Part shown: one piece after another, positions 1 to 64,000 of the stretch | How the letters are laid out: each line of letters starts with the position of its first letter | How positions within the stretch are numbered: the first letter of the stretch is position 1 | Source of the DNA: Clostridia bacterium | Lineage (GTDB): Bacteria > Bacillota > Clostridia > UBA1212 > UBA1255 | DNA: 64,000 nucleotides | Direction of reading: 5' to 3' | Assembly: GCA_016287565.1 (NCBI GenBank) | Contig: JAEFAM010000002.1 | Coordinates: 7,648 to 71,647, forward strand | Notes under the pieces: generated by a model | Told to the model about the DNA's origin: nothing | The model's database searches: none | What the model saw: the letters and a program-made list of their open reading frames with translations, nothing else | Translations under genes and position numbers: made by a program

Positions 1-952
1 CGTCCCGGCGCCGCTCGCGACGCTGTCGTTGACGCCCTTCCCGTCCTGCTCCGAAGCATAACTGCCGTCGCCGGAGAGCGACAGGAGCCGCTTCTCCCAC
101 CGCTTGAATTCGAGCTTTTCGGTCATTGCCCTGAGCTGCGCCGCGTCTCCCCTGCCCAGCTCCAGGGCGTCCACGCCCTTGTCCCCCAGCGAAAGAGGCA
201 CGCCGGTGTCGATCCGGCCCAGGTCCTTGCTGAGGTACGCCAGAGATTTATTGTCGATCAGCTTCTGCCTGAGCCCGGCCTTGGGAATATTGTCCACGTT
301 TTCGTAAACGCCGTCCAGTGAACCGTATTCGGAGATGAGGTCGATGGCGGTCTTGGGACCCACTCCGGGAACGCCCGGGATGTTGTCCGAGCTGTCGCCC
401 TGGAGCGCCTTGAGATCCACCAGCAGGTCGGGAGTCAGTCCACCGTAATTCTCTGCCACGACGGCGGCATCGTAGATCACGTCGGCTTTGTTGCCCGCCA
501 GCACCACGGAAGTATCGTCGCGCACCAACTGCAGCGAATCCCTGTCGCCGGTGAGTATGTACGTGTGGCCGGAAACGGCGCGCTTCGCCTCTCCGAACCG
601 CCTGGACAGCGTGCCCAGTATATCGTCCGCCTCGTAGCCCTCCAGCTCGATCCGGGCAACGCCCATGGCGTCCAGCAGCTCTTTCAGCACCGGCATCTGC
701 GCCGCCAGGTCCTCCGGCATAGGCTTGCGGGTGCCTTTATAGGCGGTGTACATCTTGTGTCTGAAAGTGGGCGCGTGCACGTCGAACGCCACGGCAACGT
801 GTGTGGGTCTCAGCAGGTCAACGTTTTTGAAATATATGGTGAGAAAACCGAATACGGCGCCGGTGGGCAACCCTTCCGCGTTCTTCATAAAGCTGTTCTG
901 CGTGCCGTAAAAAGCACGGTTTATGATACTGTTTCCGTCAATTACGAGGAGC
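1..952 (-). CDS. polA: DNA polymerase I, N-terminal 5'-3' exonuclease (FEN-like) part; gene runs off the window start
   Basis: Minus-strand translation gives VETLLVIDGNSIINRAFYG...GLPTGAVFGF...EADDILGT, the typical Pol I 5'-nuclease motifs. GTG start at 952 with GAGGTGA Shine-Dalgarno and an in-frame TGA just upstream. Not in the ORF track because it is truncated at the window edge. Confidence 0.8.
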
Positions 953-1104
953 GTCTCCACGGTCGTCTCACCTCAGATCCTTTTCTGGGCCAATTTTACC
1001 ACATGCCGTGTCCGGGCGCAACGGGAACGGAGGAAATGATGCGCGGCGAAATGATGGCGCTGCGTCATCATTAGCGCAGCGGCATCCTTAGCGCAGCGTC
1101 ATCA

Positions 1105-1141
1105 TTAAAAAAGCAGGCCTTTTTATCAGCCTGCTTTTTTG
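1105..1141 (-). terminator. Rho-independent terminator hairpin with U-runs on both strands, downstream of the NYN-LOTUS gene
   Basis: AGCAGGC-10 nt loop-GCCTGCT stem flanked by AAAAAA on the left and TTTTTT on the right, between polA start and the stop of the 1167..2765 gene. Confidence 0.6.
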
Positions 1142-1166
1142 AACCGCACGATCTGCTATTGTCAGA

Positions 1167-2765
1167 TCATTCTTTTTTCGTCCGGCGGGAAGAGGTTGTC
1201 CTCTTCTTTGCGCCTGATGCCTTCTCGGGCTGGCCGGAAGCGCCTGCTTCCCCGGCGGTTGTTGCCGGCTGCTCGGGTGCTTTTTCTTTCACGGCCTTTG
1301 CGCTTGCGGACCGGGTCCCTGCAGCGGATCTGCGCCTGGTCTTGGCTTCCGTTTTAGGTTCGGCTTTGACCTCTGGCTTGGCCTCAGGCTCGGCTTTGGT
1401 TTCCGCTTTAAGCTCGGCTTTTTTAGCGCCTGCGCTTCTCCTTGACGAAGATTTTTTGGCGCCGGTCACGGCTTCCTTTTTCCCTTCCGATTTGGCTTCA
1501 GCCTTGATTTCAGCCTTGGCCTCGGGCTTCGTTTCCGCTTTCACTTCCGCTTTTGATTCGACTTTCTGCTCGGCTTTCACTTCCGCTTTCGCTTCGGTTT
1601 TGGGCTCGGATCTTGTCTCGGCCTGGGTCTCGGCCTTAGCCTCTGCAGAGGCCTTGCCTGTCCTGCCGCGCCTTCTGGACGAAGACTTGCGGGTATTTGA
1701 CCCGGACTGTGCAGCAGTTTCGGATGCTGCGTTCTGCTTCTCGGCATTCTGCTTCTCGGCGGGAACGGCAGCGGCGTTGTTGACGGCGTCATCCACCGTT
1801 TTAACGGGCTCGGCGACGGCGGCGGCAACGGCGGCGGTCTTCGATTGACCCTTCTCCGCGTCCAGCCTGCGGCGCTCCTCATACTTAAGTCTCAGGCAAT
1901 AATTGCTGGGCCCTTTCTGTTTGCTCTCGAGAAATCCGAGAGACAGAAAATAAGTGGTCCAGATCTTGCGCTTTCCGGCGAACAGAGGCAGGTCCGCGTA
2001 ATCCTTGATGTCCAGATCCGGGAATTTCTGCATAAGCCGGTTGAGCATGGTGCTGGCGGAGAACCAGCCGTCATCTTCGGTGCATCCGTAAAGGAATTCC
2101 CTGATGGCGTCCCGGAGCTCTCTGTCGCTGAGTACCTTGCGCTTCTCCTCGGCAGGGGCTTCGTTCTGCTCGGGCTCGGCAGCATCGGCGGCCTGCGCAG
2201 GCAGTTCTTCTTCCCCGGCGGGTTTCTCCTCATCGGCCTTTTCAGAGGCGCCATGGGGGAATTTCGCCACGCGAAGGGGCCTGCGGGCAGCGAGCCTCAG
2301 CTTTTTCTGCTCGGTCAGTTCCTCTGCGATCCGTCTCGATTCTCTCAGCACGATGAAATCGGTGCATGCCGCCCGGAAAGCAGCGGGAGCCACGTCGTCT
2401 CCCATTCCGATGACGGTCATTCCGCTCTCTCTTAATCTGAGGGCAAGGCGGGTAAAGTCGCTGTCGTTGGTCACGATGGCGAATCCGTCGACTTTTCCGG
2501 TATATAAAATGTCCATGGCGTCAATGACCATTGCGATGTCAGTGGCGTTCTTGCCTTTTATGTAATTGAACTGCTGCACCGGCGTAAGCGCAAATTCCAC
2601 CAGTTTTTCCTTAAGAGCGCTGCGGTTGTACTCGGCCCAGTTGCCGTAGATGCGCCTGAAGGTGGCGTTGCCCCAAAGAGAAATCTCGCCGAAAATGCGT
2701 TCGAAACGCTCCGGCGAGACGTTGTCCGCGTCGATGAGAACGGCAAACGTTTTTTGATTTTCCAT
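1167..2765 (-). CDS. NYN (PIN-like) domain plus OST-HTH/LOTUS domain protein with a long Lys/Ala/Glu-rich repetitive C-terminal tail
   Basis: N-terminus FAVLIDADNVS...AMVIDAMD...IVTNDSDF matches the NYN/LabA fold. The middle segment LNRLMQKFPDLDIKDYADLPLFAGK is OST-HTH-like. The last ~180 aa are KAE/KTE repeats (AEVKAEQKVESKAEVKAETKPEAKAEIKAEAK). Confidence 0.7.
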   Translation of the reverse strand: MENQKTFAVLIDADNVSPERFERIFGEISLWGNATFRRIYGNWAEYNRSALKEKLVEFALTPVQQFNYIKGKNATDIAMVIDAMDILYTGKVDGFAIVTNDSDFTRLALRLRESGMTVIGMGDDVAPAAFRAACTDFIVLRESRRIAEELTEQKKLRLAARRPLRVAKFPHGASEKADEEKPAGEEELPAQAADAAEPEQNEAPAEEKRKVLSDRELRDAIREFLYGCTEDDGWFSASTMLNRLMQKFPDLDIKDYADLPLFAGKRKIWTTYFLSLGFLESKQKGPSNYCLRLKYEERRRLDAEKGQSKTAAVAAAVAEPVKTVDDAVNNAAAVPAEKQNAEKQNAASETAAQSGSNTRKSSSRRRGRTGKASAEAKAETQAETRSEPKTEAKAEVKAEQKVESKAEVKAETKPEAKAEIKAEAKSEGKKEAVTGAKKSSSRRSAGAKKAELKAETKAEPEAKPEVKAEPKTEAKTRRRSAAGTRSASAKAVKEKAPEQPATTAGEAGASGQPEKASGAKKRTTSSRRTKKE

Positions 2766-2905
2766 ATCGATCTCCTCCTTTCCTGCAGTATTTTGTGGCG
2801 GTCAACGCGGCCGCCCTATATATTGTATCACTTTGTGCGAAAAATAGCAACGAAAAGCGCGCCGTGCCTTAGTGCCTTCCGGACCTCCTGGCGGATGGCG
2901 TCTCT

Positions 2906-3841
2906 TCAGCGGAACCGGGGCTCCGACGTAAAGGTGCGGCGGGGCAGCAGCCCTTCCGGATCCAGTGAGACGCGCTCCTGGTCGAATTCGTATCTGGCGG
3001 CCCAGAGAGCCTGGTATTTAAGCCCCGTAAGGCGGTTCTGAGCCTCCCGGCCGTACTTGCCGTCGCCGGCGACCGGGAAGCCGAGATGAGCCAGATGGGC
3101 GCGGATCTGGTGGGTGCGGCCGGTGACCAGCATTGCCTCCAGGTCAGATATGACGGTGCCTCCCCTGCCTGCGGACCTGCCCTTGAGCCTGAGATGTGTC
3201 TCGATGGGGCGGAAGCCTTCCCTCTCTTCGTCGGACAAGGTCACCAGGCTCTCGCCGGAGCGTTTTCCCAGGAATCCGTAAAAAGGCCTCCAGGAGCCAT
3301 TTAGAGGCAGGATCGCCCCGGCATCCCCGATGACCTTGACCGCGTAGATCTTGCGGTAAAAACGGCCGTTAAGGGCATTTTTTACGGTTTCCGTGCGTTC
3401 GGGCCGCTTGGAGATGAATATAAGGCCTCCGGTGTTCCTGTCCAGCCGGTGGCAAAGCTCGAATTCCGACCTGTCTTCGCCCTTTTCTTCGCCGGCGGCT
3501 CGCACCAGCTCGATCAGGGACGGTTCTCCCGGCCTGGACGGATCCGGTTCGCTGAGGAGCCCCTGAGGCTTCTCGACCAGCATTACGCTGTCGTTCTCGT
3601 ACACGGTGACGATCCTGCCGGAGATCGCGCTCCCCGGGCCGTCCGGGTCGATATATGCGGTCACCACGTCTCCTTCGTGAAGCGCCAGTGCTCCGTCGCC
3701 GGTGCGGACGCCGTTGACCTTCACGTCCCGCTTGCGAAGCGCCCTTCGCAGCACGCCGTAGGGCACGAGAGAATATCTGGAGGCAAATATTTTCTCCAGC
3801 GCCCTGCCGTTTTCTTTTTCATTGACCGTGAATTCTATCAT
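2906..3841 (-). CDS. RluA-family 23S rRNA pseudouridine synthase (S4 domain plus PseudoU_synth_2)
   Basis: HRLDRNTGGLI catalytic Asp motif and GRTHQIRAHLAHLGFPVAGDGKYG motif. Confidence 0.8.
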   Translation of the reverse strand: MIEFTVNEKENGRALEKIFASRYSLVPYGVLRRALRKRDVKVNGVRTGDGALALHEGDVVTAYIDPDGPGSAISGRIVTVYENDSVMLVEKPQGLLSEPDPSRPGEPSLIELVRAAGEEKGEDRSEFELCHRLDRNTGGLIFISKRPERTETVKNALNGRFYRKIYAVKVIGDAGAILPLNGSWRPFYGFLGKRSGESLVTLSDEEREGFRPIETHLRLKGRSAGRGGTVISDLEAMLVTGRTHQIRAHLAHLGFPVAGDGKYGREAQNRLTGLKYQALWAARYEFDQERVSLDPEGLLPRRTFTSEPRFR

Positions 3842-3925
3842 ACCGTGGATCCTGCCGTCCCGTCCCGCCGGGCACCGGCCTGCAGTTTCCCGCCGCCGGT
3901 CTCATCTTTGGCCGCCCTGTCGTCC

Positions 3926-3962
3926 CTTAACAAAATAATAGCGGTCCGTTAGAACCGCTATT
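3926..3962 (-). terminator. Rho-independent terminator of the lipoprotein gene
   Basis: On the minus strand, AATAGCGG-loop-CCGCTATT hairpin followed by ATTTTGTT, immediately after the stop of 3986..4657. Confidence 0.5.
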
Positions 3963-3985
3963 ACCTGATATCTAATTTTGGAAGA

Positions 3986-4657
3986 TCATTTCTCGTCGGA
4001 CTTCTCGAAGCCTTCGAAACCGAAGTCAGCCATCATGTCGTTGAAGGTGCTGAGGTTCTCGTCCCAAACGGTGGTCTTGGCTTCCATGCAGACGAGGAAG
4101 AACCAGGTGTTGTTGCCGGTGGAAACGTAGAACTTGCCCTTCCAGTCCTCGCCTTCTCTTACGAAAGAGTAGTTGGCGGTGTTCCACTGGAAGTGGTTGG
4201 GTTTCTCGGAAGCGGGATCGCTGGTGAATGTGAAGGAGTCTCTGGTGAGCTCTTCCTCAACGAACACGTCGTTGAGATAGTAGTTGGACTCGGGATCCAT
4301 CAGGTTATCGGTAATACCGTTCAGGGTATTCATCATGCTGTTAGTATTGTACTTGTAGATCGTAACAGCGATGTCGCCGTTGTAGCCGGAAGCCTCGGGG
4401 AAGAACTTCGCGCAGAGGTAGCCTTCGGTGTTTCCGCGGGTGCTAAGTTCGGCAATGTGCATATCGTCATCGCCGATGCTGTAAGCCCAGTCATCCGGAT
4501 AACCTTCGCTGTAATAGAAACGCTGGTTGATGTATCTCTTTTCGAAGATATGGCTTACGGTGACCTCCTGATCTTTATTGCAGGAGAACATAGGAAGCGC
4601 CATCGCAATAACAAGGAGAACGGCAACCAGAATCTTTATTCTTGTTAATTTCGTCAT
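3986..4657 (-). CDS. Hypothetical lipoprotein in a low-GC gene
   Basis: Signal peptide with lipobox (LVIAMALPMFSC). Markedly lower GC than its flanks. No recognisable catalytic motif. Confidence 0.55.
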   Translation of the reverse strand: MTKLTRIKILVAVLLVIAMALPMFSCNKDQEVTVSHIFEKRYINQRFYYSEGYPDDWAYSIGDDDMHIAELSTRGNTEGYLCAKFFPEASGYNGDIAVTIYKYNTNSMMNTLNGITDNLMDPESNYYLNDVFVEEELTRDSFTFTSDPASEKPNHFQWNTANYSFVREGEDWKGKFYVSTGNNTWFFLVCMEAKTTVWDENLSTFNDMMADFGFEGFEKSDEK

Positions 4658-4800
4658 TTCTTAAACCTCCAAAGTATGTAATACTTTCATAGACAGGTGG
4701 CATTTTACCATATCGTTTTTAATTAGTCAATAAAAAACTTTTTTGCTGTCCGGATTTTTTTGCGCCGGCTCCGGGAGCCCCTTTTCCGCGGACGGCGTTC

Positions 4801-5786
4801 TCAGCCCCGCTCCCCCACGAACCTGATCTCCGGCTCCAGCATGACGCCAGAATCCGCGAACACCCGCTCTCTTACGGCGTCGACGAGTGCCCGTATGTCT
4901 GCGGCGGTGGCTCCTCCGCGGTTGACGATGAATCCGGCGTGTTTTTCGGACACCTGGGCGCCTCCCACTGCGAAGCCCTTCAGCCCCGACGCCTCGATGA
5001 GCCTTCCGGCGAAATCTCCGGGAGGCCTTTTAAAGGCGCTGCCGGCGCTGGGCAGTTCCAGAGGCTGCTTCTCTCTCCTGCGCCTGTTGAGTTCCCGCAT
5101 CTCGGCGGTGATGTCCATCTTAGAGCGGCCTTTCTTCAGGCGGAAATATGCTCCGGTGACGATAAAGCCGTTGTCCTGGTACGCGGAATGCCTGTACGAG
5201 AAGCCCTGGGCCTCCCCTTCCAGCGCGCCTTCGCGGACCGTCCCCGTGCCGTTGACCTCGTCTTTTACGATCTCGATATAATTGCTTTTTACGACGCACT
5301 GACAGAGTTCTCCGCCGTAGGCTCCGGCGTTCATCAATACTCCGCCGCCCACGGTCCCCGGTATCCCGGAGGCGAATTCCAGGCCGGTCAATCCCCTGTC
5401 GCACGCGAACGAGGCCACCGCGGACAATGCCGTTCCGCCGTACGCGTACACCAGCGCTCCTTCTTCGTCTTCTTCGATCAGTTCGGGTCCCGCGGCGCCC
5501 CGCTTTTCACCGTCGCAGAGCCTGATCACAACGCCCTTGAATCCGGCGTCGTCGAACACCAGGTTGCTGCCTCTTCCTATTACGTAAAAGGGAGCTCCTG
5601 CCCCGGCGGCCGTTTCGAGGGCGGCTTTAAGCGTTTCGGCGTTTCCGGCGTTGACCAGCAGATCCGCGGGTCCTCCCACCTTGAAAGTGGTACAGCGGGA
5701 GAGAGGCGCGTTCTTTTTTACGTTCGACGCGCCGCAGGCCTCCGCCAGTTTTTTGTAAAGTTCGGTGTTGTCCACGTTGTCCATCT
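4801..5786 (-). CDS. murB: UDP-N-acetylenolpyruvoylglucosamine reductase
   Basis: FAD-binding and MurB C-terminal motifs (TTFKVGGPAD...GRGSNL...GGATAADI). The track ORF of 412 aa carries an upstream extension that overlaps hprK. The internal ATG (MDNVDNTELYKK) at 5786 abuts the hprK stop. Confidence 0.85.
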
Positions 5787-5792
5787 CGTCTG

Positions 5793-6827
5793 TCAATAAT
5801 AGGGGCTGAAACCGCTGCCTCCCTCGGGAGCGCCGTTTTCGAATACCCTCTTGTTCAGTTCCTGAGCCGCGTTGTAGCCCATCATCTTCTGGCGGTTGTT
5901 CATGGTCGCCGCCTCGACTATCACTGCCAGATTGCGCCCCGGCATTACCGGTATGGTGACGCAGGGCACCTTGATGCCCAGTATCTCCGTGTAGGTGTCC
6001 TCGAGGCCTACGCGCTCGTATTCCTTGCCCTCCACCCATTTTTCAAGCTGGATCACCAGCTGGATGTTCTCCGTCATCTTGACCGCGCCCACGCCGTAGA
6101 GCCGCTTCACGTCGACGAATCCCACTCCCCGGATCTCGATCAGGTGGCGTATCACGTCGGGAGCGCTGCCTACCAGCGTCTTATGGGACACGCGGCGGAT
6201 CTCCACGATATCGTCCGCCACCAGCCTGTGGCCGCGCTTGATCAGCTCCAGCATGGTCTCGCTCTTGCCCACGCCGCTCTTGCCCCGGATCAGCACGCCT
6301 TCTCCGTATACTTCCACGAGGCCCGCGTGAACGGTCTTTCTTGGGGCAAGCTGCACGCAGAGGTATCTGTTTAGCTCGCTGTACAGCGCGGTGGTGGCAA
6401 TATCCGCTCCCAGCACCGGTATGCCGTGTTTTTCGCCCAGCGAAAGCATCTCCGGGAACGGTTCCAGGGACCGGGCAATTATCAGGCAGGGAAATCCCAT
6501 TTCGAACAGCTTAGCCAGCTTCTGCCTGCGCACGTCCTCGTCAAGGCTCTTCAGGTAGAGCATTTCGGAGTTCCCCATGAGCTGTATCCGGTCCCGGGTG
6601 AAATCTTCCGTGTAGCCGGATATCTCCAGCCCGGGCCTGTTGAGGTCGGGGGTAGATATCAGCACCTGAGAAGTCAGTTCTCCGCCGCAAAGGACGGTGA
6701 GCTGCATCTCGCTGATGATCTTGTCCAGGCTGACGCTGTAGGGCGCTTCCGAGAGCGCGCCTCCTTCGCCGCTGCCGTTATTGTCTTCGATATTGACGCT
6801 GCCGTCCATTTCCTTATCGGGGCTCAT
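5793..6827 (-). CDS. hprK: HPr kinase/phosphorylase
   Basis: Walker A GVLIRGKSGVGKSE and the HprK C-terminal signature LVADD...EIRGVG. Start chosen at ATG (MSPDKEM) rather than the longest ORF. The N-terminus is extended relative to the Bacillus enzyme. Confidence 0.8.
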   Translation of the reverse strand: MSPDKEMDGSVNIEDNNGSGEGGALSEAPYSVSLDKIISEMQLTVLCGGELTSQVLISTPDLNRPGLEISGYTEDFTRDRIQLMGNSEMLYLKSLDEDVRRQKLAKLFEMGFPCLIIARSLEPFPEMLSLGEKHGIPVLGADIATTALYSELNRYLCVQLAPRKTVHAGLVEVYGEGVLIRGKSGVGKSETMLELIKRGHRLVADDIVEIRRVSHKTLVGSAPDVIRHLIEIRGVGFVDVKRLYGVGAVKMTENIQLVIQLEKWVEGKEYERVGLEDTYTEILGIKVPCVTIPVMPGRNLAVIVEAATMNNRQKMMGYNAAQELNKRVFENGAPEGGSGFSPYY

Positions 6828-6900
6828 ATGCGTTTCATCCACTCTCCCGCCTCGTCCTTTCCAAGCTTCCATGCGTTGCCGCGCCGCCCGGTCCGGACCC

Positions 6901-7590
6901 TTAGATTATTATAAATACTATCAGCAGCACCACGGCCACGCCTATCACGACGCCGCCTATCCGCTTGTAAATATCCATATCGTGCCACTCGGGTATCTCG
7001 TCTTCTCCCTTGCGCTTGAAGAAGTGCCACAGTTCCTCCGCAAAGAAGATTATGAGCGCGCCGCCCGCGGCCACCGCCGCCACTATAATGGCCTGGGTCA
7101 CCGTGAGCAGAGGCTTTTTACCGAATATCATCGTGAGGAAAACGTTTTTGCTGAACCGTTCGAAAGGCGCTTCTTCGTAATTATCGTCGAAGCCCTCTAC
7201 AAGTTCGTAATCCACCTGAGCCGTCTTCTTGGTCTCGCCGCTGACGTAGTAGGTATACGCGTAGGGCTCCAGGGTGTAGTCCGGCATCTCGTCGGTCTGG
7301 TCGATGTCGATCTCGCTATCGTCGCGCTCCACGGGGATCCGGATGTTCATCACTATACTGTAAACGCCGTCGTCCGACTGGGTCAGGCGCCCCTCCATCA
7401 CGCGGGTGTCAACGAAATAAAACTCGTAAAGGGTAACGTCGCCGCCGCTGCCGGTGCCGGAATCGCGCACGTAGCGCACGTAATCCACCACGCCGGTGTG
7501 ATTGTCGCCGAAAGTGCGCGTCAGGAGAGTCAGCAGGCTCAAGACCAGCAGACAGACCATCAATATCGCCACGTTGCGTCCTTTGTTCAT
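6901..7590 (-). CDS. Hypothetical membrane protein
   Basis: One N-terminal and two C-terminal hydrophobic helices with an acidic middle region. No known motif. Confidence 0.5.
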   Translation of the reverse strand: MNKGRNVAILMVCLLVLSLLTLLTRTFGDNHTGVVDYVRYVRDSGTGSGGDVTLYEFYFVDTRVMEGRLTQSDDGVYSIVMNIRIPVERDDSEIDIDQTDEMPDYTLEPYAYTYYVSGETKKTAQVDYELVEGFDDNYEEAPFERFSKNVFLTMIFGKKPLLTVTQAIIVAAVAAGGALIIFFAEELWHFFKRKGEDEIPEWHDMDIYKRIGGVVIGVAVVLLIVFIII

Positions 7591-7610
7591 TGTCTCTCCC
7601 GCCGCCGGAC

Positions 7611-8840
7611 TCAGTCCAGCATATTCCTTTCAAGGGCCGATTCGTAAAGGGCCCTGGCCGTTTCCACGCTGTCTTCCCCTGTTTTGTTTTTCAGGGGGGC
7701 AAACTCGTCTTCTCTTCTGACGCGCAGGATGCCCATCTCCGGGTACCTGCAGAAAGCGTCGAATATGAACGCTTCGAACTTGTACGCGTTGGGCTTATCC
7801 GGGACAACGACCTCTCCCGCGCCGTTGACGAACTGCGTCTTCTTCACGGCCACGTGGTAAGGCAGCCCTTCCGCCCCCGCATCTTTCAGCGCGTCAACGC
7901 TGAAAATGTTGCACAGTATGTGCGCGTCTCCATAGATGAAATCGCCCCGGGCGTCCGTGGCCCTGGCCATCTCGTCGGATATTTCCGTATATTCTACTAC
8001 GTATGGCCTTCCGTCCCTGAGGCAGAAGACTCCGGCTTTCTCGTAAGGATCGCGCTTGATGAGGGACTTGCCGGCGCAGGGGTAGCCGTTCAGGGAGGCG
8101 AAGCCGATGAACAGCGGGTCGCAGAGCTTCACCAGCACGTTGTCGATGCCGCCTACGAAAGCGTACCTGATGCCGCGCTTTTCCATATCGCGGATAACGC
8201 CCCGCCTGTCCATTGCCCGGAAGATGCCTCCGTGGCCGTCGGCGCCCATCTTGATGCTGTCCGGCCTGTCCCGGACGATCCTGCCTTCAAAGTCGAGCAT
8301 GGGTAGCATGAACTGGGTGAAGAAAAATACGTTGTCCCTGTCGTAGCCGAAATAAGCGTTGTCCTCGAAGAACCGCCTGGTGGCGCCGTCGTTTTCCTCG
8401 CTGGTCATTATATACCAGGGGATCTGGCGTCCGCCTCCGGATGATGCGGCGCGTCGAAGGAGCCTCGAAGCCTGTATCTCGAACAGGGAATGCTCCCGGA
8501 CGCCCAGGTCGAAGGTGCCTTTGGGGCCCGTGTGGCCCAGCCTGGTGCCCTGGCCCCCTGCCATAGTCACCGAAGCGAAAGCGCCTTCGCGGATGAGCCT
8601 CTCCCCTTCCGCCACGTATTTAGCCCTGACTCCCTTCGGGAGCTCCTCGGCCACCGTGACGGGTATGGGAGTGATGTTGCCCTCGTCCGGACGTGCGCCT
8701 TCTCTGGCAAGGCGGTACAGGCCGGAGACCAGTTCAAGATCGATGCCCGCCAGCTTCTCCGCCGCGTCAACCGTTCCCAGAAGCTGTCCCTGACCTGCCT
8801 CTTCAAGTTCTTTTTTCAGCTTTTCTGTGTCAATGACCAT
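7611..8840 (-). CDS. UDPGP-family sugar-1-phosphate uridylyltransferase (UDP-GlcNAc/UDP-glucose pyrophosphorylase type)
   Basis: MAGGQGTRLG nucleotide-binding signature of the eukaryote-type UDPGP family. Confidence 0.7.
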   Translation of the reverse strand: MVIDTEKLKKELEEAGQGQLLGTVDAAEKLAGIDLELVSGLYRLAREGARPDEGNITPIPVTVAEELPKGVRAKYVAEGERLIREGAFASVTMAGGQGTRLGHTGPKGTFDLGVREHSLFEIQASRLLRRAASSGGGRQIPWYIMTSEENDGATRRFFEDNAYFGYDRDNVFFFTQFMLPMLDFEGRIVRDRPDSIKMGADGHGGIFRAMDRRGVIRDMEKRGIRYAFVGGIDNVLVKLCDPLFIGFASLNGYPCAGKSLIKRDPYEKAGVFCLRDGRPYVVEYTEISDEMARATDARGDFIYGDAHILCNIFSVDALKDAGAEGLPYHVAVKKTQFVNGAGEVVVPDKPNAYKFEAFIFDAFCRYPEMGILRVRREDEFAPLKNKTGEDSVETARALYESALERNMLD

Positions 8841-8845
8841 TCCGC

Positions 8846-10507
8846 TTACCTGTTGATCATGAAAGCTCCCGCGGGGTTGCCCTCGCTGTTGGCCAGGTTG
8901 ATCTCCACGCCGAAGTAGTTCTCGGAAATGGCGTTGTAGGCCAGGCCCTTAAGTTCGTAAGAAGCTTTGACCTCGACCGTGTCCTTGCCGGTGATCTTGG
9001 CGGTGACTTCCTTCTTGTTGAGGGTGTCGTCCGCCACGAGGCCCAGGAAGCCCTTGACGCTGGAATCGCCGTCGATAGTCTTCAGCCCGTCGCCCACGTT
9101 CTTGAACTTCACGGTGGCGGTCTTGCCGTCGGAGCTGTAGGTGATGGATTCGATGATGGGGCCGGTGGCCTTTTCCATCGTCATGCCGCCTTCGCCGTTG
9201 ACCGCCATGGCGATCTTGGCGCCGCGGAGCGCCTGCTCGGCCTTGCAGTTGGGATGGAGGCTGTTCCAGTACGTCTTGTCCGCCCATACGTCGGAAGATA
9301 CGATCTGGTAGCTGTTGGGCAGCTTCGTGACGATCTCGCCCATCTTGGCCCTGATCTTGCCGATGTCCATGTAAGCCCACTGGGAAGCGCCGGTGGTGTT
9401 GGGATAGATGGAGGGGAACTCCACGAAATAAACCGCGAAGTCTTTATTGATGAGGTTGTGGGTGCCGCGCATGTAGTTCATAAGTTCGCAGAACGTCACC
9501 ACGTATTTGGCGGTGAGGGCCTCAGTGAAGTCGCTCTCGCCCTGGTACCAGATAATGCCGGCCATGGCCATGCGCTCGAAGGGGTACATATACTCGTTGT
9601 ACATATATCTGCCCGCGTCCGCGTTGACGCCGGAAGTGACGTAGTATTTCTTCTTGGAGTTGAAGGTGTCGGTCTTGCATTTCTCGGCCACTTCGTTGCT
9701 GACGAAAGCTCCGATGGGAAGGCCGTTGCCGTCGATCTCGATGACGCCTACGGGCACGCCGGTGGCTTTAACGTAATCGGCCGCGAACATATATCCGATG
9801 GCGGTGAAGGGATTGGCGACGGCGGTGGTGGCTTTTCTCCACTTGGAATTGTTGGCCACGTCCTTGTTCACGTCGGTGGTGCCTCTCTTGAGCTTGGTGG
9901 GAGCGCCGGCGGTGTTGTAGTGGAGCCTGATGGGAAGCTCCTTGTCGATGGTCTTCATGCCGTACTTTTCAGCGTCGTTTTTGTCAACGAACTGCCAGTG
10001 GTTGGCCATGCTGTACGCGCAGTTGGACTGGCCGATGCACATGTAAACGTCGCCCACGAGAATGTCTTCAAGGACAACTTCCTTGGTATCCGTGTAGATG
10101 CGCATGTTGTTGCCCGGTTCGGCGTTGGCAGCCAACTTCTTCTTGAAGGTCAGCACCCATTCTCCGTCAACTATCTCGGCTTCGGTGAACATGCCCATGA
10201 ACTCGCCGGAAACTTTTTTACCGTTCTCGCTCTCGTCTGCCCAGCCCCATACTCTGATGTGCTCTCCGCGCTGCACCACCATATCCTTGGTGAACGCCTT
10301 GGCAACGGTGAAGTCCGCGGCGTACTCCAGCGGCAGCGGATCGTCTATGCCTGTTTCGGGCACTTCCGTGGGAGCCTCTGTGGGTTCCTCGGTGGGTTCC
10401 GCAGGCTCGGTGTTCTTTGGCTCATCCGTATTGCCCGTGGAGCAGGCGGCAACGCCCAGCAGCATGGCGACGGCCAGCAGCATACTTAAGATCCTGATCT
10501 TTTTCAT
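8846..10507 (-). CDS. SASA/DUF303-family carbohydrate esterase (sialate-O-acetylesterase-like) lipoprotein
   Basis: Lipoprotein signal (LLGVAACS). GQSN block (CIGQSNCAYSM) and IIWYQGESD block typical of SGNH/SASA esterases. The start ATG overlaps the alr stop (ATGA). Confidence 0.65.
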   Translation of the reverse strand: MKKIRILSMLLAVAMLLGVAACSTGNTDEPKNTEPAEPTEEPTEAPTEVPETGIDDPLPLEYAADFTVAKAFTKDMVVQRGEHIRVWGWADESENGKKVSGEFMGMFTEAEIVDGEWVLTFKKKLAANAEPGNNMRIYTDTKEVVLEDILVGDVYMCIGQSNCAYSMANHWQFVDKNDAEKYGMKTIDKELPIRLHYNTAGAPTKLKRGTTDVNKDVANNSKWRKATTAVANPFTAIGYMFAADYVKATGVPVGVIEIDGNGLPIGAFVSNEVAEKCKTDTFNSKKKYYVTSGVNADAGRYMYNEYMYPFERMAMAGIIWYQGESDFTEALTAKYVVTFCELMNYMRGTHNLINKDFAVYFVEFPSIYPNTTGASQWAYMDIGKIRAKMGEIVTKLPNSYQIVSSDVWADKTYWNSLHPNCKAEQALRGAKIAMAVNGEGGMTMEKATGPIIESITYSSDGKTATVKFKNVGDGLKTIDGDSSVKGFLGLVADDTLNKKEVTAKITGKDTVEVKASYELKGLAYNAISENYFGVEINLANSEGNPAGAFMINR

Positions 10508-11724
10508 TGATTTCGACCTCCTAAAAACAGCAGAACGTTGGACACCTGTGCCTCCGCTCCGTCTTTTATAAACTTTCTGGGGATCCTTTTGCTTAATCCG
10601 CAGATTATTTCGTAATTTATGGTATTTTCCAGTTTCGCCAGTTCTTCGGGAGAAACGGCCTCGTCACCCTGGAAGCCGAAAAGCACCGCCTCGTCTCCGG
10701 CCTTTACGGTCTCGCCCCGGGCGGAAAGTTCCGTCACGTCCGCCAGGCACTGGTCCATGCACACCCGTCCGCGGATGGGCACCCTGGCGCCGTGGATCAG
10801 TATCTCCGCTCTGCCTCCCAGAGATCTGGAATAGCCGTCCGCGTATCCCACGGGCACGGTGGCGATCACCCTGGGCTCTTCGGTCATATAAGTGCAGCCG
10901 TAGCTCAGGAACGTTCCCGCAGGCACTTCCTTCACGGCGGTGATCTTCGCCTTAAAGGACATGGCGGGCCTCAGTTCGAATCCCGGATGCGCCGCCCGGA
11001 CTTCCTGACGGGACACTTCCGAAGGATACAGTCCGTACAATATTATCCCGGCCCTGACCGCGTCAAGATGCATCTCTGGGAACCTCAATATGGCGGCGCT
11101 GTTGGCCGCGTGCCTCAGGGGTATTTTAAGCCCCTTTGCCGCCAGCTCGTCGCACACCTTTGTAAATCCTTCGAACTGGCGCCTGGTATATCCCACGCCG
11201 CTGCCTTCGTCGGAAACAGCGAAGTGCGTGAATATGCCTTCTATTTCAAGATTCGGCAGGGCGGCAATCTCAAGTATGGTATCAACGGTGTCCGGGTCTT
11301 CGCTCCTGAATCCCACGCGGCCCATTCCGCTGTCGATCTTTATATGTACCTTCGCCTTTTTCCCTCGCCTTACCGCCGCGTCTGACACGCTTTTCGCCAT
11401 TTCGGAAGCGAATACGGTCTGAGTTACGGAATAGTCGATCAGTTCCTCCGCCCTTTCCGGCTCCGCGTCGCTTAAGATGAGTATGGGCGCTTCGATCCCG
11501 GCCAGACGGAGCTGCAGCGCCTCGTCGATCTGGGAGACCGCCAGCATGTCGATGCCGTTGTCCAGCAGGCACGCGGCAACTTCCGGCGCCCCGTGGCCGT
11601 AGGCGTCTGCTTTTACTACGCCTATGACGGCGGCTCCGGGGGCGGTGACCCTCCGAACCTCTTTTGCGTTGTGCGCTATGGCGTCAAGATCGATCTCGGC
11701 CCAGGCTCTCGTGTTGTCCAGCAT
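10504..11724 (-). CDS. alr: Alanine racemase
   Basis: PLP-lysine motif VVKADAYGHG, and the overall N-terminal barrel plus C-terminal domain pattern. Confidence 0.85.
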   Translation of the reverse strand: MLDNTRAWAEIDLDAIAHNAKEVRRVTAPGAAVIGVVKADAYGHGAPEVAACLLDNGIDMLAVSQIDEALQLRLAGIEAPILILSDAEPERAEELIDYSVTQTVFASEMAKSVSDAAVRRGKKAKVHIKIDSGMGRVGFRSEDPDTVDTILEIAALPNLEIEGIFTHFAVSDEGSGVGYTRRQFEGFTKVCDELAAKGLKIPLRHAANSAAILRFPEMHLDAVRAGIILYGLYPSEVSRQEVRAAHPGFELRPAMSFKAKITAVKEVPAGTFLSYGCTYMTEEPRVIATVPVGYADGYSRSLGGRAEILIHGARVPIRGRVCMDQCLADVTELSARGETVKAGDEAVLFGFQGDEAVSPEELAKLENTINYEIICGLSKRIPRKFIKDGAEAQVSNVLLFLGGRNQ

Positions 11725-12643
11725 ATCTCTTCAGTTCTCCCAATCCCTTTATAAGGTCGGATGCGGCAATATACCGTTCTCCGTATCTGGCTGCCATTAT
11801 ATCTCCCGAAAGTCCGTGGAGCGCCGCCGCGTATCTCGCCGCGGTCAACGGGTCCTTCGCGCTCACCGATATCGCCCCGGTCATCCCGGACAATACGTCT
11901 CCGCTTCCTCCCGTGCCCATCCCCGGATTTCCGGTGGTGTTCTCGTAAATCTCGTATTTCCCGCCGCTTCGTCCGGCGATCAGCGTCCCGTGCCCTTTCA
12001 GCACCGCCGCGCCTCCGTGAGCGGTCTCCGCCAGCTCCCGGGCGCATTCTTCGCGGTTCTCGTGTACGTATTCCCGCGTCTTCCCCAGCAGCCTGGCGGC
12101 TTCTCCTTCGTGGGGCGTTACGATTAGGCGCCCTTCCAGCTTTTCGGCCGCGGCTCTCAGCAGTTCCGGCTTCCCGGCGAAAGGATACAGCCCGTCCGCG
12201 TCCAGCACCACCGCTTTAGCCCTTTTTCCGAAGTCCTCCTCCAGAAGGAGCTTTTTTACGAATTCTGTCGTGGCCTCGGCTCTGCCCAGTCCCGGCCCGA
12301 TCACGATCGCGTCCGCATCCGCGCACACGCGCGCCAGGGCCTCCGCGTCTTCTGCCGTGAAATGATGCCTGTCCGGGTCTCCCGCCGGGATCTTTACAGC
12401 TTCCGGAAGGTTGGCTTCCAGCGCCGCCAGGCAGCCTCCCGGCACTATGGAATATACAAGCCCCGCGCCGGAACGTATTGCCGCCGAAGCGCACAATACC
12501 GCCGCTCCCGTCATCCCGTAGTTCCCGGCGATCACCGCCACTTTTCCGTTGGCGAACTTGTCCGCCTCACTCGGAAGAGGTGCTGTGAAAAATTCCAGCG
12601 CTTCCGCCACAAACGATTCAGTCATTTTCAAGTCGCTTCTCAT
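11684..12643 (-). CDS. nnrD: ADP-dependent NAD(P)H-hydrate dehydratase (YjeF C-terminal domain)
   Basis: GKVAVIAGN...GPGLG...GTGGSGDVLSG carbohydrate-kinase-like motifs of Nnr. The 3' end overlaps the alr start by 41 nt. Confidence 0.75.
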   Translation of the reverse strand: MRSDLKMTESFVAEALEFFTAPLPSEADKFANGKVAVIAGNYGMTGAAVLCASAAIRSGAGLVYSIVPGGCLAALEANLPEAVKIPAGDPDRHHFTAEDAEALARVCADADAIVIGPGLGRAEATTEFVKKLLLEEDFGKRAKAVVLDADGLYPFAGKPELLRAAAEKLEGRLIVTPHEGEAARLLGKTREYVHENREECARELAETAHGGAAVLKGHGTLIAGRSGGKYEIYENTTGNPGMGTGGSGDVLSGMTGAISVSAKDPLTAARYAAALHGLSGDIMAARYGERYIAASDLIKGLGELKRYAGQHESLGRDRS

Positions 12644-12673
12644 TGGTCTCCCGGTCGTTGCCCCTGCCGCCGC

Positions 12674-13507
12674 TCAGTCCGTTTTGAAGTTTTTGTCGCG
12701 GTTCTTAAAATGCTTCACAATCATTTCCACTATCCCGCTTAAGACGGACAACGCAGCCAGCGCGATGATGACTATCATGATCACGCCGCCAGCGGAAGAA
12801 GTGTTGTTCTTGCCCTCTCCCTCCGGAACTTCGAACTTGATGACGTTGCCGTTGTACGTGGGCACCGGCGTGGCGTTCGGATCCCGCGTGACCTCCGGCG
12901 TCCCGGTCGCATCTGCGTCTTCCGTCGCTTCAGGGTCGATTTCGCCCTTCTCTTCCGGGTCGATCGCGCCCGCTTCTTCCGGGTCAATCGCGCCCGTCGC
13001 TTCCGGGTCCATCGCGCCCGTCTCTTCCAGGTCCATCGCACCCGTCGCTTCCGCCAGATCCGTCAATACGGTCTCCGCCTGCCCCGCCGCATCGAGCGCG
13101 GCAACGTCCGCCATCTCCGCCTCAGCGAGCATGGCAACGTCCGCCTTCTCCGCCTGCTCAGCCTCAGAGAGTGGGGCAACGTCCGCCTTCTCCGCCTCAG
13201 CGAGCATGGCAACGTCCGCCTTCTCCGCCTGCTCAGCCTCAGAGAGTGGGGCAACGTCCGCTATCTCCGCCTGCTCTGCCGCAGAGAGTGGGGCAACGTC
13301 CGCTATCTCCGCCTGCGGGATCTCGCCGGCCTCGGCAAATACAGGCGCGTGAGCGGCGGCGAGGCACAGCACGGCAATGACGATCAGCGCGGCAATAAAT
13401 GCCGCTTTCCTGCTGCCGCAATTTGCTGTTTTCCCGAACCAGCGGTGTTTCATAACAGGCACACACCCCCACGGTGGTATTGTACCATCGAAGGCGTTTT
13501 TTGGCAA
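12674..13507 (-). CDS. Secreted/membrane-anchored acidic tandem-repeat protein
   Basis: Signal-like hydrophobic segment (likely start MKHRWFGK at 13453). Repeats ADVAPLSEAEQAEK/ADVAMLAEAE and a C-terminal TM anchor. The repeats are also visible at the DNA level. Confidence 0.55.
   Translation of the reverse strand: MPKNAFDGTIPPWGCVPVMKHRWFGKTANCGSRKAAFIAALIVIAVLCLAAAHAPVFAEAGEIPQAEIADVAPLSAAEQAEIADVAPLSEAEQAEKADVAMLAEAEKADVAPLSEAEQAEKADVAMLAEAEMADVAALDAAGQAETVLTDLAEATGAMDLEETGAMDPEATGAIDPEEAGAIDPEEKGEIDPEATEDADATGTPEVTRDPNATPVPTYNGNVIKFEVPEGEGKNNTSSAGGVIMIVIIALAALSVLSGIVEMIVKHFKNRDKNFKTD
13100..13320. repeat. In-gene tandem DNA repeats (33 plus 42 bp compound unit) that encode the acidic peptide repeats
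   Basis: GCAACGTCCGCCTTCTCCGCCTCAGCGAGCATG alternating with GCAACGTCCGCCTTCTCCGCCTGCTCAGCCTCAGAGAGTGGG. Confidence 0.7.
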
Positions 13508-13539
13508 GGATAAACAGACGAAGAACGGACGGAATTCCT

Positions 13540-13815
13540 CTGTGCAAAGTGATCTTCGCCTGCGGCGAGTGATCTTCGGCCTGACGGCCGAGTGATATTG
13601 CGCGGGGCGCAGTGATATTCGCCATACGGCGAGTGGTGTTGCGCGGCGCGAGCAGCTAAATTCGACTTCGTCGAGCGAAATTGAACCCTGACTGTTTAGC
13701 GGGGCTTTTCAGGGTTCAGCTAAATGCGACTTCGTCGCGCTAAATTCGTGCTGTCACACGAGCTAAATTCCGCATTGCGAGCAGTGAAATTCGACTTCGT
13801 CGAGGAAAATTGATC
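13540..13815. repeat. Array of mini-hairpins separated by the conserved octamer GTGATATT/GCTAAATT (top-strand orientation)
   Basis: About 12 units of roughly 20 nt. Each is an 11-16 nt palindrome (for example CGCCTGCGGCG, TGCGCGGGGCGCA, CGACTTCGTCG) followed by GTGATCTT, GTGATATT, GCTAAATT or GTGAAATT. Confidence 0.8.
13681..13719. repeat. Conserved hairpin class 2 (TTGAACCCTGA-loop-TCAGGGTTCAG) followed by CTAAAT
   Basis: 10-bp stem with a 19-nt loop. The same stem with a different loop occurs at 21208..21245. Confidence 0.7.
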
Positions 13816-13885
13816 TTCGGTCGGAGGGATTGATCTCTTCCTTCGCTCATACCAAAGGCCTTGCTCTGTCTCCGAGAGGCAGATG

Positions 13886-14142
13886 AACGAAAAACGCCCA
13901 CATTTTACCGCTCCTTTCAAATTTCTGGGCGTTTTGAAGAAGGACGCTCTGTCTATTAGCTTTAAACGAGCGGAAAACGCCCACATTTTACCGTTTCTTT
14001 CGAATTTCCGGGCGTTTTGAAGAAGGTGGCGCTGCCTCTGAAGCTTGAAATGAGCGAGAAACGCCCACATTTTACCGTTTCTTTCGAATTTCTGGGCGTT
14101 TTGAAGAAGGTGGCGCTGCCTCTGAGCTTGAAACGAGCGATA
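13886..14142. repeat. Three tandem copies of an 83-bp unit, each with a 9-bp-stem hairpin AAACGCCCA-25 nt-TGGGCGTTT
   Basis: Unit starts at 13892, 13975 and 14058, nearly identical. The track ORF 13720..14190(-) is a translation artefact of this repeat. Confidence 0.8.
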
Positions 14143-14189
14143 ATATAGCTGGACCCTGACGTGCTCGAGCAAAAAGCCGGAAGGGTCCA

Positions 14190-14644
14190 ATTTAGCCGAA
14201 GCAGCAGGCTTCGATTTAGCTGTGAGCGCCAGCGAACAATTTAACTGAAGGCCGCAGGTTCCATTGTCTCTGAAAGCCTGCGGTCTTCAGTTTCACTCGC
14301 GCGCCAGCGCGAATTTAGCTCGGCCGTCAGGCCGAATTTAACTGCCGCAAAGAGGCAATTTAGCTTGACGAAGTCGAATTTAGCTGCTCGCCTCGCAAGC
14401 AATTTCGCTCGCGCGTCAGCGCGAACATCACTCCGCGAAGCGGAATATCACTTGCCCGCAGGGCAAATATCACTCGCGCGCCAGCGCGAATTTAGCTCGG
14501 CCGTCAGGCCGAATATCCCTCGCCGCAGGCGAATATCACTCGGCTCCAGTCTGACGTCAGGCCGAATATCCCTCGCCGCAGGCGAATATCACTCGGCTCC
14601 AGTCTGACGTCAGGCCGAATATCACCGCGGCTCCCACCTGCTCC
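14190..14644. repeat. Array of mini-hairpins with octamers AATTTAGC/AATATCAC (opposite orientation to 13540..13815), ending in 2.5 copies of a 59-bp unit
   Basis: Units such as CTCGCGCGCCAGCGCG-AATTTAGCT, CGGCCGTCAGGCCG-AATATCCCT and CGCCGCAGGCG-AATATCACT. The 59-bp unit contains the palindrome CTGACGTCAG. The array abuts the GH3 stop codon. Confidence 0.8.
14247..14288. repeat. Conserved hairpin class 1 (GAARRCCGCAGGYT-CCATTGTCTCTGAAA-AGCCTGCGGYYTTC)
   Basis: 14-bp stem. The loop is identical to the copy at 26787..26828 and differs by one nucleotide (CCATTGTCACTGAAA) from the copy at 24584..24625. Stem differences between copies are compensatory. Confidence 0.8.
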
Positions 14645-17152
14645 TCAGGCCGCGTTCTTCGTCAGGTGCTCGAACTCCTTCCTCGGCACGCAGCGGGGTT
14701 CGACGTCGTCGGTAACGGTCAGCACTTCTCTGTTGACGCTGGCGCTGTCCGCAAAAGAGCCACAGGCATTGCCCACGTAAAACACGTACTCGCCCTCCGG
14801 AACGATATACCGGCTGTTGTCCTTGTCGTAGGCCCGAAGCTGCTCCTCGGTCACCGTGACGGTAACCGTCTGAGACTTGCCTGCCTTCAAAGTCTTGGTC
14901 TTGGCGAAGCCGCAGAGCTCGTAGGCGGCCATTTCGAGAGTGCCTTCGGGCTTGGAAACGTAAAACTCCACAACTTCACGGCCCGCGGCCTTGCCCGTAT
15001 TCTTGACCGTGACCTTCAGCTCGTAGGTGCCGTCGCCGTTGTCCTTCACGGAAAAACCGCTGTAGGAGAAGGTGGTGTAGGAAAGGCCGTAGCCGAAGGG
15101 GTACGCGGTCCCGACTTCGAAGGTGGAATAGTACCTGTATCCCACGTAAATGTCCTCGTAGTAGATCACTTTGGAGGAATTGCCCGGGAAATGGCGGAAC
15201 GCGGGAGTGCTCTCGTAGGTCAACGGCCAGGTGATGACGGTCTTGCCGGAGGGATTCACTTTTCCGGACAACACGTCTGCCACCGCTTCTCCGGCTCTTT
15301 CGCCGGGATAGCCGCACCATAGTATGGCGTCGACCGAGTCGCGCCAGGAGATCACTTCTATGGGGTTGCCGGTGTTCAGAACGACGATCACTTTCTTGCC
15401 CGCGGCGTGGAAGGCCTCGGAAGCGTTCCGGATCATCTCTTCCTCGCGTTCATTCAGCAAAAAGCCGCCTTCCTTTTCGGTATTGTCCGCGCCTTCCATA
15501 GAGATGCGGGAGATGACTATCACGGCGGCTCCTGCGCCCTGGGCGCATTCTTCGGCATATTCCCTGCTGACCTGCACGTCTTTGGTGGGATCGGTCTCGG
15601 AATGGGCTTCGCACCAGTTGAAAATGTTGAACGCCTTGTCGTATACGGAAAGGCCGGAAGCCGCGTCGATGCCGTCGATGATGTTGACCGTCTCCACCGG
15701 GTTGACGCCTCCGGAACCTGCTCCGCCGTAGAACGTGCTGAATGCGCCGTTTCCGAATGCCGCCACCACCGTGCCGGACTTCAGAGGCAGCGCAGAACCC
15801 TCGTTCTTAAAGAGCACCATAGTCTCGGCGGCAACTTTTCTGGAGATCTTGGAATGACCGGCGTGATCCACCTCGTGGTTCATCTTGACCCCGTTGTAGG
15901 TGGGAGACGCCAATATAGTGTTCAATATGTGCTCGGCGCACCGGTCAAGCGCCTCCAGATCAACGTTGCCCTCCGAAAGGGCCTCGAGCATCTGCTGCAT
16001 CTCTCCGTAAGATCCCGGCATATCCAGGTCGTTGCCGGCTTTTACCTTATCGGGGATGCTTCCCGCGGCGCCCCAGTCGGACATGACCACTTTCCGGAAG
16101 CCCCATTCGTCGCGCAAAATGCCCGTGAGCAGGTCTTTGGTGATGGAAGTGTGGTTGCCGTTCAGGCAGTTGTACGAAGACATCACTGCCATGGGATCGT
16201 CGTTTTTGACAACGTATTCGAACCCTCTCAGGTATATCTCCCGGAGCGCTCTTTCGGTGACTTCGGAACTGACGGTACCGCGCCAGGTCTCCTGGTTGTT
16301 GACGCAGAAATGCTTGAGGCACGCTCCTGCGCCGGTGGACTGGAGGCCGCGCACGTAGCCTGAGGCGGCAAGCGCGGTGACAAGCGGATCTTCTGAGAAA
16401 TATTCGAAATTCCTGCCTCCCAGCACGTTTTTATGTATGTTCATACCGGGGCCCAGCACGATGTCGATGCCCTGGGCCAGCGAGTCCTCTCCGATGGCCT
16501 TGCCCACTTCATATATGCGGTCCGTGTCCCAGGATGAGGCGAGGTTCATCATCGACGGGTACCAGACGGCATAGCCGTACCGGACACCCGCGGGGCCGTC
16601 GTTGACAGTAATGGTGGGGATGCCGTAGTGATCCAGAGAGAAGGTGCCTCCGGAGGATCCCGGTTTGGCCGGATTGGGTTCACCCATCACCAGATTCGCT
16701 TTTTCCCTGGCGGACATGGCGTGTACGACGCATTTCACTCCGTCATGGGTCAATTGCGGCAGCCTGTCTATAAGTTTCAACTCCGCTCTGCCGTATTCCT
16801 TTCCCTCCAGCGTGTACGAAACGAGCACCGTCAATTCGTCCCAGAGCCTTCCGGGGGAGCATTCCAGCCGCACTTCCTCGGGCGTTTCAGGCAGGTGGTC
16901 TATCTCCGCCCGGTCGATCTCCCCTTTCACGTCAGTAAGAGTCACCGTAACTATGCCGCCCGCGATCTCCTCGGAAGCCACCGATCCGCTCAATTTAAGC
17001 GTGACTGCTCCGTCGGCGGCAGTCATCTCCCATGCGGTGATGGAGGCCCTGGGCCCGTTGTCCTCTTTAGGGCGGCAGGCGCAGAACAGCGCGGCGGCAA
17101 GGACCACCGACCACACCAATAAAAGCGATCTTAACAAAACGGTTCTTTTCAC
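14645..17152 (-). CDS. Glycoside hydrolase family 3 (beta-glucosidase/beta-xylosidase-like), secreted lipoprotein
   Basis: GH3 N-domain motifs KHFCVNNQETWR and VMSDWGA (catalytic Asp), then GH3 C-domain and Fn3-like tail. Signal peptide with Cys (LFCAC). Confidence 0.8.
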   Translation of the reverse strand: MKRTVLLRSLLLVWSVVLAAALFCACRPKEDNGPRASITAWEMTAADGAVTLKLSGSVASEEIAGGIVTVTLTDVKGEIDRAEIDHLPETPEEVRLECSPGRLWDELTVLVSYTLEGKEYGRAELKLIDRLPQLTHDGVKCVVHAMSAREKANLVMGEPNPAKPGSSGGTFSLDHYGIPTITVNDGPAGVRYGYAVWYPSMMNLASSWDTDRIYEVGKAIGEDSLAQGIDIVLGPGMNIHKNVLGGRNFEYFSEDPLVTALAASGYVRGLQSTGAGACLKHFCVNNQETWRGTVSSEVTERALREIYLRGFEYVVKNDDPMAVMSSYNCLNGNHTSITKDLLTGILRDEWGFRKVVMSDWGAAGSIPDKVKAGNDLDMPGSYGEMQQMLEALSEGNVDLEALDRCAEHILNTILASPTYNGVKMNHEVDHAGHSKISRKVAAETMVLFKNEGSALPLKSGTVVAAFGNGAFSTFYGGAGSGGVNPVETVNIIDGIDAASGLSVYDKAFNIFNWCEAHSETDPTKDVQVSREYAEECAQGAGAAVIVISRISMEGADNTEKEGGFLLNEREEEMIRNASEAFHAAGKKVIVVLNTGNPIEVISWRDSVDAILWCGYPGERAGEAVADVLSGKVNPSGKTVITWPLTYESTPAFRHFPGNSSKVIYYEDIYVGYRYYSTFEVGTAYPFGYGLSYTTFSYSGFSVKDNGDGTYELKVTVKNTGKAAGREVVEFYVSKPEGTLEMAAYELCGFAKTKTLKAGKSQTVTVTVTEEQLRAYDKDNSRYIVPEGEYVFYVGNACGSFADSASVNREVLTVTDDVEPRCVPRKEFEHLTKNAA

Positions 17153-17156
17153 TTTA

Positions 17157-19247
17157 TCATCCTTCTTTTTCGATCAGATACTCTGAGAAAGACAGCCTGG
17201 GCGCCGGAACGCGAAGAATGCCGTCCCGTACTATCCCGTCTTCGGCGGGTCCTTCTGTTATCTGCTGATCGTTAAGTCTGTTCATCGAAAGCAGTTCTCC
17301 GCCCTTCAAAATGACGCCCCTGGCGATCCCTTCCCTTATCCCGAAGGCGGAAAGGTCTATCTCCACTTCGTCGTCCTGTTCGGAGCGGTTCAGCACGTTA
17401 AGCACCAGCGCCGAACCGTCCTTGTTTTCGGAAAGCTGCACGCTGACGGGATCCGTGCGCAGGGCGTGGTAGTTTTCGATCTCAATCGTCCTTGCCGCCT
17501 GCGTATTGGCGAAACGGTGCATCATCATTCCCGCGGCGGTAATATAATAGCCTTCCTTGGGCGTCTCCAGCACGGACTGGGAATGGGTATTGGCCAGGTT
17601 GTTGAAATTGATGAAGTCCACAATGTCGCCGTGCCTCTGCCACATCATCATATTGGCCGCGGCGTCCAGGGCGTAGGACCATTTGCTGAAGAGGAAGCAT
17701 TTGTTGTGCCGCATCTCGGAGCGTGGCACCATATTGTACACGTCTGCGCCGTTCAGCGGGAGCCATTCCGTGTTGCAATATTTTAAGTTAGTGCCGTGCT
17801 TTTCGTTGTACGCGCGGAGGATGCCGAGCTTGCGCTCCAGGTCCTTCTCTTCTATGCCCCGGTCGGCAAAAAAGTCGATATATTCTCCCGCTCGTTCCAG
17901 CATCATTTCCAGCGTTTCGTACCCGTGGCAATATGAGATCATTCCGATCTTTATCGTTGGGTCGACCGCCTTCATCGCCTTGGAATACATGACGCAGGTG
18001 TCGGCGTACTCCTCGGCGGAAAACCAGCGGTGTATCTCGTTGTCCATCTCCCAATATTTTACGTTGTATGGCTTTTCCCTGCCGTTGGCCGCGCGCTGCC
18101 TTCCGCCTTCGGTGGTGAGGTCGCCGTTGCAATATTCCACCCAGGCTGCCGCTTCCCTGGCGCCCAGTTCCTTGTCCGCGAACTGTTTGAGGTCGCGTCC
18201 GTGCCTGGCGGCGGGTATGTTTGGATCGTCGGGATCACGGTCGAAATATTCCTGAGGCACGTAGTCGTAGAACCGCTTGAAGGGGTGGAAAAGGTTGACG
18301 CAGATCATGGATTCGCCGCCTACCGCCTCTGCGTAGGAAACCAGCTCGTCGGTGCCTATGTCGTTGTACCTGAAGCCGCCCCAGAAATCCGAATACATGG
18401 GCGTCCTGTTTTTGCCCACGCCGTCGCGCCAGTTGTAGAAGGAGGCGAAGCAGCCTCCCGGCCAGCGTATCACTTTCGGGGCAACGTACCTGCCCGCTTC
18501 CACCGCGCTCTTTTTAAAGCCGCCTATGGCGTCATCCGGCGTCAACGAAAAGTCGTCGCACAGTATTTCGCTCCCTTCCGGCGTCAACAGCGCGAAAGTG
18601 TACCGTCCTTCTTTCGGCACGGCGAGCGAAGCTTTCACTTCGGCGAAATCTCCTTTAACGTCCAGCGGGGCAACGCACACCGGATCCTTTACGGTATTCT
18701 CCCTGTAGAGCGCCGCGAAAAAGCCTCTGCCGGAACTGCCGGGCCGGACAACGTCGATCCTTCCTCTGAAGCTGTAATTGACGCCCGGGAAGCAATATTT
18801 TCCGTCCTGGGCCAGGCCTCCGTCGCCGCCGCAGTTGTTGACAACCCTCATTGCGTGGGTGCCGTTGACGCCTCCCTCTACGATGCCGATGGTGACGTCG
18901 GCGCAGGGCGACTTTTCGATTACGAAGGTGGAATCGTCCCGTATCTCCTGGTATCCGGCAGTGCCCGGGAACGCGAACCAGGCGTTGTGCTCGTAGGAGG
19001 AATGGTACCAGTCGAACACGCGCCAGTCGGTCTCGCACCGGGACTGAAGGTCGTTCTCGTCCTCCAGCAGGTCGAACCAGATCTTGTTGATCATGCGGTA
19101 CGGATAGAAGGGCTCGAAGCTGCGGTTGAAGAACAATTCCGCGGCCATACCTTCCACCTGAAGGCCGTATCCCAGCTCTATAAAGTTGGAAGCCAGCCTG
19201 GGGCTTATGGCTGTGGAATGGTATTTTTGAGTAGCTTTAAGTTTCAT
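17157..19247 (-). CDS. Clan GH-A glycoside hydrolase, GH51-like (putative alpha-L-arabinofuranosidase)
   Basis: IRWPGGCFASFYNWRDGVG resembles the GH51 RYPGGNFVSGYNWEDG block. The NE acid/base region is KYWEMDNEIH. Start placed at ATG 19247 (MKLKAT) with GAGG Shine-Dalgarno; the longest ORF starts with TTG at 19274. Confidence 0.6.
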   Translation of the reverse strand: MKLKATQKYHSTAISPRLASNFIELGYGLQVEGMAAELFFNRSFEPFYPYRMINKIWFDLLEDENDLQSRCETDWRVFDWYHSSYEHNAWFAFPGTAGYQEIRDDSTFVIEKSPCADVTIGIVEGGVNGTHAMRVVNNCGGDGGLAQDGKYCFPGVNYSFRGRIDVVRPGSSGRGFFAALYRENTVKDPVCVAPLDVKGDFAEVKASLAVPKEGRYTFALLTPEGSEILCDDFSLTPDDAIGGFKKSAVEAGRYVAPKVIRWPGGCFASFYNWRDGVGKNRTPMYSDFWGGFRYNDIGTDELVSYAEAVGGESMICVNLFHPFKRFYDYVPQEYFDRDPDDPNIPAARHGRDLKQFADKELGAREAAAWVEYCNGDLTTEGGRQRAANGREKPYNVKYWEMDNEIHRWFSAEEYADTCVMYSKAMKAVDPTIKIGMISYCHGYETLEMMLERAGEYIDFFADRGIEEKDLERKLGILRAYNEKHGTNLKYCNTEWLPLNGADVYNMVPRSEMRHNKCFLFSKWSYALDAAANMMMWQRHGDIVDFINFNNLANTHSQSVLETPKEGYYITAAGMMMHRFANTQAARTIEIENYHALRTDPVSVQLSENKDGSALVLNVLNRSEQDDEVEIDLSAFGIREGIARGVILKGGELLSMNRLNDQQITEGPAEDGIVRDGILRVPAPRLSFSEYLIEKEG

Positions 19248-19319
19248 ATGCAGCCTCGCCGAATCCGTCGTCAATAAAAGTCGTCAAGATATGTCGTCAA
19301 GTAAGTTCGGTATGGCCGG

Positions 19320-21122
19320 TCATTTGTAAAGCGGCCCGAAGTTCTTGCAGGCCCGGAAATCGGCGCCTTCCTTGTCCATGCCGAAAGCGTTCCAGGCGGC
19401 GGGACGGAATATGTCTTTGTCGGGGACGTTGTGCATGCACACGGGTATTCTCAGTATGGAGCAGAGCGTGATCAGATCTGCGCCGATGTGGCCGTAGGAG
19501 ATGGCTCCGTGGTTGGCGCCCCAGTTGTTCATTACACTGTACGCGTCTTCGAAGGGGCTGCCGGACCTGCCGTCGCAGCGTGGCGTGAACCAGGTGCAGG
19601 GCCAGGTAGGATTGGTGCGTTCCATCAATATATCCGTGACTTCGTCGGGCAGTTTTACGGTCCAGCCTTCCGCGATCTGGAGCACGGGGCCCAGGCCTTT
19701 GACCAGGTTAAGGCGGATCATCGTGGCAGGCATTTCGGCCCTGGTGACGAAGTGGCTGGAGAAGCCGCCTCCGCGGAAATTGTCGAAGCCGGCCTCGCAC
19801 CAGACGGTGGCGGCGGTCATCTTTTCGATGTCTTCGTCGTTGACCTCCCACCAGCGTTTCATCAGGTGATTGCCCTCGGCGTCGGTGGCCTCTCCGCAGG
19901 CGTCGAGACAGGCGGCGCCGGAGTTGAGCAGGTGGATTATGCCACCGTTCTCCCTGGCCTTGCCCTGGAATTCGTAATTCGCCACCCGTTTTACGGCGTC
20001 GGGAGACCAGTAGGTGCGCACGTCGGCGAATATCTGGGCGCGGCCGGTGAGCAGCTTCATAAAGAGCATCCCCATGCCGTTCAGGATGTCGTTTTCGGTG
20101 GCAAGCACGTAGGGCTCCCTGGCGCCTTCAAAGTCGAAGGAGGAGTTCAGCAGCGCCTCGGGATAGTCGCAGTTGGGCCAATGGTCTGTCCACTGGCGCT
20201 GTCCCTGGAAGCCGGCGGCGATGGCGTTGTGGCCGGAAGCTTCTTCTTTGAACTGCGGAGGCAGCCGGTCGCTTCCGCCCATGAGGTCGCGGATGATCAG
20301 ATACATTTTTACGGTGAATTCCCACTGTTTTTTCTTCTGTTCGGGAGAGAAACGCACGAAATCCGGGTTGTCGTCCCGGCCTTCCTTACAATGTTCGAAG
20401 GTCCAGGCCAGCGCCCGCTCGTAATCCTCTTTGTTGTATATCCCCTCTTCCATGCGCCTGAGTATCTCAACTTCGTCAACGGATTCCACCCGCATGCCGA
20501 AGTAGTCCTCCATAAACGCCTGGTCCATTATCGACCCGCCGATGCCCATCGTCACCGAGCCGATCTGGAGATACGATTTGCCCCGCATGGACGCCGCGGC
20601 AACGGCTGCCCTGCCGAACCGCAAAAGCTTCGCGGCAACGTCGTCGGGTATCCTGTCCACGTCTCCCACGTCCTGCACTTCGTGCCCGTATATCCCGAAG
20701 GCAGGCAGCCCTTTCTGTGCGTGTGTGGCAAGCACGGATGCCAGATACACCGCTCCGGGCCGCTCCGTGCCGTTGAAGCCCCAGACCGCCTTTATAGTAT
20801 GCGGGTCCATATCCATGGTCTCTGATCCGTAGCACCAGCAGGGCGTCACGGTCAACGTGATGTCCACTCCTGCTTTTCTGAATTTCTCCGCACACGCCGC
20901 GGATTCCGGCACCCGGCCAATGGTCGTGTCCGCCACGATGACCTTCACGGGCTCCCCGTTCGAATAGAAAAGGTTCTCCTCGAACAGCTTCTTCGCCGCC
21001 AGGGCCATGGCCATGGTCTGGTCCTCCAGGCTCTCTCTCAGCCTCATTGGCCCCCGTCTGCCGTCAATAGTCGGTCTGATGCCTATCACCGGTTCTCCGC
21101 CGATAAGTCGCTGCTTTTTCAT
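19320..21122 (-). CDS. fucI: L-fucose isomerase (also acts on D-arabinose)
   Basis: N-terminus [26 protein letters not shown] matches E. coli FucI ([31 protein letters not shown]). About 600 aa, as for FucI. Confidence 0.85.
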
Positions 21123-21205
21123 ATGACACCTCCGGAATGTATTTCGGTTTTTCGTTGGGTCAATTGTACCAAAAAAAGTGGTGGTTGTCCATCGGGAAAA
21201 GCGAA

Positions 21206-21325
21206 TGTTGAACCCTGATATGTTGTCAGAAAATTCAGGGTTCAGCTAAATTCGTCCTGACGAACGAGCGGAATTCGTCCTGGCGGGCGGGCGAAATTGC
21301 TCGCGTGGCGAGCGGCTCTTGTTTA
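21206..21325. repeat. Class-2 hairpin plus a short mini-hairpin/octamer array in the fucI upstream region
   Basis: TTGAACCCTGA-20 nt-TCAGGGTTCAG, then CTAAATT-CGTCCTGACGAACGA-GCGGAATT-CGTCCTGGCGGGCGGGCG-AAATTG-CTCGCGTGGCGAGCGG. Confidence 0.7.
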
Positions 21326-21517
21326 AATCGTTGTATTTCTTTTTGGAACGTCCGCTTCTGACGAATGGGATGAAATCAACAGGTTTGTAAGAAACGCAAG
21401 GCCAAGATCCAGGAATCAAACGCTATTGTCAGCGCTCGATTGACCCTGAACTTGCTTTTCACACCCGCTTGCCGATAAAATATTGACAACGAATGAACGC
21501 GCAGAAAGGGCTCGGAT

Positions 21518-21724
21518 ATGATCAGGAAGATAGACGTGCCCGCAGAGGCCATGGTGGAATTAAAAAGACGCCGAGATCATAATAACCGGATCGATAATCT
21601 ACAGGATCAAAACGTGGATACCACCGTCATTCCGGAAGTATCCGATTCTGTTAAAAACCAGTTGAGAAAAGATTTTAAAAAGGACATGCAAGGATATGCG
21701 ATTTTTTGTCGTCACATTATTTGA
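21518..21724 (+). CDS. Small hypothetical protein (68 aa) in the low-GC leader of the sigma-factor operon
   Basis: ORF only. Weak RBS, no motif. Could be non-coding. Confidence 0.25.
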   Translation: MIRKIDVPAEAMVELKRRRDHNNRIDNLQDQNVDTTVIPEVSDSVKNQLRKDFKKDMQGYAIFCRHII

Positions 21725-21760
21725 AAGGGATCAGGAGACGAAATTATCCAGGGAGAAACA

Positions 21761-22345
21761 ATGACAGGCCTGACAAGTGATATTTACAACAACATAACTG
21801 ACGAAGAGATAATTGCCATGCTCGAGGGACGGGACGAAATGGCAATGGGATTACTGGAATCCAGATTCCGTAATCTTATACGAAGCACTTCTGTCCGGAT
21901 CCTCGGGAATGAGCAGGACGCGGAGGAGTGCGTCAATGATGTGCTGCTGAAGATCTGGAACAGTATTCCGCCGAACAAACCATCGAATTTAAAAGCATAC
22001 GTGGCTGTCGCGGCCAAAAACAACGCGATCGATCGTTATAAAGCGCAGCGGCGCAAGGGCCGGATCCCTCCGGAAAAACTGGAACCGCTGGAAACTGCAG
22101 ACAACATCGGAGTGTTAGATATTGACCGGGATGATAAAGAAACTGTTGCCGCGCTGATAGCCGATTATTTAAACGGAGTCAGCTCTGAAAAAAGAAAGTG
22201 CTTCATTGCCAAATTCTATTTCGGGGCAAAAGATTCCGAGATAGCAAGGAAAGCAGGAGTGCCTGTGGGGACTGTTTCATCGACATTGAGCAGGATGCGT
22301 AAGGAACTGATTAAAAAACTGAAAACGGAAGGAATAAGGTTATGA
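21761..22345 (+). CDS. ECF-subfamily RNA polymerase sigma-70 factor
   Basis: Region 2 (ECVNDVLLKIWNSI) and region 4 HTH (SEIARKAGVPVGTVSSTLSRMRKEL). GGGAGAAACA-ATG ribosome-binding site. Confidence 0.8.
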   Translation: MTGLTSDIYNNITDEEIIAMLEGRDEMAMGLLESRFRNLIRSTSVRILGNEQDAEECVNDVLLKIWNSIPPNKPSNLKAYVAVAAKNNAIDRYKAQRRKGRIPPEKLEPLETADNIGVLDIDRDDKETVAALIADYLNGVSSEKRKCFIAKFYFGAKDSEIARKAGVPVGTVSSTLSRMRKELIKKLKTEGIRL

Positions 22346-24375
22346 AAAACAAAAAGCTGAAAGAATATATGAAATATTTGCCTCAGGAGATGCTGTCTGA
22401 GGCCGAGGAATTTGTTCCGTCCGTCCCAGAAGTGAGTTCTTCATCCGCCGGCAGGGCGAAGAAGTTTTTTGGCTCGACCGCGTTCAGATTTGCTGTCGAA
22501 GCTTTGGTGGTCGCGGCTTCGCTGGCTGCAGGGATAATTATTGCTATCCGGTTAAGTAAACCCGACAGTCAGGATAAAGGAAACGAAACGACGATATCAG
22601 AGGGGACAGAAGCGCCGACGCAGGCCGGGCAGGTTACTGCTGCTCCGACGGAGATTCCGACGATGCTTCCGGCAACACCGGCTGAAACTACTGCCGCCAC
22701 GTCAACGACGACAGTGCCTCCTACCGCGACGCCGACGAAATTGCCTTCTTCGGAGACGCCCGTCGAGGTGGTACCCACTGCGACGTCAACTGTAACAACA
22801 CAGACGACTGTTCCGCCGACAGCGACACCGACAGCCGTACCTCCGACAGCGACATCAACCGCCGCACCGACTGCTTTGCCTCCTACAACTACGCCGACGA
22901 AAGCGCCTTATACCGCTGCTCCGACCGCAGTTCCGCCGACCGCGACCCCGACTGCCGCACCTCCGACGACGGCGCCTGCTACAGTACATCCGGACTGGTT
23001 TTCAGGACCTGAGGCAACGGTAAGGCCAGACCATATTGCCCCGGAAGGAGCAGCGGAATACATTATATTGCCGACGAAAAACACCAGATCGGAGTTGTTC
23101 CCGGATGTTCTTCCGGAATCAGTGAAGCTTGACGGTGACAAAGCATATTTCAACGTCCGCAGCAGGATCGAAACGGTCCTGATAGACGAAACCGGCATGA
23201 TGTACTTTTTAAAAGGCGAAATGTATATCGACCAGATATACCTTTGCGACGTAACGCGGAACGGAAACAGCATAATACTCACAGCGAAAAGCATACATTT
23301 CAGGCTGAAATGCACTTCAAATGAAGATTACAATGCGCTGGTGTTTACGGTAAAATACCAGGAAGACTCAGTGGGCAGTAACGTTCAATGTGTTAAAGAG
23401 TTACTTGCCGGAAAGCTATATTACGATTTCTCCGCAGGAAAATGGAATTCGCTGCTGCTCCCGGGACCGAACGTTGTAAACGAATTGACTCTGAACCTCG
23501 GCGGTACCGAGGGGTATCCTGCCGTAATCGACACCTCGAACGCATCAGGCGGTACATCCTCAATAACCAGCTTCCGTTATGAATTTGACGGTTCCGGAAA
23601 ACTCAGCAGTTATGCTAAAATTTTCGGAGCCTGCAGATATGAGCAATATTTTGAGAACGGGATACTTGTACGCGAATATACGGTGAACAGTTCAGACAGT
23701 TCGACTGAAAAAATATACAATCTGGAAGGGATCGACCTGTATACACGGATCATTAACGGAGACACCGAGACCGTCCGGGAACGGTACAAAGACCGTGCGG
23801 ATCTGGTTTATGAGACAGTCAAGATAAAGAAGAAGGAAAGTGATACCAGATCGACGTATACCGAAAATGTATATTGTTATAAAAACGAGAGCCGTACGGA
23901 AACGTTTCTGTACAAGAATACTGTGACAACGTATTATTCTAACGAATGGCAGACGGTTACAACTAAAACGTATCGTCCTGACGGCCAGGAGCTTAGCAGT
24001 ATTACGGATTTTGGCAACGGGTCGTGTTCCGAGATATTGTATGTGTATCGTGATTCCGGTGTGATCGCAGAAAAAACGACCATAATTACGGAAAACGGCC
24101 TGCGCAATCGGTATACTCTGCTAAGATATAACGAAAAAGGAAAAGCGATCTATTATTTTGATGAGCTTCGATATTCCGACGACGAATTGCACTACTCCGA
24201 AGATCACTATTATGATTCCGGTCGGGCAAGGATCGAAAGAAGATATGCGACCAACGGCGGAATGGATCCGAATGATCCTCCGTACAACTATTACCGTTAT
24301 TATGACGAGGCGGGCAATATAATCAGATCCGGCGTCGTTGCCTACGTCAATGGCGAGTGGATCGAGGATCCGTGA
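22342..24375 (+). CDS. Single-pass membrane protein co-transcribed with the ECF sigma (putative anti-sigma/sensor) with a Pro/Thr-rich linker and an extracytoplasmic YD-repeat (RHS-like) domain
   Basis: ATGA overlap with the sigma gene. One TM helix (FAVEALVVAASLAAGIIIAI). A PT-rich linker of about 170 aa (VPPTATPT repeats). C-terminal YD-type repeats (KTYRPDGQELS, HYYDSGRARIERRY, YRYYDEAGNIIRSG). The second half has lower GC. Confidence 0.65.
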   Translation: MKNKKLKEYMKYLPQEMLSEAEEFVPSVPEVSSSSAGRAKKFFGSTAFRFAVEALVVAASLAAGIIIAIRLSKPDSQDKGNETTISEGTEAPTQAGQVTAAPTEIPTMLPATPAETTAATSTTTVPPTATPTKLPSSETPVEVVPTATSTVTTQTTVPPTATPTAVPPTATSTAAPTALPPTTTPTKAPYTAAPTAVPPTATPTAAPPTTAPATVHPDWFSGPEATVRPDHIAPEGAAEYIILPTKNTRSELFPDVLPESVKLDGDKAYFNVRSRIETVLIDETGMMYFLKGEMYIDQIYLCDVTRNGNSIILTAKSIHFRLKCTSNEDYNALVFTVKYQEDSVGSNVQCVKELLAGKLYYDFSAGKWNSLLLPGPNVVNELTLNLGGTEGYPAVIDTSNASGGTSSITSFRYEFDGSGKLSSYAKIFGACRYEQYFENGILVREYTVNSSDSSTEKIYNLEGIDLYTRIINGDTETVRERYKDRADLVYETVKIKKKESDTRSTYTENVYCYKNESRTETFLYKNTVTTYYSNEWQTVTTKTYRPDGQELSSITDFGNGSCSEILYVYRDSGVIAEKTTIITENGLRNRYTLLRYNEKGKAIYYFDELRYSDDELHYSEDHYYDSGRARIERRYATNGGMDPNDPPYNYYRYYDEAGNIIRSGVVAYVNGEWIEDP

Positions 24376-24469
24376 ATTTGATCTTCTTTCGAGAGGGAAA
24401 CAGCAAATGTTAGTTAAAGGAACAAAAGCGCCGGATCTCACACTTCCGGACCAGAACAAAGTCATTGGT

Positions 24470-24655
24470 ATGCGCGAAGGAAATATTTAGCCGCTCGCCA
24501 CGCGGGCAACATCACTCCGCGAAGCGGAATTTCGCTCGCGCCAAAGCGCGAATTTAGCTGGATCCGCAGGCTTCAATTTAGCTGAAAACCGCAGGCTCCA
24601 TTGTCACTGAAAGCCTGCGGTTTTCAATTTAGCTCGGCATAGAGGGCTATCACTT
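24470..24655. repeat. Mini-hairpin/octamer array plus a class-1 hairpin between convergent genes
   Basis: CCGCTCGCCACGCGGGC-AACATCACT-CCGCGAAGCGG-AATTTCGCT-CGCGCCAAAGCGCG-AATTTAGCT-GGATCCGCAGGCTTC-AATTTAGCT-[class-1 hairpin 24584..24625]-AATTTAGCT. Confidence 0.8.
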
Positions 24656-26329
24656 TTCCCTCTTGTCCTTCTCCCTGATCTCCACGCGGCGGATCTTGCC
24701 GCTGATGGTCTTGGGCAGCTCGTCGACGAATTCCACGACACGGGGGTACTTGTAAGGAGCGGTGGACTTTTTGACGTGGTTCTGCAGCTCCTTCTTAAGC
24801 TCGTCGGAAGCCGTGTAGCCCCTTGCCAGCACCACGGTGGCCTTGACCACCTGGCCCCTGAGTTCGTCGGGGACGCCGGTGATGGCGCATTCCAGCACCG
24901 CGGGGTGGGTCATCAGGGCGGATTCCACTTCGAAGGGGCCGATGCGGTAGCCGGAGCTCTTGATGACGTCGTCCTTGCGGCCAACGTACCAGAAATAGCC
25001 TTCCTCGTCGCGGTAGGCCAGGTCGCAGGTGTGATAATAGCCGTCGTGCCAGACTTCCTCGGTGAGTTCCTTGTCCTTGTAATAGCCCTTGAACATGCCG
25101 ACGGGGCGGCCTTTGGAGGTGTTGATCACGATCTCACCCACTTCGCCGGGATAGCAGGAACGCATATCGTTGTCGACGATATCCACGTCGTAGCAGGGGG
25201 AGGGTTTGCCCATGGAGCCGGGTTTTTTCTTCATCCAGGGGAATGTGCAAACGAGGGCAACGACTTCGGTCTGCCCGTAGCATTCCCGCATCTCGATGCC
25301 GGTGGCCGCCTTGATCTGGTTGAACACTTCCGGATTCAGCGCCTCTCCCGCCACGGTCAATTCCCGGAGCGACGACAGGTCGTAGCTCTTCATATCTTCC
25401 TTCATCATGAAGCGGTACATCGTTGGCGGCGAGCAGAAAGTGGTGAGTTTGTAGTCCTGCATCTTCCGGAGCAGTTTGTTGGGATCGAACTTGTCCATAT
25501 CGTACACGAAAATGGCGGTCTCCCCCAGCCATTGACCGTAAAGCTTGCCCCAGACGGCCTTTGCCCAACCCGTCTCCGCCACCGTCATATGAAGGCCGCC
25601 CTCTTTAACGCTGTGCCAGTAACCGGCGGTGATTATGTGGCCCAGAGGGTAGGCGAAATCGTGTATGACCATCTTGGGATAGCCGGAAGTGCCGGAAGTA
25701 AAATACAGGAGCATGGTGTCGTCGTTGTGCACCGCTTTCTCCCCCTCCGGCCTGGGGAAAACGTCGGAAGCGCTTTCCACGCCCTTGTCGAAATCCAGCC
25801 AGTCGCCTCCCGGGAACTCCCCGTGGCCGCCGGCGGACAATTTAAGCTTCAGCGTGGGCGAGGTCAATTGCGCCTCTTCCACCTGCTTGTAAAAGTCGTG
25901 GTCCGTGGTGGCGATGATCGCCTTCACGTCCGCCCTGTTGAACCTGTAATCCAGGTCCTTCGCCGTCAACAGGTGCGTTGCGGGCACGGCAACGGCTCCG
26001 ATCCTGTGAAGCCCCATCAGCGCGTACCAGAACTGGTAATGGCGCTTCAGCACCAGCACCACGCTGTCGCCCTTCCCGATGCTCAGGCTCGACAGATAAT
26101 TGGCCGCGCGCATCGACAGCTTCGACATCTCGCCAAACGTGAAAGTCCGCTCCGCGCCATGATCGTCGCACCAGACCATTGCCCTGCCGTCCGGATCCTT
26201 CTCCGCCAGCGCGTCCAGCACGTCGTATGCAAAATTAAAATCGTCTGGGACGTTGATCCGCAGATTCGCCTTCATATCCTCGTAAGACGTAAAATCCGCT
26301 CTGTTAACGTACTTCTCAAAAAATGCCAT
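24650..26329 (-). CDS. AMP-forming acyl-CoA synthetase (ACSM/medium-chain fatty-acid-CoA ligase-like)
   Basis: AMP-binding motif YFTSGTSGYPK, YGQTE, and the C-terminal KTISGKIRR lysine motif. Start at ATG 26329 with AGGTGG Shine-Dalgarno. Confidence 0.8.
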   Translation of the reverse strand: MAFFEKYVNRADFTSYEDMKANLRINVPDDFNFAYDVLDALAEKDPDGRAMVWCDDHGAERTFTFGEMSKLSMRAANYLSSLSIGKGDSVVLVLKRHYQFWYALMGLHRIGAVAVPATHLLTAKDLDYRFNRADVKAIIATTDHDFYKQVEEAQLTSPTLKLKLSAGGHGEFPGGDWLDFDKGVESASDVFPRPEGEKAVHNDDTMLLYFTSGTSGYPKMVIHDFAYPLGHIITAGYWHSVKEGGLHMTVAETGWAKAVWGKLYGQWLGETAIFVYDMDKFDPNKLLRKMQDYKLTTFCSPPTMYRFMMKEDMKSYDLSSLRELTVAGEALNPEVFNQIKAATGIEMRECYGQTEVVALVCTFPWMKKKPGSMGKPSPCYDVDIVDNDMRSCYPGEVGEIVINTSKGRPVGMFKGYYKDKELTEEVWHDGYYHTCDLAYRDEEGYFWYVGRKDDVIKSSGYRIGPFEVESALMTHPAVLECAITGVPDELRGQVVKATVVLARGYTASDELKKELQNHVKKSTAPYKYPRVVEFVDELPKTISGKIRRVEIREKDKREK

Positions 26330-26739
26330 CAGAACCACCTTCCATTCCTCGGAGTAAATATGAATCGGACGGAAGTTCCGGGGACAAAAAAACTCGTCTC
26401 AGAAACGAGACGAGGTCAATGACTTCGTTATACCACTCGGAATTCTGTCGGATTCGGTACGCCCCGGCCCTTTTCCTGCTGAGCCTCGCGCACTTAAATC
26501 TTCCGCCTGTCACGGGACGCCCCGGAGCCGCTTACCACCGTCTCCGGCTTCAGCCGCCCGGCTCAGGAGTGATCTGCTTCCGCCCTTCCTCACCGCATTG
26601 CACCAGACTGCGGCTCTCTATAGAGGACAATGGCGGCGCCCGTCTCCGTCAACGCCGTTACGCGAATTATACTCCTCGTTTCCCGGCGGCGCAAGTGGTT
26701 TTTTGCTCGGGACAATACGCGGCGCGCGGAAGGACATGG

Positions 26740-26856
26740 TGCGCATGGCGCGCAGTGATATTGCTCGCGTTGTGAGCAGCGAAATTGAAAACCGCAGGCT
26801 CCATTGTCTCTGAAAGCCTGCGGTTTTCAATTTCACTCGCGCGTCAGCGCGAACGC
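26740..26856. repeat. Class-1 hairpin flanked by inverted octamers, immediately downstream of trkH
   Basis: CAGTGATATTG...GCGAAATT-[GAAAACCGCAGGCT-CCATTGTCTCTGAAA-AGCCTGCGGTTTTC]-AATTTCACT-CGCGCGTCAGCGCG. On the minus strand the hairpin is followed by UUUUC, so it may also act as the trkAH terminator. Confidence 0.75.
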
Positions 26857-28305
26857 TTACTTCCTCCTCCACAGCCCCGGCGACAATGCCAGGATCAGCG
26901 GATATATCTCCAGGCGGCCGAAGAGCATTGACAGAGAAAGCACGATCTTCGAACCCACGGAGTAGAAACTGTAGCCCATATACGGGCCTACCTTGCCCAG
27001 ACCGGGGCCCACGTTGTTGAGGGTGGCCATTGACGCGGTCATATTCGTTATCATGTCGGTATCGGGTTCGAAGAGGCTGAGCAGCAGGAACACGGAGCCC
27101 AGCACGGCGCAATAGAGAACGAAGAAGGAAGTGACGCCGCGGAGGGTGTTGTCGTCCACGCGCCTGCCCTCGAATTTGACCACGCCGACGGAATGAGGAT
27201 GGACCATGTGCCGAAGGTCGCGGCGGATGATCTTGCCCAGCAGTATCACGCGGGAGACCTTGATGCCGCCGGCGGTTGAGCCGGCGCAGCTGCCAACGAA
27301 ATAAAGCATAAACAATACCGCCCTGGAAATGCCGGTCCAGGTGTCGAAATCGGCGGTGGCGAAACCGGTGGTGGTAACGATCGAGGCCACCTGGAAGAAG
27401 GAGGTCCGGAGATTGTCGCCGAAGGTCTGGTACAGGTTATGCATATGTATCGTAATTATTGCCACGCTGCTGCCGATGATGCCCAGATAGAGCCACAGTT
27501 CGCGGCTTTTAAGGGCGGTCCTGATCTTGCCCATTATCACCAGATAGTACAGGTTGAAATTGACGCCGAACATCACCATAAAGATACCTACGACCCACTG
27601 GATATACGGGTTGTAATTCGTGAGGCTGGTGCCGCTGAGGCCGAAGCCGCCGGTACCCGCGGTGCCGAAGGTATATATCAGGCTTTCGAACAGGTCCATG
27701 CCGCCGAAGAGCAGCATTATTGTCTCGACCGCCGACAGGCCTATGTAGAGCAGGTACAGGATCAGGGCGGTCTTTTTGATCTTGGGAACGAACTTGCCGA
27801 AGGTGGGTCCGGGCACTTCCGCTCTCAGGATGTGCACCGAGCCTTCCGTGTCCGAGGGCAGTATGGCCATCATCAGCACGAGAACGCCCATACCTCCGAT
27901 CCAGTGGGTGGCGCTGCGCCAGAACAGCACGCCCTTGCTCATGGTCTCGAATGACGTGACGACGGAGGCGCCGGTGGTGGTAAAACCGCTGGCGGTCTCG
28001 AAAATGGCGTCAATGACTCCCAGTTCCCCAGTAAAAATAAACGGCAGCGCGCCGAACAGCGTCATCGACAGCCAGGCCAGGGCAACGATAACGAACCCTT
28101 CCTTGGCGTATATGGCGCTTCTCCGCTTGCGGCAGATCAGCATCATAAGCGAACCCACGGCGGCGGCAACTGCGGAAGAAAGCAGTATCATCGACGCAGA
28201 CCGCAGCTCGCCGTAGATAAGCGATACTATGGCGGGGATCAGCATCAGCACCGCTTCCGTATCAAGTATCAAACCTAAAGTGTAAAAAACTCTGCGTCTG
28301 TTCAT
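26857..28305 (-). CDS. trkH: Trk/Ktr-type potassium uptake membrane protein
   Basis: Four selectivity-filter-like repeats (GFTTTGA, GTGGFG, TTTGFAT, GGIKV) and multiple TM segments. Confidence 0.85.
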   Translation of the reverse strand: MNRRRVFYTLGLILDTEAVLMLIPAIVSLIYGELRSASMILLSSAVAAAVGSLMMLICRKRRSAIYAKEGFVIVALAWLSMTLFGALPFIFTGELGVIDAIFETASGFTTTGASVVTSFETMSKGVLFWRSATHWIGGMGVLVLMMAILPSDTEGSVHILRAEVPGPTFGKFVPKIKKTALILYLLYIGLSAVETIMLLFGGMDLFESLIYTFGTAGTGGFGLSGTSLTNYNPYIQWVVGIFMVMFGVNFNLYYLVIMGKIRTALKSRELWLYLGIIGSSVAIITIHMHNLYQTFGDNLRTSFFQVASIVTTTGFATADFDTWTGISRAVLFMLYFVGSCAGSTAGGIKVSRVILLGKIIRRDLRHMVHPHSVGVVKFEGRRVDDNTLRGVTSFFVLYCAVLGSVFLLLSLFEPDTDMITNMTASMATLNNVGPGLGKVGPYMGYSFYSVGSKIVLSLSMLFGRLEIYPLILALSPGLWRRK

Positions 28306-28327
28306 AACTCAAACGGGCCTGCTCCGG

Positions 28328-29686
28328 TCATGCCAGGATATCGGCAATATCCTCGAAACGCACTCCGCTGCCTATGACCACTACGTTGTCGTCCGCCAGG
28401 ATCATATCGTCGCCGGAAGGTATGATGGCCTTGCGTTGACGGATGATGCCCGCCACCAGCGTGTTCTTCTTGAATTTCATCTCTTTGAGCGGCATGCCGA
28501 TCACCGGAGAACCTGCGTTGACGTGGAACTCCAGCGCCTCGGCGCTGCCGTCCATCAGGTGGTAAAGCGTCTCGATGTTGCTGCCTTCGGAATTCCGAAG
28601 CGCCCTGGCGTACCTGACGATGATGTCGGACACGATCTTCCTGGGCGACACGATTGTGTCAAGGGACAGCTTCTCCGCGAGCCTTGCCATCTCTTCCCTG
28701 TTGACTTTGGAAATGACTTTGGGGACTTTATGGTTCGAGGCGAATATGGACATCAATATGTTTTCCTCGTCCATACCGGTGAGGGCAACGAAGGCGTCCT
28801 GCTGCTCCAGGCCCTCTTCCATCAATATCTCCTGCTGGGCTCCGTCTCCCTGAAGGACAACGGCTTTGGGAAGCGAGTCGCAAAGCTCCCGGCAGATCTC
28901 CCTGTCCTGCTCGATTATCTTGACCTGGTTGCCGGAAGCCAGCAGCATCTTCGCCAGATAAAACGCGGTGCGGCTGCCTCCCAGTATCATGACGTTTCTG
29001 GCCTGCTTCTGCATTGCCCCCAGGTTTTTTAGCAGCCTGGCGATCTCGCTCCTGGTGGCGGTGATGCCTATCCTGTCTCCCGCCCGAAGTGTAAAACTGC
29101 CGTCGGGTATGAACGCTTCGTCGCCGCGCTGCACGGCGCAGACCAGATACTGGCCTTTGTATTTCTGGCGCATCTCGAACAGCTTCATTCCGTCCAGAGG
29201 GGTGTCTGGCCTCAGCTTCAGCTCCGCCATCTCGAAATTGCGTCGGGAAAAAGTCTCCACCTTGGCGGCGGAGGGAAATTTCAGCAAGGTGTAGATCTCT
29301 TCGGCGGCCAGCAGCTCGGGGTTTATTGCCATAGAAAGATTCAGCTGCTCTTTGAAGAAACCCAGGCTGGAGTCGTTGTACTCCGGGTTCCTGATGCGCG
29401 CGATGGTATGACGGGCTCCCAGCTTTTTTGCCATGAAGCAGGTAAGCATGTTCTTCTCGTCCGAATCCGTGACGGAGGCCACGAGTTCCGATTGCTCGGC
29501 TCCCGCTTCCACAAGGGTCTCCCAGTCGGCGCCGTTGCCGCATACCGCCATTACGTCGTACTGATTCGTTATCTCGTCGATGACCTTCACGGAATTGTCC
29601 ACGACCACCACGTCGTGCCCTTCCCGGACAAGGCTCTCCACGATAAACTTGCCGATCTTACCTGAACCGACAACAATTACTTTCAT
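28328..29686 (-). CDS. trkA: Trk system NAD-binding regulatory protein
   Basis: Two Rossmann TrkA-N domains (MKVIVVGSGKIGK..., NVMILGGSRTAFYLAK) each followed by a TrkA-C domain. Confidence 0.85.
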   Translation of the reverse strand: MKVIVVGSGKIGKFIVESLVREGHDVVVVDNSVKVIDEITNQYDVMAVCGNGADWETLVEAGAEQSELVASVTDSDEKNMLTCFMAKKLGARHTIARIRNPEYNDSSLGFFKEQLNLSMAINPELLAAEEIYTLLKFPSAAKVETFSRRNFEMAELKLRPDTPLDGMKLFEMRQKYKGQYLVCAVQRGDEAFIPDGSFTLRAGDRIGITATRSEIARLLKNLGAMQKQARNVMILGGSRTAFYLAKMLLASGNQVKIIEQDREICRELCDSLPKAVVLQGDGAQQEILMEEGLEQQDAFVALTGMDEENILMSIFASNHKVPKVISKVNREEMARLAEKLSLDTIVSPRKIVSDIIVRYARALRNSEGSNIETLYHLMDGSAEALEFHVNAGSPVIGMPLKEMKFKKNTLVAGIIRQRKAIIPSGDDMILADDNVVVIGSGVRFEDIADILA

Positions 29687-29710
29687 TTAACAAACACCTG
29701 ATCTCCCGTA

Positions 29711-31471
29711 TCAGTTGGACGGCCTCTCGATACCGACTCTTACCGTCTTTATGAACTCTTCGTTGCTCTGGGTCTTGAGCATCTTGCTTACGATCATTTC
29801 CGTAACGTCCGCGCCTCCGGCATTGGCAATGGCCTTGCGGATGGAATACACCGCGTTCATTGCCGCCTCGGAAAGCAGCAGTTCTTCTTTACGCGTACCG
29901 GATTTGTTGATGTCGATGGCGGGGAACACGCGCTTTTCGGAAAGCTTCCGGTCAAGATGGAGCTCCATATTGCCCGTGCCCTTGAATTCCTCGAATATCA
30001 CGTCATCCATCTTGGATCCGGTGTCGATCAGCGCGGTGGCAACGATGGTGAGGCTGCCTCCTCCCCTGATGTTTCTGGCGGCGCCGAAGAATTTCTTGGG
30101 GTTGTACATGGCGCCCGGATCGAGACCGCCGGACAGCGACCTGCCCGTGGGAGTTATGGTGATGTTGTACGCTCTGGCAAGCCTGGTGAGGCTGTCCATA
30201 AGTATGACCACGTCGTACCCGAATTCCACCAGCCGCCTTGACCGCTCGAATACCATTTCGGCCACTTTTATGTGGCGCTCCGGCATCTCGTCGAAAGTGG
30301 AGGAGACCACTTCGCCTTCGATGGACTCTCTCATATCCGTCACTTCCTCGGGCCGCTCGTCTATCAGCAGCACGATCAGTTTGACTTCGGGGTAATTTGC
30401 GGTGATGGCGTTGGCGATCTTCTTAAGGAGCACCGTTTTACCGGCTTTGGGAGGCGACACGATCATGCCGCGCTGGCCTTTTCCGATCGGGGCAATGAGA
30501 TCGATGAGGCGGGTGGACAATTCTCCGGGCACCGTTTCCAGCTTCAGCTGCTCGTCCGGATATATGGGCGTCAACGACTCGAAGGAGGCTCTGTTCATGG
30601 CCTGGTCCGGAGATTTGCCGTTGATGGAGGTGATGTAGAACAGCGCCTGGTACTTGTCGTTGTCACGCTGGGGGCGGCTGCGTCCGGACAATTCGTCTCC
30701 TGTCCTGAGGCCGTATTTGCGTATGAAATTCGGGGCAACGAAAACGTCCTTGTTTCCCGTGTAATACTTGTTGGTCCTGAGGAATCCGTACCCTTCCTGC
30801 ATCACGTCCAGAAGGCCCGTGACTTCTTCCGAATTCTCCTGGAATTCAAGTTTGCGGCCGCCGTTCTGCTCTTCTTCCTGGCGCTCTTTCGCCTCGGGCT
30901 CGCAGGGAGCGGAGGCGGGAACCGCGGGAGCAGGTGCCGCGGCTGCGGCTGCCGGAGCGGCTTCCTGAACGTTCTCGCTTTCTTTCGCCGGGGCTTTTCC
31001 GGCATTTTCCAGCGCTTTTAAAGCGTTGGGCTTTCTGCCTCTGCGCCCCTTCTGAGGAGCGGTCTTTCCTGCGGCGGCATCGTTTCCGGACGCTTCCGTT
31101 TTGGGAGCCTCGGCCGCGGTCTCTGCGGCTTTCCCTGCGCCCTTTTCAGGAACCTTTTCGGGAGCTTTCTCGGGAGCCTTTTCGGGAACATTTTCCGCGG
31201 AGGCCTCGGGAGTCGCCGCGCTGCCGTTTTCGGCAGCTTTCCCGGCGTTCTCCAGCGCTTTTAACGCGTTAGGCTTTCTGCCTCTGCGGCTCTTCGGAGG
31301 CGTCTCGGGCGCTGCCGAGAGCGTTTCCTTGGTCTCCCATTGCTGACTGTCACCGACGATCATCTTTATCAATTTTGCCTTAGTGCATTTTTCAGGCACC
31401 AGCAGCCCCAGCAAGTTCGCGATGGTCTTAAGATCGTCAACGCTTTTGTTTTGGATAGTTTCCAGATCCAT
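29711..31471 (-). CDS. rho: Transcription termination factor Rho with a long duplicated N-terminal insertion
   Basis: Rho N-terminal motif ([11 protein letters not shown]), then about 190 aa of Ala/Pro/Lys-rich insertion containing two copies of [18 protein letters not shown]. The CSD-like RNA-binding domain and the RecA-type ATPase follow (Walker A GKTVLL, Q and R loops). Confidence 0.85.
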
Positions 31472-31503
31472 GAATTCACCAGCCTGTAAAAAAAATTATG
31501 ATA

Positions 31504-32568
31504 TTATGATCGGTCCGAACCGATCCGCATAAGTCTTATATCGTCTCCGAGAAGCCGGACGTTGACCGAGTTTTTCAGATCGATAAATCTCGACGCCAGG
31601 CGCTCGCCGTATACTTCCTTTATTTCCCTGAGCCCCAGGTTGGAAGTGATCACCGTCTTCCTGCCGGAATCGGTGCGTTTGTCCAGAAGCGTTATGAGAT
31701 TCTCGAAGCGCCTCTCGGTGACGTTTTCCACGCCCAGGTCGTCTATTATGAGCAAGTCGCAGTTTTCGATATATTCCCGCCGATTTTCGTACGTTTCCCG
31801 CTCTTCGTCGGAATTGAATATCCTGTTCTGGATGGCGTCGAGAATGACGGAAATGCTGCCGTAGCGCACGAAAAGGCATTGACGGGCGGCGGCGGTGGCC
31901 ATACAGCAGGCGAGATGGGTCTTGCCCACTCCCACACGGCCGGTTATGAACATTTTCGTTTTCGAAGAGGGAGAACGGTCTGACACGAAATCCATTGCGG
32001 CCCTGTAAGCGGCCACGGCGGTCTTTTCGGGGCTCTCTTCGCTGCCGTACCTGGCTTTGTCCGCCACAGGCGAGTAGATGCCTTTCTCAGGCGGCTCCGG
32101 TTCGAACCGTCCCTCGGGTATCCCGGAGGCTTCCAGTATGAATCCTGACAAAATCTCGTTGAAGCACCGGCAGCGTCTTGCGTTTCCCGCTCCGTCTTCC
32201 AGATATCCCTTGTCAAGGCACAGGGGGCAATAATATTTTCGCGCTTCCGGGGCTTTGTTTTCCGCTTCCAGCTTTTCAGTCAATGCCTCCAGCCTCTCTT
32301 TTTCGGCCAGCAGCGCATCCCTTCTCATAGCGAAAACGTCCGCGTACCTTTCCCCGGCGGTGCCTGCCACCCGGGCGGAAACTTTCTTTCCGATCTCGAT
32401 GTTGTCAAGGCAGCTGTACACGTATCCCAGCCTGGTCCTGGCCTCCGAAAGTTCGGGCAACGACAAAAGCCGCGACAGTTCCGCCTTTCTGGCCTCAGCC
32501 GCAAAAGCTCTTGCCCGGCCTGACAGCTCGTCGCCTGCCAGAGATATGATCCGTTCTCTTTCCGTCAT
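31504..32568 (-). CDS. DnaC/DnaI-family helicase-loader ATPase with an N-terminal Cys cluster
   Basis: Walker A GRVGVGKTHLA, Walker B LLIIDDLG, and the upstream motif CPLC...CRC. Confidence 0.7.
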   Translation of the reverse strand: MTERERIISLAGDELSGRARAFAAEARKAELSRLLSLPELSEARTRLGYVYSCLDNIEIGKKVSARVAGTAGERYADVFAMRRDALLAEKERLEALTEKLEAENKAPEARKYYCPLCLDKGYLEDGAGNARRCRCFNEILSGFILEASGIPEGRFEPEPPEKGIYSPVADKARYGSEESPEKTAVAAYRAAMDFVSDRSPSSKTKMFITGRVGVGKTHLACCMATAAARQCLFVRYGSISVILDAIQNRIFNSDEERETYENRREYIENCDLLIIDDLGVENVTERRFENLITLLDKRTDSGRKTVITSNLGLREIKEVYGERLASRFIDLKNSVNVRLLGDDIRLMRIGSDRS

Positions 32569-33539
32569 TTTCCGTCACCGTAGATGCTGTCGTAAAAATC
32601 CTGTGAATAGTCCCGTTGGTCGTAATTGCCAGAGGGCTTCTTCCCGGTACCCTTGCTGTTGCCCGAAGCGTTTCCGGAAGCTTTTTTTCTGGAATTTACG
32701 TACGCCTTAACCGCCTCCGCCGTTTCAAGGCCGTTGTCGTGCCAGTTGGTCAGCATGGCGTCGTAAAGGTTGAAGGAAGGCCTGTTCATTCCGGCGGCTT
32801 CTTTCAGGGCAATATCGATCACGTCAAAGCCGTAACCGTACTCGTAAAACCATTTTTCTATGTATTTTTCCTGATAGACGGTCAACGGGTCAATCTTAAG
32901 GTTGGAGGCCACCCGGGACCGCACTTTCACGTATACTTCGCGGCGCTGGAGCCAGTTGTTCATCTGCTCTACCGTGTGGATGCCGCGCTCGCCGTAGGCT
33001 TCCATGACTTTTTTCATATAGGGGCGGCTATAGGGCTTGTCCTTGTTCTGCTGGAAGATCATAAATACCACTTCGTCGCAGAAGTCGTAGGTGTTGGCCC
33101 AGAGCACGATGTCGTTGTACCAGGACTGGGACATCTGGCCTCCGAAGAAACGGTCGCTGATGGCTCTCAACAAGTGGGTGCGGTCGGGAGCGTCTCCCGA
33201 TTCGGAATTGTCCGGACGCGGCGCGGTGCGGGGAGCGTAATTGTCCCGGATATGCTTTTCCACCAGGTCCTGGAGCACCAGTTCATTGCCCTCGCGGGAG
33301 ATCAGGCCCTTGGACTCCAGCTCGATGAGCCCTGCGCTGACGTAGGAAAGGTCCATACCCAGGTTGTTGGCCACGGACTGCTCGTCAGCTTTGGCGCCGA
33401 TCTTGGCGTAGTAGAGCAGCAGCACGTATATCTTCAGCGCGTTGCCGCCTATGCCCGGCATATATTCCGTCACGAACAGGTTGCTGAGATTTACGGTGCC
33501 GTATTTTTTGTTGTATTCGCCTGTGATTTTGTAAGCCAT
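32565..33539 (-). CDS. DnaD-domain replication initiation/helicase-loading protein
   Basis: N-terminal winged-helix portion and a C-terminal DnaD-like segment (YMKKVMEAYGERGIHTVEQMNNWL). 4-nt overlap with the DnaC-like gene. Confidence 0.6.
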   Translation of the reverse strand: MAYKITGEYNKKYGTVNLSNLFVTEYMPGIGGNALKIYVLLLYYAKIGAKADEQSVANNLGMDLSYVSAGLIELESKGLISREGNELVLQDLVEKHIRDNYAPRTAPRPDNSESGDAPDRTHLLRAISDRFFGGQMSQSWYNDIVLWANTYDFCDEVVFMIFQQNKDKPYSRPYMKKVMEAYGERGIHTVEQMNNWLQRREVYVKVRSRVASNLKIDPLTVYQEKYIEKWFYEYGYGFDVIDIALKEAAGMNRPSFNLYDAMLTNWHDNGLETAEAVKAYVNSRKKASGNASGNSKGTGKKPSGNYDQRDYSQDFYDSIYGDGK

Positions 33540-33569
33540 AAAAATCGATCACCCGGAAGACCGCGAAGG

Positions 33570-34622
33570 TCAAAGCATCGGAGAAGATCCGACTTTCACC
33601 GCGTGGACCACCAGCCGCCCGTCGGCGCCGTGATACAGCCTGTAGCAGGTGGAAAGGGTCAACACGTCGTCGGTCTTCACCAGGTTTACGTCGGATTTAT
33701 ACATTGACGAATCATTCAGGCCGTTTATGAACGCCAGATAGTCGGTGGGAGACCTGAAATAGGTCTCGATATAATATTCGTCGATGGTGGTTATGTACAC
33801 GGAGAACACCTTCCACATGGTAACGCTGTCAAGCGAAAGCGTATAGAAATACCTGTGGGAGTTGTAATAATCTTCCTCCAGGTAGTCCCGGAGCTCTCCG
33901 AAAATACTTATGTCGTTCATGGTGTGGCCGTAAATGATAGTATGGCCGGACATGGTGGCGGGGTCGCACCTGTAATCCAGGAACAGGCAGCCGGAGCGGT
34001 TGTAATTCCTGAATATATCGGCTCTCAGGTAGGTCTCGTTGGTCTCTCCCTGGAGCACGTAATAGCTGATCTCCGAATCGGGCAGGTAGAGCCAGAACTG
34101 GAAATCTTCGTTGATGTTCTTATATACCAGCAGGTCTTCCCTGGTCTTGGGAAGCGATTCCGCAGGATATTCTATGCGCTTGGGAGTCTCCATAGGATAT
34201 TCAGGCACTTCCCTGTCTGGAGTGGCGTAGACCACGGGATCTGAGGTGTGTCCCGTCAATTCCCTCACCGCCTGATGGTGTTCCCGTCCGGCAACGTTGC
34301 TCTTGTAGTTCTCGCCGATCTTTGCGATGGCAAACAGCATCACCGCCGTGAGGACCGACTGCACGGCGATATATATGATCTTGTTCCGGCGTTTTTTCTT
34401 CTCTCTGGCGGCCACTTTCCTGCGGTGCTTTTCCGGGTCCACTTCCTTGAACCCTTCCAGCTTTTTGATGCCCAGCACTTCGCTGCTGAGGTCCCTGCCG
34501 TACTTTTCGGACCAGCCCTCTTTAAGGCCCAGCGCTCCCCTGTCGTTGCCGGGGCGCAGGGAAACGGCGGAATAAGCCGGTTTGTCCTTTATGAGTTTTA
34601 AAGTCTTTTTATCTCTTTCCAT
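33570..34622 (-). CDS. Class B-like sortase (membrane-anchored transpeptidase)
   Basis: N-terminal TM. Catalytic His region IIYGH and the TLSTC active-site Cys motif. Confidence 0.7.
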   Translation of the reverse strand: MERDKKTLKLIKDKPAYSAVSLRPGNDRGALGLKEGWSEKYGRDLSSEVLGIKKLEGFKEVDPEKHRRKVAAREKKKRRNKIIYIAVQSVLTAVMLFAIAKIGENYKSNVAGREHHQAVRELTGHTSDPVVYATPDREVPEYPMETPKRIEYPAESLPKTREDLLVYKNINEDFQFWLYLPDSEISYYVLQGETNETYLRADIFRNYNRSGCLFLDYRCDPATMSGHTIIYGHTMNDISIFGELRDYLEEDYYNSHRYFYTLSLDSVTMWKVFSVYITTIDEYYIETYFRSPTDYLAFINGLNDSSMYKSDVNLVKTDDVLTLSTCYRLYHGADGRLVVHAVKVGSSPML

Positions 34623-34650
34623 ATCTTCTTCCTCGATGTTGCCTCCGCCG

Positions 34651-36183
34651 TCAGTTCGTAGATACTACCGGAGTAACGTAAGTGTAGAGTTTATCGGCGT
34701 ACCTGTTGACCACCAGGAGCGTCAGTTTTTCGCTGTAGCATTCGCAGGAGTAAAGGTGTTTTATGTTGCGCAGGTCCAGCATCTGTATCAGCGTATTGCT
34801 GAGCCTGAGATAGGTGAGCGCGGTGTTTTCCGGAACTATGAGGTTGCTCACGGACGTATCGGATATGTCGATGCTCTCCAGCGCCATGAACGAGGGTAAC
34901 TTCAGCCCCCGGAGCCCCGGATTTTCGGAAGCGATGAGCGTCTTAAGTGCGGGACAATTATCGCCGGATACTTCGTCTTCGTCAAGTTCCGTGCGCGATA
35001 CGTCCAAATATTCGAGATACGGGAGCTCCTCTTTCGGGAACTTCCCTACCGGCGATCCGGCAAGAATCAGGACTCTCAGCTGGCCGTTCTTGCTGAGGTC
35101 CAGGGAGCGGAGCCGGGTGTTTTCCAGGGAGAGGCGCATGAGGGACGTGCAGCCTGAAATATCCAGAGAAGCCAGAGGAGTGTTGTTGACCTCCAGATCC
35201 GTCAGCGCGGGATGGTCCGCCAGATTGAGCAGCGTCACGTCGGAATCGTTTATCTTGAGCGACTCCAGGTTGGAGAGCTTTGCCAGATCCGCGTTCAGAT
35301 CGCCTTTTATTATGGCTCCGCTGAGGTCGAGGGCCCTCACGGCGCCCAGGTCGGAGTTCTTGACGCGGCTTGAGGCGGTATATGAATCGTAGAAGCCGTT
35401 TTCGTTGTGCTCCATCAGATATTTTACGGCTTCCTGGCGCACGACGTCGTTGGAGAACACCGCGTCGTCCTGGCTGTTCATTACCGTGTAGTATCCGGAG
35501 AATCTGATCTCGCGGTAGGTCACGCATTCTCCCGAGGTGGAATCCGAGAGCACCTGGCCGAATACGTAAGTGTTGTCGTATCTTACTTCGGCGTAGGGAG
35601 CCAGCAGCGTGCCCGTGAGCACCGCGCCGCCGAGATCGACGGTCTTTGCTTCGTAGCAGTTGATGAGCACTCTGGAGGCGTACATGTATCCGCTTTCCCG
35701 GGCAAGTATGTAATATCCGGACAGGTCCACGTTTTCGCCCGCCAGGTTTACAACCACGTAAAAGCCGTCGTCTTCGGAGTTCAGCCACATGTACCTGAAG
35801 TCGCTCAGTTTATAGTCTCCGCCGCAGAGGGCGTCGCTGTCCGTGTCGTAGATGCAGAAACGGAGATTGTCCCGGGAGATGAAATAGAGGCCGCTTTCCT
35901 TGCCCTCTTCCACGTCGGCGGCGTCGGTCCATTCGATGCAGGTGGAACCGAGGGTGGTGTAGTTGTAGGAAAGCTCTTTATAGCTGATGACGGGAGACGT
36001 GTTGTCGCCCGATGAAGAGGACCCGCCGGACAGGACAACGGAATTGCCGTACGACGTAACGCCGTCGTAGGCCTTCACGGCATTGACGCAGAAAACTATC
36101 CCCGTTACCGCGAGGGCAACGGCGATGACGGTCAATATAATACCTTTCGCGCTGAAAAGATATTTCAATTCCCTGTTTTCCAT
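34651..36183 (-). CDS. Membrane-anchored protein with a leucine-rich-repeat C-terminal domain
   Basis: N-terminal TM. C-terminal repeats LxxLxLxxN (LSNLESLKIN, LTDLEVNNTPLASLDISGCTSLMRLSLENTRLRSLDLS...). No LPXTG motif. Confidence 0.55.
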   Translation of the reverse strand: MENRELKYLFSAKGIILTVIAVALAVTGIVFCVNAVKAYDGVTSYGNSVVLSGGSSSSGDNTSPVISYKELSYNYTTLGSTCIEWTDAADVEEGKESGLYFISRDNLRFCIYDTDSDALCGGDYKLSDFRYMWLNSEDDGFYVVVNLAGENVDLSGYYILARESGYMYASRVLINCYEAKTVDLGGAVLTGTLLAPYAEVRYDNTYVFGQVLSDSTSGECVTYREIRFSGYYTVMNSQDDAVFSNDVVRQEAVKYLMEHNENGFYDSYTASSRVKNSDLGAVRALDLSGAIIKGDLNADLAKLSNLESLKINDSDVTLLNLADHPALTDLEVNNTPLASLDISGCTSLMRLSLENTRLRSLDLSKNGQLRVLILAGSPVGKFPKEELPYLEYLDVSRTELDEDEVSGDNCPALKTLIASENPGLRGLKLPSFMALESIDISDTSVSNLIVPENTALTYLRLSNTLIQMLDLRNIKHLYSCECYSEKLTLLVVNRYADKLYTYVTPVVSTN

Positions 36184-36199
36184 CTGTCTGCTCTTTTCT

Positions 36200-36937
36200 T
36201 CAGATTTGTCGATCCTTACCCAGAAGCGAATACTGACGCTCCTCTATGGCGTCGAATATTTCAGACGAGAACTTCTTCGAGACCGCTTTCTTCAGTTCCG
36301 GAAGGGTCTCTCCCAGATCGGGCGCCCTATGCCGCGCTCCGTGGCAGTCGCTGGCCCAGAACACGGTCTTCCCGCGCTTGATAAGTGAGTACATATATTT
36401 CAGGGCTTTCCTGTTTTTGAAGGCGTCCGAATTAAACTGGAACGCCGCCCTGGGAACTTCTTCCAGCTCCTCGAGGTCACCGCTCCGGAGCATTCCCAGA
36501 TACCTGTCTATATGGGCGAAGACAGGCCGTCCGCCGGCTTTTCCCGCCACCAGATCCACCAGCCGGGGCATCCAGCCGTGAAATCCCGAGAACGGCAGTT
36601 CGAACAGCATCAGGTCGCTGCCTGATATTTTAAGCAGCTCCGGATCGCTCACGTTTTCGAGGCTGTTCACCAGATATATCTCTGCTCCAAAACGCATCTC
36701 CGGCAGCCGCGCGTCTTCTCCGTGCGTCTCCTGCCAGGCCTCCAGGAACCGTCTGTAAGCGCCCTTCGCCTTCTCGGCGTGCTCTGCGGGAGAACAGTCC
36801 AGGCAATAATAGTGCGGCGTCGCCACAACGGTGTCAACGTTCTGGGCGATCATCATTTCCATCATTTCAACGGATATCCCGGAGTCGGGCGATCCGTCGT
36901 CAATGCCCGGAAGTATGTGAGTGTGAAGATCGATCAT
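36200..36937 (-). CDS. CpsB/YwqE-type PHP-family protein-tyrosine phosphatase
   Basis: N-terminal signature MIDLHTHILPGIDDG. Confidence 0.8.
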   Translation of the reverse strand: MIDLHTHILPGIDDGSPDSGISVEMMEMMIAQNVDTVVATPHYYCLDCSPAEHAEKAKGAYRRFLEAWQETHGEDARLPEMRFGAEIYLVNSLENVSDPELLKISGSDLMLFELPFSGFHGWMPRLVDLVAGKAGGRPVFAHIDRYLGMLRSGDLEELEEVPRAAFQFNSDAFKNRKALKYMYSLIKRGKTVFWASDCHGARHRAPDLGETLPELKKAVSKKFSSEIFDAIEERQYSLLGKDRQI

Positions 36938-36985
36938 ATTGTCCGGTCGCTGTCCCTGTCGATTTGCCCGTCGCCGCGTTCCCGG

Positions 36986-37750
36986 TCAATTCCGGTGGGC
37001 GCGGTATTCGTAACTGTAGCTGCTCCCGTACTTGTAATACTTCTTGTAGTATCCCTTGTGCTCGCTCTTGACGGCGATCATGGAGAATCCGATGATGTTG
37101 GCGCCTGCCATATCAAGCTGGTTTTTGACTTTCATAAAGTCGTCGCGGCGGGTGGTTCCGTAGTGGACCACAACGAGCACGCCGGAAACGTACTTGGAAA
37201 GCACGGCGGCGTCGATGACCATTCCTACGGGAGGAGTATCGAGTATGATGTAGTTGTAATATTCTTCGACTTTGTCAAGGAACACTTTCATCCTGTTGCT
37301 GCCCAGAAGCTCCGAGGGGTTGGGAGGGATGACTCCCGCGGGCATAAGGTCAAGGTTCTTTATCTCAGTGTGCACCAGCGTTTCGTTGAGCGGTTCCTGC
37401 CCCACCAGGAAGCGGGAGAGTCCGTGAACGTAATCCACTCCGAAGAATTTGTGGAGCTTCGGCTTTCTCATATCGCAGTCGATCAGGAGCACCTTGTATC
37501 CGCTCTGGGCCAGCGCCGCCGCCAGGTTCACGGCTGTGGTGCTTTTACCTTCGGACTGGTTCGCCGACGTGATCAGCAGTTTCTTTCCGTTGGTGGGAGC
37601 CAGCGCGAAAAGCACGTTGGAGCGCAGTGTGTTGAACGCTTCGCGGATATTGAACGGAGTGTTCTCGTCCACCAGATACTCGCTCTCCATCTCTTCTTCT
37701 CCGGCGTTGTTCTTTTTCTTAAATTTCAAAAAGTTCAGATTTAACTTCAT
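36986..37750 (-). CDS. CpsD/YwqD-type BY-kinase (protein-tyrosine kinase), with a C-terminal Tyr cluster
   Basis: Walker A SANQSEGKSTT, Walker B ILDTPP, and a Tyr-rich tail YYKKYYKYGSSYSYEY. Confidence 0.8.
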   Translation of the reverse strand: MKLNLNFLKFKKKNNAGEEEMESEYLVDENTPFNIREAFNTLRSNVLFALAPTNGKKLLITSANQSEGKSTTAVNLAAALAQSGYKVLLIDCDMRKPKLHKFFGVDYVHGLSRFLVGQEPLNETLVHTEIKNLDLMPAGVIPPNPSELLGSNRMKVFLDKVEEYYNYIILDTPPVGMVIDAAVLSKYVSGVLVVVHYGTTRRDDFMKVKNQLDMAGANIIGFSMIAVKSEHKGYYKKYYKYGSSYSYEYRAHRN

Positions 37751-37843
37751 TTCGGGAAAACCTCTGCGCCTTTATCCGGCGCCTTATGCCTTATGTATTC
37801 GATACCGTCTGCGTTGCCGCCTGTCTATGCGCTTCGCGCGCCG

Positions 37844-38626
37844 TCAGGTCGTCGAGGTGCCGCTGCTTCCGTAGCCCCTCTGGTATTCGTATTTGCCGCC
37901 TTTAAACGATTCGTGGATATCCGGAATGTCGCCCAGATAACGGACGCCGCTGATATTTGCCAGATCCTCGCCGCTCTTCAGGGATGTGTCAAGCATATAG
38001 ATGGCAAGTATCACCGCCACGCTGGCAACCAGTCCGATCAGGCCTCCGATCAGGCCGTTCCTCACCGCGTTGGATTTGTCCGCGCTCCTGGCTCTTGAGG
38101 CGTGGTTGAACACGTCAACGGTGCAGCCGATATACGCGTCTTTTACCATCGTTCCGGCATCTTCCCCTACTATCTCGCAGATGGCGTAGGACAGATCCGG
38201 ATCGTAGGTGGTTGCCTTAACGTGTATGATCTCCGAAGCGTCGGAGTCCGTGGATACTCTAAGGTATTTGCTCAGCTGTGTAGCCGTGACGCCGGCGTAC
38301 TTCTCGTCCTGGGCCCTGAGCTTTTCGGCCATGGACCTGAGGCTGTCGGACTTTTTGATCGCCTTTACGTACAGCGCCGCTACGTTTCGCCTTATATTGA
38401 TCTGCGAGGTGGTGACGGTGGCTTGAGATGACTCGTCGTCCGCCGACTTCATTATCGTATAGAGCTGGATCTCAGAGGTGTAAGTGGGTTTCCAGGTCAG
38501 GCGCGTGACAAGATACGCCGCCAGGGCAAGAACGAACGCGCTCAGGATGACCCAGATGATATTGTTCCAGACTACGAGCAATAACTTACCGAGATCGATA
38601 GCCGAATCTTTCGATTTTTCTTCCAT
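37844..38626 (-). CDS. CpsC/YwqC-type Wzz-domain modulator (transmembrane activator of the BY-kinase)
   Basis: Two TM helices flanking a periplasmic-type Wzz segment; position immediately upstream of the kinase. Confidence 0.7.
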   Translation of the reverse strand: MEEKSKDSAIDLGKLLLVVWNNIIWVILSAFVLALAAYLVTRLTWKPTYTSEIQLYTIMKSADDESSQATVTTSQINIRRNVAALYVKAIKKSDSLRSMAEKLRAQDEKYAGVTATQLSKYLRVSTDSDASEIIHVKATTYDPDLSYAICEIVGEDAGTMVKDAYIGCTVDVFNHASRARSADKSNAVRNGLIGGLIGLVASVAVILAIYMLDTSLKSGEDLANISGVRYLGDIPDIHESFKGGKYEYQRGYGSSGTSTT

Positions 38627-38749
38627 TACTCTTCTCCGATTTTAAAAACATTAAAAAAGCGATGGCATAAAACCACGGATAGGATTTTACCACATTCAGG
38701 GAGGTAAAACAACCCTTTTTTCAATTTGAAAAACCGGCAGATTTGTGCT

Positions 38750-39275
38750 AAATTTAGGGGCGGGGCGCAGTGATATTCTGCTTCGCAGAGTGATATTGCG
38801 CGGGGCGCAGTGATATTGTGCTTCGCACAGCTAAATTACTCGCTTGCGCTCGCAGCTAAATTGCGTGCAGGGCACGCAGCTAAATCGAAGCCGTCCGGCT
38901 TCGGCTAAATTGACCTTCGGTCAGCTAAGCTCGGTTGCGGCGAGTGATATTGCGCGAAGCGCAGTGATATTCTGCTTCGCAGAGTGATATTGCGCGGGGC
39001 GCAGTGATATTCTGCTTCGCAGAGTGATATTGCGCGGGGCACAGTGATATTGTGCTTCGCACAGCTAAATTACTCGCTTGCGCTCGCAGCTAAATTGCGT
39101 GCAGGGCAAATTAAGCTGTTCGCGCCAGCGAACGATATCACTCGGCGAAGCCGAACATCACTCGCACGCAAGTGCGAATATCACTGCGAGTGTTAACGAG
39201 CAATATCACTTGGCGTAGCCGAACATCACTCGCACGCCGGTGCGAATATCACTGCTCATACCAGCGAGCAACAGG
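38750..39275. repeat. Large mini-hairpin/octamer array that switches orientation near 39115 (GTGATATT/GCTAAATT units, then GATATCACT/GAACATCACT units)
   Basis: Units of about 20 nt: TGCGCGGGGCGCA-GTGATATT, CTGCTTCGCAG-A-GTGATATT, GTGCTTCGCAC-AGCTAAATT and so on. A 150-bp block (38760-38910) is duplicated at 38950-39110. The right arm reads CGGCGAAGCCG-AACATCACT, CGCACGCAAGTGCG-AATATCACT. Confidence 0.8.
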
Positions 39276-39288
39276 AGGCGCATGATAA

Positions 39289-39948
39289 TTGGAGCCGATC
39301 TGCTTTTCGAATAGAGATCTTGAGAGCATAGAACGCTCCGCGGCGCCTGGTGATTCGGGCGCCGAAGGGCTGCTTATTGCCGTTTTGGATAACGTGAAGC
39401 AGAAGATCCGCTCCGGCTCCCCTTTCGAGGAGGAGCCCCATATATTGCTGCGGGAGACCGGCGGGAAAGTCTCGCTGTATACAAATTATTTCCTCCGGAA
39501 TCAGGCTGCAGGCGGAGGCTTTGCGGACCTGGTCTTTTCTGATGAGTTTCTTGCCGGACTGGCGGAAGAGATATGCGACCGTTCGTTGACGGAACGGGAG
39601 CCGGAGCAGGGCGCAGGAGCGGGAACTGCAGAAGGAGAGCTGCCGGACGAAGATATTGCCGCATACGCGGGAAGGATTGCCGCAAAAGTGGCGGAAAAAG
39701 AGCGTGAGCAGGAAGCCGCGGAGAGCGCCGGAGGTTTGAGCCGGACGGGCCGCAATATAATGCTCAGGATGATACATTTTTGCGCCGGGAGCGGCGGAAG
39801 AGGCGATAAAAAAGGAAAGCTCCTTTCGAAGCTTTCCGTTAACGTTATTGACATGGCCGTGTCCGGATGTTCCGGCGCCCGGTCGAAGGAAGATCTGTCA
39901 GTGCTGGACGCCGCGGGTCATTTTCTCGGCATCGTCACCCGTTCATAA
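39289..39948 (+). CDS. Hypothetical protein (Ala/Glu/Gly-rich)
   Basis: ORF only. The only start in frame is TTG. No motif. Low-complexity middle region. Confidence 0.3.
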   Translation: MEPICFSNRDLESIERSAAPGDSGAEGLLIAVLDNVKQKIRSGSPFEEEPHILLRETGGKVSLYTNYFLRNQAAGGGFADLVFSDEFLAGLAEEICDRSLTEREPEQGAGAGTAEGELPDEDIAAYAGRIAAKVAEKEREQEAAESAGGLSRTGRNIMLRMIHFCAGSGGRGDKKGKLLSKLSVNVIDMAVSGCSGARSKEDLSVLDAAGHFLGIVTRS

Positions 39949-39991
39949 TTTCAGGATCACCTGAAGGATCCGCGGGACCGTCCGTTGTTCT

Positions 39992-40621
39992 TTATTTCGT
40001 GCCGAACAGCCTGTCTCCGGCGTCTCCGAGGCCCGGAACTATATAGGCGTGGTCGTTAAGTCTCTCGTCGATGGCGGCGCAGAAGATGTCCACGTCGGGA
40101 TGATCCTGGAGCACTCTCTGGATGCCCTCGGGAGCGGCGATCAGGTTCATAAGTTTGATCCTGGTGGCGCCTCTGGCCTTAATGAAATTGATGGCCGCGG
40201 AAGCGCTGCCGCCGGTGGCGAGCATGGGATCGAGCACTACCACTTCCCTTTCCGGAATGTCCGGAGGAAGCTTGCAGTAATATTCTACGGGCTCGAAGGT
40301 CTGGGGGTCGCGGTACAGGCCGATGTGGCCTACCTTGGCCATAGGAATGAGTTTAAGCACTCCGTCCACCATTCCGAGACCGGCGCGAAGGACCGGTACG
40401 AAGCAGATGTCTTTTCCGTCGAGAACCTTGCAATGAGCCGTTCCCACGGGAGTCTCGACTTCTTTGTCCACAGTCTTAAGTTTGCGCGTGACCTCGTAAC
40501 ACATAAGCATGGCTATTTCAGAGACCAGATCCCTGAAATCCTTAGTGTTCGTGTTCTTGTCTCTCAGCATTGCGATCTTGTGCTGGATCAGCGGATGATC
40601 ATATGCCAAAACCTGTCCCAT
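39992..40621 (-). CDS. upp: Uracil phosphoribosyltransferase
   Basis: PRPP-binding motif [13 protein letters not shown] and the C-terminal [15 protein letters not shown]. Start at ATG 40621 with GGGAGG Shine-Dalgarno. The track's TTG start lies inside the SD. Confidence 0.85.
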
Positions 40622-40705
40622 AAAACTACCTCCCAAAAATGAATGAATATATTTGTACAGCGTAAAATACTTTTTTGCGGACCGCGCCCGGCAATGCGCA
40701 GCGGC

Positions 40706-41776
40706 TCACCCGAACGCCTTCTCCGTCTTTCCTCCCGCAGCTCTGAACATCCTGTTCATCACGGCGTCGTCAACGCCCTCGCACCCGGTGGATTCGGCGA
40801 ATATCACGTCAACGCCCCTCGCGTCGAACTGCCTGAGCGAATCGAACAGCGCCCTGGCGTGCTCCGCGCCGTCTTTCGCGGGCCCTAAAGACAGCACCGC
40901 GTCAGCGTCCTTATAATAGCAAATATGTTCCTGGGTTGCAAGAACTCCCACCCGTTTTCCCAGGGATTTTTCTTCCGAGATACGGTGCCTGATCGTCCCG
41001 GCCACGTCGTCCGCGTTGCCCTCGTAAAGTATCATCTCGGCGCCGGGAGCGTAGTGCCTGTATTTCATGCCGGGGCTGGGAGGCCGGTCAACGGCGCCTT
41101 CGTTAAAGCGCCAGTCGAACTCGCCGCATTGTCCCGCCACCCGGGCAATATCTTCCTTCGTCACGAATCCAGGCCGCAGCACCACCGGCTCCGTACCGCA
41201 CAGATCCACTACCGTGGATTCCACTCCCACTTCGCAGTCTCCTCCGTCAATTATGACGTCAACTCTACCCTTCATATCTTCGATTACGTGCGATGCCCTG
41301 GTTGGACTGGGACGCCCGGAGAGGTTGGCGCTGGGAGCGGCAATCGGCACCCCGGCCCGGAGTATGAGCTCCCGGGCAACTTTATTAGCAGGCATGCGTA
41401 TTCCTACGGTCTCCAGACCGCAGGTGACGCGGTAAGGCACGATATCCTTCCTGTGTATGATCATTGTGAGAGGCCCGGGCCAGAATCTGGCGCCCAGGGC
41501 GTAAAACAGTTCCTGCTGATGCTCGGACGAGAAACGACCCGCCCGGAGCGCGGTCTCGTAATTGGCCACGTGAACGATGAGAGGATTGTCCCCGGGGCGC
41601 CCCTTGGCCTCGAAGATATTGCCCACGGATTTGGCGTCGAAGGCGTTGGCCCCCAGCCCGTACACGGTCTCGGTAGGGAAAGCCACCAGGCCGCCGTAAC
41701 GTATCACGGCGCCGCAATATTCCATTTTTTCCGGCTCCGGCCTTGCCGGGTCTATCTTTACGATCTCGGTCTTCAT
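40706..41776 (-). CDS. tsaC: L-threonylcarbamoyladenylate synthase (Sua5/YwlC type with C-terminal Sua5 domain)
   Basis: YrdC fold motifs (VAFPTETVYGLGANA...PSAN) plus a C-terminal extension of about 130 aa. Confidence 0.8.
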   Translation of the reverse strand: MKTEIVKIDPARPEPEKMEYCGAVIRYGGLVAFPTETVYGLGANAFDAKSVGNIFEAKGRPGDNPLIVHVANYETALRAGRFSSEHQQELFYALGARFWPGPLTMIIHRKDIVPYRVTCGLETVGIRMPANKVARELILRAGVPIAAPSANLSGRPSPTRASHVIEDMKGRVDVIIDGGDCEVGVESTVVDLCGTEPVVLRPGFVTKEDIARVAGQCGEFDWRFNEGAVDRPPSPGMKYRHYAPGAEMILYEGNADDVAGTIRHRISEEKSLGKRVGVLATQEHICYYKDADAVLSLGPAKDGAEHARALFDSLRQFDARGVDVIFAESTGCEGVDDAVMNRMFRAAGGKTEKAFG

Positions 41777-41836
41777 ATCTTCTCGGTCTTCATATCTTCC
41801 CGGCCTTGATATCTTCCCGGCCTTCTTTGTTTCAGA

Positions 41837-42919
41837 TCATTCTTCCCCCGCGTTGGCGAGCGTCCTCGCCCGGTCGTCCGTGATAAGGGCGTCGATGATC
41901 TCGTCCAGATCTCCGTTCAGCACCGATTCCAGCTTGTACAGCGTGAGGTCGATGCGGTGATCCGTAACTCTGTTCTGGGGGTAGTTGTAGGTCCTTATGC
42001 GTTCGCTCCTGTCCCCCGTTCCCACCTGGGAGCGCCTCTCTTTCGAAAGCGCCTCGTCCTTGGCGGCGGCCTCCATCTCGTACAGCCTGGAATACAGCAC
42101 TTTGAAAGCCTTTTCCTTGTTCTTGAGCTGGGACCGCTGGTCCTGGCATGTCACCACTATGCCCGTGGGCTTGTGGGTCAGGCGGATGGCGGAATCGGTC
42201 TTGTTAATGTGCTGGCCTCCTGCGCCGGAAGAGCGGAAAATGTCGATCTCCACGTCGTCCGGGTCAATGGTCACGGAAGCCTCCTCCGCTTCGGGCAGCA
42301 CAGCAACGGTGGCCGTAGAAGTATGTATGCGGCCGGAGGATTCGGTGGAAGGCACCCGCTGCACCCGGTGCACTCCGCTCTCGTATTTAAGCCGGGAGTA
42401 CGCGCCTTTTCCGTCAACGGAAAACACGATCTCTTTTATGCCTCCAAGTTCCGTTTCGCTGATATCCACCAGGTCAACGCTCCAGCCGCGCCCTTCCGCG
42501 TAATGTGTGTACATCCGGTACAGCACTGCTCCGAACAGCGCGGCTTCCTCTCCCCCGGCGCCTGCCCTGATCTCCATAAAAACGTTCTTGGAATCGTTGG
42601 GGTCTTGGGGCGTCAGCAATAGTTTCAGCCGGTCTTCCAGTTCCTCCGCCTCCCGGGTCTTCTCATCGAATTCCGTCTTTAAAAGCTCCCGGAACTCCGG
42701 ATCCGAGGCTCCCGGACCGTTCAGTTCCGAAAGCGCCTCGTCACGCTCCGCCACCGCCTTCTTGTATTGCCGGAATACCGTCACGATCTCTTCCAGGTCG
42801 GAATGCTCCGAAAGCAGCGAGGCGTAAAGCGCCCTGTTGCCGATGGTCCCGGGTTCGCTAAGGCGCATATTCAGTTCTTCGTACCGGTTTTCGGCCGCGG
42901 CTAATTTTTCCAGCATCAT
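41837..42919 (-). CDS. prfA: Peptide chain release factor 1
   Basis: GGQ motif ([11 protein letters not shown]) and the RF1-type PST tripeptide ([10 protein letters not shown]). Confidence 0.85.
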
Positions 42920-42961
42920 TTGGGCAGGATATTGACGGCTCCGAAGCGCCGTTGAAAGGGA

Positions 42962-44158
42962 TCAGAGCCAGTAAAGTTCTTCGAATATGGACATTGCGTA
43001 GGCGTCGGTCATGCCGGCTATGTAGTCGACGGTGATCTGTTCCGGAAGCGTTCCGGGCTCATACGCTTTTTCCTGTATGTACTTGATAAGGCGGGTGTCC
43101 AGGCGGTCGGGACCGTCGATGGAAGACATATCGAGGGCGCCGTATGAATCGACCTTGTCCTCCGCCTTGCCGAGCAGAGCGCAGACGCGGTTGTAGACCG
43201 CTTCGAAAAGGCCTTCTACGATGTTGTTGGTATTGGCCTCGTACCGCTTGATCATATCGGACTTGTATATCTTTTTGTAGTTCAGCTCGATCATCTCGCG
43301 CAGTGCCTGGCCGCACTCGTCGCTGAGGCGGATCTCGTCACGCTGGTAGCTGTTCTCCAGAAGGTCCTCCACCAGGGTGTTGATCATCTGGCCGTTGGTG
43401 GCGCCCAGCGTGGAACGGATGTCCTCCGGAATGCCGCTGTAGTCCATCATCTTGGCCCTGATGGCGTCTTCGATGTCCCGGCCCACGTAGGCTATCTTAT
43501 CCACCAGCCTCACCACACAGCCCTCCATAGTGGCAGGCATCTCCACGCGGTGCTCGCAGGTGTATATCTTCGACGGATCCTTTTTTCTGTTGGGCCGCAG
43601 GATGTATTCGTCAACGTTCTCGCCGCAGTGGCTCACGATGCCGTCCCGCACTTCGTACGTCAGGTTCAGGCCGCACTTGGACAATATCTTCTCCTGCGAT
43701 ATGCGGGTGGAAAGGCGGTCAACGACTCTCAGGCTGTGATATTCATGGCGGAACCGCAGCGCCGGATTGACCTTGTTCAGGCACTGATCCAGCTTTCTCT
43801 CGCCGCTGTGGCCGAAAGGCGCGTGGCCTATGTCGTGGCCCAGGGCAATGGCGGAGATCAGATCCTGGTTCAGCCCGAGAGTCCTGCCTATGGTGGTGGA
43901 TATGGAATTCACATACAGGACGTGCTCCATGCGGGTGCACACGTGGTCGTTCTTGGCGTTGAAGAACACCTGCGTCTTGTGCCTCAGCCGCCTGAAATCC
44001 TCCGAGTAGAGGATCCTGTTGGCGTCACGCTCGAATATTGACCGAACGTGGCATTCGGGCTCGTCGCTGAGGCGGCCCTTGCTGTCTCTGGCCCTGGTGG
44101 CCAGGGGGCTCAGCGTTTCTTCCTGTTTTAATCTTATCTCGCGCCAGGTCTCCGGCAT
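42962..44158 (-). CDS. dGTPase-like HD-domain deoxynucleoside triphosphate triphosphohydrolase
   Basis: HD motif ALGHDIGHAPFGH and overall dGTPase architecture. Start at ATG 44158 (MPETW) with AGGAGG Shine-Dalgarno. Confidence 0.75.
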   Translation of the reverse strand: MPETWREIRLKQEETLSPLATRARDSKGRLSDEPECHVRSIFERDANRILYSEDFRRLRHKTQVFFNAKNDHVCTRMEHVLYVNSISTTIGRTLGLNQDLISAIALGHDIGHAPFGHSGERKLDQCLNKVNPALRFRHEYHSLRVVDRLSTRISQEKILSKCGLNLTYEVRDGIVSHCGENVDEYILRPNRKKDPSKIYTCEHRVEMPATMEGCVVRLVDKIAYVGRDIEDAIRAKMMDYSGIPEDIRSTLGATNGQMINTLVEDLLENSYQRDEIRLSDECGQALREMIELNYKKIYKSDMIKRYEANTNNIVEGLFEAVYNRVCALLGKAEDKVDSYGALDMSSIDGPDRLDTRLIKYIQEKAYEPGTLPEQITVDYIAGMTDAYAMSIFEELYWL

Positions 44159-44169
44159 TGGCGACACCT

Positions 44170-44640
44170 CCTGTTGTTAGTGGGAAACGGGAAATGGCAA
44201 GTGGCAAATGGCAAGTGGGAAATGGAAAATGGCAAATGGCAAGTGGGAAATGGAAAATTATATTTTCCTCATTTTCAATCTGCACTTCTCGCTTTGCGTT
44301 TTTCAATTTCCGATTTGCAATTTCCAATTTGCAATTCTCAACTGGCAAGTGGGAAATGGCAAGTGGCAAATGGCAAATGGGAAATGATAATATCCTTTTC
44401 TCCTTTTCGATTTTCAACTATTCACTTGCAATTTGCAATTTCCAATTTGCAATTTTCTATCTTCCCCTTTTAATTTGCAATTTGCAATTTCCAATTTGCA
44501 ATTTTCAATTTGCAATTTCCAATTGTCACTTCGCAACTTTTAATTTGCAATTTGCCATTTGCAATTTGCAATTTTCAATTTGCAATTCTCCATTTGCCAT
44601 TTGCCATTTGCCATTTGCAATTTGCAATTTGCAACTAATC
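44170..44640. repeat. 470-bp intergenic block of heptanucleotide tandem repeats G[CG]AA[AG]TG alternating with complementary-orientation blocks CAATTT[GC]/CATTTGC
   Basis: Block 44175-44265 is (GCAAGTG/GCAAATG/GGAAATG/GAAAATG)n. Block 44300-44335 is (CAATTTC/CAATTTG)n. Block 44336-44385 is again (GSAARTG)n. Block 44420-44640 is (CAATTTG/CCATTTG)n. The track ORFs here (44025..44417, 44158..44679, 44174..44473, 44559..44771) are repeat translations. Confidence 0.85.
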
Positions 44641-44641
44641 C

Positions 44642-45607
44642 TCACGCCCACCACATCTCTCCCGCCTGCTCGAATATGAGCACTTCCTTCAGGAATTCGA
44701 TGGCTTTGTTGAGGCCTTCTTTGGGAGACATCAGCGAATCTTCGTGCTCGATGCTCACCACGTCGTCGTAGCCCACTTTCTTGAGCATGCTGACGATCTC
44801 TTTCCAGGTGGCAAGGTCGTGGCCGTAGCCCATTGTGCGGAACACCCAGGCGCGGTGGAGCACGTCGCCGTAATGCTTGGTGTCCAGCACGCCGTTCTTA
44901 GCTACGTTGGCGTCGTCCAGCTTAACGTCTTTGCCGTGGAAATAATATACGGCGTCGCCCAGTTCGCGGATGGCTTCCACCGGATCCATCCCCTGCCAGA
45001 ACAGGTGGCTGGGATCCACGTTGGCGCCGATCATATCTCCTACCGCCGCTCTCAGTTTAAGCAGCGTTTCGGGGTTGTACACGCAGAATCCGGGGTGCAT
45101 CTCGAATGCGATCTTCTCGATACCGTGGGCAGCGGCAAATTCGGCGGTCTTCTTCCAGTAAGGGATCAACACTTCGTTCCACTGGTAGTCCAGTATCTTC
45201 AGGAAATCGTCGGGCCAGGGGCAGGTCACCCAGTTGGGATATTTGGAATCGGGGCAATCTCCGGGGCAGCCCGAGAAGCCTACGATGCGCTTTACTCCAA
45301 GCTTTTCCGCCAGCAGTATGGCGTCGATGAAATCCTCGTGGAAGGCCGAAGCCACTTTCTTATCCGGATGCACGGGGTTGCCGTGGCAGGAAAGCGCGGA
45401 GATCTCCAGGCCGTTGCCGCAGATGGCGGCCTTGAACTCGTCGAGCTTTTTGGGATCGGAAAGCAGGACCTTGGGGTCCGCGTGAGCCTTGCCCGGGAAG
45501 CCGCCGCAGCCTATCTCTACGCACTGCACTCCCTGGCCTGCCAGGTATTTCATGGCGTCCGCCAGTTTCATCTCGCCTAAAACTACGTTAAAAACTCCTA
45601 ATTTCAT
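44642..45607 (-). CDS. Xylose-isomerase-like TIM-barrel sugar phosphate isomerase/epimerase
   Basis: AP-endonuclease-2/xylose-isomerase fold pattern (IEHED, metal-binding His/Glu/Asp positions). Confidence 0.6.
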   Translation of the reverse strand: MKLGVFNVVLGEMKLADAMKYLAGQGVQCVEIGCGGFPGKAHADPKVLLSDPKKLDEFKAAICGNGLEISALSCHGNPVHPDKKVASAFHEDFIDAILLAEKLGVKRIVGFSGCPGDCPDSKYPNWVTCPWPDDFLKILDYQWNEVLIPYWKKTAEFAAAHGIEKIAFEMHPGFCVYNPETLLKLRAAVGDMIGANVDPSHLFWQGMDPVEAIRELGDAVYYFHGKDVKLDDANVAKNGVLDTKHYGDVLHRAWVFRTMGYGHDLATWKEIVSMLKKVGYDDVVSIEHEDSLMSPKEGLNKAIEFLKEVLIFEQAGEMWWA

Positions 45608-45619
45608 ATGGCACCGTCC

Positions 45620-46733
45620 TTATTTGTTTTTATTGAATTCCGCCGCTAAATAAGCGTTTATAAATCCGTCGATATGGCCGTTCATGACCCTGTCCACCAT
45701 CGTTTCTTCGTAGGAAGTGCGGTGGTCTTTCACCAGCGTGTACGGACAAAATACGTAGGAGCGTATCTGGCTGCCCCAGGCGATCTCCATCTGGACGCCT
45801 TTCAGGTCTTCGATGCGGGCAACGTTTTCACGCTGCTTGATCTCGAACAGCTTGGACCTCAGCATGCGCATGGCGGTCTCCCTGTTCTGGACCTGGGAAC
45901 GCTCGGTCTGGCAGGCAACGGTGATGCCGGTGGGCTTGTGGGTGATGCGCACCGCGGAGTCGGTCTTGTTGACCTTCTGGCCGCCGGCGCCGGATGAGCG
46001 GTACGTGCCCACGTCCAGGTCTTCGGGACGGATGTCGATCTCGATGGTGTCGTCGATCTCGGGCATGACTTCCACGGAGGCGAAAGAGGTGTGTCGCCTT
46101 CCCGCGGCGTCGAAGGGAGATATGCGCACCAGCCGGTGCACGCCGTGCTCCGACTTCAAAAAGCCGTAGGCGTTGTCCCCGTTGAACTGCACCACCGCGC
46201 TCTTCAGGCCAGCCTCGTCGCCGTCAAGATAGTCCACTACCTTGACCTCGAAGCCGTGGTCCTCTCCCCAGCGGCAATACATCCTGAACAACATGGAGCC
46301 CCAGTCCTGAGACTCGGTGCCTCCCGCGCCGGGATGTATGGTGAGGATGGCGTTGTTGGCGTCGTACTCTCCGGTGAGCAGCGTCTCCAGACGCAGCATC
46401 TCGAATTCTTCGTTATATTTCTCGATGGTCTCCGCCACCTGGGCAGGCATCGATTCGTCGTTTTCCTCGTTGCCCAGCATGATCATCAGCTGGATCTCCT
46501 CCAGCATCGATTCCAGATGCTGGAATTTTCCGAGTTTGGTCTTGAGCACTTTAAGGTGCTTCAAAGTGGCCTGGGAATTTTCCTGATCGTTCCAGAAATC
46601 CGGCTCGGAAGCCTTATTTTCCAGCTCTTCGATCAGATTTGACATGCCCTCCGTGTCAAAGTGAATCCCTCAGATCATATAAATTTTTCTGGAGCCCGTC
46701 GATGGCCTGGGCGTATTGATCCAGTTCAAACAT
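45620..46733 (-). CDS. prfB: Peptide chain release factor 2, expressed through a programmed +1 frameshift
   Basis: SPF tripeptide and GGQ motif. ORF0 is ATG(46733)...LRDSL then CTT-TGA-C at about 46655-46661, after which the +1 frame continues DTEGMSNLIEEL. A partial Shine-Dalgarno (AGGGAT) lies upstream of the shift site. Confidence 0.85.
46650..46665 (-). other. prfB +1 ribosomal frameshift site (CUU UGA C) with upstream internal SD-like AGGGAU
   Basis: Reverse complement of 46640-46675 reads ...AGGGATTCACTTTGACACGGAGGGCATG. Confidence 0.8.
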
Positions 46734-46890
46734 TTTATATCATCTCCTTTGCGGCCTTGCCGCTCATAAAATTATTATATTGCCGGCCGCCCGGTGAAGG
46801 CGCGCCGCGTCGGTTCTCTGATTTCGGTTCGGCGTGTTTTACGGCCCTTTCCGGAGGGCCTCTCCCCGCTTCTCTGATTTTATCATATTT

Positions 46891-48657
46891 TCATCCGAAT
46901 TGAAACTGTATGCGGCCTGTTTTTTCGTCGGACGAGGCTATCACGACTTCCACCCTGTCGCCGTATCTGAAAGTCCTGCCGGTGAACCGCCCCTTGGCGA
47001 TGAGCCGCTTGGGGTCGAAGACCATCTGGTCGGGCATATCGGCGTAAAAGAGCAATCCTTCAGCGGAATTGTCCAGCGTGATAAAGAGTCCGAAAGACGT
47101 CATGCCGGAAACGGTGCCGACGAATGATTCTCCCAGGAAACCCGCCATGTATTTCGCGGCAAGCTTGTCCGTGTACAGCCGTTCCGCCCTTTCCGCTTCC
47201 CGCTCGGCGTCCGATGACGCTTCCGCCGCTTCTTCCGCGTCGGGGAATCTTTCCCTGAGCGTGGCGGGCCTGGCGCCGTAGATCGATTCTTTTATCACCC
47301 TGTGTATGTACAGATCGGGATACCGCCGTATCGGCGACGTGAAGTGTGTGTACTTCTCGGAGGCCAGGCCGAAATGGCCGCGGCACTCGGATGAATAAAC
47401 GGCTTTTCCCATCGACGTCAGCGCCAGCGTCTGGATCAGGCGGCCGGACTTCGACTCTTTGGTAGAGTCGATCATATCGGAGATCGATCCGGGTATCAGT
47501 TCCCCCCTGCGGGTCAATAGCGTGTACCCGAACCGGCGGACGGTGGCGTCAAGTTCCTCCAGCTTTTCTCTGGTAGGCGCGGGATGGTTCCGGTATATGA
47601 ACGGGACTCCCAGCGCTTCGAAATGGGCGGCAACGGTCTCGTTGGCCAGCAGCATGAATTCTTCGATGACTCCGTTGGCGAAAGTGAGTTCCGCGGGATA
47701 CACACCGTCGGGCTCCCCGTTCTGGCCTATGGAGATCTTGGTCTCGGGAAATTCGAAATCCAGCGCTCCCCGCTTCTTCCTGATGGCGCGCCGGAGCTCA
47801 GCCAGGGCCTTCATATCGGTGAGCATGTCTATATATGGCGAATAGGCCTTCCGGAGCTCCCGGCAGCGTGGCTCCGGCCCTTCGAACAGGTCGTAATATT
47901 GCTCGTAGGTGATCTTGTAGCGCACGTTCACGACGCTCTCGAATATCTCGTGGGAGACCACTTCTCCCGAAGGGTCCAGCTCCATCGACACGGAGAGCGC
48001 GAACCTGTCCTCCCCCACGTTCAGGCTGCAGATGCCGTTGGACAGCTCTTTAGGCAGCATGGGAAGGACCTTGTCCGGGAAATAGACGCTGGTGCCACGG
48101 CGGTAAGCTTCGTTGTCCAGGGGGCTGTACTTTTTTACGTAATGGGCAACGTCGGCGATGTGCACGCCAAGGAGCCACCCGCCGTTGTCCGTCCGTTCCA
48201 GCGAAACGCCGTCGTCAACGTCCCGGGTGTCCGCTCCGTCGATGGTCACGATCACCTTGTCCCGGAGGTCCCGCCTTCCCTTCGCCAGCTCCGCCGCGAT
48301 CTTCTCCTCCGTCAATACCTGAGGTATGGCCATGGCTTCCGCCGCTGCCTTTTCGGGGAACTCCCTCCTGGAATAGAGCAGCTCCTCAAGCTCCGCCAGA
48401 GGATCCGCAGCCTGGCCCGAACGTTCCCTGCCCGCCGTAATACCGGCGCCGGAAACAGGCCTTGCCCCGGATGCCCTCGCCGCACCGCTGCCGTAAGCCG
48501 CACCCTTGCCGGACCGGCCAGCAACGAAACCGCGGCCGCTGCTCCGGCGGCTGCCCCCCGAGCCCGTGCTGCTTCTAGCTTTATGCGCCACCCGCCTGCC
48601 CGAAGCCGCAGGTCCCCGGGAACCGGAACGTTTCTTTCCGTAATTTGTCTTCTTCAT
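46891..48657 (-). CDS. rnr: RNase II/R-family 3'-5' exoribonuclease (RNB plus S1 domains) with an Arg/Gly/Ser-rich N-terminal tail in place of cold-shock domains
   Basis: RNB motif VIVTIDGADTRDVDDGVSL, and a C-terminal S1 domain (GTVSGMTSFGLFITL). The first 90 aa are low-complexity RGS-rich. Confidence 0.75.
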   Translation of the reverse strand: MKKTNYGKKRSGSRGPAASGRRVAHKARSSTGSGGSRRSSGRGFVAGRSGKGAAYGSGAARASGARPVSGAGITAGRERSGQAADPLAELEELLYSRREFPEKAAAEAMAIPQVLTEEKIAAELAKGRRDLRDKVIVTIDGADTRDVDDGVSLERTDNGGWLLGVHIADVAHYVKKYSPLDNEAYRRGTSVYFPDKVLPMLPKELSNGICSLNVGEDRFALSVSMELDPSGEVVSHEIFESVVNVRYKITYEQYYDLFEGPEPRCRELRKAYSPYIDMLTDMKALAELRRAIRKKRGALDFEFPETKISIGQNGEPDGVYPAELTFANGVIEEFMLLANETVAAHFEALGVPFIYRNHPAPTREKLEELDATVRRFGYTLLTRRGELIPGSISDMIDSTKESKSGRLIQTLALTSMGKAVYSSECRGHFGLASEKYTHFTSPIRRYPDLYIHRVIKESIYGARPATLRERFPDAEEAAEASSDAEREAERAERLYTDKLAAKYMAGFLGESFVGTVSGMTSFGLFITLDNSAEGLLFYADMPDQMVFDPKRLIAKGRFTGRTFRYGDRVEVVIASSDEKTGRIQFQFG

Positions 48658-48765
48658 TTCAAACGCCCCTCCTTAGAACTCATTATCCCGGGAACAGAAA
48701 AAAGCCGTGACTGAAAACTGAGCCACGGCCGGTGATTTTAACGTTACGGATGAGCCGGTATTCTT

Positions 48766-49029
48766 TCAGATACCGCCCAGAGCGCGGATGAGCACGCTCA
48801 TGACCACGGCGATGACCGCGAAGCTGACGCCCAGAACTATGGTAAGTCTGGCGAGGAACTTGTCCTTGCTGAGATTTCCGCCGCTCTTGGAATAGAAAGA
48901 ATCGGTGCTCTGTCCGGTAATGGCGCCGCTGAGTCCGTCTTCCTTGGACTTCTGCAAAAGGATAATTACCACCAGGCCGACGCTGATGAGCAGAAAGAGT
49001 ATACCTAAAATCGTAATTAAAGCTTTCAT
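48766..49029 (-). CDS. secG: Preprotein translocase subunit SecG
   Basis: Two TM helices with a Gly/Ser-rich loop (LLQKSKEDGLSGAITGQS). Start at ATG 49029 with GGAGGTG Shine-Dalgarno. The track's TTG start lies within the SD. Confidence 0.75.
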   Translation of the reverse strand: MKALITILGILFLLISVGLVVIILLQKSKEDGLSGAITGQSTDSFYSKSGGNLSKDKFLARLTIVLGVSFAVIAVVMSVLIRALGGI

Positions 49030-49113
49030 TAGTTGCTGCACCTCCAAAAGTGAAACATAGGAATTTTACTCACGAAGAGCAGGTATGTCAAGCACTTTTT
49101 TGCCGTTGTTCGA

Positions 49114-49142
49114 TTGAATTTTTTAAATTATTGTTTTATAAT
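49114..49142 (+). promoter_or_regulatory. Sigma-70-type promoter TTGAAT-N17-TATAAT upstream of 49208..50077
   Basis: TTGAAT at 49114-49119 and TATAAT at 49137-49142. Confidence 0.5.
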
Positions 49143-49207
49143 GTGTGCGCGAATGAGGCCGGGCCTGTCCGGCGCCTCGAAACGGTAGAGACAGCTGGGA
49201 AGATAAT

Positions 49208-50077
49208 ATGTTTGCCAACCGGAAAATTGCCCGCGTAAACGGGAACGAAAACAGAAGATTCGGTACGGTATGCCGCCGGACCTTATTAGTATTGTCCTCG
49301 CTGCTGCTTTTAGCCGCGTTCTTTGCCGCGCCGTTCACGTCGAACGTTATGGCGGACAATAAAAAGAAGATCGATTTCTGCGACGGCACGATGCAGAGCA
49401 ATCCCCGGCCTTTCAACTACTACGGGAGCGTGGGATTCAGGTTCGAAATACCGGAAGGATTCAAGCTGGATCAGTTCGACCTCCTTGCCTGCCCCACGTG
49501 GGGAGAACGGGCCAACGCCGGATTCACGGCGGATATCTACCCCTGGAAGGGCTCCTATAAAGAATCCGTCACCGGCTACCCTCTGGACAGCTGCGTCATT
49601 ACACAGCACAGGGACAATGCCGGCATAACGCTCACTTACGACTACGTTCCCGCCGGCGAATACCTCATCCACATCTACAAATTTACAGATACGATCGGGA
49701 CCTGGGAATTCGTGGCGCTCCCCGAACAATACGCTTCCACATGGGCCTACTACCAGGACGGCGTCGAGGAGATCGAATACCTCCCGGGGACCAGCATGGT
49801 CGTCAGTTTCGATAAGAACCCTCACGAGGTCTATCCCCGGACTCCGGCGCCCACCGAAGAACCTGCAGGCGACGGCGCTGAAGATGAGCAGGCTACCGAC
49901 GTACCGGTACATACCAGGGAAAGGATAACCGAGGAGCCGAAGGAAGCGGCAGATGAGAAGCGCTCCGGCGCGGGAGGCATCATAGCGGGAACGGCGGTGG
50001 CGCTGCTGGCCGTGGCGGCGACGCTCGTAACGATCGGAATTATTGTCCGCAAAGATAAAAAAGACGCGAACGTTTAA
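49208..50077 (+). CDS. Surface-anchored protein of a local paralogous family (signal peptide, conserved about 110 aa domain, acidic linker, C-terminal TM anchor)
   Basis: Domain FNYYGSVGFRFEIPEGFKLDQF...YDYVPAGEYLIHIYKFTDTIGTW is homologous to the second domain of 50120..51394. C-terminal TM IIAGTAVALLAVAATLVTIGIIV. Confidence 0.6.
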   Translation: MFANRKIARVNGNENRRFGTVCRRTLLVLSSLLLLAAFFAAPFTSNVMADNKKKIDFCDGTMQSNPRPFNYYGSVGFRFEIPEGFKLDQFDLLACPTWGERANAGFTADIYPWKGSYKESVTGYPLDSCVITQHRDNAGITLTYDYVPAGEYLIHIYKFTDTIGTWEFVALPEQYASTWAYYQDGVEEIEYLPGTSMVVSFDKNPHEVYPRTPAPTEEPAGDGAEDEQATDVPVHTRERITEEPKEAADEKRSGAGGIIAGTAVALLAVAATLVTIGIIVRKDKKDANV

Positions 50078-50119
50078 TAGTTTAATAGTAATTCGAATAA
50101 AAGGAAGGAAGAACGAAAA

Positions 50120-51394
50120 ATGAAAAAAATCTGTGCGATCATTGTCGCGGCAGCGATCCTGCTGGGCCTCTTCGGAGCTGTAAACGCAGGGGCAGCCTCT
50201 TCGTACGTCAGCCAGGACGATTTCGACGGTACCATCCGCGGACAGGCGCTGGACATCATCAGAGGCGACGGCGTGGATCTCTACACGCCCGGCCAGACCG
50301 GCGACTACCTCGTCAGCACGAAGAACACTATTTACGGACCTTACCAGACCGTTACCATGCGCGGCTGGATCGGCGTTGAAGATACCGAGATCAAGCAGTT
50401 CGGATACGTCATCGGCGACGGCGAGCCCGTGTTCAGCGACGATTTCTTCACCGAGACCGAAGCCGCGGTGCTTGGAGCCGGCGGCGACTACGCGCTGCGT
50501 TATATGGTGACCATGGACGTTTCCGGCCTGGGAGAAGAAGAGACGCTGCTCATGCCCGTAGTCAAACTTGAAGACGGCACCGTTCTGGCAGTCACCTTCA
50601 ACCAGATCAAGTACACCACCAAGCCCGAGCCCGTAGAAGAAAAGCCCGTCATCATGCAGCTGAACAACGGCAACACCAGCACGCCCTTCAACTTCAGCGG
50701 CCATATAAGCGTAGGTTACAGATTCACCATTCCCGAGGGATACAAGCTCGATACCTTCACCGTGGTGCAGTCCCCCACCTGGAACGGCCCCAACACCGGC
50801 ATCGGCCTGATCGCCTCCATTTACAGATGGGTCAACGACGATTATGAAGACACCATCGACCAGGATCCCCTCGGCGTATTCGAAGAAGAGGATCACAAGG
50901 ACAACGCCAACCTGATCGTTTCCTACGACTACATCCCCGCCGGCGAGTACCTCATCGAACTCACCGAATTCACGGGCAACATCGGCGGCTGGATGGCTGC
51001 CCAGAAGACCGCCGAATACGAGGATATGTTCCACGCCTACGTTGACGAAGAAGAAGTGGACGACTGCGTGCTCGTCAAGATGTCCATAGTGGTGGACAAC
51101 GATCCTCCGGCTCCCACGGAAGTTCCCACCGAGAAACCCACCCAGGCGCCTACCGAAGTTCCCACCGAAGATCCCGCCACCGAGGCTCCCACGGATGCTC
51201 CCGCCACCGAAGAACCCGCCACCGACGCTCCCGTTGCCACCGAGAAGGCCGACGACGATACGGGCGACAAGGACAATAAAGACGAGACCAAGTCCGGCGC
51301 CAATACCGGCCTGATCATCGGCATCATCGCGGCACTAGTCGTAGTGGCAGCCGTCGCGGCAATCATTATCATCTCCAAGAAGAAAAAGAAATGA
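50120..51394 (+). CDS. Surface-anchored two-domain protein of the same paralogous family
   Basis: Signal peptide. Domain A (QTVTMRGWIGVEDTEIKQFGYVIGDGEPVF) resembles 58942..60186. Domain B (FNFSGHISVGYRFTIPEGYKLDTF...YDYIPAGEYLIELTEFTGNIGGW) resembles 49208..50077. PT/E-rich linker and C-terminal TM plus KKKKK. Confidence 0.6.
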   Translation: MKKICAIIVAAAILLGLFGAVNAGAASSYVSQDDFDGTIRGQALDIIRGDGVDLYTPGQTGDYLVSTKNTIYGPYQTVTMRGWIGVEDTEIKQFGYVIGDGEPVFSDDFFTETEAAVLGAGGDYALRYMVTMDVSGLGEEETLLMPVVKLEDGTVLAVTFNQIKYTTKPEPVEEKPVIMQLNNGNTSTPFNFSGHISVGYRFTIPEGYKLDTFTVVQSPTWNGPNTGIGLIASIYRWVNDDYEDTIDQDPLGVFEEEDHKDNANLIVSYDYIPAGEYLIELTEFTGNIGGWMAAQKTAEYEDMFHAYVDEEEVDDCVLVKMSIVVDNDPPAPTEVPTEKPTQAPTEVPTEDPATEAPTDAPATEEPATDAPVATEKADDDTGDKDNKDETKSGANTGLIIGIIAALVVVAAVAAIIIISKKKKK

Positions 51395-51420
51395 TAGATC
51401 TTTTTAAGATCTGAAAACGG

Positions 51421-51456
51421 AAAGAGCCGCGGGTCCTGCTCACGGCTCTTTTTTGT
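51421..51456 (+). terminator. Rho-independent terminator after 50120..51394
   Basis: AGAGCCG-13 nt-CGGCTCT followed by TTTTTTGTGTTT. Confidence 0.65.
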
Positions 51457-51792
51457 GTTTGTTCCAGCTGCACGAGCAGTGTCTTCGTGAGGCCCGTGCC
51501 GCTGCTCAAAAACAGATTGTTTTTAAATCGCGCGAATGTTAAAATCGCAAGCGTAAGAACGTTAATAAAATGCGCACCAATAATTGATATTGGGCTTCTG
51601 TATTATTTTGGTATTGTTAAAGAGGTTGGAGTTGAACCGAATTATTATGATAGTGATACGATTTACTTTGCTGTAACGATAGTGTACTGATGCCTTCAGA
51701 AATAGTATAGCATGTTATCGAACGAAGCGAAATGGTTACAAAGGTTTCACAACACAATCGACAGACATTCGCAGAAAGGTTGGGGTATAATA

Positions 51793-52134
51793 ATGAAAAA
51801 AATAGTATTAGCAGGATTTATTTTTATAGTACTCATATCTCTGCTTCTCATATTTGTCCTGATAAAAAGCGATAAGAAAGGTAATATAATGAATATGAAA
51901 GAGTACTATAGTATGGAAGATTTTGATTCAATTATCATAAAAAAATCCACATATAAAGATGTCTTTGAAATTGCCCCTATTGATTCAATGCAAATAACAT
52001 CATATGGAGGATTTTGCATATTTCCAAAGAAGGATGGGGGTTACATTCGAATCGATTTCGTGGGAAATGATTTGATTGTGATCAATATTACGGAAGTAAA
52101 TAGTGACTGCCCAATAACGAAAAGCATCAATTAA
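51793..52134 (+). CDS. Small hypothetical membrane-anchored protein inside an AT-rich island
   Basis: MKKIVLAGFIFIVLISLLLIFVLI N-terminal TM. About 30% GC against roughly 60% for the window. Confidence 0.45.
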   Translation: MKKIVLAGFIFIVLISLLLIFVLIKSDKKGNIMNMKEYYSMEDFDSIIIKKSTYKDVFEIAPIDSMQITSYGGFCIFPKKDGGYIRIDFVGNDLIVINITEVNSDCPITKSIN

Positions 52135-52441
52135 GTATTGCAAAATATGTGGATATCGGATCTATATAGGAGTTCTCTCATTTCAAGTTGTCTTCACATT
52201 ACTTTATTACCAATGGTTAATGCGCGTTACATTAAAGAACCCGTTATCTGCAAGATTGTCTTCCTATCGATTTGATGTCACTTCGGCGGCATAAACTAAT
52301 CTCAAGCGATGATTCACGCCAAGATTTACGCGCTGGATAGGAGAATGTATTATATTTTTCAACGAGTATATGATCGAACTATCACTATGAAGTCGCCGTT
52401 TTTTGACACGAACGACACCGGATTGATGATGCCGGAGGCGC

Positions 52442-53974
52442 TTACGGAAACGTCATCTGCTCCATGAAGGCGTTGACGAAGAAGCTGTCGGTGGAAAGCT
52501 CCAGGACGTTGACCCGGTCGGTGAAAGCGCGGATCTCGTCCCGGGCGGCAGCCGAGAGCAGGAGCATCACGGCGCCGGCAAGGGCGGCATTGCCCGAAAC
52601 GTGCACTTTACGCACGAGCGCTTCAGGTATCAGGCCTATCTTTCCGGCGTTTTCGACGTTCAGGAAGCTGCCGAAACCTCCGGCTATATGGAATATTTCC
52701 ACCTCTTCGAGCCCGGTGAGCGCGGCGTGGAGCAGCGACAAAACTCCCGCGTGGATGGCGCTTTTGGCCAGCTGCACGGCCCGTATATCCTTCCGCGTAA
52801 GGCAAACCCCTCCGCCGATTTCGGCGCTCTCTTCTTCCATATATCCCGTCTCGTCGACGAGCTCCAGTTCCCTCAGGCAGCTCACCGCGTCCACCAGTCC
52901 GCTTCCGCAGATGCCTTTCGCCGTAGCTCCCCTCTCCTGGCCTATCACGTGGACTTGAATGGCGCCGCTCCCGTCGACCGCTGCCCGGTCGATGGCTCCG
53001 TCGAAGCCTCCCATGCCCGAGCTGATACCGGCTCCTTCAAATGCCGGTCCCGCTGCGGTAGAGCAGGCAAAAAGTTCCCCTCCCGCGCAAAGCACCATCT
53101 CTCCGTTGGTGCCAATATCGGTGAGCAGTTCGCATACCGCGCCGTTCTTCCCCAGATCCGCTAAGGACGCGCACATAACGTCTGCGCCTATAAAGGCAGC
53201 GGCGCAGGGAGGCAGATAAATATCCGTATCAGGCTCCAGGCAGGTCAATTCCAGCTGCCTTGCCGCATATGTTTTTCCAAACAGTTCTTTCGGCAGGAAC
53301 GGAGCGTGAGTGAGAGGTTCCGTGTCAACGCCCGCAAAAAAGCTCAGCATCACCGTGTTGCCCGTAACCACCGCGCCGTCAATATCCCGGCTGTCGATGC
53401 CGGCCTTGTCCGCCAGCTCTCTCACCAGCCCGTCGACCGCATTGCGGATGGCCTCCGTCAATTCCTCTCCCGCTCCTTTAAGGGCCGCTTCCATCCTGGA
53501 CACCACGTCCGCGCCGTAGCTCGTCTGGGGATTTGAAGCGCCTCCGGAAGCGGCAACGGTCCCGTCCGGACGGCATATCACCGCCGCCAGAGTGGTGGTC
53601 CCTATATCCACCGCCGCGCCGTACTTTTTAAAGACCGGAGCGCGCTCGAACTCGGGAAGCTCTCCGGATATGCGTATGACTTCCCCTTTGCCGCGGCCGG
53701 ACCTGGTCGCTACGGCGCAGTCGCCCGTAGCCCTCGTGAGGCAGGCCAGCCGGACTCCCTGCTCCAGCTCGTCGGCGGAGAGAAGTTTCCGCTCCTCTTC
53801 CGTAACGGGAGAAATGTCGCCTTCAGTCACTATGATCCTGCATTTTCCGCACTTGCCGTGACCGCCGCAGGCAAAAACCGGAGCGGCTTCCGGGCAGCGC
53901 TCTCGCAGCACGTCTCCCAGTTTCCGATCCGGTTCGCACAAATATTCAGTTCCGTCGATCTTGATCCTGATCAT
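52442..53974 (-). CDS. RACo-type reductive activator of corrinoid proteins (N-terminal 2Fe-2S ferredoxin plus ASKHA ATPase domain)
   Basis: Plant-type ferredoxin Cys pattern (CGGHGKCGKC ... C) followed by ASKHA phosphate motifs (AVDIGTTT, DIGTNGE, AGGFG). Confidence 0.75.
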   Translation of the reverse strand: MIRIKIDGTEYLCEPDRKLGDVLRERCPEAAPVFACGGHGKCGKCRIIVTEGDISPVTEEERKLLSADELEQGVRLACLTRATGDCAVATRSGRGKGEVIRISGELPEFERAPVFKKYGAAVDIGTTTLAAVICRPDGTVAASGGASNPQTSYGADVVSRMEAALKGAGEELTEAIRNAVDGLVRELADKAGIDSRDIDGAVVTGNTVMLSFFAGVDTEPLTHAPFLPKELFGKTYAARQLELTCLEPDTDIYLPPCAAAFIGADVMCASLADLGKNGAVCELLTDIGTNGEMVLCAGGELFACSTAAGPAFEGAGISSGMGGFDGAIDRAAVDGSGAIQVHVIGQERGATAKGICGSGLVDAVSCLRELELVDETGYMEEESAEIGGGVCLTRKDIRAVQLAKSAIHAGVLSLLHAALTGLEEVEIFHIAGGFGSFLNVENAGKIGLIPEALVRKVHVSGNAALAGAVMLLLSAAARDEIRAFTDRVNVLELSTDSFFVNAFMEQMTFP

Positions 53975-54531
53975 ATATCGAACAGCACGCCGCTGAAATA
54001 AGTGACCGTATTCTGACCGTTGATATATTTCATCCCGGCCGCAGCGGCCAGTTTAGAAACGTTGACGCCGTACGTCTCGAGAGAAGCCATTGCCAGGTCA
54101 GGATGGCGGCAGGGCTCGTCCGTCTTCTTTGCGCAGACTTCGCAGACGCGGCAGCCTCCGGCGCACAGAAACAGCTTCCGGTTCACGTTCAGCTTCTCCG
54201 TCAGCGCCTTTCTCACATTTTGAGTGAGTTCGTTGTGGTACACAGAAGCGGCCATCATACCCTCGATGTCGAAGCTGTCTTCCAGCTCGTTCACCGACTG
54301 GTACACCAGAATATAGCTGTAAGACCTGAGTCTCTCTATGAGCACGTCGATGTCGCCGGCATCGGGAGGACACATCCAGCACCTGCCGTAGTTGCCGCAG
54401 GTGTTCATGGCGCAAAGGTCCCTGAAAGAGCGGTCCGTTTCAACGTCTGAGACAGGTATCACCGAGGCCCGGAACGCTCCCAGTTCAAGCGTCAAGTCGC
54501 ATATCTTCTTGAATATACCCTCGTTTTTCAT
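53971..54531 (-). CDS. Cys-rich predicted metal-binding protein (DUF2284-like), commonly found beside corrinoid methyltransferase genes
   Basis: Cys clusters CGNYGRCWMCPP and CAGGCRVCEVC. Overlaps both neighbouring genes by 4 nt. Confidence 0.5.
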   Translation of the reverse strand: MKNEGIFKKICDLTLELGAFRASVIPVSDVETDRSFRDLCAMNTCGNYGRCWMCPPDAGDIDVLIERLRSYSYILVYQSVNELEDSFDIEGMMAASVYHNELTQNVRKALTEKLNVNRKLFLCAGGCRVCEVCAKKTDEPCRHPDLAMASLETYGVNVSKLAAAAGMKYINGQNTVTYFSGVLFDI

Positions 54532-55169
54532 GCGGTAAGGAAGGATTTGGCCACGTCCGCGGCGCTGGCGGCGTCGGGAGTGTACGCGTCGGCTCCGATC
54601 TTCTTGCAGAAGGCGTCGTCAACAGGAGCGCCGCCGATCATGATCTTGACCTTGTCTCTGATTCCGGCTTCCTCCGCCTTCTTGACCACTTCTTCCATCA
54701 CGCCCATGGTGGTGGTGAGCAGCGCGGACAGGCAGATAAGCTGGCAATCCTGCTCGATGGCGGTGTTGATGAACGTCTCCGGCGCCACGTCGGTGCCCAG
54801 GTCGATGACTTCGATGCCCTTGCCTTCCAGCATCATCTTGACCAGGTTCTTGCCGATGTCGTGGAGGTCGCCCTGCACGGTGCCCAGGCAGGCACGGCCG
54901 ATGGACTGGACGCCGGCTTCTTCGAGGTAGGGTTTCAGCATCTGGGCGCCCTGGTTCATTGCCCTGGCGGCGATCAATACTTCGGGCACGTACACTTCTC
55001 CGGCCTTGAATTTGCCGCCAACAATGTTCATGCCGTCCAGCAGTCCCTCGTTCAGTATGGTCTCGGGAGAGATACCCTCGTCCAGCGCCTGCTGTACCAG
55101 TTCCTTTACGAGCTTCGCTCTGCCTTTCTGAAGGTTCTCAGAGATGTTTTTTAAAAGTTCGGTATTCAT
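54528..55169 (-). CDS. Cobalamin-binding corrinoid protein (MtaC/MtbC/MttC type)
   Basis: B12-binding DxHxxG motif (GDLHDIGKN) in a Rossmann domain preceded by a helical cap. Confidence 0.8.
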   Translation of the reverse strand: MNTELLKNISENLQKGRAKLVKELVQQALDEGISPETILNEGLLDGMNIVGGKFKAGEVYVPEVLIAARAMNQGAQMLKPYLEEAGVQSIGRACLGTVQGDLHDIGKNLVKMMLEGKGIEVIDLGTDVAPETFINTAIEQDCQLICLSALLTTTMGVMEEVVKKAEEAGIRDKVKIMIGGAPVDDAFCKKIGADAYTPDAASAADVAKSFLTA

Positions 55170-55201
55170 GGTCAGTCTCCTTTATAGTGTCGATACCGTA
55201 T

Positions 55202-56320
55202 TTAAATGCGTATTTTCTTGATCTCTTCGGCGTAGTATTGCACCAGCTCGAATTTCGTTCCCGGCATGAGCCTGTGGTCGGGGCAGGGTATGAAGCCTCC
55301 CAGCGCCGTCAGGCGTTTCATCCGCTCTATCTCGGCGTCCACCGCAGCCTTGTCACGGCGAAGCGCCGTCTTGTCCATGCCTCCCACGCCCAGCACTTCG
55401 TTGCCGAACTGTTTGCGGGCGGGTTCGAACTGATCTCCCCAGACGCCCACTTCTATGGGGAACATGGTGTTGACGCCGTTGCCGACCCACGTGGGCAGCA
55501 GTTTCCCCACCACTCCGTCGCAGTCGAGGGATATGATGTCTATCCCGTACTGATGGCAAAGATCGTTGCGCTTTTTATAATGTTTGGCGCAGAGTTCATC
55601 GAACAGTTCCGGCGCGATCAGCGGCCCGTTCTTGAAGCATATGTCCTCCCAGTAATGAGCGAAATCGAACTTTGCTCCCGTCTCCAGGATGGCTTTGGCG
55701 CACTGGTACTGCATCTCGGCGTAGGTGTCGACGATATCCGCGAACAGGTCCTCGTCTTCGTCGTACATCAGGTAGCTCATGCCGACCACGGTGCAGATGT
55801 TCCTGATATTGCCCATGACGGAGCCCAGATGGAGTCCCAGGGGCCTGTCGTAAGGCCGCTCGTCGTTGAGCTTTCTGAACCAGTCCAGGTTGACGCGCTC
55901 GGGTTTGAATTCCATGCGGTGCCTGTACTGGGTCTCGAAGGTCTCTCTGTCTTTCAGCAGGTAGTCGTCTTCTGAGGGGATCGAAGTGATGCCGGGTTTT
56001 ACACGCTCGATGTTGCCGTCGCCGTTCTGCACACGCACGGTGCCGTCGGGAAGCGTCTCCACGACCTTGCACTCGAAGGGAGGCATCAGGTGGTTGGCGG
56101 GGCCGGCCATATTCTGCCAGTTAAAATCCCAGCCTATGAGCCGCTCGAGCTCCCGGTCCTTCTCGCTGCCGTCGTAATTGCCCTCGGCCAGTTCCGCAGG
56201 TATCTTGCCCTGCTCCGCCCATTCTTTCAATAGCTCGGGCCAATAGCCGAAATGCACCGCCGGAAGCCTGTCCACCGGTTTAAAATGAAGTATATTCAGA
56301 GCGCGTTCCCTGTTGGTCAT
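55202..56320 (-). CDS. Uroporphyrinogen-decarboxylase (UroD/MtaA)-family methyltransferase
   Basis: UroD-like TIM-barrel pattern. N-terminus MTNRERALNILHFKPVDRLP is paralogous to the next gene. Confidence 0.7.
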   Translation of the reverse strand: MTNRERALNILHFKPVDRLPAVHFGYWPELLKEWAEQGKIPAELAEGNYDGSEKDRELERLIGWDFNWQNMAGPANHLMPPFECKVVETLPDGTVRVQNGDGNIERVKPGITSIPSEDDYLLKDRETFETQYRHRMEFKPERVNLDWFRKLNDERPYDRPLGLHLGSVMGNIRNICTVVGMSYLMYDEDEDLFADIVDTYAEMQYQCAKAILETGAKFDFAHYWEDICFKNGPLIAPELFDELCAKHYKKRNDLCHQYGIDIISLDCDGVVGKLLPTWVGNGVNTMFPIEVGVWGDQFEPARKQFGNEVLGVGGMDKTALRRDKAAVDAEIERMKRLTALGGFIPCPDHRLMPGTKFELVQYYAEEIKKIRI

Positions 56321-56356
56321 ATCTCACCACACTCTTTCCGGGTCAACGTTCCCGGC

Positions 56357-57358
56357 TCAGCCCAGCACGGCCTTCCTGCCGTACTCTTTCAGCATATCGA
56401 CGTATTTATGGTATCGCTCCAGCGGGCAATCCGGCGGCGTCTGGTGATCGACGCTGGGCACGAATCCGCCTGTCTTCATAACGGGCAGAAGCCGCTCGAA
56501 CTCCTGCCGCATGGCCTCGTCGCTCTCGCGCATGGTCATCTTGTCGAAGGCGCCGATGAACAGGAAATCCGGATGGGCTTCCCGAAGGGCCGCCACGTCC
56601 ACTCCCGCCTTGCGCTCCAGGGGCAACACTCCCTGTATCCCCGCGCGTTTCAGCCAGGGTATCATCTTGGAGATGTCGCCGTCGGAGTCGACAATGACTT
56701 TCGTCCCGTGTTCTCTTATGTACGGCACTATCTTGTTGTAGTACGGAAGCAGGAACTCGTCAAAGCTGTCTTCCGAGATCATCGGCCCGTTGTTGTAGCT
56801 CATATCCTCGCCGAAAGTCATGAATTCCGGCGTCAGCACGGAGTACAGTTTCTCCAGCGTCCTCATCTGGAATTCCGCCAGATCGTCGAGTATCCGGTGG
56901 TACAGCTCCGGCTGGTCGTAGAACGAATAAAGGTGGTTCTCGATGCCCAGGATCGTCCTGGGGAACCAGAAGCCGCCGTCAAGAGAGAACCAGATTGGAA
57001 ACTCTCCTGCGTCGTGCCTGCCCTTTAAAGTGCGTATAAATTCGATGATTCCGTCGATATCCTTGTCGGGATACAGGTACGGCAACAACTGCTCGTACCC
57101 TTCCTCGTCTTCGGCAATAGGTCCTCCGAAGGACGCAGGCTGGGGGCAATCGGCGTTTCTGTGCGGGAACCAGAACTGGTAATGCTGATCAAGCCCGAGG
57201 TACGGCGCGATCTCGTGGAACCCAAGTCCCGCGGGGAATCCCTGTCCGACCCACGCCTGGATCGTATCGCCCCACCAGGACGCCCACTCGACTGCCGGCA
57301 GCCTGTCGTCCGGCTTCTCGAAATTTAATACCGCCTGAAAACGTTCTCTGTTAGTCAA
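56357..57358 (-). CDS. UroD/MtaA-family methyltransferase, second paralogue; TTG start
   Basis: MTNRERFQAVLNFEKPDDRLP. Start codon TTG preceded by AGGGGGG Shine-Dalgarno. Confidence 0.65.
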   Translation of the reverse strand: MTNRERFQAVLNFEKPDDRLPAVEWASWWGDTIQAWVGQGFPAGLGFHEIAPYLGLDQHYQFWFPHRNADCPQPASFGGPIAEDEEGYEQLLPYLYPDKDIDGIIEFIRTLKGRHDAGEFPIWFSLDGGFWFPRTILGIENHLYSFYDQPELYHRILDDLAEFQMRTLEKLYSVLTPEFMTFGEDMSYNNGPMISEDSFDEFLLPYYNKIVPYIREHGTKVIVDSDGDISKMIPWLKRAGIQGVLPLERKAGVDVAALREAHPDFLFIGAFDKMTMRESDEAMRQEFERLLPVMKTGGFVPSVDHQTPPDCPLERYHKYVDMLKEYGRKAVLG

Positions 57359-57567
57359 CCGCGTTTCCCCCCTGTCGAACCGACGTTGCTTACTGTAAAA
57401 TTTTAGCGGTTCGGGCGGGCAAAGTCAAGGGAAAAGTCCGGGTTTTGAACAGTGGATAAAGGGTCAAACCGTGACGAAATAACCTTTTCGTCGCAGCGGC
57501 GTAACAAAACAACCGAAAGAATTTCTTCACGAAACTCTCAGAAGATCGAATAAGATCGAAAAAGATG

Positions 57568-57596
57568 TTGACACGGAATAGTTAATATAATATAAT
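57568..57596 (+). promoter_or_regulatory. Consensus sigma-70 promoter TTGACA-N17-TATAAT for tRNA-Ser
   Basis: TTGACA at 57568-57573 and TATAAT at 57591-57596. The tRNA begins 12 nt downstream. Confidence 0.7.
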
Positions 57597-57608
57597 CACT
57601 CCCGGCCT

Positions 57609-57697
57609 GGAGAAATCGCGTAGTTGGTCGAGCGCGCACGACTGGAAATCGTGTAACCGTCAGAAGCGGTTCGAGGGTTCGAATCCCTCTTTCTCCG
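57609..57697 (+). tRNA. tRNA-Ser (anticodon GGA)
   Basis: Acceptor GGAGAAA/TTTCTCC, anticodon stem CACGA/TCGTG with loop CTGGAAA, long variable arm ACCGTCAGAAGCGGT, T-arm GAGGG-TTCGAAT-CCCTC, discriminator G, no encoded CCA. Confidence 0.9.
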
Positions 57698-57700
57698 TAC

Positions 57701-57736
57701 GAAAAAACACCACCCAACCGGGTGGTGTTTTTTCGT
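57701..57736 (+). terminator. Rho-independent terminator of tRNA-Ser
   Basis: AAAAAACACCACCC-AACC-GGGTGGTGTTTTTT perfect hairpin with a U-run. Confidence 0.85.
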
Positions 57737-57842
57737 ACAACCGAGGGGATTCGAACCGTCCCTTCTTCCCCTTGTTGCCGCCCCGTTCTTTCCCGCCTCT
57801 CTCCCCGCTTCTTGCCATCTCCCCCTCCGCCATGCTATAATA

Positions 57843-58739
57843 TTGACCGACGAGAACGCACAAAGGCTCACACAGACGCAAGGCATACCCGCTCGGGAAA
57901 GGAGGGACGGCGCAGTGTATCATATGTTTTACGGGATATTGACCATCCTGAACCCGGTCACCGTGATCATTTTCGGCACAAAGGTAAAAGACATCGACTT
58001 CTACGAAAAAGCGTACGCGTTTCCTAAAAAGGAGAAGCTGCAGATCGCGTGCTTCGTATCGATGATATTGACCATGACCATCCCCTTCTTAATCCTCCCG
58101 CTCATACTGGCCCTCCTTTCGTCCGCAGAAGATTCGTCGGTCCACCCCGACACGGCGCTCATCCTGGTCACCGGAGCCATATTGTTGTCCGTGGCGCTGC
58201 CGTTCATTGCCGCCGCCATCGCCGAATCCATCATCTTCATAGGCTGGACAAAAGGCTACAAAAAATACATGCCCTGGCTGATGGCAGGGATCGACTACGT
58301 AATGATGTTCCTGAGCATGCTCTTGACGCTGCTCGTACTGTCGCTGTTCCTGGGCGAAAAGGCGGTGACCCTCGACATAGCCGCCGCGGCCCGCAGGGCG
58401 CCGATCAATATTTCAGATTACACGCTGGTATTCCTGTCGATCGCCATGATGCAGACCGTATCGTTCCTGCTGCTGGCGCTGAAAGAACTGATCAACGGGC
58501 TCCTCTTCCGCTGCAGGATCGGCCGGATCATAAAAGAGCTGATCATGGCCGGAGTCAATCTCATCCTGGCCGCCCTTATTTATCTGATCGGGGCAATGCT
58601 GGAGCCTGAGCTGCCGGAGGCGCTGGTCTCGTTCATACTTCTCGCGGGCGTCAACGTCGCCTGCACGATCATCCTGTACCGCCTCATCCGCCATGGCCGC
58701 CTGGGAGCCGCCCGGGAAACAACTCAGAAAGCCCTTTAA
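57843..58739 (+). CDS. Hypothetical polytopic membrane protein (about 8 TM helices)
   Basis: Hydrophobic helices throughout, no motif. Likely start at MFYGIL (57919). Confidence 0.5.
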   Translation: MTDENAQRLTQTQGIPARERRDGAVYHMFYGILTILNPVTVIIFGTKVKDIDFYEKAYAFPKKEKLQIACFVSMILTMTIPFLILPLILALLSSAEDSSVHPDTALILVTGAILLSVALPFIAAAIAESIIFIGWTKGYKKYMPWLMAGIDYVMMFLSMLLTLLVLSLFLGEKAVTLDIAAAARRAPINISDYTLVFLSIAMMQTVSFLLLALKELINGLLFRCRIGRIIKELIMAGVNLILAALIYLIGAMLEPELPEALVSFILLAGVNVACTIILYRLIRHGRLGAARETTQKAL

Positions 58740-58941
58740 AGGCACGGTCAACGCAGGAGGCATCACGACACCCTCATTGCCGGAAAACCGCTTAAAAGCC
58801 GTTCCAGAGGCCTCAGGAAGCGTCCCGCAAAGAGGTCGCGGTCACGAGCTTCATAATGACTCCAAATAACAAAAAAATATGCCCTGCAGGACCGCTCCCG
58901 CAGGGCATCTTGCTCAAAGGGCCATTGCCCTTTTCACGTTA

Positions 58942-60186
58942 TCAATAAGCGAAATACTCGTGGATCCCCAGATCTTTGCAGAACCAGCTGGAACCGGGAG
59001 CCTCGGACTGGTTGGTGAATCCTTCTCCGCCGCCCAGCACCGCGAACATGCCGTAGTACAGTTTCTCCACGCCGTACTCGAACTCGGCCGCGTCAGCCAC
59101 GTCGGTAACTTTGAAGAAGTCGACGGGCAGCTTGAACTCTGCGGTAAACGTGGTACCGTCAACCACTACTTTGTACTCGATAGATTCGGTGATATCCACG
59201 CCGGCGGCGCTGTCGTCATCCTTCAGGGCAGTCTTGTGGTTGTGCTGCAGGAACGTGAGGCTGTCGCCCAGGACTACGGTGAGGAACAGTCCGGGAACTT
59301 CTTCGAGGCGGGCGCCGGGGTTGAAGTTCAACTGCACCATCTCGCCCGCGTTGAGGCCGGTGCCGACGAAACCAACGTACAGGCCGTCTTCCTTCTGGCT
59401 CATATAGTAAGTGATCGTCCGCTTGGCCATCTTGGAACCGGTCCAGGTCTTGGCGTTGTTCTTGTCCATCGTGAAGCAGGTATTGTACTCGCCTACGCCG
59501 ATAGTGCCGTCGATGGCGGCTTCAGCGGCTTCGGGGCCGTCGTAGAACAGCACGAAGGGCGCCGTTTCAAGGTTCAGATAATAAAGTCCGCTCTCGACCT
59601 TGGCAACGATCTTGAGCTCGTGCTGAGCTCCGGCCAGGTGCGACACGGGAATGTCTACGCTGAAGCGCTGGGCAAATTCGCCGCCCGCAGCCTTGACTTC
59701 GGGCTGAGTGGTCTCAAAGAAAGAGGTGCTGAGCACTACGGGGCCCTGATCGATCTGGTAACCGATGGAGAGCAGTTCTTCTTCTATGAAGCCGAGCCAG
59801 CCGCGCATAGTGACGGTATTGGTCTTGCCGTCTTTGCCGTCGATGGTGTCTTCTATGTCAAGCCTGTAGGAACTGACTGTACCGTCGGCAAGGATCTTGC
59901 CGTTCTGCTTGATCGTATCGAAGGAGACTGCCTTTATCTCGGCTTCTTCCTGGTCGAGTATCTCGTATCTGTAAGGATCCGGATAGGGCTCGGGAGTGGG
60001 TTCGGGCGTAGGAGTGGGAGCTTCCGTGGCGGGCGCTTCCGTAACAACCGGCGCTTCGGTGGCGGCTGGAGCTTCGGTAGCCGGGACTTCGGTAGGCTGA
60101 GCGTCTTCCTGAGGCGCCTTGGCGCAGCCTGCGAACAGAGCGGCGGCCAGTGCCAGTGACAACACTATGGCTATGATCTTTTTCAT
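58942..60186 (-). CDS. Lipoprotein of the same paralogous surface-protein family (domain A homologue)
   Basis: Lipobox LFAGC. PT/E-rich linker (TEAPATEAPTPTPEPTPEP). NTVTMRGWLGFIEEELLSIGYQIDQGPVVL resembles domain A of 50120..51394. Start at ATG 60186 with GGAGG Shine-Dalgarno. Confidence 0.6.
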   Translation of the reverse strand: MKKIIAIVLSLALAAALFAGCAKAPQEDAQPTEVPATEAPAATEAPVVTEAPATEAPTPTPEPTPEPYPDPYRYEILDQEEAEIKAVSFDTIKQNGKILADGTVSSYRLDIEDTIDGKDGKTNTVTMRGWLGFIEEELLSIGYQIDQGPVVLSTSFFETTQPEVKAAGGEFAQRFSVDIPVSHLAGAQHELKIVAKVESGLYYLNLETAPFVLFYDGPEAAEAAIDGTIGVGEYNTCFTMDKNNAKTWTGSKMAKRTITYYMSQKEDGLYVGFVGTGLNAGEMVQLNFNPGARLEEVPGLFLTVVLGDSLTFLQHNHKTALKDDDSAAGVDITESIEYKVVVDGTTFTAEFKLPVDFFKVTDVADAAEFEYGVEKLYYGMFAVLGGGEGFTNQSEAPGSSWFCKDLGIHEYFAY

Positions 60187-60413
60187 GATTTTTTCCTCCA
60201 AAACATTGATTTTTGGTTTGTTCCGGTCAATTATACACCATATTTTCCCTGCGTACAATATATTTATCCGCACGTTTACCGTTCCGTCACCGCGATTCAG
60301 CCTCGATCTGCCGTTGACGCCGTCTTTACTCCGCCTCGCTTTTTTGCTAAAATACGCCTGCCAACGGGGCGCGGCGGCGACCCGCGCACGTCAACGGTCG
60401 GAGGCCTGTCTTA

Positions 60414-61523
60414 ATGAAAAAACGCGTCATAATAACATTGTCACTGCTTCTTGCCGCCGGGATATGCGTCGGACTGCTGTTCCTGTCGAGACTCGCTCCG
60501 GAATTTGTCACCAACTTCTACACCAGAAACGTTTTCAGATATATATCGCTGCCAATAAAATGGCTGGTGAACCTGGTCCCCTTCTCGGTGGCCGAGATAC
60601 TGCTCATAATTGCCGCGGTGGCGCTGCCGGTGGTCCTCATAATCACCGTGATACGGTGCTTCTACTACAGATCCGCCAGGCCCGCCGCCAAATACGGGCT
60701 CCATCTGGTATCCCTTGCCTCGGTCATACTTATTATGTACGTGCTGTTCGGCGGGTTCAACTACAACGCGTTGACCTTTGCCCGGAGGTACGGGTACGAC
60801 GTAAGGGAGTCGACGGTGCAGGAACTCATGGACCTGTGCGTCTGTCTCAATGAAAAAGCCGCGGAATGCAGGAACGACCTGGCCACAGACGAGAACGGCG
60901 TCGTGACCACCGATATGACGGTATACGAGATGATAGAGAAAGCCGGGGCCGGTTACGAAGCCATCAGCGGCCGTTTCCCCGAATTCGGCAGCTTTTATCC
61001 CAAGGCAAAGCCCGCGATCCTTTCCGAGGGGATGTGCTACCTGATGATCTCGGGGATCTACCCTTACATAATCCCGGAAGCGGTGGTCAATTACAAGACT
61101 CCCTCTGCGGAACTGCCCCACACCATCTGCCACGAAATGGCCCATCAGCGGGGCGTGGCGAGGGAGGACGAGGCCAACTACGTAGGCTATCTTGCGGCGG
61201 TCAACAACCCGGACGTTTTCTTCCGCTATTCCGGCTATATGGAAGCGCTTTCATACTGCCTCAGCGCCCTCGGAAGAGCCAGTTCCGTGGCATACGATCA
61301 GGTCCGTCCCCTGATCCATAAAGGGATCATGAAAGACCTCTCCGCGGCAAGCGCTTTCTGGAGCAGTTTCGAAGAAAAAAACGAACTGCCGGCGAAGATA
61401 TCGGCGGCAGTCAATGATACGTATTTACAGATCCAGAACATTCCGGACGGCACCAGGAGCTACGGCAGAGTGGTGGACCTGCTGCTGGCGGAATACCGGG
61501 CGGAGTTGTCCGGCGATTCCTAA
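60414..61523 (+). CDS. DUF3810-family membrane protein with a HExxH zinc-metalloprotease-like motif
   Basis: N-terminal TM helices, HEMAHQRG motif, size and layout typical of DUF3810. Confidence 0.6.
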   Translation: MKKRVIITLSLLLAAGICVGLLFLSRLAPEFVTNFYTRNVFRYISLPIKWLVNLVPFSVAEILLIIAAVALPVVLIITVIRCFYYRSARPAAKYGLHLVSLASVILIMYVLFGGFNYNALTFARRYGYDVRESTVQELMDLCVCLNEKAAECRNDLATDENGVVTTDMTVYEMIEKAGAGYEAISGRFPEFGSFYPKAKPAILSEGMCYLMISGIYPYIIPEAVVNYKTPSAELPHTICHEMAHQRGVAREDEANYVGYLAAVNNPDVFFRYSGYMEALSYCLSALGRASSVAYDQVRPLIHKGIMKDLSAASAFWSSFEEKNELPAKISAAVNDTYLQIQNIPDGTRSYGRVVDLLLAEYRAELSGDS

Positions 61524-61562
61524 AGCTCTAAAAACTCCTGATCATCTGATACTCTTTTATTT

Positions 61563-62921
61563 TTATCCCCCGTACAGCACTTGCCATTTCTCGTTGCACT
61601 GCTGCTCGATCTTGGCCAGCGTGTCGCGGTAATCGGCTCTGCCCGAGAAATAGAGCGTGAACACGGAGCCGATCTGGTTCCTGATTATCGAGGCGATGTC
61701 CGCAGGCATCAGGCACTCGAACTTGCCGACAACGTCGTTGTCCGGGTAGCTGACGAAGGCGTCGTAGTTGGTGTCGTCCTTGCCGCCCACGCGCCAGAAG
61801 CTGTCGAGAGCCAGGGACCTGACGTTGGGCACCGAGCCGCCTATCTGGCCGTTGTACGCGATCTGTCCCTCTTCGGTATAGAAGAACAGCGCCAGCGCGG
61901 CCGCGGCGTCGGGATTGTTGGTCCTGTTGTAGACTCCGAATCCGGTGGCTCCGGCGCCTACCGCATGGACGGGATATGCGTAATAATCCGCCACGTTCCA
62001 GTCGACGTTGTAGCTCTCGTATTCTTTGGCCCTGTTGGCCACCTCGGGGAACACGCAGGTGTTGAAGACGCAGCGGATGGTGTTGTTGGCCACCCTGCTG
62101 TAACGGGAAGCGATCTCTCCGGTGGCGCCGGTGGGAATGATATATCCCTTCTCCATCAGGCCGATTATCTCGCCGATGCCCTCGATCACCTCGTCGGAAG
62201 TAAGGTTGATCTTTTTATTGACCGTATCCACCCATTTGCCGCCCCAGCCCTGAAGCACGGGGATGATGGTGGGACCGTAGCTGAAATCGATCTGGGCGCC
62301 TACCTGCTCGTAGTAGCCGTCGTCGCCGATTATTGTCAGTTTTTCGCAATAATCCTTGAAGTCGTCCCAGGTCCAGCCCTTCGGAGGATCGGTCAAACCG
62401 GCGGAGGTCAATGCGTCGCGGTTGTATATCAGCGTCAGGTGCGTGTGGTCCCTGGCCACCATATAGATGTTGCCGTCAACTCTTCCCAGGTCCATCGTGC
62501 CGGAGTAGATGTTGCCGATGTCGATGCCCAGAGGATCCAGGTACTGGGTCAGATTCATCAGGGCGTTGTTGGATACGGCGTAGCTGTAGGTGTCTTCCTC
62601 CCAGAAGAAGAACACGTCGCCGATGTCGCCGGAAGCGATCCTGTTGGCGGTGCTGCCCTGGTCCGTGATAGTGATGTCCACGTTGACCTTCGTGCCCGGA
62701 TAATGGCTCTCGAAAGCCGCGGCCAGCGCCCTTATGGACGTCTTGCCCTCTTCGCCGGCGGAATTGTACGCGGAAATGGTCAACGTGCCCTTGACCGTCG
62801 GAACGTAATCCTTTTCGAGTATGCCCGTCTGCACGACTTCGGTCCTGCAGGAGACGCACGAAAACAGAGCCGCGGCGGCAAGGAGCAGCAGCAAAACGAT
62901 CTTGCATTTTTTCATATGCAT
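61563..62921 (-). CDS. ABC transporter extracellular solute-binding lipoprotein (family 1, carbohydrate type)
   Basis: Lipobox (LFSCVSC) and a periplasmic-binding-protein fold pattern of about 430 aa. Confidence 0.65.
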   Translation of the reverse strand: MHMKKCKIVLLLLLAAAALFSCVSCRTEVVQTGILEKDYVPTVKGTLTISAYNSAGEEGKTSIRALAAAFESHYPGTKVNVDITITDQGSTANRIASGDIGDVFFFWEEDTYSYAVSNNALMNLTQYLDPLGIDIGNIYSGTMDLGRVDGNIYMVARDHTHLTLIYNRDALTSAGLTDPPKGWTWDDFKDYCEKLTIIGDDGYYEQVGAQIDFSYGPTIIPVLQGWGGKWVDTVNKKINLTSDEVIEGIGEIIGLMEKGYIIPTGATGEIASRYSRVANNTIRCVFNTCVFPEVANRAKEYESYNVDWNVADYYAYPVHAVGAGATGFGVYNRTNNPDAAAALALFFYTEEGQIAYNGQIGGSVPNVRSLALDSFWRVGGKDDTNYDAFVSYPDNDVVGKFECLMPADIASIIRNQIGSVFTLYFSGRADYRDTLAKIEQQCNEKWQVLYGG

Positions 62922-62971
62922 ATCAGACCTTTCGTTTTAAGAATCAAGGAAGGTCAGGATTTCAAAAAAGG

Positions 62972-64000
62972 TCAATTGAACACGTCCGGAAGGTAATCCA
63001 TGGGATCCCTGGTCTCGCCGTCGATACGGATCTCGAAGTGAAGGTGAGGTCCGGTGGAAACGCCGGTGGAACCGACAAGGGCAATCCTCTGCCCGCGATC
63101 TACGTAATCTCCTTTTTTAACCAGGAGTTTGGAGCAATGGCCGTAAAGCGTGGTCATTCCGTCGCCGTGATAAATAAGTACGTACCAGCCGTACGAATCG
63201 TTCCATTCGGCCTTGGTAACGGTGCCGCTGAGGGCAGCCACGATATCCGTGCCTTCGTCAGCAGCAATGTCGATGCCGTTGTGGAATTTTCTGGTCTTAT
63301 ATATGGGATGGATCCTCCATCCGTAAGGAGAACTGATCCTGCGCCCCTTCACGGCCGGGAACACCATTTTGGATTCGTCTTCGGGCACCCGGGAATTGAG
63401 TTCCTCCTGCCTGGCCCTTTCGGCCTCTTCTCTGGCACGGCGCTCTTCTTCCTCTTTCTGCCTGCGCTGCTCTTCGAGGATCCTGTCGTATTCGGCCCTT
63501 AAAGCCTTGATCTCCCTGGTGAGTTTTTCGGATTCCTGCTCCAGCTGGGATTCCTGGACTTCCAGGGCCTCGATGGCACTCCTGCTGGCGATCATATCTT
63601 CTTCCAGTATCTCCTGGTTCTGCCTGATCTTTTCGATGATGGCTTCCTTTTCGGCTATGGCGGCTTCCATATCCACGGTCATCGCTTCAGCCATTGCTTT
63701 CTTGGTCTCCAGGTCCTTCTTCATAAGGACGAGGCGCTCCATCTCGGCCTTGTCGCATTCGAGCATGTTGGACACGAGCCTGGTGAGGTCGGTGTATGTG
63801 AAAATGCTCTTGGCTTCGGTGAACAGTTTCAAAGCGCTGTATCCGGAATATCTGCTGGTGACGGCGGCTCTCTTGTAGAACAATGCCAGCGCTTCGTCAT
63901 ACTCCGCCTGGGTGTCCTCTATGACTTTCTGAAGGGAAAGGATCGATTCGTACATATCTTCCAGATCGTCGATCTGAGCCTGGAGCTCGTCGGCGTTCCG
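62972..64000 (-). CDS. M23-family metallopeptidase with an N-terminal coiled coil (EnvC-like); N-terminus lies beyond the window end
   Basis: LytM motifs HNGIDIAA, HLHFE, and the long EEQRRQKEEEERRAREEAE coiled coil. The reading frame is open through position 64000. Confidence 0.75.
   Translation of the reverse strand, partial: RNADELQAQIDDLEDMYESILSLQKVIEDTQAEYDEALALFYKRAAVTSRYSGYSALKLFTEAKSIFTYTDLTRLVSNMLECDKAEMERLVLMKKDLETKKAMAEAMTVDMEAAIAEKEAIIEKIRQNQEILEEDMIASRSAIEALEVQESQLEQESEKLTREIKALRAEYDRILEEQRRQKEEEERRAREEAERARQEELNSRVPEDESKMVFPAVKGRRISSPYGWRIHPIYKTRKFHNGIDIAADEGTDIVAALSGTVTKAEWNDSYGWYVLIYHGDGMTTLYGHCSKLLVKKGDYVDRGQRIALVGSTGVSTGPHLHFEIRIDGETRDPMDYLPDVFN

Follow-up and report, generated by a model that had tools for sequence, protein, structure and literature searches.

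A Gut-1 hairpin-repeat array between cpsC and a divergent gene matches a dispersed repeat family from uncultured Clostridia of gut and rumen

Introduction

The Gut-1 motif was published in 2010 as a sequence of unknown function found only in human gut metagenomes (Weinberg et al. 2010, Genome Biol 11:R31, PMC2864571), and it was called a likely noncoding RNA (ncRNA) on covariation grounds (PMC2864571). It has been in Rfam since that year (RF01706) as an orphan "sRNA" of unknown gut organisms, described as three consecutive short hairpins with single-stranded GUGAAAU linkers. A literature search found no paper beyond the 2010 description that mentions Gut-1 or RF01706, and a search on GTGAAAT hairpin repeats found unrelated papers only.

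The REP/BIME elements of Enterobacteria and Pseudomonas (REPINs among them) are abundant extragenic palindromic units of 20–40 bp with a short conserved end tag, which is a GTAG or CGTC tetranucleotide at one end of the palindrome (PMC3733652). They cluster in arrays, favor positions 3' of genes or between convergent genes, and vary in location by strain. A role as terminators or stabilizers in 3' UTRs has been proposed for them, and REP arrays in E. coli act in this way (bioRxiv 10.64898/2026.03.23.713779). CRISPR arrays also alternate a constant short sequence with variable segments, and their content differs by strain. Among the Firmicutes, BOX of Streptococcus pneumoniae and STAR of Staphylococcus aureus are modular intergenic repeats with a variable number of short modules; like Gut-1 arrays, they have predicted stable secondary structure and vary by strain, but their modules are longer and sequence-conserved (about 45 nt for boxB, about 40-nt spacing for STAR). 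To our knowledge, neither BOX nor STAR has a grammar in which a constant tag precedes a perfect hairpin of free sequence, and neither is built from two inverted arms.

Architecture and identity of the array

Judged by its sequence, the array described here is one copy of Gut-1, a family of dispersed hairpin repeats in uncultured Clostridia from gut and rumen. It spans 38747–39269 of the window, by which we mean the whole 64,000-nt stretch of DNA analyzed, and its approximately 530 bp make up 80% of the 662-bp divergent region between cpsC and an ORF of 219 aa. A repeat array between these two genes, with a switch in unit orientation at about 39110–39125, had been proposed in a sequence-only reading, and all three points hold: the tags occur far beyond chance, the grammar can be parsed as claimed, and the forward tags end and the reverse tags begin where the switch had been placed.

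Unit parsing resolves the forward arm into 17 units, each an 8-nt tag (GTGATATT or GCTAAATT) followed by an 11–17-nt hairpin; units with GTGATATT recur every 20 nt and those with GCTAAATT about every 25 nt. The tags start at 38747, 38770, 38790, 38810, 38830, 38855, 38879, 38904, 38924, 38944, 38964, 38984, 39004, 39024, 39044, 39064 and 39089, and their order over 38747–39096 is one GCTAAATT, three GTGATATT, four GCTAAATT/C, one GCTAAGCT, six GTGATATT and two GCTAAATT. The reverse arm opens with a degenerate reversed tag, AATTAAGC (39109–39116), after which tags start at 39134, 39154, 39177, 39202, 39222 and 39245 (the last running through 39252) in the order GATATCAC, AACATCAC, two AATATCAC, AACATCAC and AATATCAC, for a total of seven with the degenerate one. 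Each spacer between tags is a perfect or near-perfect hairpin. Tandem Repeats Finder (TRF) reports periods of 20, 40 and 68 nt within 38768–39271, and the reverse arm contains a 68-nt internal duplication (39129–39196 against 39197–39264, 81%). In the window, GTGATATT occurs 24 times on both strands against 1.07 expected, a count reached in 0 of 100 shuffles, and GCTAAATT occurs 18 times against 1.63 expected, which places the tags 11–22-fold above chance. Folding of the array region compared with shuffles gives z = -7.6 as DNA and z = -9.0 as RNA.

Two further claims about this structure survive in part. A 150-bp block had been reported as duplicated; the duplication is real and appears to be recent, but the block measures 115 nt and lies in another register, 38954 matching at only 72%. 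The locus had also been described as a large imperfect palindrome, which holds for the tags and for hairpins in general but not for the arms as wholes, which are unequal (17 units against seven reverse tags) and differ in hairpin sequence. The best inverted matches between the arms are 28–34 nt at 82–89%, and the outermost units of the arms in the window arrays share only 12 nt of complementarity.

Using cmscan, we found Gut-1 matches on the plus strand at 38922–38995 (54.2 bits) and 38768–38841 (51.5 bits), where the curated gathering score is 50 bits. Sub-threshold matches lie in the forward arm at 39002–39075 (48 bits) and, on the minus strand, in the reverse arm at 39130–39186 (44.3 bits) and 39198–39277 (36.8 bits); a sister array in the window, array A, matches at 14397–14475 on the minus strand (66.1 bits). 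All three hairpins of the Gut-1 motif are paired in the alignments and are consecutive, and the single-stranded linkers of the cps array read GUGAUAU(U) or GCUAAAU(U), one to two substitutions off the GUGAAAU consensus. The habitat agrees as well, as related arrays come nearly all from gut or rumen Clostridia metagenome-assembled genomes (MAGs), and the window proteins cluster with "MAG: Clostridia bacterium" entries. The array shares with the Rfam entry its consecutive short hairpins, its conserved G-U-G-A-A/U-A-U linker and its setting in uncultured gut bacteria. It differs in having 17 forward units and a reverse arm of seven tags where Gut-1 was described with three hairpins, and also in its two tag classes (GUGAUAUU and GCUAAAUU), its hypervariability among strains and its position at gene 5' ends. 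Our survey of the family (below) shows that the Rfam model covers one arm only of a larger element with polarity.

Table 1 Coordinates of the array, its flanking features and its sister arrays in the window
Feature	Position	Strand	Description
cpsC	37844–38626	-	Wzz-domain chain-length/kinase modulator (Pfam); first gene of cpsC-cpsD-cpsB
Predicted cpsC core promoter	38684–38712	-	TTGTTT-17-TGgTAAAAT; read from sequence
Predicted plus-strand promoter	38726–38754	+	TTGAAA-17-TG-c-TAAATT; promoter scan
Forward arm	38747–39108	+	17 tag+hairpin units; sequence, unit parsing, TRF, Rfam Gut-1 matches
115-nt block, copy 1	38760–38874	+	About 5 units; repeat search, family D2
115-nt block, copy 2	38994–39108	+	99% identical to copy 1; repeat search, family D2
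Reverse arm	39109–39269	+	Degenerate tag, then 6 hairpin + AAYATCAC units, last hairpin to 39269
RBS and 219-aa ORF	39273–39948	+	RBS AGGAGG 39273–39278; TTG start 39289, end 39948
Sister array A	13549–14625	.	Forward arm about 13549–13830; center 13888–14140; reverse arm 14190–14625
Sister array D	21205–21310	+	Long hairpin, then three GCTAAATT/GCGGAATT/GCGAAATT units
Sister array C	24485–24634	-	Single arm, AATTTAGC/AACATCAC tags, between two convergent genes

Flanking genes and promoters

Pfam identifies the minus-strand genes beside the array as cpsC (Wzz), cpsD (P-loop kinase) and cpsB (CpsB_CapC); the cpsC start is at 38626, as given in the sequence-only reading. That reading also had the array fill the whole cpsC promoter region, which is not the case. 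About 120 bp beside cpsC are free of array sequence and hold a predicted core promoter, consisting of a -35 element (TTGTTT, 38712–38707), a 17-nt spacer and an extended -10 element (hexamer 38689–38684); the array starts 35 nt upstream of this -35, and cpsC transcription would begin near 38677, outside the array. The -35 matches the consensus at only 3 of 6 positions, and a consensus scan did not report the promoter. Its GTGGTAAAATCC core, with TTGTTT or TTGTCA upstream, is kept both in L121, a close relative with the array, and in array-free relatives of the L148 and L158 groups.

Back-to-back with the cpsC promoter, the scan predicts a plus-strand promoter whose -10 element is the first GCTAAATT tag and which is kept in L121 as TTGAAA-17-TGgTAAATT. 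It would start a transcript at about 38761 that runs through the whole array toward the 219-aa ORF. Only 3 nt lie between the last array hairpin and the RBS, leaving no room for a promoter there, and the array is most probably the 5' leader of this ORF. The ORF itself is lineage-restricted and is called as a gene on other contigs, with homologs at 82% and 80% identity over their full length.

This arrangement bears on the possibility that the array is a contingency or regulatory locus, in which unit number, cruciform extrusion or a roadblock protein tunes cpsCDB and/or the divergent ORF. The large share of the divergent region that the array covers and its very favorable folding energy would suit such a locus, and expression of the 219-aa ORF could depend on a leader made of repeats. 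However, the array does not include the predicted cpsC core promoter, which is kept with or without it, and a change in unit number leaves the cpsC -35/-10 spacing unaltered. For cpsC, the repeat occupies neither the -35/-10 spacer nor the reading frame, and in the case of the 219-aa ORF it falls within the putative leader, outside both the promoter spacer and the coding frame.

Comparison with relatives

The array differs between close relatives. In L121, which is about 94% identical, the flanks are 92–97% identical to those of the window, but the forward arm is unalignable (331 nt versus 262 nt) and carries different hairpins. The reverse arm is kept in both L121 and a second relative, L122, where it contains a 2-unit duplication. 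Two metagenome contigs that encode an identical CpsC, L001 (NCBI) and L002 (JGI), match the window base for base across the whole 662-bp intergenic region and 200 bp on each side, although the window may derive from one of them. With the same reservation about a shared sample, the recurrence of the sequence in these two contigs led us to reject an assembly artifact. A metagenome search with CpsC gave 121 pattern matches, of which 0 were confirmed. The array is absent from 20 syntenic loci (upp, ORF, cpsCDB) of more distant relatives, which belong to two related species groups, and it appears to have been acquired or expanded at the cps locus in one lineage only.

The earlier suggestion of change in repeat number is thus upheld between relatives at about 94% identity, the only distance at which we see such differences, but not in the form of rapid phase variation, of which L001 and L002, one of them perhaps the source of the window, give no sign. 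Differences in unit number and content among close relatives would be expected of a contingency locus, but the 20 syntenic relatives that do without the array, the identity of the two same-strain contigs (with the window possibly derived from one) and the presence of the same repeat beside many unrelated genes make this reading highly doubtful. No cps-specific role is supported, and a dedicated capsule switch, which the sequence-only reading had envisaged, is not indicated.

A dispersed repeat family with polarity

The window contains four to five arrays with about 57 units, all in intergenic regions of its 64 kb and beside unrelated genes, which include a GH3 glycosidase, a fucose isomerase, an ECF sigma factor and an AMP-binding enzyme. 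The reverse arm of array A begins 20 nt past the GH3 stop codon, and its center consists of three 84-nt repeats, each with a bidirectional-terminator-like hairpin. Array C is nearest to the 3' end of the minus-strand AMP-binding gene, and array D lies in the divergent region between the fucose isomerase and ECF sigma factor genes. Array orientation within the window tracks the adjacent gene and not one replication strand.

A genome scan returned at least 118 hits, among them 86 loci with hairpin-type arrays of the same grammar, nearly all in Clostridia MAGs; the hosts are uncultured Christensenellaceae, Acutalibacteraceae, Oscillospiraceae and their relatives. Paired elements always place the forward arm before the reverse arm (32:0, p = 5e-10), and the orientation switch is therefore a family trait and not special to the cps locus. 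Among the single arms, 43 have an upstream gene that is transcribed toward them and 17 have one that points away (p = 0.001); the genes in these orientation statistics are those of a crude ORF caller. A terminator precedes 19 of 64 single arms, seven loci show the order stop codon, array, intrinsic terminator, and some paired elements (three surveyed loci and window array A) have a central terminator. Unit types recur across arrays and strains: one locus, L084, has at least 5 identical units in tandem, and near-identical 4-unit arrays stand beside different tRNAs or genes in five loci from different MAGs.

Elements linked to tRNAs form a distinct group. In these, a long-range helix of 10–14 nt with at least 9 covarying variants brackets the arm modeled by Rfam; no such helix occurs in the arrays of this window. 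Each Avd-like gene that we examined is preceded by a Gut-1 element. The corresponding family, PF05635, is the sole recurrent one among 112 array-flanking ORFs, in one subfamily or orthologous locus only, and it has no copy in this window. We also considered a phage origin for the repeats and rejected it: of 120 loci fetched from viral contigs, 13 passed the hairpin-spacer filter, and most of these are simple coding tandem repeats. About six true arrays were present on viral contigs, of which four have a Gut-1/Avd-like gene junction that we infer to be a provirus-edge capture of the tRNA-linked locus.

The family behaves in a REP/BIME-like manner in that its arms normally sit 3' of genes, oriented with the transcription that enters them. 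Its units are high-copy extragenic palindromes of 20–25 bp, within the roughly 20–40 bp of REP/BIME, and the 3' or convergent placement of REP/BIME is seen for the family (43 versus 17), with the exception of the cps array and its position at two 5' ends. There are also clear differences. The GTAG/CGTC tag of REP is absent: the Gut-1 tag is GTGAAAT/GTGATATT, joined here by GCTAAATT, or GTGAWAT(T)/GCTAAATT in summary; REP stems are conserved within a family, whereas Gut-1 array hairpins vary from unit to unit; REP units alternate, whereas Gut-1 units run head-to-tail with a single switch; and the host is a Firmicute, unlike the hosts of REP/BIME. A CRISPR array was considered and rejected, as the constant part is only 8 nt, compared with direct repeats of 24–48 bp, the variable part is a palindromic hairpin of 11–17 nt and not captured foreign DNA, and no cas domains occur among the annotated neighbors. 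Gut-1 arrays further differ from CRISPR in being many and small per genome and in lying at gene ends.

On balance, we think it probable, though by no means assured, that the array is an unusually expanded and fast-evolving Gut-1 repeat of REP/BIME-like character that serves as a generic insulator or stabilizer and not as a capsule switch. Units are joined head-to-tail into an arm, and two arms that occur together always meet tail-to-tail, which gives the orientation switch. An arm normally adjoins a gene or stable-RNA gene at its 3' end, runs in the direction of the transcription that reaches it, and stands before or after the intrinsic terminator. In the mechanism that we propose, units may be gained, lost or swapped by slipped-strand mispairing or by recombination between the 8-nt tags, and the hairpins, by bringing tags together, may help this exchange. 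Once transcribed, the array would fold into a string of very stable hairpins, which pairing of tag with anti-tag between the arms could close into a long rod. This fold could form a barrier to exonucleases or read-through and so act as a generic insulator or stabilizer, and any effect on cps would be indirect. Promoters, terminators and barrier function are all predicted. The many arrays placed beyond a terminator, in stretches that should see little transcription, count against this explanation, as does the position of the cps array at 5' ends.

Form of the hairpins and loops

Across the family, the sequence of the short GC-rich hairpin varies freely, but its form is fixed: a Watson–Crick stem of 4–7 bp, a C-G closing pair and a loop of 3–4 nt. 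Among 323 distinct spacers, the stems contain 1539 Watson–Crick and 34 non-Watson–Crick pairs. We attempted to assign the functional strand from wobble pairs and rejected this approach, since 9 G.T against 14 A.C in 1573 pairs has no discriminating power and favors neither strand. The loop-closing pair is C-G in 92%, and 63% of loops have 3 nt. Loops read T..C on the strand modeled by Rfam and G..A on the other, which is the one that carries the C-G-closed GNA/GNNA signature. Among DNA mini-hairpins, cGNAg triloops and cGNNAg tetraloops form the most stable class.

These properties weigh on a second possible explanation, a free-standing structured ncRNA transcribed from the promoter at 38726–38754, whose GUGAUAUU/GCUAAAUU linkers titrate an RNA-binding protein in the manner of a CsrB-like sponge, or which is processed to unit-sized RNAs. 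The published covariation argument (PMC2864571), the promoter-like site at the array edge and its retention in L121, a linker-plus-hairpin grammar as regular as that of sponge RNAs and the covarying helix of the tRNA-linked elements all point in this direction. Against them stand the near absence of G.U pairs with neither strand favored, the dominance of triloops and a stable GNA/GNRA loop signature on the wrong strand for the Rfam model. In addition, most members are 3' appendages of other genes and not separate genes, and their content turns over at about 94% strain identity, which would not be expected of a functional RNA gene. We consider this explanation unlikely.

The same features could instead reflect an element that works at the level of DNA. 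A dedicated protein would then recognize the tag and the C-G-closed GNA/GNNA hairpin in single-stranded or cruciform DNA and would copy or maintain the units. Candidates are an HUH/RAYT-like nuclease and the Avd-like four-helix-bundle protein whose gene adjoins tRNA-linked copies, and the arrays would be selfish repeats or binding arrays. Almost purely Watson–Crick stems and C-G-closed cGNAg/cGNNAg loops speak for this reading, and REP-RAYT, oriT and ori nick sites likewise have a hairpin after a tag. The recurrence of unit types across arrays and strains, the near-identical 4-unit arrays at different tRNAs or genes and the Gut-1 element ahead of each examined Avd-like gene are consistent with it as well. 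However, we found no transposase or HUH gene, including RAYT (a Y1 HUH transposase), among 20 array-neighboring window ORFs scanned with Pfam or among the recurrent families of the 112 array-flanking ORFs. A tblastn search of about 0.7 Mb for an IS200/RAYT-type transposase gave 0 matches, a weak test with an IS200 TnpA query. The Avd-like link is confined to one subfamily or orthologous locus, array orientation in the window does not follow one replication strand, and no dedicated enzyme would be needed for perfect stems if they are maintained by templated "quasipalindrome correction" as the DNA replicates. A DNA-level element is, in our estimation, distinctly unlikely.

Discussion

This analysis recasts Gut-1 as a dispersed, 3'-end-associated repeat with two inverted arms, polarity and fast turnover among strains, whose hosts are now uncultured Clostridia. 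Its few wobble pairs and its cGNAg/cGNNAg loops opposite the Rfam strand question the sRNA label. If the arrays are insulators or stabilizers, as we favor, they would offer abundant gut bacteria a cheap source of regulatory diversity among strains. The outcome for the capsule locus is negative, and we advise against annotating the array as a cps regulator.

A passive hairpin barrier leaves the conserved tag and the strand-specific loop signature unexplained, and this combination hints that a specific partner exists or that the element passes through single-stranded DNA. Taken further, Gut-1 arrays might be a Clostridia-specific counterpart of REP that acts through single-stranded DNA and not as an sRNA. 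In such a system a putative protein would copy or maintain the tag and mini-hairpin modules, the highly conserved Avd-like gene that always follows the tRNA-linked "founder" would take part as binding partner or autoregulated operator, and the window arrays would be products of repeat-writing that is active at present. We offer this as a speculative proposal with a small chance of being right; if a dedicated enzyme or binding protein does exist, it would define a new repeat system in Firmicutes.

The tags also bear passing resemblances to other sites. GTGAAATA is similar to what we take to be the parS half-site GTGAAACA and the NBS half-site GGGAAATA, as if the tag were half of a ParB/Noc site, and a full palindromic site of this type would need the arms to meet in an order that never occurs. 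TGaTATT and TGcTAAATT resemble extended -10 boxes. A role for the tags as promoter -10 elements in general was rejected, since GTGAAAT tags do not have the critical A2; in the L007-type subfamily, a strong TTGAAA-16-TGaTATTAT promoter sequence is built from one unit.

Structure and family of the array

Reading the sequence of 38400-39700 and parsing it into units resolves the region between cpsC and the divergent ORF into a forward arm, a degenerate reversed tag and a set of reverse units. Each forward unit combines an 8-nt tag with a hairpin of 11-17 nt occupying the entire spacer after it, and the tags are GTGATATT (nine), GCTAAATT/C (seven) and GCTAAGCT (one). Across the window GTGATATT occurs 24 times against 1.07 expected and GCTAAATT 18 times against 1.63, counts reached in no shuffle, and the array folds much better than its shuffles (z = -7.6 as DNA, z = -9.0 as RNA). 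TRF and a repeat search detect periodicities at 20, 40 and 68 nt, as well as two copies of a 115-nt block (38760-38874 and 38994-39108) at 99% identity. The sequence-only reading had instead reported a 150-bp block with a copy at 38950, which is the same duplication taken in the neighbouring 40-nt register, where the match is only 72%; the duplication itself stands, as do the tag-and-hairpin array and its gene context, with cpsC (Wzz; start 38626), cpsD and cpsB on the minus strand.

Features of the array, its flanks and the sister arrays (window coordinates)
Feature	Position	Strand	Description
Forward arm	38747-39108	+	17 units
Degenerate reversed tag	39109-39116		AATTAAGC
Reverse units	after 39116, to 39269		6 units, hairpin + GATATCAC/AACATCAC/AATATCAC
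Predicted cpsC -35	38712-38707	-	TTGTTT, in array-free stretch
Predicted cpsC extended -10	38689-38684 (hexamer)	-	TGgTAAAAT, 17-nt spacer, in array-free stretch
Predicted plus-strand promoter	38726-38754	+	TTGAAA-17-TG-c-TAAATT, from a promoter scan; back-to-back with cpsC promoter
Array A	13549-14625		forward and reverse arms flanking a 3 x 84-nt centre
Array D	21205-21310		same grammar
Array C	24485-24634		same grammar

An Rfam scan of the window places the array in Gut-1 RNA (RF01706), as two matches within it exceed the gathering score (54.2 and 51.5 bits). Another lies in array A (14397-14475, 66.1 bits), and three more stretches fall just under the threshold, two of them minus-strand matches within the reverse arm. 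When Gut-1 was published in 2010, it consisted of three hairpins linked by GUGAAAU and was classed as a "likely noncoding RNA", represented by 43 human-gut metagenome sequences without host organism or function (Weinberg et al. 2010, PMC2864571), and our literature search found no later paper on it. The array is an expanded, hypervariable variant of this dispersed repeat family, which is known but functionally orphan, and its main interest lies in what the family as a whole may prove to be.

At least three further arrays in the window share the same grammar, and the genes neighbouring them encode a GH3 glycosidase, a fucose isomerase, an ECF sigma factor and an AMP-binding enzyme. Array A is centred on three tandem 84-nt repeats (13888-14140), each with AAAACGCCCA...TGGGCGTTTT, an A-tract/hairpin/T-tract arrangement that resembles a bidirectional terminator whose loop is unusually long. 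Beside this array, a minus-strand ORF (12674-13507) carries tandem repeats at 12922-13316 with periods of 24, 33, 42 and 75 nt; it has no Pfam match, and its product is probably a repetitive, low-complexity protein.

Relation of the array to the capsule operon

The sequence-only reading had the array filling the whole cpsC promoter region, which does not hold. A core, GTGGTAAAATCC, with an upstream TTGTTT or TTGTCA is found in L121, a relative about 94% identical to the window, and in two related species groups that lack the array. As this core lies in the array-free stretch, the probable site of the cpsC promoter is the gap separating cpsC from the array, which begins 35 nt upstream of the predicted -35. 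The -10 of the predicted plus-strand promoter is the first tag of the array, and this site is kept in L121. The gap between the last hairpin (ending at 39269) and an AGGAGG at 39273 is only 3 nt, so the promoter of the divergent 219-aa ORF would have to be located inside the array or upstream of it, and on the simplest reading the array would form a 510-nt 5' leader of this ORF. The ORF itself (plus strand from 39289), previously noted as hypothetical, is present; with homologues that cover its full length at 82% and 80% identity, it is probably a genuine gene restricted to this lineage. A strong intrinsic-terminator-like hairpin and T-tract downstream of upp (39814-39837, minus strand) falls inside the 3' part of this convergent ORF.

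The locus was also compared among relatives. L121 is collinear with the window and 92-97% identical in both flanks, and the two sequences cease to align precisely at the forward arm, where 38764-39094 (331 nt) stands against 262 nt. There L121 carries some 8 units, most of whose hairpins differ from those of the window, and it switches earlier to reverse-type units. The 120 bp beside cpsC and the reverse arm are kept. In another relative, L122, two units of the reverse arm are duplicated, and the forward units are different again. Some unit types recur in the window's other arrays, consistent with either a swapping of units among arrays or a limited sequence space. Across 20 loci from the two species groups (about 70-80% nucleotide identity), the order sua5, upp, ORF, cpsC, cpsD, cpsB is kept, and the cps intergenic region holds an array in 0 of the 20, with lengths of 226, 243, 262, 414 or 1122 bp. 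From these comparisons, the array is a recent, lineage-specific acquisition with fast turnover between strains. Two metagenome contigs with an identical CpsC match the window base for base over the whole intergenic region and 200 bp on either side; the window may derive from one of these samples. The array is stable enough to be assembled identically in more than one sample. The variation in unit number anticipated by the earlier reading is seen between relatives and not between these same-strain contigs. The array is unlikely to be a contingency locus for cpsC, and the proposal that it is a capsule regulatory device is at most weakly supported, while the array itself is confirmed. Elsewhere in the window, a block of about 490 nt of heptamer repeats (44151-44642; TGGCAAA, TTGCAAT, TTTCCAA; up to 30 copies) corresponds to 46 nt in L121; this intergenic repeat, the second hypervariable one, is of another type.

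Architecture of the family

A scan for three tags at hairpin spacing, with each species represented by a single genome, returned at least 118 loci; among the matches listed, a hairpin-spacer filter keeps 86, the remainder being unrelated tandem repeats. Clostridia MAGs of gut or rumen supply nearly all of the 86 (Christensenellaceae, Acutalibacteraceae, Oscillospiraceae, Ruminococcus, "Eubacteriales"). Among these matches the usual arm has about 4 units, and the 17 forward units and 7-tag reverse arm described here, like the approximately 8+18 of array A, are exceptional expansions. Where arms are adjacent, the GTGAWAT arm precedes the ATWTCAC arm in 32 of the matches listed and follows it in 0, so the orientation switch is a family trait. 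For single arms, the upstream gene reads into the arm in the GTGAWAT sense in 43 cases versus 17 (p = 0.001; crude ORF calls among the matches listed).

Several loci run from a stop codon through the array and a distinct last tag (GTTRAGG/GTTGTGG) to an intrinsic terminator; elsewhere the array follows a tRNA or RNase P RNA gene that ends in a bidirectional terminator. Such a terminator is central in some paired elements (L086, L088 and L089 from other genomes, and array A), which look like two 3' appendages of convergent transcription joined tail-to-tail. Local amplification and copying of whole array-terminator modules is also seen at a contig end with at least five identical tandem units of GTGATATtgcctgcggca (L084:9-136), and at a locus where arrays of 7 and 8 units are each followed by the same terminator (L072:4060-4899).

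Hairpin form and possible mode of action

Of the base pairs in 323 distinct hairpins, 1539 are Watson-Crick, 9 G.T, 14 A.C and 11 others; the stems therefore give no evidence of RNA selection on either strand. Templated correction of quasipalindromes during replication could hold stems perfect without selection. The closing pair is C-G in 92% of hairpins, with 3-nt loops making up 63% and 4-nt loops 31%. On the tag-sense strand these are T..C loops (TTC, TGC, TAC, TTGC, TTAC), the reverse pattern being almost never seen, and on the opposite strand they read as cGNAg triloops and cGNNAg/GNRA tetraloops, which are the most stable mini-hairpin motifs in DNA. By their loops the two strands differ, the favoured one being opposite to the Rfam model.

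Units may be gained, lost and exchanged through slippage or recombination between the 8-nt tags. Transcripts entering an arm would form a string of hairpins, and in two-arm elements tag:anti-tag pairing may close the whole element into a rod, as RNAfold predicts for many of them. Either form could present a barrier to exonucleases or read-through, as shown for REP arrays in E. coli 3'UTRs (bioRxiv 10.64898/2026.03.23.713779). By this analogy the Gut-1 array may work like REP/BIME elements, but their defining GTAG/CGTC tag (PMC3733652) is absent from it. With this tag lacking, and no RAYT gene found among 20 window ORFs around the arrays or among the recurrent families of 112 array-flanking ORFs, we did not file it as a REP; assignment as a CRISPR was rejected. 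Because the barrier model leaves the conserved tag and the strand-specific loops unexplained, we retain as a rival that Gut-1 arrays act at the DNA level or with a partner protein.

tRNA-linked elements and an Avd-like gene

The only Pfam family recurring among 112 array-flanking ORFs is PF05635 ("23S rRNA intervening sequence protein"), a four-helix-bundle relative of Avd, the DGR accessory protein; it lies beside arrays in six species representatives, and no such gene is found in the window. Among loci recovered through five highly conserved homologues, every one with enough upstream sequence also has the Gut-1 and Avd-like module. Avd-like homologues number more than 7900, of which the best 120 are all at least 83% identical. 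The common module comprises a tRNA (or RNase P RNA) gene, a bidirectional terminator, a Gut-1 forward arm, a centre, a reverse arm, TTCACA-17-TGtTATAAT, which is a strong predicted promoter, and the Avd-like gene, often followed by a small MazG-like gene. The upstream tRNA varies by genome (Pro, Arg, Leu, Trp), and the two-arm element always precedes the Avd-like gene (L013, L032, L049, L058, L071, L073, L123-L147; e.g. L124:1232-1848).

Perfect complementarity over 10-14 nt links the first tag and the 5' half of hairpin 1 to the element centre in about 30 of 35 paired elements (e.g. L124:1258-1375, L071:1585-1700, L007:1554-1650). This complementarity is limited to the arm beside the upstream tRNA, the same arm that Rfam models, and at least nine sequence variants keep the pairing (e.g. 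AAATTCGTTCC, AAATAAATCC, TTATATTCGCC, GAAATTTGCC); the long-range helix is absent from the window's own arrays. Since the pairing competes with hairpin 1, it represents either alternative structures or terminal inverted repeats around the modelled arm.

In GTGATAT-type tRNA-linked elements (L007, L016, L021, L055, L081, L093), the third hairpin and fourth tag of one arm make up a near-consensus promoter (TTGAAA-16-TGaTATTAT) directed into the other arm. Its transcript, about 110 nt long and opposite in strand to the Rfam model, would end at the bidirectional terminator of the tRNA. Large serine recombinase genes adjoin the tRNA/Gut-1/Avd-like/MazG module at seven loci (L123, L133, L134, L137, L139, L141, L142), and in L123 recombinase-side sequence ending ...GCCA stands in place of the tRNA, which suggests that this site is an integration hotspot.

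Follow-up and report, generated by a model that had tools for sequence, protein, structure and literature searches.

A decayed heptanucleotide repeat tract, labile in length between relatives, separates two conserved genes in a Clostridia lineage

Introduction

Repetitive extragenic palindromic (REP) elements are imperfect palindromes of 20–40 bp that occur in hundreds of dispersed copies and are linked to RAYT transposases. Short tandemly repeated repetitive (STRR) sequences consist of 7-nt tandem units in intergenic regions and have no known function; each cyanobacterial genome carries them as few units in many dispersed copies. These cyanobacterial heptamers are said to have been described by Mazel et al. 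in 1990.

Among the long simple-sequence repeats of prokaryotes, the heptanucleotide class is the most frequent (Mrazek 2007, as given in PMC4679880; PMC4692102). In marine Beggiatoaceae, TAACTGA direct repeats are present in 2–6 perfect copies at 169 sites per genome and inverted copies are nearly absent (MacGregor 2015, PMC4679880). A post-transcriptional regulatory role was proposed for them, not shown (PMC4679880). Upstream of hmw1A and hmw2A in Haemophilus influenzae, the repeat (ATCTTTC)n is transcribed and forms a long hairpin that RNase III cleaves, and expression is graded by the length of the repeat (PMC12721329, PMC8262952). Background on REP elements is provided by PMC3733652.

Here we analyze a tract of 7-bp repeats in a 64-kb stretch of bacterial DNA, hereafter called the window. 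A preliminary description, made from the letters of the window, had placed about 60 such repeats between a dGTPase gene and a sugar-phosphate isomerase gene, and had proposed that they serve as a phase-variable switch or as an array of protein-binding sites.

Results

Location and repeat structure

An AT-rich tract of ~455 bp with a 7-bp period occupies positions 44181–44634 of the window. It is composed of four blocks that alternate in orientation (A-rich, T-rich, A-rich, T-rich in plus-strand order) and has a GC content of 36%, against 56% across the window. The tract takes up the 483-bp spacer between two minus-strand genes. The upstream gene (44642–45607; PF01261, E = 1.5e-32) encodes a xylose-isomerase-like TIM barrel of the sugar-phosphate isomerase/epimerase family and ends in a TGA stop codon at 44644–44642. 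The downstream gene (42962–44158; PF01966 and PF13286, HD/HD_assoc) encodes a dGTPase-like HD dNTP triphosphohydrolase. Its ATG is at 44158, the start position given earlier, and is preceded at a distance of 8 nt by the Shine-Dalgarno site AGGAGG (44167–44172, minus strand). These are referred to below as the TIM and HD genes, and both belong to a conserved gene row, prfB–TIM–HD–prfA–sua5–upp. An unrelated 17-bp tandem repeat was found by Tandem Repeats Finder (TRF) in another spacer of the row, at 41767–41825. Homologues of the HD gene, named dGTPase or dNTP triphosphohydrolase, occur in Clostridia MAGs; the homologue names point to a Clostridia host, probably of gut or rumen.

TRF returned four period-7 arrays with 78–82% matches, at 44181–44258 (11.1 copies), 44300–44336 (5.3 copies), 44339–44386 (6.9 copies) and 44426–44634 (29.9 copies), together with higher-order periods of 14, 28 and 49 bp. 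The number of units is ~53 by TRF, 65 if the 454-bp span is expressed in unit lengths, and 43–44 if strict-consensus units are counted, so the original figure of about 60 is a fair one. A two-unit pattern with one mismatch allowed gave 28 matches versus 0.05 expected, which excludes chance, and all 28 fall within 44195–44634. By TRF and the two-unit scan together, this is the one heptamer array in the 64-kb window, the window being the extent of that count. Unit orientation was scored with strand-specific patterns, as TTGCAA is palindromic. The unit variants, the alternation of orientation, the AT-richness relative to the flanks and the position between the two genes all agree with the preliminary description: GCAAGTG, GCAAATG, GGAAATG and GAAAATG as well as the opposing CAATTTG, CAATTTC and CCATTTG are present, and TRF and Pfam bear out the placement.

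Block A (44181–44258), as seen in the sequence and by TRF, contains ~11 units in the A-rich orientation, which read GCAAGTG, GCAAATG, GGAAATG and GAAAATG on the plus strand and CACUUGC and CAUUUGC on the gene (minus) strand. A period of 28 within this block has a 95% match (TRF), and the Shine-Dalgarno site of the HD gene lies 9 nt from the block's end. An AT-rich turn (44259–44269) follows, part of the palindrome GGAAAATTATATTTTCC and, in the predicted fold, the loop of the A/B hairpin. Block B (44270–44336, of which TRF covers 44300–44336) has ~9.5 degenerate units opposite to those of A, with TTTGCAA, TTTCCAA and TTTTCAA on the plus strand. Block C (44339–44386; sequence and TRF) has ~7 units oriented as in A (plus strand GCAAGTG, GGAAATG and GCAAATG), and is separated from block D by 36 nt of non-repeat sequence (44387–44422). 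Block D (44423–44634; sequence and TRF) is made up of ~30 units that read TTTGCAA, TTTGCCA, TTTCCAA and TTTTCAA on the plus strand and GCAAAUU and GCAAAUG on the gene strand. It keeps a single 7-bp register from end to end, has a 49-bp higher-order period, and begins 7 nt after the TIM stop codon. Decay of the tract is evident: perfect runs reach 4.1 and 3.1 units at the longest, and exact internal repeats do not exceed 32 bp, a length shared by the stretches at 44426 and 44475.

The tract is non-coding, flanked as it is by a stop codon (44642) and a start codon (44158), and the overlapping open reading frames are repeat artefacts, as had been proposed. The translation across the tract reads MASGKWQVGNGKWQ... 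and is repetitive in itself. One such frame, of 161 amino acids (44194–44679, plus strand), is annotated as a gene in the public entry. It has no Pfam match, its exact sequence was not found as a cluster member in the protein collection, and it is absent in orthologues. Being a repeat translation that is neither matched in Pfam nor conserved, it was rejected as a real coding gene.

Orthologous spacers in related genomes

The orthologous TIM-to-HD spacer is extremely labile in length. Distant relatives (loci L138–140) have a spacer of 1 bp. In the closest relative (L236), nucleotide identity to the window is 96.6% for the TIM gene and 94.6% for the HD gene; the spacer there is 37 bp, contains no heptamers, and lacks the tract. 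Spacers of 30 bp (L237 and L238) and ~34 bp (L126) are likewise without the repeat. Because the spacer is 1 bp in distant relatives and 37 bp without repeats in the closest one, the tract is dispensable. At other loci, related arrays are present: 74 bp with 3 + 4 units (~7) as a small hairpin in L123 and L125, 79 bp with ~9 units in one orientation in L132, and 287 bp with ~40 units in one orientation in L122. Relatives with spacers of 74–79 bp or 287 bp are ~81% identical. In L058 the spacer is at least 70 bp, and the contig begins within the array.

Two further kinds of filling were seen. The spacer in L128–131 (110 bp) has no heptamers and carries a GC hairpin followed by T7, which resembles a terminator (in L128, GGCTGTCCCGG...CCGGGCAGCC and then T7). 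In L133–135 it is 151 bp and is filled by different repeats of 8–10 bp; 21-bp and 8–10-bp tandem repeats also occur in spacers of the L133 gene row. Orthologous sites thus have 0, ~7, ~9, ~40 or, in the window, ~60 units, so that length at this very site is strongly polymorphic between related genomes. The unit variants at these sites include GCAAGTG, GACAAGT and TATAAGT, and there are also sites with the opposite orientation, other repeats, or none. The same unit family is found at this site across several lineages that are ~80% identical to each other; possible causes are an ancestral seed with repeated loss, or recombination between strains.

Whatever fills the spacer, a purine-rich site of the GGAGG type precedes the HD ATG in every orthologous spacer that is long enough to hold one. 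The tract had been called promoter-proximal; what it can be seen to adjoin is a start codon and Shine-Dalgarno site, at an operon junction that is tight in relatives.

Reliability of the assembly

The possibility that a simple repeat had been misassembled or collapsed, which had been named as grounds for dismissing the tract, was considered since the source is a metagenome assembly and comparable arrays are found at contig ends elsewhere (L058, L076, L005 and L041). We give it practically no weight. A second NCBI assembly is identical to the window over 44101–44700. In addition, each of the six contigs with this TIM allele has the exact repeat-spanning reading frame, and the tract is therefore the same in six assemblies. 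Owing to its unit variants the tract is nearly unique, and with no exact internal repeat longer than 32 bp its assembly is unambiguous. Related arrays are also found at the orthologous site in unrelated assemblies.

Folding potential, promoters, terminators and RNA families

The proposed capacity to form hairpins is borne out by inverted arms of up to 106 nt at 73% complementarity and of 42 nt at 86%, and by fold z-scores of −3.45 for the minus-strand RNA, −8.05 for the plus-strand RNA (−160.6 kcal/mol) and −4.2 for DNA. The halves of the tract on the minus strand gave z-scores of −2.64 and −3.54; the fold of 44176–44338 on that strand, corresponding to the A/B hairpin, is −36.9 kcal/mol (z −2.64). 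The single-orientation array of L122 (z −1.05) folds no better than shuffled sequences, so hairpin formation is not conserved. Any structural role of the tract would be lineage-specific at best.

No intrinsic-terminator-like site (a GC-rich stem-loop with a U tract after it) was detected on the gene strand within 43900–44900. Five weak promoter-like matches (9/12 positions) were obtained, versus 1.0 expected, two of them on the plus strand; we attribute them to the resemblance of the unit TTGCAA to TTGACA. In a search of the region against Rfam 15 at a permissive E-value, nothing reached its gathering score. The best match was RsaOG at 31.5 bits (threshold 50), and the others were chance matches to microRNAs. 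The same search of ten related loci gave no match.

Heptamer arrays in other genomes

A scan of the genome collection for the unit GCAAATT/GCAAATG gave more than 119 stretches from many phyla. In the viral collection, 23 stretches were found for the tract unit versus 59 and 13 for composition-matched permuted heptamers; note that this control was run on viral contigs, whereas the unit scan used the genome collection. Since control heptamers are about equally common, recurrence of the unit reflects the general abundance of tandem heptamers, and GCAAATT/GCAAATG was rejected as a special element shared across phyla. The loci that were fetched also carry many arrays of other units; L095 has 10 heptamer arrays from several unit families in 8 kb. 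Among 122 clusters of the same unit in other genomes, the median length is 28 bp and the longest cluster measures 183 bp, compared with ~455 bp for the tract. In L018, L097 and L048, CACTCGG-type motifs adjoin heptamer arrays. This prompted the idea of a connection with the Gut-1 RNA arrays in the window, which was rejected because none of the three loci has a Gut-1 match. A literature search for the exact repeat strings found no relevant paper.

Across phyla, the orientation of arrays relative to flanking genes showed no bias (~10 sense versus 11 antisense, using a crude open-frame caller). Note that calls of arrays as lying inside a reading frame are unreliable, as no frame of the units contains a stop codon. 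Adjacent inverted pairs of heptamer arrays (n = 26, from Planctomycetota, Acidobacteriota, Chloroflexota and others) had the A-rich arm first in 22 cases versus 1, a polarity that is the same whichever strand is read. The tract of the window can be read as a tandem of two such pairs. The order of the arms also matches that of A-tract, hairpin and T-tract in a bidirectional intrinsic terminator. One might speculate, with little confidence, that inverted heptamer arrays are a cross-phylum class of self-expanding hairpin elements of fixed polarity (A-rich 5′, T-rich 3′), possibly slippage-extended terminator or insulator hairpins that are tuned by unit number, with the window holding by far the largest, inserted into an operon junction. 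Should the polarity hold across phyla in a full census, this precedence of the A-rich arm would be the finding of greater interest.

Discussion

Origin and possible effect of the tract

On balance, we think that the tract, a lineage-specific, decayed and dispensable heptanucleotide simple-sequence repeat, is probably free of sequence-specific function, and that its hairpin RNA would, as the most plausible outcome, decouple or modulate HD expression. Growth could have occurred by replication slippage, including multi-unit duplications of 14, 28 and 49 bp, and the alternating blocks could be the result of inverted duplication or template switching. The site of growth would be the spacer between two cistrons of the conserved prfB–TIM barrel–HD dNTPase–prfA–sua5–upp row, and the physical outcome would be that cistrons that were once adjacent are now set 483 nt apart by AT-rich RNA. 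Gene order and the tight junctions in relatives suggest that the tract is transcribed with the operon. The spacer RNA could then form two long imperfect hairpins, D with C and B with A. We infer an effect on expression: the HD gene may be decoupled from upstream genes and its expression modulated, possibly because a double-strand-specific RNase cuts the RNA, because exonucleases are held up, or because transcription pauses or partly terminates. Changes in length would adjust HD expression in the course of evolution rather than turn it on and off rapidly. Several points count against this reading. The terminator-like hairpin of L128 suggests that the TIM–HD junction is not always read through, a neutral tract accounts for the data equally well, and the better-folding plus strand (z −8.05) goes unused in this explanation.

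A neutral or selfish repeat, a mutational by-product that affects the expression of neither neighbor, is possible but, in our judgment, rather doubtful. The closest relative and several others have no tract and an otherwise unchanged gene row. Length, unit variants and orientation are unconstrained across orthologues, the tract is decayed, control heptamers are as common as its unit, and unrelated tandem repeats sit in other spacers of the row (the 17-bp repeat noted above, and the 21-bp and 8–10-bp repeats of L133), all of which favor this reading. However, 450 nt of hairpin-forming RNA directly 5′ of a Shine-Dalgarno site, at a junction that used to be tight, is unlikely to be wholly without effect, and neutral slippage alone does not predict the 22 versus 1 polarity of inverted arrays. 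The same lability could be read as phase variation, in which frequent slipped-strand changes in unit number would switch or grade HD dNTPase expression as ATCTTTC repeats do for hmw1A. The tract is indeed a slippage-type repeat immediately upstream of a start codon, it differs greatly in length between related genomes, and there is a precedent in which a transcribed heptamer repeat forms a 5′ UTR hairpin that grades expression (PMC12721329, PMC8262952). The slippage-type repeat and its variable length bear out part of the earlier proposal; a working switch is not supported, and we regard it as improbable. Slippage rates depend on how many identical units follow one another without interruption, and the longest perfect run is just 4.1 units. 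Six assemblies have the tract in identical form. The tract is also much too long for the spacing of promoter elements, is intercistronic and lies outside any reading frame. It sits between co-directional genes that relatives have 1–37 bp apart, at an operon junction rather than in a promoter whose elements are sensitive to spacing. The HD dNTP triphosphohydrolase is a housekeeping enzyme rather than one of surface, host-interaction or restriction-modification function, and the bacterium appears to be a commensal member of the Clostridia and not a pathogen that is adapted to a host and has known contingency loci. Decay, identity in six assemblies, the intra-operon position and the housekeeping gene together make a classical phase-variable switch unlikely.

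Sequence-specific roles fare worse. An array of binding sites for a DNA- or RNA-binding protein, acting as a sponge for titration or as a landing pad for a nucleoid protein, would agree with many copies of a short motif, with AT-rich composition in a genome of 56% GC, and with the S1, Csp or CsrA binding proposed for TAACTGA repeats (PMC4679880). The orthologous sites, however, differ in units, orientation and presence, so the motif is not conserved there; permuted control heptamers are about as common as the unit, there is one such array in the 64-kb window, and no candidate binding protein is encoded nearby. This second suggestion of the preliminary description is thus unsupported, and we hold it to be very improbable. 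We would be still more surprised by a structured antisense RNA from the plus strand. That strand does fold better (z −8.05 versus −3.45 for the gene strand) due to the G–U pairs available to it, and two weak promoter-like sites lie on it. Against this, strand asymmetry can stem from the amplification of one variant (GCAAGTG) and is not independent evidence, the promoter matches extend to 9/12 positions, the structure is not conserved in orthologues, and the best Rfam match (RsaOG, 31.5 bits versus 50) is short of its gathering score.

Implications

A single locus matters little in itself. The favored reading, a dispensable and decayed simple-sequence repeat, makes it an unusually large and well-documented example of heptanucleotide repeat turnover: at one operon junction, such a repeat can appear, invert, reach ~450 bp or vanish while the flanking genes are still 95–97% identical. 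Tracts of this kind get mis-annotated as genes, as with the 161-aa frame here, and break short-read assemblies, several related arrays being at contig ends. They should not be taken as contingency loci without evidence from reads. The natural alleles of 0, 7, 9, 40 and 60 units would provide a ready test of how the length and orientation of a spacer repeat bear on downstream expression.

Comparison with known repeats

The tract belongs to a known class, the long heptanucleotide simple-sequence repeats of prokaryotes: its units are repeated head to tail beyond chance, it is non-coding, and its length is polymorphic. With the members of that class treated in PMC4679880 and PMC4692102, it shares head-to-tail 7-nt units, non-coding location, sporadic distribution, polymorphism and attribution to slippage. 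It differs from them in being unusually long and degenerate, in its four alternating blocks, and in its occurrence in an uncultured Clostridia lineage. The TAACTGA repeats resemble it in being intergenic heptamers that end a few nucleotides upstream of a start codon, before housekeeping genes; unlike them, the tract is at one site, with ~60 degenerate copies in both orientations.

Tandem 7-nt units in an intergenic region are also what define the likeness to STRR sequences, from which the tract differs in taxon (Clostridia), in its units, and in being one array in the 64-kb window. With REP elements and their composites (REP/BIME) it has in common repeated units that alternate in orientation, a place in the intercistronic spacer of an operon, and presence or absence between close relatives. 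REP/BIME are transcribed, and their hairpins affect mRNA stability and termination; for the tract, it is fold potential that was computed. Unlike theirs, its 7-bp unit is non-palindromic and does not itself form a hairpin, and it was expanded in place at one locus in the window.

Like the hmw (ATCTTTC)n repeat, the tract has 7-bp tandem units and lies between an upstream region and a start codon. The hmw repeat consists of perfect units, differs in length within populations and governs an adhesin gene, whereas the tract is decayed, does not vary across six assemblies and stands before a housekeeping gene. The hmw repeat is nonetheless the best mechanistic model for any effect that the tract may have.

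Architecture and integrity of the tract

The degenerate 7-bp repeat array (the tract, window 44181–44634) separates two minus-strand genes, an upstream gene for a xylose-isomerase-like TIM-barrel protein (TIM, 44642–45607) and a downstream gene for an HD/HD_assoc dNTP triphosphohydrolase (HD, 42962–44158). It begins 7 nt past the TIM stop codon and ends 9 nt short of the HD Shine–Dalgarno sequence, AGGAGG at 44167–44172. The wider gene row is RNase R, prfB, TIM, HD, prfA, sua5 and upp. HD homologues recovered by protein search (63–81% identity) come from MAGs named Clostridia, Ruminococcaceae or Oscillospiraceae, and one orthologous locus belongs to the MAG uncultured Ruminococcus sp. RUG12823; the organism is therefore taken to be an uncultured member of the Clostridia, of gut or rumen type.

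Arrays were delimited with Tandem Repeats Finder (78–82% match) as blocks A (44181–44258, 11.1 copies), B (44300–44336, 5.3 copies), C (44339–44386, 6.9 copies) and D (44426–44634, 29.9 copies). The 7-bp periodicity extends across 44181–44634, and periodicities of 14, 28 and 49 bp were also reported. When the sequence is laid out in sevens, block D keeps a single register through ∼30 units. On the plus strand, blocks A and C are built of GCAAGTG, GCAAATG, GGAAATG and GAAAATG, and blocks B (44270–44336) and D (44423–44634), in the opposite orientation, of TTTGCAA, TTTGCCA, TTTCCAA and TTTTCAA. A two-unit pattern with one mismatch allowed gave 28 matches, all within the tract (0.05 expected). 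The GC content is 36%, versus 56% for the window, and this is the sole long heptamer array within the 64 kb. Perfect copies run for 4.1 and 3.1 units at most. The tract is a genuine heptanucleotide simple-sequence repeat, decayed and of unusual size, and the preliminary description was right about its position, its unit, its orientation and roughly how many copies it has. That description also took the ORFs across the block for repeat artefacts; the 161-aa plus-strand ORF at 44194–44679, which the contig's public record lists as a gene, consists wholly of repeat and is an annotation artefact.

Misassembly of a simple repeat, the alternative raised beforehand, is unlikely. Because the unit variants differ, the tract is almost unique, with a longest exact internal repeat of 32 bp. 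The window sequence is contig JAEEGI010000398.1 of assembly GCA_016295045.1, and a second assembly, GCA_016648375.1, is identical over 44101–44700. The tract-spanning 161-aa ORF is present on six contigs, the same number as carry the TIM allele.

The TIM–HD junction in relatives

Junctions were gathered by metagenome scan, protein search, exact-protein look-ups and cluster members; fetched loci carry L numbers, and HD amino acid identities are to the window. In L138–L140 (HD 67%) the spacer is 1 bp and empty, and in L136 (68%) the TIM gene is absent and prfB abuts HD. Spacers without repeats measure 30 bp in L237 and L238 (∼83% nt identity) and ∼34 bp in L126 (HD 84%). Heptamers occur in L123 and L125 (HD 80–85%; 74 bp), where three GCAAGTG-type units are followed by four inverted ones to make a small hairpin; in L132 (81%; 79 bp), with about nine units in a single orientation; in L058 (80%; at least 70 bp), with units up to the contig end; and in L122 (81%; 287 bp), with ∼40 units, every one of them sense. 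L126 and L058 share an HD gene start that is 100% identical for 237 nt, yet the array is absent from the former and present in the latter. In L236 (TIM 96.6% and HD 94.6% nt identity; spacer 37 bp) heptamers are entirely absent, and the sequence departs from that of the window just past the TIM stop codon and rejoins it 11 nt inside the HD gene.

Other elements occupy the spacer elsewhere. In L128 (2891–3000; also L129–L131; ∼81% identical, HD 81%) the 110-bp spacer holds, instead of heptamers, a terminator-like GC hairpin, GGCTGTCCCGGCCTTCCGGGCAGCC, then T7, so read-through at this junction should vary by lineage. In L133 (2850–3000; also L134 and L135; HD 77%) the 151-bp spacer carries different 8–10-bp repeats of GCGGCAYRAG type: GCGGCATGAG and GCGGCACGAG, after which GCGGCATAAA and GCGGCACAAA recur every 10 bp. 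More than one kind of tandem repeat is attracted to the site.

We regard this comparison as the decisive evidence on the tract. From it we conclude that the junction was ancestrally tight, that a GCAARTG-type heptamer seed has expanded, inverted and disappeared at this one site, and that the tract, with neither sequence nor structure conserved, is dispensable. The tract itself expanded recently in the operon junction, the closest relative being without it.

Other features of the gene row and window

The prfA–sua5 spacer (41767–41825) is filled by a 17-bp tandem repeat of GAAGGCCGGGAAGATAT type (3.5 copies), and in relatives unrelated tandem repeats occupy further spacers of the row, an example being the 21-bp repeat upstream of prfB in L133; in this lineage, tandem repeats between genes may be common overall. 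The prfB gene has a classical programmed +1 frameshift, also present in L128, L132 and L133. On the minus strand, its short ORF0 opens with the ATG at 46733 and closes with CTT TGA C (46662–46656), so the called 341-aa prfB ORF lacks the true N-terminus.

The 20–23-bp or octamer arrays elsewhere in the window (13548–13652, 14401–14623 and 38768–39271) are built from a GC hairpin, small and variable, and after it AGTGATATT or CAGCTAAAT. Matches to the Rfam Gut-1 RNA (RF01706) above the gathering score (66, 54 and 51.5 bits) lie at 38768–38841 (+), 38922–38995 (+) and 14397–14475 (−); the copies are in tandem, and both orientations are seen, at two loci. Heptamer arrays of rumen Clostridia and Mageeibacillus MAGs (L018 2200–2290, L097 3520–3700, L048 4180–4230) have beside them an inverted motif, GCCATCACTCGGTTCGCC and CGAAGCCGAGTGAATGGC, which is conserved and resembles the CACTCGG core of the Gut-1-type repeats in the window; no Rfam Gut-1 match was found in the three loci.

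Heptamer arrays in other genomes

One genome per species was scanned for three TTTGCMA units in tandem; the matches listed include more than 119 stretches, in Planctomycetota, Chloroflexota (Anaerolineae), Acidobacteriota, Latescibacterota, Kiritimatiellia, Patescibacteria, Clostridia and others. We do not consider recurrence of this unit across phyla striking, since a viral collection gave 23 stretches for it versus 59 and 13 for composition-matched permuted heptamers. In the fetched loci there are 262 heptamer arrays, with many different units (8 kb of L095 has ten, for instance), in agreement with the published observation that, among the long simple-sequence repeats of prokaryotes, heptanucleotides are the most frequent (Mrazek 2007 as summarised in PMC4679880; PMC4692102). 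Beggiatoaceae have their own family, TAACTGA (PMC4679880), and Geobacter has GGGACCG and MTYCTGA. Same-unit clusters (n = 122) have a median span of 28 bp and a maximum of 183 bp; the 455-bp tract is exceptional in size only. Arrays of its heptamer are frequently found at the ends of contigs, the points at which short-read assemblies break (L058 1–70, L076 6403–6595, L005 1–50, L041 4–24); in L076, from Kiritimatiellia, the contig stops within a run of at least 25 almost perfect CATTTGC units.

Among 26 adjacent inverted array pairs, from a small sample of many phyla (L003–L121) selected via one unit, the A-rich arm comes first in 22 and the T-rich arm in one (11 versus 1 with strict unit patterns). 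Examples are L008 2858–2992, L036 6194–6314, L044 3085–3207, L099 5314–5435 and L039 2348–2511. The order reads identically on either strand and is therefore not a strand artefact. The tract fits it, its plus strand running A-rich, T-rich, A-rich, T-rich, which amounts to a tandem of two of these elements. Bidirectional intrinsic terminators, with their A-tract, hairpin and T-tract, have the same polarity, and in some planctomycete pairs (L099, L082) a GC-rich hairpin separates the arms. We note it as an unexplained regularity and a lead.

Folding and possible effects on HD

Fold energies were compared with shuffled sequence (z). Gene-strand RNA of 44150–44650 folds at −144.9 kcal/mol (z −3.45), blocks B and A (44176–44338) at −36.9 (z −2.64), blocks D and C (44339–44641) at −84.2 (z −3.54), and DNA of 44150–44650 at −89.5 (z −4.2). 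The single-orientation L122 array has no excess structure over shuffles (−67.6 kcal/mol, z −1.05), so hairpin formation is not conserved at this locus. In the tract region, an Rfam search matched no family, and a promoter and terminator scan found no terminator-like site on the gene strand and five weak promoter-like matches, which arise because TTGCAA resembles TTGACA.

The likeliest consequence of the insertion is that a long hairpin-forming RNA would come between two formerly adjacent cistrons and would decouple or modulate HD expression; the main rival is that the tract is purely neutral. A structured antisense RNA is unlikely. Plus-strand RNA does fold better (−160.6 kcal/mol, z −8.05), because G-U pairing with CAUUUGC is open to the GCAAGUG variants, but this asymmetry is only a hint, since slippage amplification of one variant alone would produce it. 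The binding-site array proposed in the preliminary description is likewise improbable. Its phase-variable switch stands in one respect, in that unit number is polymorphic between genomes, as a slippage-prone repeat yields, but the defining features of a working contingency locus are absent and a classical switch is unlikely: the tract is decayed, with perfect runs of at most 4.1 and 3.1 units, invariant in six assemblies, far too long to act via promoter spacing and situated in an operon junction, and the downstream HD gene is housekeeping. The closest precedent in function is the (ATCTTTC)n repeat in the 5′ UTR of Haemophilus influenzae hmw, which is transcribed, folds into a hairpin that RNase III cleaves, and sets expression in a graded manner (PMC12721329); we cite it as a mechanistic model only and claim no membership for the tract.

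Follow-up and report, generated by a model that had tools for sequence, protein, structure and literature searches.

In the closest described systems, the three-component OdmABCD and Vdm of Acetobacterium dehalogenans, Dhaf_4610-4612, and CdmBCA, all from anaerobic Firmicutes, the gene for a UroD-superfamily substrate:corrinoid methyltransferase is accompanied by genes for a small His-on corrinoid carrier and an activase that uses ATP, and the active sites of these O-demethylase/dehalogenase enzymes lack thiol-type Cys ligands. Type 1 mlp gene clusters, widespread in obligate anaerobes, group several UroD-family methyltransferases with a corrinoid protein and a RamA/RACE-type activase and lack a folate methyltransferase; a thiol or selenol partner has been proposed for them (Kountz and Balskus 2023, PMC10418091). 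In the methanogen systems for methanol and methylthiols (MtaB-MtaC plus MtaA; MtsA-MtsB), a donor methyltransferase adjoins a corrinoid protein, a dedicated reductive activase is available, and the second methyltransferase (MT II; MtaA, PDB 4AY7) is a separate zinc-thiolate UroD-fold enzyme that may be encoded elsewhere. MetH and split MetH combine a donor barrel, a B12 carrier, a zinc homocysteine barrel, and a reactivation module (Mausz et al. 2025, PMC12478193).

The window (the whole 64-kb stretch of DNA analysed here) carries a comparable set of genes, all on the minus strand:

57400..57428, minus strand: promoter-like site TTGACT-17-TAAAAT, 10/12 consensus matches
56357-57358, minus strand: U1, UroD-like protein, 333 aa, TTG start
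55202-56320, minus strand: U2, UroD-like protein, 372 aa
54528-55169, minus strand: corrinoid protein (CP), 213 aa
53971-54531, minus strand: DUF2284 protein, 186 aa
52442-53974, minus strand: RACo, 510 aa

All five open reading frames are intact and closely packed, with coordinates as in the first-pass annotation of this DNA. The U1/U2 and U2/CP gaps are 36 and 32 bases, respectively, and the CP/DUF2284 and DUF2284/RACo pairs have 4-base stop/start overlaps. The putative promoter, located ~40 bases upstream of the U1 start, was recognized by its consensus match alone. No cobalamin riboswitch reaching the Rfam threshold was found. The reading frames, and Pfam matches far beyond chance, confirm that the five genes form one real operon for corrinoid-dependent methyl transfer that includes an ATP-dependent reductive activase, the general class assigned on first pass. 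Within the 64-kb window, no pterin-binding, PF02574, or additional UroD-family gene was found, in agreement with the earlier remark that an MtrH/pterin-type methyltransferase is missing, and acceptor-side methyltransferases of any kind are absent. The operon is best explained as supplying the donor half of a cobalamin-dependent methyl-transfer system together with the machinery that maintains it.

The maintenance part is readily recognized. CP is a standard His-on corrinoid carrier: it matches Pfam B12-binding_2 (6.2e-21) and B12-binding (2.3e-26), contains the DxHxxG motif (GDLHDIGK), and scores 217 bits with an MtgC-like model and 197.5 bits with pyl_corrinoid (cut-off 215.3). The 510-aa protein is a RACo-type activase with an N-terminal [2Fe-2S] ferredoxin domain, a RACo middle domain, and an ASKHA ATPase (Fer2, 1.1e-08; Raco_middle, 1.5e-35; RACo_C_ter, 1.4e-59), an architecture common to RACo of Carboxydothermus hydrogenoformans, AcsV, and RamA. 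However, it scores below the cut-offs of both the AcsV (282.7 bits, cut-off 800) and the RamA-type (126 bits, cut-off 500) equivalogs, and, in a further difference from those proteins, activases of the present family always occur together with a DUF2284 protein. The ferredoxin domain is missing from many relatives. The Cys-rich protein encoded between CP and RACo had been called “DUF2284-like”; the family was right, but the wording was too weak, as the protein is a true PF10050 member (E 2.2e-45). No solved structural relative of it was found. In most related loci its gene lies downstream of the corrinoid gene, directly after it in the commonest layouts, and we infer that it assists corrinoid reactivation or maturation as an Fe-S or other metal-binding protein.

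U1 and U2 match Pfam URO-D with E values of 1.7e-17 and 4.1e-08, respectively; both are cytoplasmic TIM barrels of the UroD fold and belong to a single clade with no characterised member. Judged from their sequences, they are sister paralogues, each other's closest relatives, and belong to a deep branch of the UroD proteins: they align with an hhalign E value of 1.7e-71, have motifs in common, and begin with the same MTNRER, as had been noticed earlier. The TTG start of U1, also proposed at that stage together with its strong Shine-Dalgarno sequence, is well founded, being the earliest possible start of the open reading frame, preceded by AGGGGGG with an 8-base spacer, and in agreement with the conserved N-terminus of 38 homologues. 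The U1 clade is marked by the signatures WEDMSYNNGP, VDSDG, PLE, GAFDK, and GGFVPSVDHQTPPD, and U2 carries an extra four-strand beta insertion at residues about 85-119.

The best fold matches of the two UroD proteins are MtaA, HemE, and MetE, and in structural alignments U1 and U2 are equally remote from HemE and MtaA, at 15-17% identity. The name of the Pfam family and the HemE structures among these matches might suggest that U1 and U2 are genuine uroporphyrinogen decarboxylases of the haem/sirohaem pathway, the reading that the first-pass annotation had set against its own. This was rejected and can be considered virtually impossible: with the HemE equivalog TIGR01464, U1 reaches 21.2 bits where the cut-off is 302.95 and U2 gives no match, the N-terminal RQAGR substrate-binding motif of HemE is absent from both proteins, their genes share an operon with a corrinoid protein and RACo, and there are no tetrapyrrole or haem genes in the window.

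The putative active sites of U1 and U2 differ from that of MtaA. Where MtaA (PDB 4AY7) and the class C paralogues of related loci have His-x-Cys-Gly and Gly-Cys, which in MtaA supply the zinc ligands (His-x-Cys and Cys), both U1 and U2 carry Asp-x-Asp-Gly and Asp-His. Conservation of these residues is at least 90% in 78 U2 relatives reaching down to 25% identity, and in 39 U1 relatives they are invariant or almost so; in an AF2 model (pLDDT 96) they are predicted to lie at or just past the C-terminal ends of consecutive barrel strands. In U2, the conserved carboxylate/histidine face comprises Glu225/Asp226, Asp266-x-Asp268, Glu290, Lys317, and Asp348-His349. The His aligned with the putative Asp/Asp/His metal site is also conserved in HemE, which is metal-free. 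Replacement of cysteine by carboxylate is a stated hallmark of O- as opposed to S-methyltransferases in the superfamily (PMC10418091). Since both proteins carry Asp-x-Asp-Gly and Asp-His rather than zinc ligands, they look like two donor-side enzymes and not like a donor/acceptor pair. We propose that U1 is a substrate:corrinoid methyltransferase and that U2 likewise serves the donor side, as a methyltransferase in close partnership with the corrinoid protein; as closest relatives with a common active-face signature, the two may perform the same chemistry on related substrates.

The same residues bear on whether the operon is a cluster of the Mlp type, with U1 and U2 as MtaA-like proteins of sulfur or selenium metabolism. 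The parts list is alike, including the anaerobic Firmicutes host, and related loci do hold His-Cys-Cys MtaA-like proteins. However, the definition of an Mlp requires a His-Cys-Cys site as well as >25% identity to a soluble CoM methyltransferase (PMC10418091), while U1 and U2 fall short of this identity and have Asp/Asp/His at the ligand positions. With TIGR01463, U1 scores 37.7 bits (cut-off 235.4) and U2 gives no match. Moreover, the window contains no sulfur or selenium genes, and the context of the operon family is one of carbohydrate genes instead. An Mlp-type function is therefore very improbable.

We compared 82 non-redundant U2 loci, a set gathered by U2 similarity and thus biased toward seeing U2 as “core”. 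The recurring core is U2-CP-DUF2284-RACo, with median identities to the window proteins of 78.5% (U2), 75.5% (CP), about 47-54% (DUF2284), and about 44-49% (RACo); in these U2-selected loci, U2 is the invariant, strongly conserved anchor of the cluster family. The accompanying UroD paralogues vary (U1, C, E, F4, F5, F6, G16). A dedicated zinc-thiolate methyltransferase is present in 52 of the 82 loci; a His-Cys-Cys MtaA-like enzyme was found in 42, and a PF02574 homocysteine module with a GLNC...GGCCG zinc motif in 10. Orthologous U1 and U2 occur together in 17 loci (U1 identity 69-83%, with one outlier at 47%). Between U2 and CP, 7 of these 17 operons contain signal-peptide-less glycoside hydrolases (GH95, GH43-CBM32, PF12876 cellulase-like), and 7 of 17 contain a stand-alone MetH-type homocysteine module. 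Other layouts adjoin further carbohydrate genes (GH106-like, GH78-like, CUT1 sugar ABC transporters, AraC regulators). At least five other genomes (L007, L009, L013, L014, L056) have the compact five-gene form as well, with no other methyltransferase. Related operons occur in rumen and gut Clostridia, and one carrier available in culture is Acetatifactor aquisgranensis DSM 110981 (L052).

The first-pass annotation had suggested a split between the two UroD proteins, one for the substrate and one for the acceptor. U1 would then be a substrate-specific MT I and U2 a common MT II serving an acceptor such as tetrahydrofolate, with the five genes complete; in a reverse variant, U2 would replace the pterin-binding module as a UroD/MetE-fold substitute and take the methyl group from CH3-H4folate. 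The recurrence of the compact form may indeed mean that it is self-sufficient, which favors such a division. U2 is found in every related locus, is its most conserved part, and, in most loci that have a corrinoid gene, is encoded beside it or close to it, as equally expected of a common acceptor-side MT II. Other UroD paralogues come and go, as is usual where several MT I enzymes work with one MT II. The conserved carboxylates could also protonate pterin N5. Against this, U1 and U2 are mutual closest relatives with an identical active-face signature, no UroD-type folate methyltransferase is known, and characterised bacterial MT II enzymes are all pterin-binding (PMC13222342, PMC10418091). The acceptor-type slot in related operons is filled by the zinc-thiolate PF02574 module or the His-Cys-Cys MtaA-like protein, most simply read as acceptor-side enzymes, and U2 sometimes stands by itself, or adjoins a homocysteine module where no corrinoid gene is close by. 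We therefore depart from the suggested pairing and consider a division of labor between U1 and U2 rather unlikely.

It is less likely still that U1 and U2 demethylate lignin-derived methoxylated aromatics (ferulate, syringate, vanillate), with a pterin-binding MT II encoded elsewhere passing the methyl group to tetrahydrofolate. The layout is that of Odm/Vdm/Cdm, a hard-ligand site suits O-methyl donors, and the rumen/hindgut habitat is rich in methoxylated phenolics. However, neither protein has detectable sequence similarity to CdmB (PDB 9rui), the sole PDB member of the aryl-O-demethylase/CdmB clade, though CdmB does match the class C paralogue. In contrast to the O-demethylase systems, a pterin-binding MT II is found neither in the operon or window nor among neighbour families recurring in at least five related loci, two paralogous methyltransferases use one carrier, DUF2284 is conserved as an additional component, and the genes inserted in sister operons are for glycoside hydrolases and homocysteine modules rather than for aromatic compounds. 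The carriers appear to be mostly non-acetogenic Ruminococcus, Oscillospiraceae, and Acutalibacteraceae MAGs. Of the O-demethylase or methylamine-type system initially proposed, the parts list is right, the classical O-demethylase stands as an analogy, and the methylamine type finds no support, as no MttB/MtbB/MtmB-like gene is present.

We tentatively favor a model, to which we give slightly less than an even chance, in which O-methyl donors, possibly methylated plant sugars, load CP, which is unloaded by a thiol methyltransferase whose gene lies elsewhere. The substrate had earlier been considered beyond inference from the sequence; the context of related operons suggests, but does not prove, carbohydrate-derived methyl groups as a lead. 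U1 and U2 would each methylate Co(I) of the common CP, using an O-methylated small molecule that is most likely a sugar freed from plant cell-wall glycans and bearing a methyl ether or ester, and CP would alternate between Co(I) and CH3-Co(III). The donor might be activated by the conserved carboxylate/histidine face, by analogy with MtaB and methanol; Lewis-acid activation of a non-aryl CH3-O bond by MtaB is what we take to be the nearest mechanistic analogue, although the donor enzyme here has the UroD and not the MtaB fold. Alkyl methyl ether cleavage by Co(I) is chemically harder than aryl ether cleavage, and we know of no precedent for Co(I) cleavage of sugar methyl ethers.

In the favored model, RACo would spend ATP on returning Co(II), formed by accidental oxidation, to Co(I), probably with DUF2284 as an electron-transfer or metal helper. 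The CH3-Co(III) carrier would pass its methyl group to a thiol, most plausibly to homocysteine, yielding methionine, through a zinc-thiolate methyltransferase encoded outside the operon and window, whose sister-operon counterpart would be the stand-alone homocysteine module or the His-Cys-Cys MtaA-like enzyme. Unlike in methanogens, a coenzyme M pathway is not expected in this bacterial host, and the locus contains no acceptor enzyme. The glycan and homocysteine assignments come from orthology to sister operons alone, since the corresponding glycoside hydrolase and homocysteine-module genes are absent from this locus and window, and part of the CAZyme association could be due to chance, since such genes are common in rumen Clostridia.

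The proposed layout would be MetH-like, with UroD-fold donor modules in place of the pterin-binding folate module, and RACo with ATP in place of the AdoMet- and flavodoxin-dependent reactivation module. A split MetH sharing its corrinoid subunit with a demethylase has precedent, a carrier common to demethylation and methionine synthesis having been demonstrated in Ruegeria (PMC12478193). The homocysteine module, missing from this window, is placed by the sister operons between U2 and the carrier.

The five open reading frames that a first-pass annotation had claimed on the minus strand were present exactly where it had placed them. They and the features just upstream of them are as follows:

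57608-57698 (+), tRNA-Ser(GGA), found with Rfam just upstream of the operon on the opposite strand
57428-57400 (-), promoter-like site, a consensus match
56357-57358 (-), U1, the first UroD-like protein, 333 aa, TTG start; Pfam URO-D, E 1.7e-17, 63.9 bits
55202-56320 (-), U2, the second UroD-like protein, 372 aa; Pfam URO-D, E 4.1e-08, 33.1 bits
54528-55169 (-), CP, the corrinoid protein, 213 aa; Pfam B12-binding_2 (E 6.2e-21) and B12-binding (E 2.3e-26)
53971-54531 (-), DUF2284 protein, 186 aa; Pfam PF10050, E 2.2e-45
52442-53974 (-), RACo activase, 510 aa; Pfam Fer2, Raco_middle and RACo_C_ter (E 1.4e-59)

By their packing, the five genes are a genuine operon: CP/DUF2284 and DUF2284/RACo overlap by four bases each, and the remaining junctions are gaps of 36 and 32 bases. 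Shine-Dalgarno-like sequences accompany the genes. The TTG start of U1, also proposed in the earlier annotation, is the earliest possible start of that frame and agrees with the conserved N-terminus (MTNRERF) of its homologues. An Rfam scan revealed no cobalamin riboswitch at the gathering threshold. Three parts of a corrinoid-dependent three-component methyltransferase system are present, namely a corrinoid protein with the DxHxxG motif (GDLHDIGK), a RACo-type activase, and a substrate:corrinoid methyltransferase (MT I) of known fold. Because no solved relative of DUF2284 was found and the literature holds two passing mentions of it, we can only infer its role.

The identity of U1 and U2 was studied using family models, solved structures, and predicted folds. 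HemE, the uroporphyrinogen decarboxylase of haem biosynthesis, carries an N-terminal substrate-binding motif, PVWxMRQAGR. The motif is absent from the two UroD-like proteins, whose N-termini read DDRLPAVEWASWWGD and VDRLPAVHFGYWPE. Among NCBIfam models, U1 scored 40 bits with MtbA (cut-off 600), 37.7 bits with TIGR01463 (MtaA/CmuA; cut-off 235.4), and 21.2 bits with TIGR01464 (HemE; cut-off 302.95), while no model matched U2. Searches of solved structures with phmmer gave nothing relevant for either protein. The U2 family profile reached HemE at E 3.7e-06, in the C-terminal region only, and MtaA at E 0.017; the U1 profile gave a weak, C-terminal match to HemE (E 5e-04). A role in haem biosynthesis was rejected on the TIGR01464 score of U1, the lack of a match for U2, and the fold distances; no haem or tetrapyrrole genes were found within the 64-kb window, and the probability that either protein is HemE is negligible.

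To belong to the MtaA/CmuA or Mlp group, a protein had to share over 25% identity with a characterised soluble CoM methyltransferase or score at least 235.4 bits with TIGR01463; membership was rejected on score, on identity below the 25% level, and on the ligand set. As in type 1 mlp gene clusters, U1 and U2 are encoded beside a corrinoid protein gene and a bacterial-type activase gene, and no folate methyltransferase accompanies them. Mlp-like salvage of methyl-S/Se compounds is nevertheless very unlikely, since its defining identity and ligand tests failed. CdmB (PDB 9rui), the sole member compared of the aryl O-demethylase clade (OdmB, VdmB, MtvB, MtoB, and CdmB), was unmatched by U1 and U2 in phmmer and family-profile searches with E limits of 1-10, although it was in the structure set; in the same set, it was found by a class C paralogue, one of the MtaA-like proteins of related loci described below. 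By the sequence tests available, U1 and U2 are outside the HemE, MtaA/CmuA/Mlp, and CdmB-type clades.

AlphaFold models of both proteins were confident (pLDDT 96.0 for U2 and 92.8 for U1), Foldseek gave the same superfamily picture for both, and the predicted folds place U1 and U2 firmly in the UroD/MetE-like TIM-barrel superfamily. Structural alignments with MtaA (4AY7) showed 15-17% identity. Identity between U1 and U2 is 49% in the first 47 residues and 28% in the C-terminal half. The two families can be aligned over their full length (hhalign E 1.7e-71), and four additional strands are inserted in U2 at residues ~85-119. Clustered at 50% identity, the wider U2 clade amounts to 2049 clusters at E <= 1e-3, and to 191 at E <= 1e-30.

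Zinc ligand positions were mapped using a multi-family alignment of UroD paralogues from related loci as a bridge, which was checked against MtaA itself with class C sequences (HnCG lines up with HiCG and sGCd with pGCg). In U2, the counterparts of the MtaA ligands His-x-Cys and Cys are Asp266-x-Asp268 and His349, and in U1 they are Asp224-x-Asp226 and His305, so that both proteins have Asp-x-Asp...His in place of the His-x-Cys...Cys zinc set. In relatives down to 25% identity, conservation is complete or at least 90% for the residues at the ligand positions and for Glu225/Asp226, Glu290, Lys317, and Asp348; in the U2 model, these residues are predicted at, or immediately past, the C-terminal ends of consecutive barrel strands. 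In the S-methyltransferases of the superfamily, His-Cys-Cys is kept, and in its O-methyltransferases, the cysteines are lost or replaced by carboxylates (Kountz and Balskus, PMC10418091). On this basis, U1 and U2 look like O-methyl-type enzymes, and like each other.

The first-pass annotation had suggested that one UroD protein acts on the donor side and the other on the acceptor side; the matching active-site signature argues, though not decisively, against this division of labor. Its companion statement, that an MtrH-type methyltransferase is missing, holds for the operon and the 64-kb window alike, where we found no methylcorrinoid:acceptor methyltransferase (MT II) of the pterin-binding (MtrH/MeTr), MtaA, or homocysteine-module type. 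The arrangement of a split MetH, in which a PF02574 protein with GLNC...GGCCG lies beside a B12 carrier, is likewise absent from the window. A gene for an acceptor-side MT II may exist in another part of the genome. The compact five-gene operon would be complete if U2 were itself a shared MT II, or the folate-side module of a split methionine synthase, and the invariance of U2, its conservation, and its usual position beside CP all fit such a role. However, U1 and U2 carry the identical signature, and no UroD-type folate enzyme is known; we consider this reading of U2 rather doubtful. No pterin-binding family was seen among the neighbour families that recur in at least five related loci, and a classical aryl O-demethylase served by a remote pterin MT II is, in our opinion, unlikely.

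The U2 cluster family gave 436 matching stretches in GTDB species-representative genomes, and the best 80 loci were nearly all from rumen or gut Clostridia. The homologues came almost entirely from metagenome-assembled genomes of such Clostridia (Ruminococcus, Oscillospiraceae, Acutalibacteraceae, Acetatifactor, and Mageeibacillus). Gene content was compared by homology clustering of all open reading frames. The recurring core of 82 non-redundant loci is U2-CP-DUF2284-RACo, with a median identity to the window of 78.5% for U2, whose identity floor was fixed by locus selection, and 75.5% for CP, whose floor was not; the values for DUF2284 and RACo were ~47-54% and ~44-49%, respectively. An orthologous U1 is found in only 17 of the 82 loci, and other UroD paralogues occur elsewhere. 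One of them, class C, is a His-Cys-Cys, MtaA-like protein present in 42 loci (Pfam URO-D, ~180 bits; e.g., L024:5118-6134); E, F4, F5, and F6 are additional UroD paralogues, and at some loci, U2 occurs alone. In L052, from Acetatifactor aquisgranensis DSM 110981, the gene order is CP-C-U2-DUF2284-RACo.

In the 17 sister loci with orthologous U1 and U2, U1 identity is 69-83% (with an outlier of 47% in L040), and U2 identity is 75-84%. Gene orders, in which Hcy is a stand-alone PF02574 homocysteine module, form a graded series:

U1-U2-CP-DUF2284-RACo: window, L007/8, L009, L013, L014, L056
U1-U2-Hcy-CP-DUF2284-RACo: L020
U1-U2-Hcy-PF12876-CP-DUF2284-RACo: L017
U1-U2-PF12876-GH43/CBM32-CP-DUF2284-RACo: L019
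U1-U2-GH43/CBM32-Hcy, then contig end: L021, L069, L080
U1-U2-GH95-Hcy-PF12876-CP-G16-(847-aa lipoprotein)-DUF2284-RACo: L010, L012

The inserts in L012, L017, and L019, the loci checked, are on the same strand and separated by tiny gaps or overlaps. The glycoside hydrolases lack signal peptides. Hcy (e.g., L020:11165-12019) is a 281-284-aa protein with the GLNC...GGCCG zinc motif. Its highest scores are with the YitJ, BHMT, and MetH homocysteine domains, and its MmuM score is lower; it lies inside 7 of the 17 sister operons and near U2 in three further loci. The 847-aa lipoprotein (L010:16357-18900 and L012:17449-19992), located between G16 and DUF2284, had no Pfam or NCBIfam match. Additional carbohydrate-related genes occur in other layouts: a GH106-like protein is encoded in L035 and GH78-like proteins in L064 and L093, where the gene adjoins a sugar ABC transporter and a U1 homologue. 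Five to seven related loci have CUT1 genes for solute-binding proteins and permeases, and AraC regulators are found as well. All of these extras are absent from the window.

We tentatively favor a reading, which we hold to be plausible but somewhat short of probable, in which a methyl group passes from a carbohydrate-derived O-methyl donor to CP and on to a thiol, with the unloading enzyme encoded elsewhere. The data show the domain assignments, the gene packing, the sister relationship of U1 and U2, the ligand substitutions, and the gene content of the related loci; the steps of the mechanism are inferred from these. U1 and U2 would each transfer a methyl group from an O-methyl donor to Co(I)-CP, RACo would re-reduce Co(II) with the help of DUF2284, and a zinc-thiolate methyltransferase from elsewhere would unload CH3-Co(III), with homocysteine as the most plausible receiving thiol. 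A carbohydrate origin of the donor is suggested by the cytoplasmic glycoside hydrolases embedded in orthologous operons, and a thiol acceptor by the presence of a His-Cys-Cys enzyme or a homocysteine module in 52 of the 82 loci. A PF02574 gene is found near U2 in 10 of the 82 loci; the chance expectation is ~1%, a rough estimate for a gene that occurs once or twice per genome. In Ruegeria, use of one carrier by both a split MetH and a demethylase is established (Mausz et al. 2025, PMC12478193). Methyl esters would be easy substrates for Co(I), whereas alkyl methyl ethers would need MtaB-like Lewis-acid activation. Candidate donors for a sugar demethylase are 4-O-methyl-glucuronate, 2-O-methyl-fucose, and 2-O-methyl-xylose; methyl-esterified uronates from pectin, arabinogalactan, or xylan are further candidates. 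A more speculative extension, which we think rather unlikely, is that U1 and U2 found a family of anaerobic cobalamin-dependent O-methyl-sugar demethylases, which together with Hcy would form a MetH-like machine with which rumen and gut Clostridia convert plant-glycan methyl groups directly to methionine or another methylated thiol; with the same reservation, UroD-fold donor modules would replace the folate module in such a machine.

The operon shares its working principle with the Odm/Vdm/Cdm systems, with Mta/Mts, and with MetH. It differs from all described systems in its methyltransferase clade, the Asp/Asp/His signature, the constant DUF2284 partner, and the lack of a recognisable MT II. 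In the literature, whose coverage was incomplete, we found no paper describing this cluster family and no corrinoid-dependent or other anaerobic demethylation route for methylated sugars; searches on RG-II methyl sugars, 6-O-methyl-galactose, and rumen Ruminococcus O-demethylases found nothing relevant. The U2-centred family is one without a characterised member. Xylan, pectin (including RG-II), and arabinogalactan regularly contain O-methylated sugars and methyl-esterified uronates. We know of no route for sugar O-methyl removal by strict anaerobes, the only one we are aware of being the oxygen-dependent P450 route of marine bacteria. If the sugar-donor reading is true, it would add a new substrate class for corrinoid methyltransferases, account for the glycoside hydrolases embedded in B12-dependent operons, connect the breakdown of fibre in the rumen with the supply of methionine and the demand for B12 there, and imply that UroD-fold donor modules can be used to build MetH-like machines. 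If it is not, the locus is still a well-delimited, experimentally tractable corrinoid system without a recognisable acceptor enzyme.

Several further features of the related loci were recorded. AraC regulators in 23 loci appear fused to a corrinoid protein; Pfam confirmed the fusion (AraC_binding, HTH_18, B12-binding_2, and B12-binding) in two, L024:3098-4612 and L039:12314-13894, and the 21 others (ORF cluster 7) were assigned by homology clustering. In several loci, e.g., L024, the fusion is the cluster's only corrinoid protein. One possible role is that of a regulator responding to the methylation or redox state of the cobalamin it binds. In L024 (6127-7497) and most type B loci, RACo (456 aa) is without the N-terminal [2Fe-2S] ferredoxin domain and DUF2284 is retained; such RACo relatives are consistent with DUF2284 being an electron-transfer partner. 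G16, a Cys-rich protein of ~400 aa found in 14 loci, often between U2 and the corrinoid gene, had no Pfam or NCBIfam match; it carries the motifs YYGCCE, GCSPW, and GCPCD (L027:6598-7806, L044:4165-5418, L064:11135-12373, and L012:16213-17442). Since its YDRPEYLH motif resembles UroD-like paralogues, G16 may be a further, very divergent barrel methyltransferase. Upstream of stand-alone U2 genes that have no corrinoid gene, a longer, 393-aa PF02574 homocysteine-module protein with an acidic C-terminal extension is encoded 3.3 kb away on the same strand (L001:3524-4705 and L026:4275-5519). The genes around it in L001 encode a sulfatase, a GH13 protein, a heparinase-like protein, and lipoproteins that are putative solute-binding proteins.

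The match to L007:1915-7519 and L008:1172-6776 (95% nucleotide identity) covers only window positions 52155-57758, i.e., the operon and tRNA-Ser. The flanks are unrelated, with an HTH_3 gene and an RHS-repeat gene in L007. Judged from this alignment, the block could be a tRNA-linked mobile element or a recombination hot spot. Downstream of the operon are a 140-aa open reading frame and two paralogous surface-anchored proteins; the upstream flank contains the tRNA together with genes for a membrane protein, a lipoprotein, DUF3810, and an orphan solute-binding protein of the sugar type. Three related secreted proteins without a Pfam domain are encoded nearby:

49208-50077 (+), secreted protein, convergent to the operon
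50120-51394 (+), secreted protein, convergent to the operon
58942-60273 (-), secreted protein

Two of the three have Pro/Thr-rich linkers and C-terminal membrane anchors, and the third has a lipoprotein-type signal. The convergent pair also lies directly downstream of RACo in L009 and L014, and one homologue is present in L020 (homologues are 48-54% identical); the arrangement may reflect a functional link or synteny alone. Housekeeping genes (RF1/RF2, Sua5, Upp, capsule genes, Rho, Trk, and fucose isomerase) make up the remainder of the window, in which no methyltransferase, methionine, or folate gene was found. The window also contains the following features:

14397-14475 (-), Gut-1 RNA motif (RF01706), 66 bits
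38768-38841 (+), Gut-1 RNA motif, 51.5 bits
38922-38995 (+), Gut-1 RNA motif, 54 bits
45620-46645 (-), class I release factor, PCRF and RF-1 domains
41837-42919 (-), class I release factor, PCRF and RF-1 domains

Two Gut-1 copies are in tandem, upstream of a capsule-like gene block. The 341-aa release factor is probably prfB, and the gene may in fact start further upstream, on the other side of the usual programmed +1 frameshift.
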